32,118 bases of DNA, taken from a virus (taxonomy: Duplodnaviria; Caudoviricetes). The stretch is taken from positions 1 to 32,118 of IMG/VR virus record IMGVR_UViG_3300006919_000230; one strand, 5' to 3'. The notes beneath the pieces are model-generated. The model was not told the DNA's origin. It ran no database searches and worked only from the letters and a program-made list of their open reading frames with translations. Position 1 is the first letter of the stretch, and each line of letters opens with the position of its first letter. The position numbers were made by a program, and so were the translations under genes. Positions 1-32,118 of this stretch are shown here, in pieces.

Positions 1-16
1 CGCAGAACAAGCCGCC

Positions 17-235
17 GTGGCCGCCAATGCAGCGCTTGAGGAGCGGCAGAGGCACGTCATGGGGTGGGCATCCCGGCCAAGCGCCAACAACCCCTTCATG
101 GAAGCAGGGTCGCGTCCCGCGCCAGCTGTAAAGCCAGCGCTCTGTCCCGCATGCAACGGTAAGAAGGAGATCCTCGGAATAACCGGCTATCGCACCTGCG
201 AGGCCTGCGACGGAACGGGAGTGTCCAGTGTTTGA
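17..235 (+). CDS. Hypothetical protein with DnaJ-like Cys4 zinc finger (may begin upstream of the window)
   Basis: C-terminal CPACNGKK...CEACDGTG matches paired CxxCxGxG motifs; the stop overlaps the next gene's start. Confidence 0.6.
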   Translation: MAANAALEERQRHVMGWASRPSANNPFMEAGSRPAPAVKPALCPACNGKKEILGITGYRTCEACDGTGVSSV

Positions 236-590
236 CGCCCAGGACGTTCCGGCAGACACAGCCGACGAGGCCATCCCGCTAGAGATGACCCTGCTTTCAT
301 TCTCGGCAGTCCTGAGCGAACAGTCGCTCTGCTATCAGGCCTATATCAAGGCGATGCATCACGGGAAATTCATACTGGTCGCTCATGCATATAACAGCGG
401 CATGGGGAAGGTCACGGAAATCGACTTTGACCATCGCGCGGTGCGGAGTTTCGACCCTGATATCCCGGCAAGCAGGACGCGACGTCTGTCCGAAATTAAG
501 AAACAGATGCTGCGCGAGTATGACCTAGCGACCTGGGCCGATGCCGAGGCCGAGAGGCTGATCTATGACGGGGAGACGGCGGATGACTGA
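228..590 (+). CDS. Hypothetical phage protein
   Basis: 120-aa ORF with GTG start preceded by GGGAG; overlaps both neighbours; protein-like composition. Confidence 0.6.
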   Translation: MFDAQDVPADTADEAIPLEMTLLSFSAVLSEQSLCYQAYIKAMHHGKFILVAHAYNSGMGKVTEIDFDHRAVRSFDPDIPASRTRRLSEIKKQMLREYDLATWADAEAERLIYDGETADD

Positions 591-1014
591 CATCAGATCA
601 CTGAGGCTGGCGCTTGAGAATAAGCTCAATCATCGGCACGACCTTATCAAGGATAACATGGCCCTGGCCCGTCGGGTAAGCCACGCTGAAGGCGAGTTGA
701 GCGAAATTAACAGGATCGTGCAGAACCGAATGACTGGCGTGGCGCTTGACGACTGTGCTGACCACATCATCAAGGAAATCCTTAAGCATGGCACGCGGGC
801 ATCTCAGTTGGTCGCCCAGGAGTGCCGTGATAATGGAGATTATCTAGTCGGTATTAACGTCCCTTCGCTCCACATCCGCCACCGCATTCTTAGGGCAGAG
901 ATTGATCTGGAGATTCATCGTGATGCTATGGCGGCGCGGGACAGCGTGTTCGTTCCCATCAACACAAAGGACGACAAAGAAATTGCTCCGGTAACGCCGG
1001 GGCCACGAAACTAG
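583..1014 (+). CDS. Hypothetical phage protein with N-terminal coiled coil
   Basis: ORF track gives 565..1014; the ATG at 583 (ATGACTGA overlap with the upstream stop, GGGGAG upstream) is the more likely start. Confidence 0.6.
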   Translation: MTDIRSLRLALENKLNHRHDLIKDNMALARRVSHAEGELSEINRIVQNRMTGVALDDCADHIIKEILKHGTRASQLVAQECRDNGDYLVGINVPSLHIRHRILRAEIDLEIHRDAMAARDSVFVPINTKDDKEIAPVTPGPRN

Positions 1015-1145
1015 AGCGGGCCTTTCAACAGCCGACGCCCGGCTGCAAGTGTACCTGCTGGCGCAGCCAGTTAAGCCGACCCGCTCGCCCTCTTTCTCCC
1101 TGGGGTCAGTTGATGGTAAGGACACAGGCGAAACTATAGAGGGGC
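1014..1145 (+). promoter_or_regulatory. Structured leader (three-way junction plus anti-SD pairing) upstream of terminase small subunit
   Basis: GAGCGGG 1014-1020 pairs with CCCGCTC 1080-1086 and encloses hairpins CAGCCG/CGGCTG (1029-1045) and CTGGC/GCCAG (1058-1070). CCCTCT 1088-1093 pairs with SD-containing AGAGGG 1138-1143. Confidence 0.4.
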
Positions 1146-1151
1146 CAACCT

Positions 1152-1652
1152 ATGCCGCAGCCGACAGTTAAGGTGATCGTAGAGAACTCGGTGGCGACCG
1201 CCCTCGACGGCATCCGCGAGCGCTATGCATTCCATCGAGCGACTGGCTGGACACAAGGCGCATCGTTCGACAAGGCCTGGGACGATAACGGACTGGACGC
1301 TCCTAAAACGAGCCCGCAGACGTTTGAAAAAGACCCGCTGGTCATTCGCCGCATCTCCGAGATCAAGGCGACAGTCGCAGTAAAGACAGAACTCGATTAC
1401 GAGTGGTTAGTCGGCGAGGCACTGAAGCAATACCGGAAGGTCGATTCGATGGATGGAGTGCAGTCCGTTCGGGCGGCGCAGGCGGGGCTAGACCAGTTGG
1501 CCAAGCTTATGGGCCTCGATGTCACAAAGATCGAACTTGCGGGGAAGGATGGAAAACCGCTAGTATCGTCTGATCCACTGGACGTCGTTAAGCGGATCGC
1601 GGAATTATTTCTGCAGCAGCGTGACCAGAAACCAACGAATAGCGAGGATTAG
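1152..1652 (+). CDS. Probable terminase small subunit
   Basis: Helical 166-aa protein upstream of TerL with the typical TerS C-terminal pattern ALDQ-like 'GLDQLAKLMGLDVTKIELAGKDGKPL'; SD AGAGGGG at 1138-1144. Confidence 0.7.
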   Translation: MPQPTVKVIVENSVATALDGIRERYAFHRATGWTQGASFDKAWDDNGLDAPKTSPQTFEKDPLVIRRISEIKATVAVKTELDYEWLVGEALKQYRKVDSMDGVQSVRAAQAGLDQLAKLMGLDVTKIELAGKDGKPLVSSDPLDVVKRIAELFLQQRDQKPTNSED

Positions 1653-2116
1653 TGATGAGCGCAGTAGTTTCCCTCCACGGCAACCGTCTGGGCCTAGGCA
1701 GCCTCGGCAATCTCGAAACCCAGACCAGCGCCAGCGAGGGGATCGACCTGACGCCTCCCTGCGCGAACGCTACCATTTCTATCGGTGACGAGTCCGCTAA
1801 CGTCCGCATCATCACGATCCAGCTTGAAGACGCCAACGGCGTTGCCCGAGCCGCGTCTGATATTGTGACGGTCTTCGTCTTTGCCGACGCAGGCGGTCTC
1901 GCCCTCGCCACTGGCGGGTCAACCGGCATCGCCATCTCGACGGACGGCGCAATTTTCGACACTGTCGTTGCCAAGAAAATCTTCACCATCAATTCAGAAG
2001 CCGATGGCGACATCGATCTGACATGGACAGATACCGGCACAGAAGCCGTGTATCTAGGCGTTCGATTGCCAGGGGGCCGCATGGTCATCTCTGACGTGAT
2101 CCAGAACGCCGCTTAA
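1652..2116 (+). CDS. Hypothetical beta-rich protein, possibly a virion decoration or Ig-like protein
   Basis: 154 aa rich in A/G/T/D/V/I with alternating beta-strand patterns; start overlaps the TerS stop (TAGTGATG). Confidence 0.65.
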   Translation: MMSAVVSLHGNRLGLGSLGNLETQTSASEGIDLTPPCANATISIGDESANVRIITIQLEDANGVARAASDIVTVFVFADAGGLALATGGSTGIAISTDGAIFDTVVAKKIFTINSEADGDIDLTWTDTGTEAVYLGVRLPGGRMVISDVIQNAA

Positions 2117-2146
2117 AGAACCAGGAAGGCCGAGAGGAATATCCAT

Positions 2147-2458
2147 ATGGGTCAAGCTATCTCCGTGGCTAAATACCAGTTTGACATCAATGAAGCGGCG
2201 TTGGCTTGGTCAGCCTCTGTTGCTGATGCCGAACGATCTATGGATAAGATGATCGGTCTTCTTTGGGCTGGCGGCAGCGACGTTACTCTCCCTGTATCCG
2301 TCGCTGCCGCCGTTATTGCCGAACAAGAGAGGCGGGCCGAGAAGCTGAAGGCTAGGTCCGCTGCAGAACATAAGCTGCGTGAAGCCGCTAATAAGCCTGC
2401 CCAGCCTGCCCAGCCTGCCAAGCCTGCCAAGGCCGCCAAGGCCGCTAAGGCCAAATAA
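2147..2458 (+). CDS. Hypothetical protein with basic PAK/AAK C-terminal tail
   Basis: SD GAGAGG upstream; ends KPAQPAQPAKPAKAAKAAKAK. Confidence 0.7.
   Translation: MGQAISVAKYQFDINEAALAWSASVADAERSMDKMIGLLWAGGSDVTLPVSVAAAVIAEQERRAEKLKARSAAEHKLREAANKPAQPAQPAKPAKAAKAAKAK
2393..2455 (+). repeat. Seven degenerate 9-bp tandem repeats
   Basis: aagcctgcc cagcctgcc cagcctgcc aagcctgcc aaggccgcc aaggccgct aaggccaaa. Confidence 0.9.
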
Positions 2459-2460
2459 AC

Positions 2461-2649
2461 ATGCCGTCGAGCCCAGGCGTGGTCCAGCAAGCGCATCGCT
2501 GGTTAGAGGAAAACCCTGAGCGGGATGTCCCGAGGCGTGACCTGTACCAGACAACAACGCTGCAGGGGAATATCCGGTTCGGCATCATGGCCCGGTTCGC
2601 CAGCTATGCAAAACGGGTGATCGCGAATGAGCGAGACCAATCTTCTTGA
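2461..2649 (+). CDS. Hypothetical small protein
   Basis: 62-aa ORF filling the gap between the 2147 gene and TerL, overlapping the TerL start. Confidence 0.5.
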   Translation: MPSSPGVVQQAHRWLEENPERDVPRRDLYQTTTLQGNIRFGIMARFASYAKRVIANERDQSS

Positions 2650-4198
2650 TCAACTCTTAGCCGATTATACGGCGCTGCCTGCCGCGCAACAGGCCGAGAT
2701 CGCAGAGGCGGTCACATCTCTCACATCTCCGATATGGGTTCCGACGCCGGGGCCGCAACGCGAAGCTTTTTACAGCAGGGCGGATCTTCTGCTGTTCGGG
2801 GGCAGCGCAGGCGGCGGTAAATCGGATCTTCTTTGCGGACTCGCCACCACGGCTCACAAGCAATCTCTCCTGATGCGGCGACGACACAAAGCGCTGCAGG
2901 GAATGATCGACCGCATTAAGGCGCTCGTCGGTTCCGACCGCGTTAGAGAGGGTGGCCAGCCCCGCGCCATCACAGAGGATCGCCGGGTCATCGAGTTCGG
3001 CGCGGCCCAGTACATCGGTGATGAGGAGGATTATCAGGGACGCCCACGCGACCTGCTGGGGTTCGATGAGGCCGCGCACTGGGCCGAGATCCAGGTTCAA
3101 AACCTAATGGGCTGGGTGCGGACAGAAGACCCGAACCAGAGATACAGGACGGTCCTCGCCTCAAACCCGCCGCTAGACAGCACGGGTGACTGGCTGATCA
3201 AATGGTTCCGGCCCTGGCTAGACATCACGCACCCTGACCCTGCCGAGAGCGGCGAACTGCGATGGTTTATATCAGACGAGAATGGCGACGACGTAGAAAT
3301 GCCGGGGCCGTCGCCCGTCGAACGAGACGGCAAGATCCTGCAGCCGAAGTCCAGGACGTTCATTCGATCAACACTGTCTGACAATCCATATTATGTTCGA
3401 ACGGGATACGCTGCCACGCTCGACGCGATGCCAGAACCGCTGCGATCAGCAATGCGGGATGGCAATTTTATGGCGGCCAGGGTGGATGATGAATGGCAGG
3501 TCATCCCAACAGAATGGATCACTGAGGCGCAGAAGCGGTGGACCCGTCAGCCGCCTGACTACGCTCCGATGTGCGCCCTTGGGGTCGATGTGGCCCAGGG
3601 CGGGCAAGACAACACGGTCATCGCGGCGCGGCATGACGGCTGGTTCGCCCCGCTGATTAAGCGCCCAGGGTCCGAGACACCAACAGGCAAAGAGGTGGCG
3701 GGCATGATCATCGCTAACCGCCGCGACAACGCCACGGTCGTCATCGACGTCGGCGGGGGATACGGCGGCGGGACCATTGTCCACCTGGAACAGAACAACA
3801 TCGACAGCGTGAGCTTCAATGGTGCGAATGCCGACACGGGCCGGACGAAAGACGGCAAGCTGAAATTTGCCAACCGCAGATCCTCCGCCATATGGAGGTT
3901 CCGAGAGGCTTTAGACCCGGATCAGCCTGGGGGCAGTAACATAGCCCTGCCAGATGATCCCATGTTGAGGGCCGATTTGACCGCCCCGCGCTACACTGTG
4001 ACGTCAAGGGGAATACAGGTCGAAAGCAAAGTAGACATTAAAAAACGGATCAAGCGGTCAACGGACGACGGTGATGCAGTTATCATGTCATGGTCTGCTG
4101 GCGCTAGATGGGCTACCAATGAGAAGGGCTGGCGTCAAAATAGGGGCAACGCTACGCCAAAAGTGATAAGACATAGGGCTCACCAGAAGAGGAATTAA
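2627..4198 (+). CDS. terL: Terminase large subunit
   Basis: PTPGPQ adenine-binding motif, Walker A GGSAGGGKS, Walker B LLGFDEA, coupling motif LASNPP, RNase H-like nuclease motifs LGVDVA and STDDGDA. Confidence 0.95.
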   Translation: MSETNLLDQLLADYTALPAAQQAEIAEAVTSLTSPIWVPTPGPQREAFYSRADLLLFGGSAGGGKSDLLCGLATTAHKQSLLMRRRHKALQGMIDRIKALVGSDRVREGGQPRAITEDRRVIEFGAAQYIGDEEDYQGRPRDLLGFDEAAHWAEIQVQNLMGWVRTEDPNQRYRTVLASNPPLDSTGDWLIKWFRPWLDITHPDPAESGELRWFISDENGDDVEMPGPSPVERDGKILQPKSRTFIRSTLSDNPYYVRTGYAATLDAMPEPLRSAMRDGNFMAARVDDEWQVIPTEWITEAQKRWTRQPPDYAPMCALGVDVAQGGQDNTVIAARHDGWFAPLIKRPGSETPTGKEVAGMIIANRRDNATVVIDVGGGYGGGTIVHLEQNNIDSVSFNGANADTGRTKDGKLKFANRRSSAIWRFREALDPDQPGGSNIALPDDPMLRADLTAPRYTVTSRGIQVESKVDIKKRIKRSTDDGDAVIMSWSAGARWATNEKGWRQNRGNATPKVIRHRAHQKRN

Positions 4199-4200
4199 CG

Positions 4201-4434
4201 ATGGGTGGACTATTCGGCGCTCCAAAAACGCCCCCAATCCCCGATCCGCCAGAGATGCCGGATCCGGATGACGACGCAGCTGCGAAGGCGCGACGGCGAA
4301 CCAGGGCGGCTGCCAGCCAGCGCTCCGGCGCGCAATCAACCCGGTCGAGTGACCGTGGTGGAAGCCTGGGGTCAACATCGGCAACGGCGCTGGGCGGCGG
4401 TGGCGGATATAGCAAAACGTCGCTAGGAGCCTGA
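4201..4434 (+). CDS. Small virion assembly protein upstream of portal
   Basis: MGGLFGAPKTPPIPDPP...RRR...SKTSLGA pattern and position match the small pre-portal genes of BPP-1/T7-like podoviruses; SD GAGG. Confidence 0.75.
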   Translation: MGGLFGAPKTPPIPDPPEMPDPDDDAAAKARRRTRAAASQRSGAQSTRSSDRGGSLGSTSATALGGGGGYSKTSLGA

Positions 4435-4435
4435 C

Positions 4436-6145
4436 ATGGATGAAATGACCGTCTCAAAGCAGCAGCTTACGCAGATAGTGGGCCGCTCAAACAAATTGTT
4501 TGGGGGGCGGTCATCGCTGGTCTCGTATTGGCAGGACGTGGCAGAACATTGCTATGTCGAACGCGCCCATTTCAAAGGAACCGGGACGCTCGATCCGTCC
4601 GACTTCTCCGGGCATTTAACCAGCGGCGCGGGCATTCAGGCGCGGTCAGAGTTGGCCAACGCTGTCAGCGGCATGCTGCGGCCTCCTGGGCGTGTCTGGT
4701 TCCGCCCCAAAATGCGCGGGATCGACAGTGAGGATCTGGATCAAAAGATTGTCCTGCAGCTGGAACGCATTCGGACGATTATGCAAAACGCGATGTATGA
4801 CCCTCTCAGCCGGTTCTCACGGGCGACCAAGCAGGCGGACAATGACTATGTTGCGTTCGGCAATGCGGTCATCGGCATCGAGATCAACAGAAAACGGTCA
4901 ACCCTGCTGTATCGGAATCACCATCTGCGGGACTGCGCCTGGGCCGAAGGGGGCGATGGCGAGGTTGACGAGATATATATCAAGATTGAGCGGACGTGCG
5001 CGCAGTTGAAGGGCGAGCGGCGGCTGTCTTTGGCGCCTAATGTGCAGAGCCTAAGCGACCGCGAGATGCATCAAAAGATTAAATGCCTTTGGGTGGTCGT
5101 CCCGGCAGAGCAGGTCTGGGGCTACAAGCACGAAGGCAAGTTTGCTAGCCTCTATATCGACGCCGAGAATGAACATCTTATGGCGGCGGAGATGCGCGAC
5201 TATTTCGGATATGTCGTCCCCCGATGGCAAACGGTATCCGACAGTCAGTATGGATATAGCCCGCCTACGGTGGCATCCCTGCCAGACGTCCGCAGCCTCC
5301 AGGCAATCATGCGCTCGCTAATGGAAGCTGGTGAGAAAGCCGCTGATCCTCCAATGGCCGCGCAACAGGACGTCGTTCGCGGCGACATTGACCTTACTAG
5401 CGGCGGGCTGACGTGGCTCGATGCTGAATATGATGAAAGCCTGGGCGCGGCTATCCGCCCGCTGGTCCAATCCGCGCGGGGGTTCCCGTTTGGCTGGCAG
5501 ATCATGGAAGACGTCCGCGCTCAAGTGGCCGCTGCGTTTATGCTGAACAAGCTGACGCTGCCGGACGCGGGGCATGGTGACATGACGGCTTATGAGGTTG
5601 GCCAGCGCATCCAGGAATATGTGAGGTCCGCAACGCCTCTGTTCGAGCCAATCCAGGCGGATTACAACGCCAAACTTTGCGACGAAACGTTCAATGTGCT
5701 GACTGCGGCGGAGGCTATGCCAGCGCCAGAAACCCTGCCTGAAGAGATGACGGATACTGACATTGATTTCTCGTTTGAAAACCCGTTCACGGCGGCGGCG
5801 TCTCAGGAGGTCGCGGTCCAGTATGATGCCGTCACCGGCCTGCTGAGTCGCCAGATGCAACTGGACCCGATGGCAGTGGCCGAGCTTGATACGAATATCA
5901 TGTTCCGTGCTGCCGTTCGCGGCCTTTCTGTCCCGGCTGACTGGCTGCGGAGTGAAGACGACGCAATGGAACAGCGGGCGGTCTTAGAGCAACAGGCGAA
6001 AGCGGCGCAGCAGATGGCCATGATGCGAGAGATGGCGGAGACAGCCCAGGCTGCAGGGGCGGGTATGTCGGCTATGGGTGATGGCGCTGCGGCTATGGGG
6101 CCGGAGGCTATGATGGGCGTGGAAGGGCAGCCAGATGCAGCCTGA
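4436..6145 (+). CDS. Portal (head-to-tail connector) protein, T7 gp8/BPP-1 type
   Basis: 569 aa with motifs YVVPRWQTVSDSQYGYSP, GEKAADPPM and MTAYEVGQRIQE; located between TerL and scaffold. Confidence 0.92.
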   Translation: MDEMTVSKQQLTQIVGRSNKLFGGRSSLVSYWQDVAEHCYVERAHFKGTGTLDPSDFSGHLTSGAGIQARSELANAVSGMLRPPGRVWFRPKMRGIDSEDLDQKIVLQLERIRTIMQNAMYDPLSRFSRATKQADNDYVAFGNAVIGIEINRKRSTLLYRNHHLRDCAWAEGGDGEVDEIYIKIERTCAQLKGERRLSLAPNVQSLSDREMHQKIKCLWVVVPAEQVWGYKHEGKFASLYIDAENEHLMAAEMRDYFGYVVPRWQTVSDSQYGYSPPTVASLPDVRSLQAIMRSLMEAGEKAADPPMAAQQDVVRGDIDLTSGGLTWLDAEYDESLGAAIRPLVQSARGFPFGWQIMEDVRAQVAAAFMLNKLTLPDAGHGDMTAYEVGQRIQEYVRSATPLFEPIQADYNAKLCDETFNVLTAAEAMPAPETLPEEMTDTDIDFSFENPFTAAASQEVAVQYDAVTGLLSRQMQLDPMAVAELDTNIMFRAAVRGLSVPADWLRSEDDAMEQRAVLEQQAKAAQQMAMMREMAETAQAAGAGMSAMGDGAAAMGPEAMMGVEGQPDAA

Positions 6146-6476
6146 TCCATCTAAGCCGTGGATGCCGGTTTCACTATCGAAAACCGAACACATTGCGTTC
6201 CAGGCTGTATATGACGGGGAGGCTAACGCGGGGCAGCAGCGGCTGGTGATGGATATGATCATCAAGGCTTTCTGCCGCTATGACGACATTTCGTTCAGGC
6301 CGGAAAACCAATATGAGACGGCATTTGCGGAAGGTAAGCGCTTTGTCGGATCGCAGATCATCAAACGACTGAGCGTACACTCACAACTTCACGACGAAGA
6401 GGGACAATTACATGAACGACACTTTACCAAACGATGGAGAGATCAAGCCCGAAGCTGGTTCTCCTGGGGCAAGTGA
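6135..6476 (+). CDS. Bbp19-like phage protein
   Basis: ISFRPENQYETAFAEGKRFVGSQI motif is typical of the gene that follows the portal in this phage group. Confidence 0.75.
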   Translation: MQPDPSKPWMPVSLSKTEHIAFQAVYDGEANAGQQRLVMDMIIKAFCRYDDISFRPENQYETAFAEGKRFVGSQIIKRLSVHSQLHDEEGQLHERHFTKRWRDQARSWFSWGK

Positions 6477-7365
6477 TACTCCGCCTGGGGCTGCAGGCAG
6501 TGGCGCAGACCCCGCGAGCCCGCCGTCAGCTTTAGACGGGGCCGCTCCACCCGCTCCACCCCCACCTTCAGATCCGCCTGCCGCGCAAGACAGAAATTGG
6601 CGTGAAGAGATGGCTGGCGGCGATCAGAAACTGCTGTCCAGGCTCGGTCGATACAAAGACCCGGCAGCACTGGCCAAGGCATGGCAAGAGGCAGACAGGA
6701 AGATCAACAGCGGGGAAGTGCGCCCGGTCCCGAAGGAAGGGGCGACAGATGAAGAGCGCGCTGCTTATCGTGAGGCGATGGGCGTACCTGCCGAGCCCAC
6801 GGGATACGAGGTCGCTCTGTCTGGCGGGCTATCCATTGGCGAAGACGACCAGCCGCGCGTCCAGGCATTCCTGGAGGCCGCTCACGGTACTGATATGACG
6901 CCAGCGCAGGTCAACGGGGCTCTGGACTGGTATTATGCCGAGCAAGACAATGCGGCTGCCCAGCAGGCCGAGGCTGATCGCACGGCGGCTGAAGAGACAA
7001 CGGTCGCGCTCCGTGAAAAGTATGGTGCCGATTATCTGGCGGTGAACAACAGCATCAAGGCGCTGCTGGGAAGCGCGGATGAAGCGACTTATATGAACCT
7101 GATGAATGCTCGGCTTGGCGACGGGTCTATGCTGGGCAACAACGTTGCCGTCCTCGATCTGTTAGCTGACGCAGCCCTCAAGGCCAATCCTATCGCCCGC
7201 TTGATCCCGAACGCGGACAGCAATCCAGCGCAATCTGTTGACGAAGAACTTGCGGAACTGAGAAAATTCATGCAAACAGATCGGGATGCGTACTTCAAAG
7301 ACAGCGCCAAGCAGGAGCGTTATCGCTCCCTGATCGACGCTAAGTCCAAATTGGAGGCGCGTTAA
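6412..7365 (+). CDS. Capsid scaffolding/assembly protein
   Basis: Acidic, Pro/Ala-rich N-terminus and helical body; located directly upstream of the capsid gene. Confidence 0.8.
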   Translation: MNDTLPNDGEIKPEAGSPGASDTPPGAAGSGADPASPPSALDGAAPPAPPPPSDPPAAQDRNWREEMAGGDQKLLSRLGRYKDPAALAKAWQEADRKINSGEVRPVPKEGATDEERAAYREAMGVPAEPTGYEVALSGGLSIGEDDQPRVQAFLEAAHGTDMTPAQVNGALDWYYAEQDNAAAQQAEADRTAAEETTVALREKYGADYLAVNNSIKALLGSADEATYMNLMNARLGDGSMLGNNVAVLDLLADAALKANPIARLIPNADSNPAQSVDEELAELRKFMQTDRDAYFKDSAKQERYRSLIDAKSKLEAR

Positions 7366-7368
7366 CAA

Positions 7369-7545
7369 GGCTAGAACGTCACCCCGCATAGCGGCGCGTG
7401 TCTAGCCTGCCTACCCGGCCAAACGCTATGGCGCTGGGTGGTATGGACGACAGGCGCTGCTTTGCTGCGGTCACCCCTAGTCTCCCTGTCCCCAGTTATC
7501 CCGAAGGCACTCGGCCACTGATTTCTTTAACCTCAGTGGGAGCGC
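7369..7545 (+). ncRNA. Candidate cis-regulatory structured RNA in the capsid gene leader
   Basis: Hairpin 1 is GGCTAGA 7369-7375 / TCTAGCC 7401-7407; hairpin 2 is 7408-7419 / 7433-7443. Their loops carry complementary CATAGCG 7387-7393 and CGCTATG 7424-7430. Hairpin CCACTGA 7515-7521 / TCAGTGG 7533-7539 overlaps SD GGGAG 7538-7542. Confidence 0.5.
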
Positions 7546-7551
7546 ACCAAA

Positions 7552-8379
7552 ATGGTGACAGCAGCACAAATCCAATACCGGGATGAGTTCATCGCCGGTT
7601 TCGAGCAAGGCCAGAGCCTCCTTATGGACGCCTGTGTCAACGAAGCCCAGATCAAGGGCAATCAAGCAGTCTTTCTGGTGGCAGACAGCGGAAACGCAGA
7701 AGCCTAGACCTGTGGCGTAAATGGCCGCATCCCCTCTCGCAACGATAACCTCGCGCAGCCTACGGCAACGCTCGAAGAATGGCACGACAAGGCCACTCGC
7801 TCGGGTTTTGATCTGTTCGGCAGCCAAGGCGATGGTCGCAAGATCATGCAGGCCACGACGATGCAGGTCGTCAACCGGAAGGTGGATCAGATCGTCCTCG
7901 ACGCGATGTCGGCGGCGACCCAAACCACGACCACTGCGACCACGGCCAGCGTCAATCTGGTCATGCGCGCCCGGACGATCTTGGGCAATAACGCTGTTCC
8001 GACGAACGACGGAATGATGAGCATGGTCGTGACGCCAGCGTTCATGGCCTACATCATCCAAGCACCTGAGTTCTCCAGCGGTGACTATGTGGACGCGAAG
8101 CCGTTCGCCGGGTCTCCCAAGGTGTTCAAGTGGTTCGGCATCACGTTCATCGAGCATCCTAATCTTGCTGGCGCGGGTACGTCGTCTTCGACGTGTTATC
8201 TGTGGCACAAGAACTCTATGGGCTGCGCGGTTGATACCGCAGGCATGGATGTGGACAGCGGCTATAACGGTGAAGATCAGTACAACTGGGCGCGGGTTTC
8301 CACGTTCATGGGTTCTAAACTGATCCAGAACACCGGCATCGTCAAAGTCCTTCACAACGACGCAGCCATGTCCGCTTAA
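7552..8379 (+). CDS. Major capsid protein interrupted by an in-frame TAG at 7705-7707 (pseudogene, sequence error or readthrough)
   Basis: ATG 7552 with SD GGGAG reads MVTAAQIQYRDEFIAGFEQGQSLL...FLVADSGNAEA*TCGVNGRIPSR...EEWHD and continues in frame into ORF 7846..8379, 275 codons in total. Position follows the scaffold; capsid-like motifs KWFGITFIEHP and SKLIQNTGIV. Confidence 0.85.
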
Positions 8380-8414
8380 CAGCGGCCTGCCTGAACTAAC
8401 AAGGAGCCATTATC

Positions 8415-8675
8415 ATGGCATACGCTACGACTAACCCGCCTACCCAGCTGGTCCAAGGACTGGCTGGGGGCCCAGCCATCTGGCATTATTCGTCCGCTGA
8501 TGTGGACAGTGATGTTGATGCGGCTGGATATTTCACGAACGGTGATGCTCTCGGCATGAATGTCGGGGACGTGGTTCACGTCTTCGATACTGCTGGGGTC
8601 ATGACCTATATGTTCGTGAGCGCGGTCACAGCAGGCGGGGCCGCTACGGTCGCCGCAGGCACGGTGACGGTCTAA
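8415..8675 (+). CDS. Small virion protein, possibly capsid decoration
   Basis: Strong SD AAGGAG; 86 aa, A/G/T/V-rich; immediately after the capsid gene. Confidence 0.75.
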   Translation: MAYATTNPPTQLVQGLAGGPAIWHYSSADVDSDVDAAGYFTNGDALGMNVGDVVHVFDTAGVMTYMFVSAVTAGGAATVAAGTVTV

Positions 8676-8679
8676 AGAC

Positions 8680-8727
8680 TAGGCCGGTCAGGCGGGGCGG
8701 ATGTCCCTCGGTCTCGCCTGACGCCTA
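8680..8727 (+). terminator. Long GC-rich hairpin after the capsid genes (terminator-like or processing site)
   Basis: TAGGC..GTCAGGCGGGGC (8680-8698) pairs with GTCTCGCCTGAC-GCCTA (8711-8727); no clear U-tract. Confidence 0.45.
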
Positions 8728-8783
8728 ATCTCTAGCTATACTGGTAAGGCCAACAGGGCATCACCATAAAAAGGGACCAGATT

Positions 8784-9266
8784 ATGACTAAGCAGACAAA
8801 CGACAAGGTGGAAGCGGCCCGACCTCTCCCGCCTTATGCATGGGCGCTCTTTGAGAGCAAAGTTCTCAGCATTCACATTGATGTTCCGGTCGGCGTGACC
8901 TGGGAACAGGTGATGCATCCCATGTATCTCACCCATGTCCAAAGCAAGCTGAAGGCTGGCAACCAGATCCGCTTCACGTCTCTCGACCGCCTTTGGATGT
9001 GCGATGCCATCGTCCTCAACGTCTCTGATATGGGCGTTCAATTGCTCCCTCTCCCCGGATTCCCTCTGAGCCTCGACGTGGCATGGAAAGGCCTCTCCGA
9101 CATCGGGGACGTCACGATCCAGTGGAACGTAGGCGAAAAGAAATATCGCGTCATCCGGTCAGCCGACAATCAGGTCATTCATTCGGAAGAGAAGAAAGCC
9201 GATTGTGTGGTCTGGTGTGAGCAGCGTGACCTGAATGTTTTGCCTGAGAAACGAGAGGCCGCGTAA
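8784..9266 (+). CDS. Hypothetical phage protein
   Basis: 160 aa, SD-like AAGGGA, TAATG coupling to the next gene. Confidence 0.75.
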   Translation: MTKQTNDKVEAARPLPPYAWALFESKVLSIHIDVPVGVTWEQVMHPMYLTHVQSKLKAGNQIRFTSLDRLWMCDAIVLNVSDMGVQLLPLPGFPLSLDVAWKGLSDIGDVTIQWNVGEKKYRVIRSADNQVIHSEEKKADCVVWCEQRDLNVLPEKREAA

Positions 9267-9901
9267 TGTCCAGCCGCATCACACTCTACCGAGCCGCCGC
9301 ACGTCACTGTAAAGAGCGGCGCGTTGTCAGCTTGACGGACAGCGGCAAGGTTCGCCTGATCCTGGATGACATCTGGGACGAGGGCTTTGTGGATGCGGTA
9401 CTGGAGGCCGGTCAGTGGAACATGGCCATCCGTGCGCTTAAGATCGAATACACCCCGTCTGTAGAGCCTGCTTTCGGCTATGCGCGGGCGTTTGATCGCC
9501 CGAGTGACTGGGTGCGGACGGTGGCCATGTCTGCTGACGAATATTTCAACACGCCTCTGAGGGAGTACCTTGATGAAGGGGATTACTTCTATTCAGAGCA
9601 TGACGAGATTTACATCCAATATGTCAGTAATGACGCGGCATATGGGGGCGACTTGGTCAAGTGGCCGCAGTCACTGCACGAATACGCGGGATTGAAGATG
9701 GCTTGCGGCTTGGCGCATGCTCTGGATCTGCCGAACAGCCAAATCGCTAACCTCTACAATCGTGAGATTACGGCATTGAAGGTGGCTAAGTCTCGGGATG
9801 CGAGCCGCGATCCGACTAAATTCCCGCCTGGGGGCTCTTGGGTAGGGACGCGCCGGACTGGTGTCGTGAGACAGGATTACCGCGCCGGTCGGGTGTTATA
9901 G
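9266..9901 (+). CDS. Tail tubular protein A / adaptor (T7 gp11-like)
   Basis: 211 aa with WNMA, PAFGYARAFDRPSDWVR and YIQYVS motifs; synteny before the nozzle gene. Confidence 0.85.
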   Translation: MSSRITLYRAAARHCKERRVVSLTDSGKVRLILDDIWDEGFVDAVLEAGQWNMAIRALKIEYTPSVEPAFGYARAFDRPSDWVRTVAMSADEYFNTPLREYLDEGDYFYSEHDEIYIQYVSNDAAYGGDLVKWPQSLHEYAGLKMACGLAHALDLPNSQIANLYNREITALKVAKSRDASRDPTKFPPGGSWVGTRRTGVVRQDYRAGRVL

Positions 9902-9903
9902 CC

Positions 9904-12573
9904 TTGAGGGTCGCCCCATCGCTCCTGGCGTTTAATCGAGGCCTTGTGTCCAGGCTTGCCCTTGGCCGCATTGATCTGTCGCGCATGCAGTTCTCGGCAG
10001 AAGAGCAGACAAACTGGATGCCCCGCACCCTCGGGTCTATGATGCTTAGGCCGGGAACCGCTCGCCTGGGCAACACGGCCTCAGATGCGCGGGCGCTATT
10101 CTATTCATTCATTAACGATGTTGATGACACTCACGCCCTGGAGTTTACAAGTGCGGCCCTGGGTATCTGGGTGGGCAACACGCCGCTTGTCCGGGCCTCG
10201 GTGGATACGGCAATCACAAACGGCGACATGGCGTCTGCTACAGGCTGGACAGATGAGGATGAGACGGGGGCGAGTTCATCCTTTGCGGTTATAGCCGGGT
10301 CTCTGACGTTGTTGGGGACAGGCAGCACCCGCGCTATCCGCACACAATCAGTCAGCGTTTCTGCCGCTGATGGCGGCGTCGAGCATGGCTTGCGCGTCTC
10401 CGTCACCGCTGGCCCTGTCGTCATCGAGGTCGGCACGACATCGGGCGCCAGCGACCTGCTATCAACCAGCCTGAAGCGCGGTGAACACAGTCTTGCGTTC
10501 ACGCCTCCCTCGGGGGCTTCAACGGTCTATGTCCGCTTTTCCAGCCGACTGAATTACACTGTCACCGTCACATCATGCGAGGTCGAGGCGTCGGGGGTTG
10601 TGGCGCTAACGTCGCCATATCTCGACGCTGACCTTGAAAACATCCGCCTGACGCAAAGCCAGGACGTTTTGTTTGTATCGTGCGTCGGCTATCAGCCCAG
10701 GCGGATTGAGCGCAGGACGCCCCGCATGTGGTCTCTGGCCTACTATGAGACGATTGACGGGCCGCTGCGTGACGAAAACACGTCAGGCATCACGATTACG
10801 CCGGATGTGCTTAATGGCGACGTGACGTTGACAGCATCGGAGGATCTTTTCACCTCGACGCAGGCGGGCGGCATATGGCGGCTGACGTCGAGCGGGCAGG
10901 AATCATCGGTCACTGTCGGCGCTGAAAACCAGTTCACCTCACCCGGCATTCGTGTCACTGGCGTTGCAGATGACCGGAAGTTCACGGTCGTCGCATCAAG
11001 CACGGCATCGACAGTCACGCTACAGCGCGCCGTGGGGGTGGATGAGGCCTCGCTCTATGCGGATGTGCAGACAATCGCCTCCGGGGCCACTGTCCAGGTG
11101 GATGACGGACTGGACAATCAGATCATCTTCTATCGCGTCGGTGTGAAGACCGGCGACTATACTGACGCTGTCACGGCGACGATCACCTATTCTCGCGGCT
11201 CGATAAGCGGGTATGTCCGCATTGGCGATGTGGCCAGCGCTACATCCGCGACGGGGGTGATCCTATCCCCGCTGGGTGGGACGGCTGCTACAGGCCTATG
11301 GACAGAGGGCGAGTGGTCCGACTTCCGTGGGTGGCCAGGGGCCACGGCCATGCACGAAGGGCGGCTCTACTTTGCCGGCCTCGGTAAGCTATGGGGCTCT
11401 GTTGTGGATGCCTTTGACAGTTTTGACCTGGACTTTGAAGGGGACGGCGGGACAATATCGAAAACGATCCCGCATATCTCTGGGGAGAGCGTGGCGTGGC
11501 TTAGTTCGGGCGATCTCCTCCACCTTGGGACATTCGGCGGCATTTATATCCTGAAGACCAACAGTCTGGATGAACCAGTCACGCCAACAAACAGCCGTCT
11601 GCGCCGCTTTGAAACGACGGGAGCGCTGCAAGCCGCGCCTGCCATTGATGACGAGAGCGTCTATTATATCTCGATCAACGGGCAGGACATCTACCAAAGC
11701 CAGCCAGCGAACACGGCAACAGGACGCTTGGCGGAGCGGATGACGGCGCTGTCTCCCGATATTGGCGGCGTTGGCGGATTCACCAGGATCACGGTTCAAA
11801 ACCAGCCCGACACTCGGGTCCACTGCGTTCGCGCGGATGGCAAGGTCGCTATTCTCGTCACAGATCCTGCAGAGGATGTGAGGTGCTGGGTCTTGTTTGA
11901 GACGGACGGCATCGTAGAGGATGTCATTGTCGGCCCAGGCTCGTATGAGGACGAGGTCTTTTATCTTGTGCGGCGGGTCATAAACGGCGCGACCGTTCGG
12001 ATCGTGGAGAAGTGGGCGCTAGAACAGGATTGTCAGGGGGAGGCGGATAGTCGTCTGGCTGATAGTCACGTTGTCTACTCTGGCGTGGCGACGAATACCG
12101 TGACGGGCGGCTCCCACCTGGAGGGTGAGACTGTCGTAGTTTGGGCTGACGGGACGCAGCGCGATGACGCTGTGGTCTCCTCGGGCTCGGTGGCTGTCTC
12201 AGGCGCTGCCGCGACGAATGTATGTTTCGGCCTCGGGTATCAGGCGCGGTTCAAATCAACAAAGCTGGCATATGGCGCTCCAAAAGGTCATACGCCCTTA
12301 ACGCGGACGGCACGGATTTCACACGTTGGTCTTGTGTTAGCGGACGTTCACGCGCAGGGCATAGAGTTTGGTGACGATTTCGAGCATCTTGAAGGGCTCC
12401 CGCCCTCAGAGGGCTATGAGACAATTGATGCCGATGCCATCCACACAGATTACGATTACCGGGGCATCCCTAATGATGGGGGTTGGACGACGGACAAGCG
12501 GCTCTGCTTGGTGGCCAATGCTCCAAGGCCGGTGACGGCGTTAGCCGCCGTGGTAGATTTCAATGCCTCATAG
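9904..12573 (+). CDS. Tail tubular protein B / nozzle (T7 gp12-like)
   Basis: N-terminal AFNRGLVS motif, beta-propeller-like repeats (GWPGATAMHEGRLYF) and C-terminal GLGYQARFKS. The likely start is TTG 9904 just after the tube A stop, not 9838. Confidence 0.85.
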   Translation: MRVAPSLLAFNRGLVSRLALGRIDLSRMQFSAEEQTNWMPRTLGSMMLRPGTARLGNTASDARALFYSFINDVDDTHALEFTSAALGIWVGNTPLVRASVDTAITNGDMASATGWTDEDETGASSSFAVIAGSLTLLGTGSTRAIRTQSVSVSAADGGVEHGLRVSVTAGPVVIEVGTTSGASDLLSTSLKRGEHSLAFTPPSGASTVYVRFSSRLNYTVTVTSCEVEASGVVALTSPYLDADLENIRLTQSQDVLFVSCVGYQPRRIERRTPRMWSLAYYETIDGPLRDENTSGITITPDVLNGDVTLTASEDLFTSTQAGGIWRLTSSGQESSVTVGAENQFTSPGIRVTGVADDRKFTVVASSTASTVTLQRAVGVDEASLYADVQTIASGATVQVDDGLDNQIIFYRVGVKTGDYTDAVTATITYSRGSISGYVRIGDVASATSATGVILSPLGGTAATGLWTEGEWSDFRGWPGATAMHEGRLYFAGLGKLWGSVVDAFDSFDLDFEGDGGTISKTIPHISGESVAWLSSGDLLHLGTFGGIYILKTNSLDEPVTPTNSRLRRFETTGALQAAPAIDDESVYYISINGQDIYQSQPANTATGRLAERMTALSPDIGGVGGFTRITVQNQPDTRVHCVRADGKVAILVTDPAEDVRCWVLFETDGIVEDVIVGPGSYEDEVFYLVRRVINGATVRIVEKWALEQDCQGEADSRLADSHVVYSGVATNTVTGGSHLEGETVVVWADGTQRDDAVVSSGSVAVSGAAATNVCFGLGYQARFKSTKLAYGAPKGHTPLTRTARISHVGLVLADVHAQGIEFGDDFEHLEGLPPSEGYETIDADAIHTDYDYRGIPNDGGWTTDKRLCLVANAPRPVTALAAVVDFNAS

Positions 12574-12940
12574 TGAAGTCAGATACGCCAAGCCCGAGGA
12601 TCTGCGCCGGTTCTATGGTGTCCGGCCCAGATCGAATATTCGGGCCATCGCGGTTGAGGCTGATGGCGAGATCATCGGTGTCGGTGGCGTGGAATATCGT
12701 GGAGGTCGCCATATCGCCTTCATGGATGTGGCTGATGATGTCGAGACGAAAGATTATCTCAGAGAGTTAGCGGTTGCCCGTAAGATGGCGCGGCACGTTC
12801 TCGACAGGCTGTCCGTGCCGGTTCTCGCCGTCAGGGAGACAGGCATCCCTGGGTCAGATAAGTTTCTCGCTAAATCTGGCTTTGTTTTACTGGCCGAAAA
12901 CGAACATCAGGAGGTTTGGACATGGGTCCAGCTACACTAG
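12563..12940 (+). CDS. GNAT-fold protein (T7 gp13-like position)
   Basis: AVEADGEIIGVGGV and SDKFLAKSGF are GNAT-like motifs; lies between the nozzle and the ejection proteins. Confidence 0.7.
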   Translation: MPHSEVRYAKPEDLRRFYGVRPRSNIRAIAVEADGEIIGVGGVEYRGGRHIAFMDVADDVETKDYLRELAVARKMARHVLDRLSVPVLAVRETGIPGSDKFLAKSGFVLLAENEHQEVWTWVQLH

Positions 12941-13497
12941 CGCTTCTGCCAATGATCGGCACCATCGCCAGCACAGCACTGAGTGTTGTTGGTTCGATCC
13001 AGCAAGGGAATGCCGCTGCAGCTGCGGGTAAGAGCGAGCAACAGCAGCGGCAGAAGATTGCCGATGAAGCCCGCGCCAAAGGCCAAAGGGATCAAATAGA
13101 AGAGATCCGCCAAGGGGAGTTGGCGCAAAGCCGCGCCCTGGCTGTCGGCGGCAAGTCTTCAATGCTCCTCGATCAGGGCTTTGGACAGGTGATGGCGGAT
13201 CTGGGCGGCGATGCTGATTACAATGCCAGGGTCGCGTTGGCGGATGCAGAGTTCGGCGCGCAGCAGCAGGAGTTCCAGGGCGCGGTTGCCAGAGCAAAGG
13301 GCAAATCAGCCAAGAAGGCATCGTTCCTCAAGGCGGGCGGCGCTCTCCTGAGTGGGGCGACAAGCTTCGCGGGCAAGTATGACACATACCAAAAGGCTAA
13401 CACTGCGGCGGCGCTTGATGCCTCTAGCGGCGGCATACCAAACCGGGGCGGCATGGGGAACATGGGCGGGAGTTACGCGCCCGCGTCACTCTACTAA
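12922..13497 (+). CDS. Internal virion (ejection) protein, T7 gp14-like
   Basis: SD AGGAGG 12909-12914 before ATG 12922; hydrophobic N-terminus, Ala/Gln-rich helical body, Gly-rich tail. Confidence 0.8.
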   Translation: MGPATLALLPMIGTIASTALSVVGSIQQGNAAAAAGKSEQQQRQKIADEARAKGQRDQIEEIRQGELAQSRALAVGGKSSMLLDQGFGQVMADLGGDADYNARVALADAEFGAQQQEFQGAVARAKGKSAKKASFLKAGGALLSGATSFAGKYDTYQKANTAAALDASSGGIPNRGGMGNMGGSYAPASLY

Positions 13498-13533
13498 TAC
13501 CGAGCCCAGCGCGCGGGCGATAAGGATAGAAAC

Positions 13534-16500
13534 ATGGCCAGGATACCTTCAGCCGCTAACGACATCCGCCGCCGCCTTCCTCGGGGCGGGTCTGGCGTTG
13601 TTTCCACGGCTGACGCTTCTGCCGGTGTTGGTGTGCAACAGCTAGGCGCGCAGGTCGGCGCGATTGGGAATTACCTTGAAGGCATTCAGAAAGATAAGAC
13701 GCAGAAGATTGAGCGCGCTTGGGCATCGCGGGCTATATCTGATGCTGACGCTTACTGGGCTGAAGAGTCGATCAAGCGACAGAAGGAAGCCCCTCGCGAG
13801 CCGACGAATTACGCTCGCACGATGGCTGACGATTACAGAAAATATGCAGAGAGGGTGTCAGCGAACGCGCCAGAGGATGTGCGCCAACTGGTCCAAGAAC
13901 GTCTGCTCTCTATGGGTATGTCCATCCATAGGAGCGCGCTGACATTTGAGAACGCTCGCTTCGGGGCGACTGCGAAAGACGACATCTCCGACAGTCTAAA
14001 CACGAACTCTTCAATGGTCCTGCTGGACCCGGCCAAATATGAGGACGCGCTGGCTAACCACGCTCGGATGATCGCCGCGACTAAAGGTGTGACCGGCGAT
14101 GTGGCGGCTGCCGAGGCCATGCAGGCCGGTGAGGAGGCACTAAGCCAAGCGCGGGCCGTTAGCCTGCTAGAGAATGGCGCTGCGCCCTCCGACGTGATCG
14201 ACATGATGCGGGATGGGCAGATTAAGCTGACGGCCAAGGGGACGGCTGCCGTCTTGGCGCTGGCTGAGAGGAAGCAGGCGGTGGCTGATGACGCCGCAAT
14301 CAGGCGCGCTATATCGGACGGAGACTATGACGCCGCTGACGCTATGGTTTCCGCGTCTGATACGCTGACGCCAGCGGGCAGGCAAAACCATGAGAACAAG
14401 ATCAGAATTGGCCGGGGGGATGCCGCATATTCTCGGGCGATTAAGCAGATCGGCTCGCCTATGCTGGAGGTGGATGCTGAAGTAGCGGACGCCTTCCTTG
14501 TGGCATCGGCTACATATGACCTTGATCCTGAATTATTCCAGACGATCATGCAGATAGAGAGCGCCGGAGGTAAGAGCACTGGCTCCCCGCGCGATGCGGA
14601 TGGGAATGTTTTGTCTACGGCGGGCGGCTATTTCCAGTGGCTCGATTCTACGGCGAAGCAATACGGCGTTACAAAGGGCGATATCTTATCTGAGACGGTA
14701 GGCCTCGCCCGCTTTACTCAAGACAATCGCAAGGCATTAACCGCTGCTCTTGGGCGTGACCCGACGAATGAGGAACTGTGGCTCGCCCATAACCAGGGGG
14801 CTGCGGGCGCGGGCAAGCTGTTGAACGCTAGAGAGGAGACGCTGGCCAAGAGCGCGGTCAGCGCAAGGGCGTTAACCAATAACGGCGTGTCGAAAGATGA
14901 ACTGGCAACGCTAACCGCCAAGGAATTTGTCGAACGAAACAATGACCTGTATGAGCGCCGCCGCAAAGAGGCTCTGAGCAAGAGCGGGGGCGCGGACCCT
15001 GACGCGAAGTACATGAGCCAAGCCCAGATAAACAAGCTGGCCAAGGAAAAGCAGGACCACGATGAAGCCGTTGCAATGCAGGGCCGTATTGCCGACATTG
15101 CGAGCGGCAAGAAGCCATTCGAGTCCAGGTCTAAAATCGACGTCAAGGCTTTGGATATCATGCAGCAAGGCATGTGGGCGGGCCTCCCGGAGGACGCCAC
15201 GCTTGCGGATAAGCTGGAAGTGTCCACCGGCATAGCTATCACCGTCCACCGTACCCCAGAAGCGGCTGTGAAGCTTATGAGGGACACTCTGGAGTTGGGG
15301 GCAAACCCTGATGATATGATGGCGGCAATCGACGCGGCTCACGCAATGGCGCAGGAAGACATCGGCCTGCCTGCCCGCATGGGTAAAAGCTATGATCTTG
15401 CGTTGACGGTGAACCGGCTCATCGGCCAGGGCGCGGTGCAAAGGGAGGCGTTGGAGTTAGGCCGATCCTTGCATACACCGGCGAACGCCGAGCGGGCCGC
15501 TGAAGTCACCGAATATCTGGACGGCAAGAATGACGATAAGGTCAGGAACATCGACGCAATGGTCGAGGCTGTCATGGAGGGTGTTGGGCTCCAGCCTGGG
15601 ACCAATGCCTATATGGGGGCGAGGCAGAGTGTAGAGGACAGCTTACGAGCCCGCGTTGCGCGTTCGACCGGTGGCGAGATGGAAATCAGCCGCGCTGTCG
15701 AGAATGCTAAGGAAAACACCATCGACTTAATGAAGCCGCTCTATGGCAAGACCGGCGTTAGTGGCCAGGGTGTTATGAAATATCCGCCCGAGAAAAGTGC
15801 CTTTGCGCTGCTGGGCGGTCGCCTCCCTCCAGAGCAGGTTATCGCGTGGATGCAGGAGGATCTTGTCGCGGGCGCGTTCCCTTATGTTGATATCTACGCG
15901 AAAATTAAGCAAGAGGACGCCAAGGGCAATGTCATAAAGGTCCGCGACCCTACAGAGAAGGAAATCCGCGAGCGGATTACTGCCGCGATGGAAGGCGTAT
16001 CGATGCGCGCCGTGATCGACCTGAAGACAGATGATGTGGTCGGTTATCACCTCTTCAAAGACGGGCAGCTGGTGCTTAATTACCGGGACCGGACTGGTCC
16101 TGACTTCGATGGGACGGATGGGGTCGCTGCGCCGGGGATATGGAAGCCTGAGTTTAACGGGTCTCCATACCAGAAGCGGCAGCAAGCTGGAGCGGATATG
16201 GCTAACGCGGCGACGATAGCTGATGCCCGCAAGGATCGTGTGGCCCAAGCGCAAGCGACAGCGGATGCTATTGCTGCACGGATGCCAATGAATGAAGCCC
16301 GTCTGGCCGAGGCTGTGGCGGATGATGAAAGCTTCCTGCGCTGGATCAGCATTCCCGCTGGTTTGGAACCGGGCGCTGACCGTGACGCGATGATCAAGCG
16401 CATGGTTGACGCCTACACCGAGAAGCACGGCAAGGCTCCTCCCGCTTTTGATGTCTCGGACGAGACGCCAGAGAGCAAGGGCGTACCGATATATGACCGG

Positions 16501-17718
16501 AAAGACCAGTTGGCGGCTGACCGCAATACTGCCCAAAGGCACGCGCAATCAGTGAAGCTTGCGGATGGCGAGTATTTCCATGCCACGACGCCAGATGCCA
16601 CAACGCCAGATGATTTAGAAAAAACAAAATATGGGAGGGTGATCTACAGGAACGCAAAGGGCGAAGCTGAGTCTGAGCTAAGTGTGACGGTTCAAAACCC
16701 TTCAACAGGCCTGTGGTACAATATACCGTCGCTCAATTGGGGTAAGATGACGTCGAGGGCAGAGACCGCTGCTCTTTATGGGATACCCAAGATGACGAAC
16801 GCCAACGATCAGGTGTTGGACATAGAGACGGGTGAGGTGATCCCAGGCTTCACGACGGAGTCCGAAGCAGTAGAAGCTGCGAAGGCGCGCAGTCGCGAAC
16901 TTAGCGGGGAACTTGGCGGCGGGCAGGGCGTTGACGATCTCGGTGGTGGCGCAGGCGACGATACTCTCGGTACGCGCACAGAAGTGCCTCCTGAGTTGGT
17001 GGATATGGCGGATGGCGAGTTCAGCCACGCTATAGACCCGTATCTCAAAAACAACCCACTAGCTAAATTGGCTATGGCGGATATTGAGAAGAACGGCGGC
17101 GTATCTAATACCCTATCGACGGGGCCGCTTGGGAAAAAGACGGGTCTTAGAGGTACTTATGATAAAGCAACCGGCAAGATAAAAATTGCGGCTGGCGACT
17201 TAGATGTAAATAGGAGTGACTTCCACAAATTCTACGCGGAGATGACCCCGGTCACTGTGGCGCATGAGTTGACTCATAAAGGGCTACACATGCTGCGGCA
17301 GGAAGGGCTTCTGAAGGGCTCGGCCATAGAGCGGGTGCTGGACGCAGAACGCAGCTTCAGCGATCACGTCCGGTTCATTAACTACGTTGACGTAATGAAT
17401 GCCTACAGTCAGGGACATGTAGATCCCACTAACGAAGACCACATAAGGTATCTGAGGACGTTCTACAGCAAGACTGAGATAGCAACAGGCCTTGAAGCGG
17501 CGGGTGTTAATGTCAACCGAAAGGGCGATGTCGCGCCTTCTATTTTAGGTAAGAGTAGATACGGCGAATCATCTGACCTGCAGAGGGCCATAAAAGAGTT
17601 AGGCACAGTCGTTAAAGCGGCGATGAAAAAGAAAGGTTTCTCCGATGCGGAGATAACGGCGCAGCTGGGCAAGGATAAGCCTTCGATCATATCGCGGATG
17701 AAGAGGTGGTTTAAGTAA
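13534..17718 (+). CDS. Internal virion protein with lytic transglycosylase domain and C-terminal HExxH module
   Basis: SLT motifs IMQIES (Glu at 14557-14559), AGGYFQW and LAHNQG at about 14500-14830; HELTH at 17263-17277; TAATG coupling to the next gene. Confidence 0.85.
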   Translation: MARIPSAANDIRRRLPRGGSGVVSTADASAGVGVQQLGAQVGAIGNYLEGIQKDKTQKIERAWASRAISDADAYWAEESIKRQKEAPREPTNYARTMADDYRKYAERVSANAPEDVRQLVQERLLSMGMSIHRSALTFENARFGATAKDDISDSLNTNSSMVLLDPAKYEDALANHARMIAATKGVTGDVAAAEAMQAGEEALSQARAVSLLENGAAPSDVIDMMRDGQIKLTAKGTAAVLALAERKQAVADDAAIRRAISDGDYDAADAMVSASDTLTPAGRQNHENKIRIGRGDAAYSRAIKQIGSPMLEVDAEVADAFLVASATYDLDPELFQTIMQIESAGGKSTGSPRDADGNVLSTAGGYFQWLDSTAKQYGVTKGDILSETVGLARFTQDNRKALTAALGRDPTNEELWLAHNQGAAGAGKLLNAREETLAKSAVSARALTNNGVSKDELATLTAKEFVERNNDLYERRRKEALSKSGGADPDAKYMSQAQINKLAKEKQDHDEAVAMQGRIADIASGKKPFESRSKIDVKALDIMQQGMWAGLPEDATLADKLEVSTGIAITVHRTPEAAVKLMRDTLELGANPDDMMAAIDAAHAMAQEDIGLPARMGKSYDLALTVNRLIGQGAVQREALELGRSLHTPANAERAAEVTEYLDGKNDDKVRNIDAMVEAVMEGVGLQPGTNAYMGARQSVEDSLRARVARSTGGEMEISRAVENAKENTIDLMKPLYGKTGVSGQGVMKYPPEKSAFALLGGRLPPEQVIAWMQEDLVAGAFPYVDIYAKIKQEDAKGNVIKVRDPTEKEIRERITAAMEGVSMRAVIDLKTDDVVGYHLFKDGQLVLNYRDRTGPDFDGTDGVAAPGIWKPEFNGSPYQKRQQAGADMANAATIADARKDRVAQAQATADAIAARMPMNEARLAEAVADDESFLRWISIPAGLEPGADRDAMIKRMVDAYTEKHGKAPPAFDVSDETPESKGVPIYDRKDQLAADRNTAQRHAQSVKLADGEYFHATTPDATTPDDLEKTKYGRVIYRNAKGEAESELSVTVQNPSTGLWYNIPSLNWGKMTSRAETAALYGIPKMTNANDQVLDIETGEVIPGFTTESEAVEAAKARSRELSGELGGGQGVDDLGGGAGDDTLGTRTEVPPELVDMADGEFSHAIDPYLKNNPLAKLAMADIEKNGGVSNTLSTGPLGKKTGLRGTYDKATGKIKIAAGDLDVNRSDFHKFYAEMTPVTVAHELTHKGLHMLRQEGLLKGSAIERVLDAERSFSDHVRFINYVDVMNAYSQGHVDPTNEDHIRYLRTFYSKTEIATGLEAAGVNVNRKGDVAPSILGKSRYGESSDLQRAIKELGTVVKAAMKKKGFSDAEITAQLGKDKPSIISRMKRWFK

Positions 17719-20700
17719 TGGCATTCTACTCAGCTAAGAACATCATCGAGGGCCAAGGTGGCCAAGCGCCCGCGCCGGTTCCAGAGGAGCAGTCTTTTTG
17801 GTCTCCCAAGGGATCGTTCTTTAGCGAAGTGCTGCCTGCTGCTTGGGCGACAGAGAACCCTGGCGGCGCTTTGGCGTCGAGCCTTCGCTATCGTGGCGGG
17901 GCATCGCAGATCGACCTTGAATATGACCCGTTTGAGGCCAGCCGCATTAGCGGGTACGAGCAATTCGCGGATAGCTTTGTTGGCGTAAACAACGATACAG
18001 AACTGACCGCCATGAAGGCGGAATTGGACCGCTACCGTAAGCATCAAAAGACTTTGGATGAGGGCGGCTGGATGGGGATGGCGGCCGTTTTGCTGAGTGC
18101 GGCGGCTTCTCCGACGATGCTGCTTCCTGGCGGGCAAATCTACCGCGGGCTCAAGGTCGGGCAAGCCGCATGGCGAACAGGCCTTAGCACGGCGGCATGG
18201 GGCGGCGCGGGCGCCGCAATCGACGAGGCTATCCTGTACGGCGCGCAGCCCGGTCGTTCTCAGTTAGAGGCGTTGATCGGGACTGCGTCGGGTGCGCTCC
18301 TGGGTGGGGCTCTGGGCGCTGGCATCGGCGCGTTTGCATCTCGGTCGGCTCGAAGCCAAGCCAGACTGGCGGCGCTCCCGAACATAGCCCGGACGCAAGA
18401 GCATGATGCCGCCGTCAAAGCATTCCAATCAGATTTAATGGAGCAAGCTTCCCGGTCGTCCTCTCTGCCTGAAGACCAGATCGAGGCGAGCATTGAACTT
18501 CTGACGCGCCAGTATGAGGCCGCTGTGGTCCGGTCTGGCATGCCGTTCGATGAGTTCCGCGCTGCTTATCCTCTGGAGATCCGGGACGGGCGCATAGTTT
18601 CGACTAGCACTGTGAAGTCCGTTGATGAAGGCGGGACGCCGGGGTTCGCGCCATCGTCTCGCGCCGTTGATGATCTGCAGGCCAAGGTCGATGACCTGGA
18701 AGCAAAGGCAAAGCCAGACCCTGACGGCGTGACGTACAATCAGGATGGCCGGGTTAAGACTGAGACGCCGGAGTTCCGGGCGTGGTTTGGCGAGGGCAAG
18801 TTACTCGACCCTGAGACTGGCGAGCCAAGCACGTTTTATCATGGGACGCCTCGCGACTTCGACGGCTTCGACACATCGGCGGCAACAGAACGGGATGGCG
18901 GGTTTTACGGCAAGGGCATTTACCTAACGGACGATGCGGACGAGGCTTTCGATTATTCGCTGAACGATCAGGGCGAAGACGTTGGCAGAGTTATTGAGGC
19001 GCATGTCAAAATGGAGAGGCCATTCGAGTTTGATTTGAGCGAGGAAGGCTGGCCTGCTACGCGCGCTCGATTGTCAGAGGCAGGCTTTAAGAGTGCAGAC
19101 CGGGCTGACAACCGGCACTCGTACAATCTTATCAGTTCAGAATCGGATCGCTTCTCTGCGTGGGCCAAAGAGAACGGTTTTGACGGTGTTGTGGTGCGAA
19201 CCGACAGGGGAATATCAGAGGTCGTCGCCTTCGACCCGACTCAGATCAAGTCCGTCAATAACCGAGGCACCTACGACCCCAGCGACCCGCGCATACTGTA
19301 TCAGGGGGCCACAGAGAGCCCCTTGTCGAAGGCACGGGAGATGGCGGCAACCAAGGTGTACCCAACAGGCCGAGAGTTCAAGGTCAGCCTTCAGGAAGCG
19401 GCGCTGGCGGCGCAGCGAGAGGAAGGCATTGACCTCTCCGATCTAACGCCAGAAAACATCCGACGCCTTGCTGATATGCTCAAAAGTGACGCCATTGAAG
19501 CACTGCAAGATAACGTCAACGCCATTGGCTGGTATGACCGGACTGTGACGGCGGCGCTGGAATCTGTTGCCGAGCTTTACCCAGAGGTGGCGACGAACCT
19601 TGTCAATAAGCTTCAATTCATATGGGCGTTGGCCGTCACGTCCAACGGACTAAAGGTTGACAAAAACTTCGAGATTGCGGGCAAAGCTTACGAGGCGCTA
19701 CAGACCACGGGGTCTTTCCCTACAAATGCGGGGATTGGCGATGCCGCGTCTGCTATCAATTCGGGCCTCGGCATGTACCACAAGATGCTTGCGCGGTTTG
19801 ATGGTGATCACGCCAAGTTAGTCGATTTCATGAACAAGAAAACCACGGTTCGGGAGATCGAGGCTGAGTACGATGTTAAAATTAGCGGCGAAGGCAAGGA
19901 TACACTGGTTCGTGGGGCGTCTATTCTAGGGCCGAAGATAGGTAACGGGTTCTTTTCAAACCTATACGGAAATTTTGATGAGTTAACGATGGACCGCTGG
20001 CTTATGCGGACGGTCGGGCGCTGGCGCGGTACACTCATCAAGCGCAATGCGGCGATGGAGGCGAAGAAGCGGGCGCAAATCACCGCACTTTTTTCAGTGG
20101 CCTCGCCCGATGAATTACGCCAAATGCGCGCCTTATACAAAGGCACTGGTGCGCGTATCGCGACACGCATGACAAAGGCCGAGATTGATGTCTTGGCGGC
20201 GGTTACGAAAAAAGCTTCAATGGACCCTGCGTGGCGGGAGCGGCTGAATGCTGTTGATGGCGGCGCTCTACTGAGGAAGGCGGCTAATGGCCTTTATGGA
20301 TACCTCGACGGGCAGGTAGAGGCACCGTCTGGACCCAGGGAGCGGACATTCATTAGGGCGGTCTTTACGAAAGCCCTCGGTGAACTCAACGACAGCCCAG
20401 AGATGCGTCAATTAAGCAACGCAAAACTTACCATGAGCGACCTTCAGGCCTTATTGTGGTATCCAGAAAAGCGACTATATGATAGTGCTAAGGGCAACGC
20501 AGAGGGAGCGCGAGGTTATGCGGACGACGACGCACCAGACTACGCCAACGCCGCCAGAAAATACGTCAACAATCGACTGGGACGAAGCGGAACGCCTGGA
20601 CGACCTGGAGAACCCGACACGCTCGGAGGAACAGGACGAGTTCGAGATGGAAAACTGGCTGAAGGCCAGGAAGGCCCGCTAACTCTTAATCAAGGAGAAG

Positions 20701-23700
20701 TCGATGGCGTATTCGGACCCGAACGCGGACCTGGACGAGGAGGACGATCCCCAGGGCCGGGGGGAGGCGCGGCGGAACTATATGCTGCTGCGCCGCCGAC
20801 GCGGGCCGAGCCCCTCCCAAGCGCGACCAAAATCGGAGGCAAGCCCTTCGGCCCCATCATCGGCCTCGTCGATGCCGCAGAGCGATACGCCGCCAAACAC
20901 GGCATCGAACTCCGGCGACAAGGCGAATTTGTAAGCATAGACGAGGCTCGCTCACGGCGGATAGCTGATGCTTATGACGCCATGCCGCATGCTCCGGGCG
21001 ACCCTCGGGTGCAGGCGTCATACCGGGCGATGATCAATCAGGTCGATGATCAATACCAACAACTGATCGACGACGGCTACGAGTTCTACCTGATGGACCC
21101 GGCCAGCGACCCGTACAACGGCAACCCTTGGGAAGCCATGCGGGATCTTCGCGACAACAAGCGGATGGCGGTGTTCCCGACCGGCGACGGGTTCGGCACG
21201 GATGCCGACTTCGACCCAGCTGACAACATGCTGATGGAATTTTCAGGCCGCGAGATGCGCGATGCCAAGACCGGCGACATGGTCGAGGTGCGCGCGAACG
21301 ATCTATTCCGCGCCGTCCACGACGCTTTCGGCCACGGGCTTGAGGGAAGCGGGTTTCGCGCGAGGGGCGAGGAAAACGCTTGGCAGGCTCACAGCCGTTT
21401 ATTCACGGGTGACGCTGTAGGCGCGATGACGTCAGAGACGCGAGGCCAGAATAGTTGGCTTAACTACGGCCCGCATGCGGAGGCCAACAAGACAGCCAAG
21501 GTCGAGGACACCGTCTTCGCCAATCAGAAGATGGGCCTTATGCCAGAGTGGACGTGGGCCGAGGGCCGGTCTCCTGACGCAGCCCTGCCGCTCGCGCCTA
21601 GTGATGGCCCCAACATCCTCTATCAGAGTGCGGCTGACGCCGCTCCTGACATGGAGAACGGCGGCGCAGAAATAGACGGTCGCCTGTTCGTCGCTCACAA
21701 TCTCTCTATCGGAAAACTACTTCACGCTGACAAGATGGGCGGGCTGCCAATGCCGTCGCTCGCTGTGACGCGGGCTGATGTAGGGTTCGATGACTTTGGA
21801 GAGGTCAGCCTTATCGGTGCGCCTGATCTTGTGGACCCGAAGGCCAAGGGCGTCGGGATCTATGATGCTGACGTTTACACACCGCGCTATCCGTCCATAG
21901 ATTACACAACGAACCGCAAGGCTCTGGACGCGCTTGAAGCCGATATCACCGCTGCTGTTGAGCGGGCTGGCCTCGATCCGAAGCAGGTCGCAATGCGTGT
22001 TGATCTGGAGAGCGACGGCCTGAAGTGGTTTAGCTCGGATCACGCTGTCCGCATCCTGTATTTGGATGAGCGGGGCATTGAGGTGCCTTTGCGTGAGCCA
22101 GGGCGGGCAGACACAACAGAACTCCACAACATTGTTGACGGGCGGCGGGATGATTTTGACGAGTGGCTAGATGGCCGCACGGAAGGCCTAATCGACAAAG
22201 AGCGCATCTTTAAGGGGTTCACCAATGCTAGGAACCGACGCTATGCCCCGCATACGATAGATAATGTGCTGAAGGATATGAAGTCGCGTCTGAAGGAAGG
22301 CGAGGGCTTTAACTATGGCGCCGGCACTATCCGGTCCAAGCATGCCAAGAAGTTCAAAAACCTAAAGGACGTCATGGCTGACCGGGATCGGATTGTCACC
22401 GAGGCCGAGATTAAGGACATGAAGGACGAGTTCCAGCAGCGCATCATGGACATGGCAGAGTCAGCGCGGGACTATTACAAGTTCGACAAAAAGAGCTTCA
22501 GCTATATTGATGACTTTTCTGACGTCATGGCGGAGATGGCATCCAAGGGGCCACGGGCTCTTGATGAGATATTCGATGACCTACCGGCTGAGATAAAGAC
22601 GGACATCGTGCAGTATCTCAATGATCTCCGGCTGGCTCCGACGCAATACTTTGAGGCCAAACTAAACCGGATCGTCACTCTGGATGAGTTCGATGCTGCT
22701 GTCGTCCCGCACGACCTTCCCGCCAAGGCCAGGGCTGTGCTTGAACGCGCTGGCCTGCGGATTGAAGAGTATGCCAGCGATGCCGAGCGGCGTGTCGATG
22801 TGACGAAGCATGAGCATCTGCTGTTTCAGTCTAAAGTTGGCGATCCTGCTGTCGGCGCACAGAAGAAAAACGCGCCACGCGCACAAATCCAGTTGCCAAG
22901 CGTCGATGACCCTCGGGCAATCATAACCATGTTCAATGGGGCTGACGCATCGTCGTTAGCGCATGAGGGGGCGCATTTCTTCCTGAACCTATATGAAGGG
23001 CTCGCGGCGCGAACCGGCGCTGCTGATGATGTCGTGGCTGATGTCGCGGCTATCCGCAAATGGCTTGGGGCGACTGATGGCGAGGCGCTAACTCGCGCAC
23101 AGCATGAGCAATGGGCAAGCGGGTTTGAGCAGTACATGCGGACGGGCAAGCCACCGAAGCCTGAACTGCAAGGCCTCTTTAATAAGTTCCGGGGCTGGCT
23201 GGTAGAAATTTATGAAGACGCCAAAGCCTTGGGCGTCAAGATATCTCCTGAGATTGAAGCGGCGATGGGCCGGATGATGGTCGTCGAGCGCAAGGCGGCA
23301 ATGGATGCAGAGCAGGCGCGTTTCACTGGCGAGGTGGCGTCAGCAGAGCGGTCAGACGTTGAAGACGGGAACGCCGTGCCGGGTGCTGAACGGCCTCCTG
23401 CAAATGATAATGGGGGCTCGGGTTCAGCCTTAGACCAATCGCGGCCAAACTTGTCTGATGCTGAGATGGATAATCTCGTTCGCCAGGGACACTCGATGTC
23501 TGTGATCGCCCGTCAGATAGGCGACCCGATTGCGTGGCTGGAAACATCTCCGTCAGCACTATCGCAGCGCTTGGCTCATTCTATGGCTGAGACGTCGGGC
23601 ATGCGTGAAAGTCATGTACGGGGCGAGGTCGATGCGGATCTCCCCGTCGAGACGCTGATCCGACCGTGGCGGGCTCGGGCTATCGCTGGCAAGCGCGTCA

Positions 23701-26700
23701 TGGAATTGGAGTTCATGAAACATCGCAAGATGTCTGTGGACGCCTTCGCCGGGGATGCGGTGCGGGAAGGTCGCATTGCTTTAAGGATGGTCCTTGACGC
23801 TCGCGGTGCGCCTGATGGGTTCATGACGAAGACCGACTTCAATCGCGCTGTGGGGCAGGCTGTACGGCACGGTGTTGAGACGGCAGAGAATGCAGAGATC
23901 AAGGCGGCGGCTGAGTTCTACCGGGACCACGTCTATCTCCCTGGGCTCAAGGCTGCCATAGAGGCGAAGCTGCTGCCTGATCATATCCTGACAGAATCCG
24001 ACGCGATGAAATATCTGAACCGTGTCTATGACACTGCAAAGATTGTGGACAAGCGGCCTCGGTTTGTTGAGATGGCGGCTGATTATTTGGAGGAAGATCA
24101 AGCCACAAAGCGCGCTCTGATTGACCGGGCTATGGTGCTTGATGTTGAGCAGTCAGCGCTTGATGTGACGGGGAAAACCATCTCGCAAAAGATGGTCGCC
24201 GCACAGAAGGCGCAGGGCATACTGCAGGCGCGTCTGACTGAAGCCCGGATGTCCGACAATCGCAACACTGCGCGGTCAGCATTCCTGGCTGAGAAGCTTT
24301 CAGATATTGACGCAGACATCGCACGAATGAAGGCCGAGTTGGCCGCTATGCGGGGGGACGCCAGGGCGGATAAGGCCGAGGTCGATGCGCTCAATAGAGA
24401 AATAGGCGCTCTTGAAGCTCTAAAGAAAAAGGCTTCTGCTGGGGACGCTGAAGCGTTGGGCATGGATACATCCGAGGCGATGGATGTAATTCGATCTGAT
24501 GATCAGCTTTTCGGCGCGTTCAAGGTTTTGTCTGGCAGGAAACAGGCACCTAAGCTGCGGACCTTGCTTTCTGACCTGCGGGCAGGCGGCGGGCTAACGG
24601 ATGTCGGCGGCGAACTGGCTGCCCTTGGCATCACGTCTCGGACGCATCCGGGGCTGATTAACAAAAATGGCCTGTCTCTGGAGGATAGCGCTGGCGAGTT
24701 CCTGATGGAGCGTGGCTATCATGGCCTAGATCCGCAACAGGTCGGGGGCATACAGGACAAGCTGGTCGAGATGATCCGCCGCGAACTAGAGGGGAATCCG
24801 ACTATCTCCCCAGGCAACCGCCAAGAGGATCTGCTCGTTGTCGAGTACGTTCAGGCTCTGGAGGAAGCTGCTGGGCAGGCGGGCATTGATCTGTCAGATC
24901 CTGTGGCGTTCCATCGCTTTATCGCGAACCTCGACAGTGACCGGGCCGGTCAGGGGCCGACACTTGAAGACCTGGATATTGAAATCGAGGCAATGCAGAA
25001 GGCGGGGGCTGATCCCGTCGAGCCTGTAGAAGGCGGCGCTGACAATCTGCGCACTCGGCAGTCTGCTTTGTCCGCAATGCGCGCCACCATCAAGAAGGCC
25101 GTTGAAGCCAAGAAGCGCGCTGTGGCGAACCGGCGCCCTGCTGCGGCACGTTCTGCTGAACGCGGCATGGAAGCTCGCGCTGCTTCGCGCCGGACAGATA
25201 CGCTAACCGCCCGCCTCGACGCTGTTGAGGAACGCATGGGCGACCTGGATGCCGAGCAAAGGGCGCATGATGATGCCGTCGCGGGGCTAAGAGCGTCCAA
25301 GGAGGCCATTGTCGGCAGCTGGCAGGGTAACACTGCGGAGTCAGCCCAGGCCGCGCTGAAGGCGCGTTATGCGGCAGAGGATGCTCGTTCAGAGAAGATC
25401 GCGCGTGGTGAGAGCAGGCGGTATGCCGATGTAGGTGATGCCCCGCGCTTAAGGTCTGCCGACGATGCCGTTGATCAAGCCATCAAGCGCATGATCGCGT
25501 CACGCGAAACGAAGGATATGAGCCGCGCTGAACTAAACGATATCGCGTCAGAGATCGCCAACCGGATCGTCGGGACGCCGGACGGACGCTTGCCCTATGA
25601 TCGGTTCACGAAAGAAGACGGGGACGAGGCATCGCGTGTTTCCGGGTACGGGGCAAGCGACAAGGCGGGGCAGCGTGGGTCAACGATGGCTCGCGTCTGG
25701 GCTATCCCGGATGACTTCGTCAGCAGGAGCGGCATTCGCTACGATGAGTTTCTGGAGCAAGATATTGAACTAACCTCGACCATCTACACGAACACGATGG
25801 GGCCGGACGTCGAGTTCGCCAAGCGATTTGGGGTGCCGGGTGAAAGCGGTCGATGGATGGAGAAAGAGATTAAGGCTGTTGAGGCTGACTATGACGCCAA
25901 GATGGGCGCTCCTGGCCTGTCGGTGCAGGACATGAACCGTCTGCAAACCCGCAAAGAAACCGACATAAAATCCGTCGCGGGCATCCGGGACAGGCTCCGA
26001 GGCGTTTACGCGCTGCCTGCCGAGCCGCAGGGGTGGGCCTATCGGGCGCAGAATGTGGCACTCAGCTGGAACTATATGCGGCTGCTGGGCGGCATGACAC
26101 TTTCTGCTATCCCGGACATGTTTCACATCGTCATGCTCAATGGGTTCAAGCGCTCTGGCCTAGTCCCAGCCCTTCAGGCGGTCGTGTCGAAAGAGGCGCG
26201 GGGCATGATGCTGGAGGAACTGCAGGCGTTCAATGTTGCAGACGACATTATGTCATCAAGCCGGGTGCAGACTGTCGCTGACTTTAACCTTCAACACCAT
26301 CGGCTGACTAAAGGCGAGCGCGCGGTCCAAGGCGGGACGGCGGTGTTCACCAAGCTTTCACTGATGAACTACTGGAACCAATACGCGAAAAACATGGCGG
26401 GTATCGTTACATGGTCCCGCATGCTCCCGGCTCTTCGCCAGATGGCGGCGGGGACAGCAAGCCCAAAGGACGCGGCGAAGTTGGCTCAGATGGGCATTGA
26501 TGCAGGATGGGCGCGCCGGATGGTCGGCATGCTTGACCGGCATGGTGAGGATGTCGGCGGGACCACTATGCCGAACGGGGAACGGTGGCAGGACGCAGAC
26601 GCGGCGAATAGGTTGCGCGGGGCTCTGGCTGCCGAGGTAGACAGAATGATTGTCACTCCGGGGCAGGAAAGGCCTTTGTGGATGTCCCGCAACGGCTGGC

Positions 26701-27236
26701 GGTTGATCGGTCAGTTCCGGTCGTTTGCGGTCGCGGCGCAGTCCCGCGTGACCATGCAGGGCGTCCAGCAGAGAGACGCGGCAACGCTGATCGGGCTCAC
26801 GGGCATGATAGCCGCTGGTTCCCTCTCGTATTCTCTAAAGCAGCAGGTCGCGGGGCGTGATGTGAAGACGGACGCCTACACATTGATCAAGGAGGGGATT
26901 GATAGATCCGGTGCCTTCGGCTGGGCTTTCGACGCGCACAACACGCTAGAGAAGGCAACTCGCGGAACTATTGGGCTGTCCGCTCTTGATGACGGCCCTG
27001 GCATGTCGCGCTATGCTAGTCGGAACGCTGTCGGGTCTATCTTGGGGCCAACAATGGGCTTGCTGACTGATATGTTTTCCGCCTCCGGTGCCGCGTTCAG
27101 TGGTGACTTTAGCCGAGGGGATATCACTGCATTCCGCAAACTTCTTCCTTTGCAGAATCTGTTCTACATACGGACGCAGTTAAATAAGTTACAAGAAGGC
27201 GTGGGCGACGAGCTTGGCCTAGCCAAAACGGGATAA
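17718..27236 (+). CDS. Giant internal virion protein / large polyvalent protein (ADP-ribosyltransferase, HhH-like, metal-binding and zincin modules)
   Basis: 3172-aa uninterrupted ORF in the T7 gp16 position. Gly/Ala hydrophobic N-terminus; FRAWFG..FYHGT..GKGIYLT..GFDGV ART-PolyVal signature; HEGAH at 22962-22976; helical C-terminus with QFRSF and GSILGPT. Confidence 0.9.
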   Translation: MAFYSAKNIIEGQGGQAPAPVPEEQSFWSPKGSFFSEVLPAAWATENPGGALASSLRYRGGASQIDLEYDPFEASRISGYEQFADSFVGVNNDTELTAMKAELDRYRKHQKTLDEGGWMGMAAVLLSAAASPTMLLPGGQIYRGLKVGQAAWRTGLSTAAWGGAGAAIDEAILYGAQPGRSQLEALIGTASGALLGGALGAGIGAFASRSARSQARLAALPNIARTQEHDAAVKAFQSDLMEQASRSSSLPEDQIEASIELLTRQYEAAVVRSGMPFDEFRAAYPLEIRDGRIVSTSTVKSVDEGGTPGFAPSSRAVDDLQAKVDDLEAKAKPDPDGVTYNQDGRVKTETPEFRAWFGEGKLLDPETGEPSTFYHGTPRDFDGFDTSAATERDGGFYGKGIYLTDDADEAFDYSLNDQGEDVGRVIEAHVKMERPFEFDLSEEGWPATRARLSEAGFKSADRADNRHSYNLISSESDRFSAWAKENGFDGVVVRTDRGISEVVAFDPTQIKSVNNRGTYDPSDPRILYQGATESPLSKAREMAATKVYPTGREFKVSLQEAALAAQREEGIDLSDLTPENIRRLADMLKSDAIEALQDNVNAIGWYDRTVTAALESVAELYPEVATNLVNKLQFIWALAVTSNGLKVDKNFEIAGKAYEALQTTGSFPTNAGIGDAASAINSGLGMYHKMLARFDGDHAKLVDFMNKKTTVREIEAEYDVKISGEGKDTLVRGASILGPKIGNGFFSNLYGNFDELTMDRWLMRTVGRWRGTLIKRNAAMEAKKRAQITALFSVASPDELRQMRALYKGTGARIATRMTKAEIDVLAAVTKKASMDPAWRERLNAVDGGALLRKAANGLYGYLDGQVEAPSGPRERTFIRAVFTKALGELNDSPEMRQLSNAKLTMSDLQALLWYPEKRLYDSAKGNAEGARGYADDDAPDYANAARKYVNNRLGRSGTPGRPGEPDTLGGTGRVRDGKLAEGQEGPLTLNQGEVDGVFGPERGPGRGGRSPGPGGGAAELYAAAPPTRAEPLPSATKIGGKPFGPIIGLVDAAERYAAKHGIELRRQGEFVSIDEARSRRIADAYDAMPHAPGDPRVQASYRAMINQVDDQYQQLIDDGYEFYLMDPASDPYNGNPWEAMRDLRDNKRMAVFPTGDGFGTDADFDPADNMLMEFSGREMRDAKTGDMVEVRANDLFRAVHDAFGHGLEGSGFRARGEENAWQAHSRLFTGDAVGAMTSETRGQNSWLNYGPHAEANKTAKVEDTVFANQKMGLMPEWTWAEGRSPDAALPLAPSDGPNILYQSAADAAPDMENGGAEIDGRLFVAHNLSIGKLLHADKMGGLPMPSLAVTRADVGFDDFGEVSLIGAPDLVDPKAKGVGIYDADVYTPRYPSIDYTTNRKALDALEADITAAVERAGLDPKQVAMRVDLESDGLKWFSSDHAVRILYLDERGIEVPLREPGRADTTELHNIVDGRRDDFDEWLDGRTEGLIDKERIFKGFTNARNRRYAPHTIDNVLKDMKSRLKEGEGFNYGAGTIRSKHAKKFKNLKDVMADRDRIVTEAEIKDMKDEFQQRIMDMAESARDYYKFDKKSFSYIDDFSDVMAEMASKGPRALDEIFDDLPAEIKTDIVQYLNDLRLAPTQYFEAKLNRIVTLDEFDAAVVPHDLPAKARAVLERAGLRIEEYASDAERRVDVTKHEHLLFQSKVGDPAVGAQKKNAPRAQIQLPSVDDPRAIITMFNGADASSLAHEGAHFFLNLYEGLAARTGAADDVVADVAAIRKWLGATDGEALTRAQHEQWASGFEQYMRTGKPPKPELQGLFNKFRGWLVEIYEDAKALGVKISPEIEAAMGRMMVVERKAAMDAEQARFTGEVASAERSDVEDGNAVPGAERPPANDNGGSGSALDQSRPNLSDAEMDNLVRQGHSMSVIARQIGDPIAWLETSPSALSQRLAHSMAETSGMRESHVRGEVDADLPVETLIRPWRARAIAGKRVMELEFMKHRKMSVDAFAGDAVREGRIALRMVLDARGAPDGFMTKTDFNRAVGQAVRHGVETAENAEIKAAAEFYRDHVYLPGLKAAIEAKLLPDHILTESDAMKYLNRVYDTAKIVDKRPRFVEMAADYLEEDQATKRALIDRAMVLDVEQSALDVTGKTISQKMVAAQKAQGILQARLTEARMSDNRNTARSAFLAEKLSDIDADIARMKAELAAMRGDARADKAEVDALNREIGALEALKKKASAGDAEALGMDTSEAMDVIRSDDQLFGAFKVLSGRKQAPKLRTLLSDLRAGGGLTDVGGELAALGITSRTHPGLINKNGLSLEDSAGEFLMERGYHGLDPQQVGGIQDKLVEMIRRELEGNPTISPGNRQEDLLVVEYVQALEEAAGQAGIDLSDPVAFHRFIANLDSDRAGQGPTLEDLDIEIEAMQKAGADPVEPVEGGADNLRTRQSALSAMRATIKKAVEAKKRAVANRRPAAARSAERGMEARAASRRTDTLTARLDAVEERMGDLDAEQRAHDDAVAGLRASKEAIVGSWQGNTAESAQAALKARYAAEDARSEKIARGESRRYADVGDAPRLRSADDAVDQAIKRMIASRETKDMSRAELNDIASEIANRIVGTPDGRLPYDRFTKEDGDEASRVSGYGASDKAGQRGSTMARVWAIPDDFVSRSGIRYDEFLEQDIELTSTIYTNTMGPDVEFAKRFGVPGESGRWMEKEIKAVEADYDAKMGAPGLSVQDMNRLQTRKETDIKSVAGIRDRLRGVYALPAEPQGWAYRAQNVALSWNYMRLLGGMTLSAIPDMFHIVMLNGFKRSGLVPALQAVVSKEARGMMLEELQAFNVADDIMSSSRVQTVADFNLQHHRLTKGERAVQGGTAVFTKLSLMNYWNQYAKNMAGIVTWSRMLPALRQMAAGTASPKDAAKLAQMGIDAGWARRMVGMLDRHGEDVGGTTMPNGERWQDADAANRLRGALAAEVDRMIVTPGQERPLWMSRNGWRLIGQFRSFAVAAQSRVTMQGVQQRDAATLIGLTGMIAAGSLSYSLKQQVAGRDVKTDAYTLIKEGIDRSGAFGWAFDAHNTLEKATRGTIGLSALDDGPGMSRYASRNAVGSILGPTMGLLTDMFSASGAAFSGDFSRGDITAFRKLLPLQNLFYIRTQLNKLQEGVGDELGLAKTG
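20518..20682 (+). CDS. Candidate overprinted small acidic protein (+1 frame inside the giant gene)
   Basis: ATG 20518 with GGGAG at 20504-20508 (alternative ATG 20479); 54 aa containing DWDEAERLDDLENPTRSEEQDEFEMENWLKARKAR; the host frame here is a G/R/P-rich linker. Confidence 0.45.
   Translation: MRTTTHQTTPTPPENTSTIDWDEAERLDDLENPTRSEEQDEFEMENWLKARKAR
20704..20934 (+). CDS. Candidate overprinted small protein (+1 frame inside the giant gene)
   Basis: AAGGAG at 20692-20697, 6 nt before ATG 20704; begins MAYSDPNADLDEEDDPQGRGEARRNYMLLRRRRG; starts 21 nt after the stop of the previous nested ORF. Confidence 0.5.
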   Translation: MAYSDPNADLDEEDDPQGRGEARRNYMLLRRRRGPSPSQARPKSEASPSAPSSASSMPQSDTPPNTASNSGDKANL

Positions 27237-27249
27237 GAGGACGGAACCT

Positions 27250-29781
27250 ATGCCGAGTACACAGACGGACAGGATTGACGGCCTGACCACATCCGTAGCG
27301 GTTAAAGCTCCTGCGGTCGTCGCCACAACCGCGAACATCACGCTATCTGGCCTGCAAGTCATTGATACAGTGACGGTGACGACTGGCGATAGGGTGCTGG
27401 TCTGGCAGCAGACCGATGGGGTTGAGAACGCGATATATGAGGCCAATACCAGTAGCTGGGTTCGCGCGGCTGACTTCAACGGGGCTAGAGACGCGGTCCA
27501 AGGCACAAGCGTTCGGGTGGCACAGGGGGCGACCTACGCAAAAACAGAGTTTACGCTCAGAACGGTTAACCCGACAATTGGGTCGGACGCGCTGACGTTT
27601 GAGGTTGTTGAACGTGATGCCATCGGTGACATCATCATTGTTGACACAGAGATAACAGTCGGGGCGGCTGGTGATTACACCACGATGCAGTTGGCGCAAG
27701 ATTGGCTTGAGGCCCGACGGATTAGCCCTAGCGCCACGGTTACTGTCACGGTTTTGGGCGAGGTGCTTACTGTCGCTGGCGACATTCTCAATTCCTCGCA
27801 TCCTGATTCTTCCCGCATTCAGTATCGTGGGCAGACGCCCATCAGCACGACGCTAACGGATATCGTATCGGTAACGGGCTCGGCGGGGGCTTGGTCCGTC
27901 ACTGGGACGTTGGCTGATGCTACAGGCATCGGCGTGGGTGATGTCCTCCGGGTAGAGGATGTCCAGCCGGGTGTAGCTCTACCTGGGGCTTACGCGGGGC
28001 GTCCCGTCGCTGGTGCTATGCACCTTGGCTTTTTCCAAATGGGGGCGCTGACTACATCCGGCACATCAGCCACCATTACGGATGATGGCACGACATACAT
28101 GGCAGATGGCGATCTTGTGTTCGTTCAAGGGCAGGTGCGAAAAATATCGTCTCTTGCGGCCAGTTCTTTTACACTGTCCTCGGCGTTCGCCGGAGATATT
28201 GGCGCGGTGCAGTACTGGTTCCATCTTCGCCCTGGCACTGGGACAGTTGCCATTTCTGGCACCGCCGTTACGGGAACCGGCACGGCATTCTTGACGGAGT
28301 ACAATGTTGGGGATTTGATCTTTGCTGACGGTGCGGCCTGTGTCGTCGTGTCAGCGATTGCTGACGATACGAATATGACCTTGGCTGAGTCCATGACTGT
28401 CGGCTCTGGTGCTGCTCATGGCCCGCTAACCTTGGGCGAATACCATGAGGGGGGTTGGGAGGTCACGGCGGTTTCCGGTAACGATGTGACATGGACGCAT
28501 ACCGGCCAGAGTGCCTACGCGCCGCCAATCCAGAACATCACAAGCGGGAACATCAAGGCACTTACATCCGTGTTGAAGACGACGGGTGGTGATGGCTTCA
28601 CGGTTGACCGTGGTTCGCTCGACATAAACAATTTGGCTATCGTCGGCGGAACCGGGACAGCCACCATAGGCTTAGATTGCCGAGGCGATGGTAATAGGTT
28701 CGCCGGTGAAATTTCACTTGGCAGCGCCACGGCAGTTCTTGGGTTCGGTTATGGCGCTTGGTCAGCCTCTGGCTGCATGCTGTACGCTAAGGACGGTATG
28801 TTTACGGGCGCTTCTTACCGGGGCCTTAATGTAACTGAGGGCGGGCAAGCATGGCTTGAAGGGGCAGCTATTAACGGCAACGTCGGCATCGGCGTTCTTT
28901 GCGGGACTGGCGCATATACGCGGCTTTCCGCGACTCGCATGATGGGCAATTCTACGCAGGGCTATCGCAGCGAAGTGGGCGGGTCTTGCTGGATGGACTT
29001 CGGGCATGTGACCAAGAATGGGGCTGACGGCTGCTATATCGTTGGCGCTGCGCTGGTTCACCTTATCGGGACTCGAATGATTGGCAATGCCGGTGGCGGG
29101 GTTAACGCGTCGAATGGCTGTTATGGCCGGGCGACGGGCTTGATATCGCTTGGTAATGCGGCGACCGGGGTTTCCTTTACTCAATCGTTTATGGAGTGCA
29201 ACCAGACAAACCTAGTTGGGAACGGTTCTCGTGGCGCATCCGTAACACGGTGCATGGTTTCCTTCGAGGAAAGTGGATCCAGCTTCAATGGGAGCGATGG
29301 TTATTATTCATCTCTCGGGGCCACAATCAACGCCACAGCAGCGCAAAGTGTCGATAATGTCGCCACAGGATTTAAAGCCGTTACAGGCGGGCTGATACAG
29401 GCGGTGAGTTCTGTCTCTACAGGCAACGCGACACAGCATGACCCAGATATTGACACTGATCCTGCGAGCGGTTCCAGGGTTTCAGTGTCGCCCAGTACAA
29501 CGCTGATTACCCCAAAGGCTTTATATCTGACTGAGGTATTCGATGTAGGAAGTTGTGCGGCCAACGCTACAACGACTCAGGCCCGCACTTTCACCGGGGC
29601 GCTTATCAGTGATTGCTTGGCTTGGAGTTGCAATTCGACAATTCCAGCGGGGGTGTCGGTCGTAGTTCATATAACGGGCACGAACACGCTCACGATCAGC
29701 GTGACAAATCATACTGCTGGAGCGATTAGCTTTGGCAACAGAACTTGGACCTATATGGCACTGCGGCTCGACGGATCATAA
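27250..29781 (+). CDS. Tail fibre / tailspike with right-handed beta-helix region
   Basis: N-terminal VATTANITLSGLQVID..GDRVLVWQQTD..N.IY virion-attachment module; GN-x-x-x-G periodicity at about 28600-29440; SD GAGGA. Confidence 0.85.
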   Translation: MPSTQTDRIDGLTTSVAVKAPAVVATTANITLSGLQVIDTVTVTTGDRVLVWQQTDGVENAIYEANTSSWVRAADFNGARDAVQGTSVRVAQGATYAKTEFTLRTVNPTIGSDALTFEVVERDAIGDIIIVDTEITVGAAGDYTTMQLAQDWLEARRISPSATVTVTVLGEVLTVAGDILNSSHPDSSRIQYRGQTPISTTLTDIVSVTGSAGAWSVTGTLADATGIGVGDVLRVEDVQPGVALPGAYAGRPVAGAMHLGFFQMGALTTSGTSATITDDGTTYMADGDLVFVQGQVRKISSLAASSFTLSSAFAGDIGAVQYWFHLRPGTGTVAISGTAVTGTGTAFLTEYNVGDLIFADGAACVVVSAIADDTNMTLAESMTVGSGAAHGPLTLGEYHEGGWEVTAVSGNDVTWTHTGQSAYAPPIQNITSGNIKALTSVLKTTGGDGFTVDRGSLDINNLAIVGGTGTATIGLDCRGDGNRFAGEISLGSATAVLGFGYGAWSASGCMLYAKDGMFTGASYRGLNVTEGGQAWLEGAAINGNVGIGVLCGTGAYTRLSATRMMGNSTQGYRSEVGGSCWMDFGHVTKNGADGCYIVGAALVHLIGTRMIGNAGGGVNASNGCYGRATGLISLGNAATGVSFTQSFMECNQTNLVGNGSRGASVTRCMVSFEESGSSFNGSDGYYSSLGATINATAAQSVDNVATGFKAVTGGLIQAVSSVSTGNATQHDPDIDTDPASGSRVSVSPSTTLITPKALYLTEVFDVGSCAANATTTQARTFTGALISDCLAWSCNSTIPAGVSVVVHITGTNTLTISVTNHTAGAISFGNRTWTYMALRLDGS

Positions 29782-29784
29782 GGG

Positions 29785-30138
29785 ATGGATGATATGAAGA
29801 TTCAATGGGACTACAGCTTTACAACGACCGATGAAGCCGGACGCACGGATGTCGTCAAACAAGTTAATTATTGTTGCGTGGCTTCGGACGGCGGTTATGA
29901 GGGAGTAGAGCATGGCATCGTTCGTATGCCTTCTCCGGGCCAGGAGTTCACAGACTTCACAAATTTAAGTGAAGCCCAGGTGTGCAAATGGGTGGAGGAT
30001 ATTCGGTGCAAAGACTTCATTGATGCTGGCGGCAATGCTGCGAAATACATCACTACAGAAGACGCGGCTCGTTTGAAGCTCAAGAAAAAAGCGGATGCGC
30101 CTGTGATTAAAACAAAACCAGCCCCTTGGCGGGCCTAG
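29785..30138 (+). CDS. Tail-fibre-associated small protein (chaperone-like)
   Basis: DVVKQVNY..FTDFTNLSEAQVCKWV..PAPW pattern is typical of small genes that follow phage fibres. Confidence 0.7.
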   Translation: MDDMKIQWDYSFTTTDEAGRTDVVKQVNYCCVASDGGYEGVEHGIVRMPSPGQEFTDFTNLSEAQVCKWVEDIRCKDFIDAGGNAAKYITTEDAARLKLKKKADAPVIKTKPAPWRA

Positions 30139-30159
30139 TCAGAAAAAGGAGCCATATCA

Positions 30160-30537
30160 ATGGCAACGGTAACTCACGCTTTGAACCTCGCGCCGACACC
30201 GGACATCGGCAGCGGGACCATCGGCCACACAGTCACCTGGGAAACTCTTACCAGCAGCAATGCAGACGGGGAGGGCTTCCGGCTTGGTGGTGAAATTCTC
30301 GACGCCAATGTCCAAATCTTCGGCACTTTCGATGGTGCGACAGTACAGGTGCAGGGATCAAACGATGATGGCACCACTTGGGCGCAGCTTCGTGACTTGT
30401 CGGGCGCCCTGATTGCGATCACGGCGGCTGATATTGTTGAGCTTTTGGAGCGTCCAGATAAAATCAGGATACTCACATCGGGCGGCGGCGGGTCTCAGGA
30501 CATCGATGTGGTGGCCATGATCCGCGTGTCATACTGA
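30160..30537 (+). CDS. Hypothetical beta-sandwich virion protein
   Basis: SD AAGGAG; VQIFGTFDGATVQVQGSNDDGTTW motif; TGATG coupling to the next gene. Confidence 0.75.
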   Translation: MATVTHALNLAPTPDIGSGTIGHTVTWETLTSSNADGEGFRLGGEILDANVQIFGTFDGATVQVQGSNDDGTTWAQLRDLSGALIAITAADIVELLERPDKIRILTSGGGGSQDIDVVAMIRVSY

Positions 30538-31265
30538 TGGGGGCGGCGAACCTACGTCGTAGGCGGGCAGCGGCTGATCAGTATCTTGCTGTCGGGGCGA
30601 GCTTCGATGGGACGAATGACTATATCGAAGTCAATCCTTCGTCGAACAATGCTGACGCCACGCGACAGGTGGTGTCTTTTTGGTTTCGTGTATTGGGTGG
30701 AGCGGGAACATCGCGTTACATCGGTCAAGCCGTGTCGTCTCGTTGGTACTCTAATCTGGCTGCGTCCGATAAGATCATCACGCAGGCTCGCAATTCTTCG
30801 AATACTGTTATCTGGCGGTGGGACACAACCGCTACATTCACAGATAGCAATTGGCATCATATATTTACCTACATGGATACGACTGGCGCTGACGAGTCGC
30901 TGCTGTATATCGACGGCGTGGCAGACGCTGGGTCTATCAGGACTGAAATTGCAGGCACAATGAATTTGTCGGTCACGCGCTGGTCAGTCGGGTCGCTCGT
31001 GGGCGGCTCGTTTCGTTCGCCGGTTGATGTTGCTGAATGGTGGATGGGTGATCCTGGGCGGGCTGTTACTCCTGACGATGTGAAGTCGTTTATTCGGGGT
31101 GGCAAGCCTGTTAGGTTGGGCACAGCGGGGCAGAAGCCATTCGGGGTTACGCCGCCTTTCTATCTTAATGGCGACCAGACTGACTTCCATGTTAATCGTG
31201 GCGACGGTGGCAATTACGCGGTGACGGGGGCTTTGACGAGCGTTCAAGAACCGATCAGGTTATAG
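30537..31265 (+). CDS. LamG/concanavalin A-like lectin domain protein
   Basis: SFDGTNDY, VVSFWFR, SNWHHI and LYIDG are LamG-like signature motifs. Confidence 0.8.
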   Translation: MGAANLRRRRAAADQYLAVGASFDGTNDYIEVNPSSNNADATRQVVSFWFRVLGGAGTSRYIGQAVSSRWYSNLAASDKIITQARNSSNTVIWRWDTTATFTDSNWHHIFTYMDTTGADESLLYIDGVADAGSIRTEIAGTMNLSVTRWSVGSLVGGSFRSPVDVAEWWMGDPGRAVTPDDVKSFIRGGKPVRLGTAGQKPFGVTPPFYLNGDQTDFHVNRGDGGNYAVTGALTSVQEPIRL

Positions 31266-31274
31266 GGGATAGAC

Positions 31275-31568
31275 ATGGGCAAACGCTGGCTGCATCTCGA
31301 CAAAGAAACCCACGATATTGCTATTGGAAAATGTCGCCATCGGCACGGCTTGCAGAAGCGTGGATCATTGTCTGTCATTTTTAATCTTGCCGGGACTGAG
31401 TGCCTGATTAAAGTCGCGGGCGCTAATAAGACGTGGCGAAAGAAGCAATCATGGATGAAGGATGTTATCGGCATCTATGACCATAGCGATCATTACAAAG
31501 CGATTGCTCTGGTGAAGGGGCCTCTTTGGGAAGCGGTGGATGTGGCTGACGCTGGTGACGGGCGATGA
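31275..31568 (+). CDS. Hypothetical basic protein
   Basis: 97 aa, SD-like AGGGG, ATGA overlap with the next gene. Confidence 0.6.
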   Translation: MGKRWLHLDKETHDIAIGKCRHRHGLQKRGSLSVIFNLAGTECLIKVAGANKTWRKKQSWMKDVIGIYDHSDHYKAIALVKGPLWEAVDVADAGDGR

Positions 31569-31834
31569 CAGAGGAAAGCAACGCGATCCGGGTGAAAGCC
31601 TTAGAAGATAAAGTGGTGAGCTTGGAAAAATGGCAAAGCGTGATGATTACGCGGGACGCGGTTGCAAAGGTTGACCGTCAGCATATGGACAAGCGCTTCG
31701 ACGCCGTTGAAAAGCGCCTGGACGCATCGGACACGAACGCCAAGAACTTTTTTAAGCTGATTGCGGGCGCGATTATCCTGGCGGCTGTCGCTTGGGTACT
31801 CAATGGCGGGCTAGCCGGAGGTGGTTCGGTATGA
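31565..31834 (+). CDS. Coiled-coil protein with C-terminal transmembrane helix (XhlA/holin-like)
   Basis: Heptad-like N-terminus followed by hydrophobic FFKLIAGAIILAAVAWVL; located after the tail genes. Confidence 0.65.
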   Translation: MTEESNAIRVKALEDKVVSLEKWQSVMITRDAVAKVDRQHMDKRFDAVEKRLDASDTNAKNFFKLIAGAIILAAVAWVLNGGLAGGGSV

Positions 31835-32118
31835 TCAGCGAAAAAGAAGTGCGCCAATCAACGCTGGTTACCTGGGCCGCGCTAATGCTGGTGATATTTT
31901 TCAGCATTAGCGTTGGCCCATTCATCGAACGGTTCATCCCGCCGATCAATAATTTTGAGATCATTAGCGACCAGCAGTCTGATACTGGCACGGAGATATA
32001 CGTGTCGTTCGAAAAGGTGTGGTGTAAGTTTCGGGGCATCCATTGGAACCATCCGACGACCGGCCAACGGGTGCTGATAGAGTTTCCGCCGCAGGATGCC
32101 GTTGCTCCACCAAACCGC
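31831..32118 (+). CDS. Membrane-anchored hypothetical protein, truncated by the window end (absent from the ORF track)
   Basis: SD GGAGGT 31817-31822 and ATGA overlap; reads MISEKEVRQSTLVTWAALMLVIFFSISVGPFIERFIPP... with no stop before 32118. Confidence 0.7.
   Translation, partial: MISEKEVRQSTLVTWAALMLVIFFSISVGPFIERFIPPINNFEIISDQQSDTGTEIYVSFEKVWCKFRGIHWNHPTTGQRVLIEFPPQDAVAPPNR

Follow-up and report, generated by a model that had tools for sequence, protein, structure and literature searches.

Phage polyvalent proteins are giant multi-enzyme proteins encoded among late virion genes, with domains such as ART-PolyVal and PBECR5 (Iyer et al. 2017, PMC5512222). How a phage makes such an abundant, injected, multi-enzyme protein without damage to the cell that produces it does not seem to be taken up in that study, whose main text lacks the words 'overlap' and 'linker' and whose relevant passages say nothing of nested partner genes; our literature searches on polyvalent proteins found no description of such genes. 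Two further systems are comparable in gene arrangement. In spanins, of which lambda Rz/Rz1 is an example, one gene lies inside its partner on the same strand and is read in the +1 frame. Architectures may be embedded, overlapped or separated, annotation often misses the genes, and the authors discuss how losing a stop codon could lead to embedding (Kongari et al. 2018, PMC6139136). In MuF toxins a phage head protein carries an enzyme-like domain, and the small ORF after it varies with that domain, which is the layout of a toxin and its immunity gene (Jamet et al. 2017, PMC5576092).

Here we describe two small genes nested in the giant internal virion protein gene of a podovirus. The window, that is, the whole stretch of DNA analysed, comprises 32,118 nucleotides (IMG/VR record IMGVR_UViG_3300006919_000230), and its features are collected in Table 1. 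Portal, capsid and tail genes precede the giant gene in a late virion neighbourhood, and the C-terminus of the giant protein matches the internal virion protein phrog_342. Together with several unrelated catalytic domains (PF18760, PF18814 and the predicted fold of module 2), this location makes it a polyvalent protein. Each nested gene is an alternative frame, open and with its own start, Shine-Dalgarno (SD) site and stop, lying wholly within another gene on the same strand. Whereas spanins are membrane lysis proteins, the peptides here look soluble and lie in the linkers of a polyprotein, several per gene. The arrangement also departs from that of MuF toxins, where a C-terminal toxin ends at a stop codon and the small ORF comes after it: here the main frame continues through the small gene and on into more modules, and a search of the giant protein for a MuF domain gave no match.

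Table 1. Features of the giant virion gene and its nested genes (positions in the window).
Feature	Position	Strand	Remarks
Giant polyvalent internal virion (ejection) protein gene	17718..27236	+	Podovirus; 3172 codons/aa; host of the nested genes
Module 1, ART-PolyVal ADP-ribosyltransferase	18813..19262	+	PF18760, E=5e-24, aa 366-515
Module 2, predicted HhH-GPD glycosylase-like fold, DUF7178-like	19341..20567 (approximate)	+	Structure model and VIA-align
TATGAT, possible -10 of an internal promoter	20478..20483	+	Poor -35; absent from promoter-scan list
GGAG, SD-like site	20505..20508	+	9 nt before ORF1 ATG; weak
ORF1, 54-aa acidic microprotein, +1 frame	20518..20682 (TAA 20680-20682)	+	Core IDWDxxExLDxxE; module 2 upstream
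LTLNQ, main-frame inter-module motif	20679..20693	+	Spans gap between ORF1 and ORF2
AAGGAG, SD site	20692..20697	+	6 nt before ORF2 ATG
ORF2, 76 codons, +1 frame	20704..20934 (ATG 20704; TAA 20932-20934)	+	Coding signal ~20704-20805 only
Module 3, HDxFGH domain, uncharacterised	20820..21587 (approximate)	+	Model pLDDT 92, pTM 0.90
Module 4, PBECR5 predicted RNase	21687..22091	+	PF18814, E=2e-23, aa 1324-1458

Modules 2 and 3, which flank the nested genes, match no Pfam polyvalent family. The model of module 2 (pLDDT 71, pTM 0.49) aligns over its whole length in VIA-align with MagIII of the HhH-GPD superfamily (Z 6.1, rmsd 4.8, 174 aligned), with PaMx11 gp46 (Z 5.5) and with NTHL1, MutY and OGG (Z 4.4-4.8), and its Atlas features reach 0.96 to clusters of DUF7178 (PF23802). 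The likeness is limited, however, in that Z is just 4.4-6.1 and there is no direct Pfam match (nothing below E 0.06); a Foldseek search gave no match. Module 3 likewise found no match in Foldseek and nothing below E 0.007 in a PDB sequence search; VIA-align scores to abylysin, YbeY and ArdC are weak (Z 2.1-2.3), and the invariant motif is HDxFGH, not the zincin HExxH. On the model, module 3 is at most weakly zincin-like. The giant protein contains five LTLNQ-like motifs ending in Q, at aa 339, 526, 989, 1300 and 1701.

The stop of ORF1 and the SD site and start of ORF2 lie exactly where the preliminary description placed them, ORF1 does carry 13 acidic residues (D/E) in a stretch of 28, and LTLNQ is encoded across the gap between the two ORFs. 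The claim that both +1 ORFs read as proteins holds, with some corrections. In the core of ORF1 and in ORF2 codons 1-34 the codon log-odds of the +1 frame exceed those of the main frame by 0.98 and 0.74, respectively, against a maximum of 0.01 among 2963 other 34-codon windows of the giant gene; nowhere else in the gene does codon usage switch to +1. ORF1 codons 1-17 score as main frame, and in the ORF2 tail (20806-20931) the +1 codon signal is absent (-0.01), so that this part is probably run-on. The acidity of the +1 products is not accounted for by the main frame: synonymous resampling of the latter gives an expected 1.25 D/E where ORF1 has 13, and 1.15 where ORF2 has eight, values reached in none of 20000 resamplings in either case. 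Openness of the frame is weak evidence by comparison, with ORF1 open in 35% of resamplings and the ORF2 start in 100%. A 117-aa alternative ORF at 19093-19446 was rejected as non-coding by its codon score.

An HMM of the ORF1 family, built with the window left out, ranked ORF1 first among 912 window ORFs (E=0.0011). Single-sequence searches gave little: that with ORF1 found zero protein homologues, that with ORF2 returned two identical contigs and nothing else, and a junction scan of metagenomes returned one identical contig. Nothing closer to the ORF2 variant of the window turned up, a second module-3 scan giving nearly the same loci. A DUF2934 match on ORF1 (E=0.002, below cutoff) was taken as chance.

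The two peptides differ in charge. Ugi and Ocr are acidic DNA-mimic inhibitors, and ORF1 resembles them, compared by charge alone (net -7; core -11), in being a short phage peptide, acidic and studded with aromatic residues, next to an enzyme predicted to act on DNA. ORF2 is unlike them: over its signal-bearing part it is acidic and then Arg-rich, with a near-neutral net charge of -1. Ocr is itself named in PMC5512222.

Suppression of main-frame synonymous variation, which the preliminary description had proposed as a check, is pronounced in relatives. Substitutions that are silent in the main frame but change the +1 peptide occur at rates 12- to 35-fold below those of the module cores: per 1000 opportunities they number 3.7 in the ORF1 block versus 130.7 in the module-2 core, and 11.4 in the ORF2 block versus 140.3 in the module-3 core. 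For changes that alter the main frame and are silent in +1 the pattern is the opposite (29.1 versus 5.5, and 65.6 versus 1.7, respectively). These rates are frame-specific and drawn from disjoint pairs; that for the ORF1 block rests on a small number of isolated changes (16). Identity is likewise higher in +1 than in the main frame, both before module 3 (0.44 versus 0.33, null 0.17; 54 loci) and after IDWD (0.56 versus 0.48, null 0.20; 17 loci), and variation in relatives is concentrated at the +1 wobble position. As read from these substitution patterns, purifying selection acts on the +1 peptides at the level of the family. Overprinting of small genes inside the effector gene, as originally suggested, is thus probably the reverse of what happened: the +1 frame is the one with ordinary codon usage and under tighter constraint, and the G/R/P linker of the giant protein therefore looks secondary.

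Starts preceded by SD sites are enriched in relatives, in an analysis run with a negative control. In the ORF2-type family an SD of at least 5 nt occurs in 24 of 48 loci (2.7 in the null), and the ORF2 ATG is the sole +1-frame ATG with a 5-nt SD in the giant gene; only 181 of 20000 resamplings yield one. In the ORF1 family an SD of at least 4 nt plus a start is found in 21 of 22 loci (null 7.7), and one of at least 5 nt in three (null 2.9). mRNA folding around both starts is unremarkable. Open +1 frames with such starts are preserved in related phages, but distant module-3 homologs lack ORF2.

Each nested gene is paired with one module. A reciprocal search with the ORF1 family found the end of module 2 upstream in 44 of 46 loci, the others being one truncated locus and one exception (L338), in which the ORF1 core stands behind another module; ORF1 is kept ahead of four different downstream module families. 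Counted from the module-3 side, module 3 has an ORF2-type gene before it in 59 loci, which span 28 upstream families; the motifs were sought by regex, which missed clear variants, so that 59 of 77 is a lower bound. By position the window's ORF2 is the equivalent, and by its weakly similar sequence likely a distant member, of this DPN..ETEEDG..EALRRL family: the family HMM misses it (E>10; 0.52 without bias correction), and its mean pairwise score to the family lies above 298 of 300 shuffles. ORF2 is absent from module-3 homologs at no more than 49% identity (31 loci, judged by eye) and from Octadecabacter phage BD1, and in three Bixzunaviruses a DUF7178-like gene abuts the module-3 gene with no gene between. 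An unannotated 47-codon ORF before Skog gp166 looked ORF2-like by eye but fell short of significance (163 of 2000 and 179 of 200 shuffles) and was rejected as a homologue. A small gene thus goes with module 2 and another with module 3, but the idea that each toxic module has its own fails, because the ART-PolyVal and PBECR5 modules of the giant gene have no +1-shifted segment.

Among 120 giant-gene loci, 93 segments are shifted into +1 and five into +2, the 93 falling in 71 of the loci. Routine annotation misses them, as had been foreseen: none of the nested genes is annotated in MW202722 or in the cultured Limnohabitans phage DC33 (PQ492659.1), where a nested +1 ORF follows the module-2 homologue. 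An unrelated peptide is found in each module clade, and the peptides are themselves modular, being fused in L033, L024 and L089.

A sister DUF7178 family bears on the origin of nesting. Its module lies directly upstream of a small gene in 33 of 34 distinct loci, of which four are overlapped, 15 embedded with the stop soon after, 14 reading far on and one truncated; hhalign of the family to module 2 is not significant (E=0.16). The small gene stays beside the module even where the module's gene has already stopped. These states suggest that giant frames grew across existing partner genes, and a series from overlapped through embedded to nested within one family documents how nesting may arise. 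In PMC6139136, by contrast, no spanin family is found to mix embedded with other architectures.

The explanation that we favour, a likely one to which we give about an even chance, is that the two selection-kept, module-tied +1 genes encode cognate inhibitors that would silence both enzyme-like modules while the giant protein is synthesised. ORF1 and ORF2 would each be translated from an internal start on the late mRNA that encodes the giant protein, and the peptides would therefore appear whenever that protein does. Acidic ORF1 may bind the DNA-binding groove of the HhH-GPD-like module, and the peptides would stay behind as the polyprotein is packaged and injected. Such a cassette of module and small partner may have been chained into the polyprotein upon loss of the module's stop codon, the partner gene's -1 frame thereby becoming the G/R/P linker. 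Tentatively, and with somewhat less confidence, we extend this to polyvalent virion proteins as a class: they may be strings of toxin-immunity cassettes, each immunity gene being traversed by the polyprotein in a different frame. The 'disordered G/R linkers' would then be a hidden layer of cognate antidotes that fuse and split as modules are shuffled, and ORF1 would inhibit an injected glycosylase-like enzyme by mimicking DNA. Module-specific nested partners would offer a concrete answer to self-harm during production of the giant protein, a rule for spotting dangerous uncharacterised modules, and a supply of short candidate inhibitors.

Several observations count against inhibition: the modest (module 2) or weak (module 3) fold calls, the modules and module-3 relatives without a nested gene, L338, the failure of the HMM on the window's ORF2, the hhalign value of the sister family and the few changes in the ORF1 block. 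The widespread basic family phrog_2423, nested in L026, L041 and L062, has no known inhibitor role and also counts against it.

The linkage and selection data would fit equally well if the nested genes encoded partners other than antidotes, such as accessory subunits, chaperones or regulators of a coupled HhH-like and module-3 unit, possibly acting on the phage's own DNA. The two module types do keep company: in 34 of 75 module-3 loci the module immediately upstream is module-2-like or DUF7178-like, the pair forms adjacent genes in Gordonia phage Skog and the three Bixzunaviruses, and it is fused in Rhodococcus phage E3 gp205. These actinophage pairs, however, mostly have no small gene between them, which makes an obligatory subunit unlikely, and an unrelated peptide per module clade is the pattern to be expected of cognate inhibitors. 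We consider such partners rather unlikely.

It is also conceivable, if quite unlikely, that the nested genes are once-independent small genes of phages, caught at the edges of modules and inherited with them through physical linkage, with targets elsewhere, for example a host defence protein. Overlap makes co-inheritance partly automatic, the nested phrog_2423 and the ORF1 core of L338, a locus lacking module 2, are what such trapping would leave, and in 136 clusters members of the ORF1 family figure as gene calls of their own, some of them in Pelagovum (WP_368343672.1) and Donghicola/Marivivens (OBR38656.1, Donghicola) genomes (the family was found neither in 401 genomes sampled from one class nor among annotated phages). 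Peptide searches nevertheless almost never match away from the module in either the ORF1 or the sister family, and the persistence of the sister gene beside a module whose own gene has stopped argues against trapped genes.

Ribosomal frameshifting into +1 close to where module 2 ends, yielding a shortened polyprotein with ORF1 as its acidic tail and no separate initiation, would suit the weak SD of ORF1 and a +1 frame open from 20437, within module 2. The main-frame sequence by itself, however, predicts such openness (null stop rate of 0.001-0.005 per codon), a +1 stop separates module and peptide in many module-2 relatives, nearly all ORF1 loci have the shorter SD and a start, and ORF2, behind a stop and with a strong SD of its own, is left unexplained; a frameshift is accordingly improbable. 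That no proteins are made, the pattern being a by-product of a G/R-rich linker or a conserved non-coding signal, fits the ORF2 tail and the ORF1 N-terminus as main-frame by-products and is otherwise barely credible given the concentration of variation at the +1 wobble position, the excess of +1 over +2 segments and the lack of an Rfam match. A possible promoter element deserves mention: TATGAT occurs in 15 of 22 IDWD-clade loci (4.9 expected, the loci being related), as against three of 30 others (2.8 expected).

Terminase, portal, capsid, tail and internal virion genes mark the window as a podovirus-like phage contig, and its giant protein agrees with the polyvalent proteins in the available part of PMC5512222. 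Between modules 2 and 3 of that protein lie two small ORFs in the +1 frame, ORF1 and ORF2. With a codon model learned from long genes of the window itself, +1 leads the main frame by 0.98 in the ORF1 core and by 0.74 across the first 34 codons of ORF2; the largest lead elsewhere in the giant gene is 0.01 (n=2963 other 34-codon stretches), and six other long genes reach at most 0.10. By the same model the shift is absent from the first 17 codons of ORF1 and the last 42 of ORF2. Acidic +1 residues number 13 in ORF1 and 8 in ORF2, compared to 1.25 and 1.15 under synonymous resampling of the main frame (0/20000 for each), a procedure under which openness of the +1 frame, taken alone, was uninformative. 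The ATG at 20704 is the giant gene's only +1 ATG with a 5-nt Shine-Dalgarno (SD) sequence. Every coordinate and motif ascribed to the two ORFs in the preliminary description was recovered, and we consider both almost certainly coding.

Features of the giant gene and its nested ORFs
Feature	Position	Strand	Basis
Giant gene, 3172 codons	17718-27236	+	C-terminal match to phrog_342 (internal virion protein)
ART-PolyVal	aa 366-515 of giant protein	+	domain match
PBECR5	aa 1324-1458 of giant protein	+	domain match
Module 2	about 19341-20567	+	no Pfam match
ORF1	20518-20682	+	
ORF2	20704-20934	+	
Module 3	about 20820-21587	+	no Pfam match

Substitution rates (per 1000 opportunities, in disjoint pairs) bear the mark of +1 constraint. 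Changes silent in the main frame that alter +1 occur at 3.7 in the ORF1 block compared to 130.7 in the module-2 core, and the reverse class is elevated (29.1 versus 5.5), the ORF1 rates being based on 16 changes in 11 pairs. The corresponding values for the ORF2 block are 11.4 versus 140.3 in the module-3 core, and 65.6 versus 1.7. An SD of at least 4 nt with a start codon is present in 30 of 48 ORF2-family and 21 of 22 ORF1-family loci (7.7 expected for each), and in 2 of 48 at a control region (3.0 expected), these being related loci and not independent events; strong SDs are enriched in the ORF2 family only. At family level this amounts to purifying selection on the +1 peptides.

The ORF1 family follows module 2. 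Among 36 non-redundant loci (from 80 plus the window), 17 encode [IV]D[WY]D in +1 directly past the module. Entropy there peaks at main position 1 and is near zero at position 3, and identity past the anchor is 0.56 in +1 and 0.48 in the main frame (null 0.20). An HMM from 16 relatives ranked the window's ORF1 first among 912 ORFs (E=0.0011, the score deriving partly from an N-terminus forced by the main frame). A peptide-family search retrieved 46 loci: 44 have the module 2 C-terminal motif upstream, one is truncated, and in one, L338, the peptide lies behind another module. L338 is an apparent recombinant that keeps the ORF1 core, with no visible ATG in its open +1 stretch. Of the 136 protein clusters in the family, two come from marine bacteria in culture; the family is kept ahead of four different downstream module families, and remoter relatives of module 2 have another acidic +1 peptide in the equivalent position. 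By eye, the C-terminal half of ORF1 (20620-20682; acidic, FE...W, basic end) resembles the final part (about 3720-3790) of locus L152's first nested ORF, likewise between modules 2 and 3.

Module 3 has its own upstream peptide. The 80 module-3 loci yielded 77 that could be anchored and 54 non-redundant; in 48 of the 54 the 25 codons upstream are open in +1 (null 36.6, maximum 43), with identity of 0.44 in +1 compared to 0.33 in the main frame (null 0.17) and the consensus ETEEDGxRAEALRR. A strict ORF2-type motif occurs in 59 of the 77, behind 28 different upstream families. By eye, it is present in 11 of 13 genome loci at 55-69% identity to module 3 (one is truncated, one lacks it) and in 0 of 31 at 49% or less (44 loci in total). 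The window's own ORF2 belongs only weakly to this family. The HMM did not recover it (E>10, or 0.52 with bias correction off), but it aligns along DPN..EED..R.EA.R and scores better than 298 of 300 shuffles.

The model of module 2 is moderate (pTM 0.49); structural comparison matches it along its full length to HhH-GPD enzymes at the modest level of Z 4.4-6.1, and Foldseek returned no match. Module 3, modelled confidently (pTM 0.90), matches zincin-like folds only (Z about 2.3). A module-2-like or DUF7178-like module lies upstream in 34 of 75 module-3 loci. In Gordonia phage Skog and in three Bixzunaviruses a DUF7178-like gene stands next to a module-3 gene, and Rhodococcus phage E3 has the two fused in gp205, which bears a structural-protein annotation; the recurring pair (L419-L421, L423) suggests that the two may serve one pathway. 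Skog carries between them, in the gp165-gp166 gap (L418:2093-2236), an unannotated 47-codon ORF with a GGAGG SD; its similarity to ORF2 is not significant.

Across 120 non-redundant giant-gene loci, +1-shifted segments number 93 and +2-shifted segments 5. The first part of the nested peptide tracks the upstream module and the last part the downstream module, as separate ORFs (window, L152, L101, L277) or fused (L033, L024, L089). The nested genes are probably module-linked partners. A sister peptide family (59 loci, 34 distinct) has a DUF7178 module directly upstream in 33 of 34; the module gene ends inside the small gene in 4, continues past it to a stop within 50 codons in 15 and runs on further in 14, and one locus is truncated. 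This overlapped-to-nested series suggests that the small gene may be the older and that the polyprotein linker formed by read-through. Sister module and module 2 share Atlas features (0.96); hhalign did not support homology (E=0.16).

The preliminary description cast the nested genes as antidotes of their flanking toxic modules. In the most likely reading, which we hold at about even odds, both would be initiated internally on late mRNA, their products acting as putative cognate inhibitors during synthesis. The layout resembles that of MuF toxins, where, in the portion of PMC5576092 available, a toxin is followed by a small ORF. The reading is weakened because codon-shift analysis found no nested gene beside ART or PBECR5 of the giant gene, the Bixzunavirus pairs have no gene in between, phage BD1 is without ORF2, and basic phrog_2423 proteins are among the nested genes (L026:704-1255, L041:926-1258, L062:989-1249).

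Embedding in +1 is already known from spanins and immunity ORFs from MuF toxins (available parts of PMC6139136 and PMC5576092); literature searches, mostly of papers outside subscription journals, found no description of nested partner genes in polyvalent proteins. Two-way module pairing, peptide fusion and splitting, and the overlapped-to-nested series are added here.

Another nested +1 peptide, with PGLT.E.A.EM...GF at its end, lies ahead of a particular downstream module that is putatively GNAT-like by motif (L146:3594-3812, L164:3597-3809, L088:2042-2341, L415 about 4600-4810). It is often fused with the module-2 partner, and is also present in cultured Limnohabitans phage DC33. TATGAT at 20478-20483, Tyr-Asp codons at the module 2 end, recurs in 15 of 22 loci with the ORF1 core motif (4.9 expected) and is a possible internal promoter. 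Five similar (I/L/T)(L/Y)(Y/N/F)Q motifs between giant-protein modules (18732, 19293, 20682, 21615, 22818) may mark sites of processing or recombination. The gene for the major capsid protein (7552-8379) contains a single in-frame stop (7705-7707) after 51 codons, the listed ORF being a 177-aa piece only; the stop reflects either an assembly error or a defective phage.
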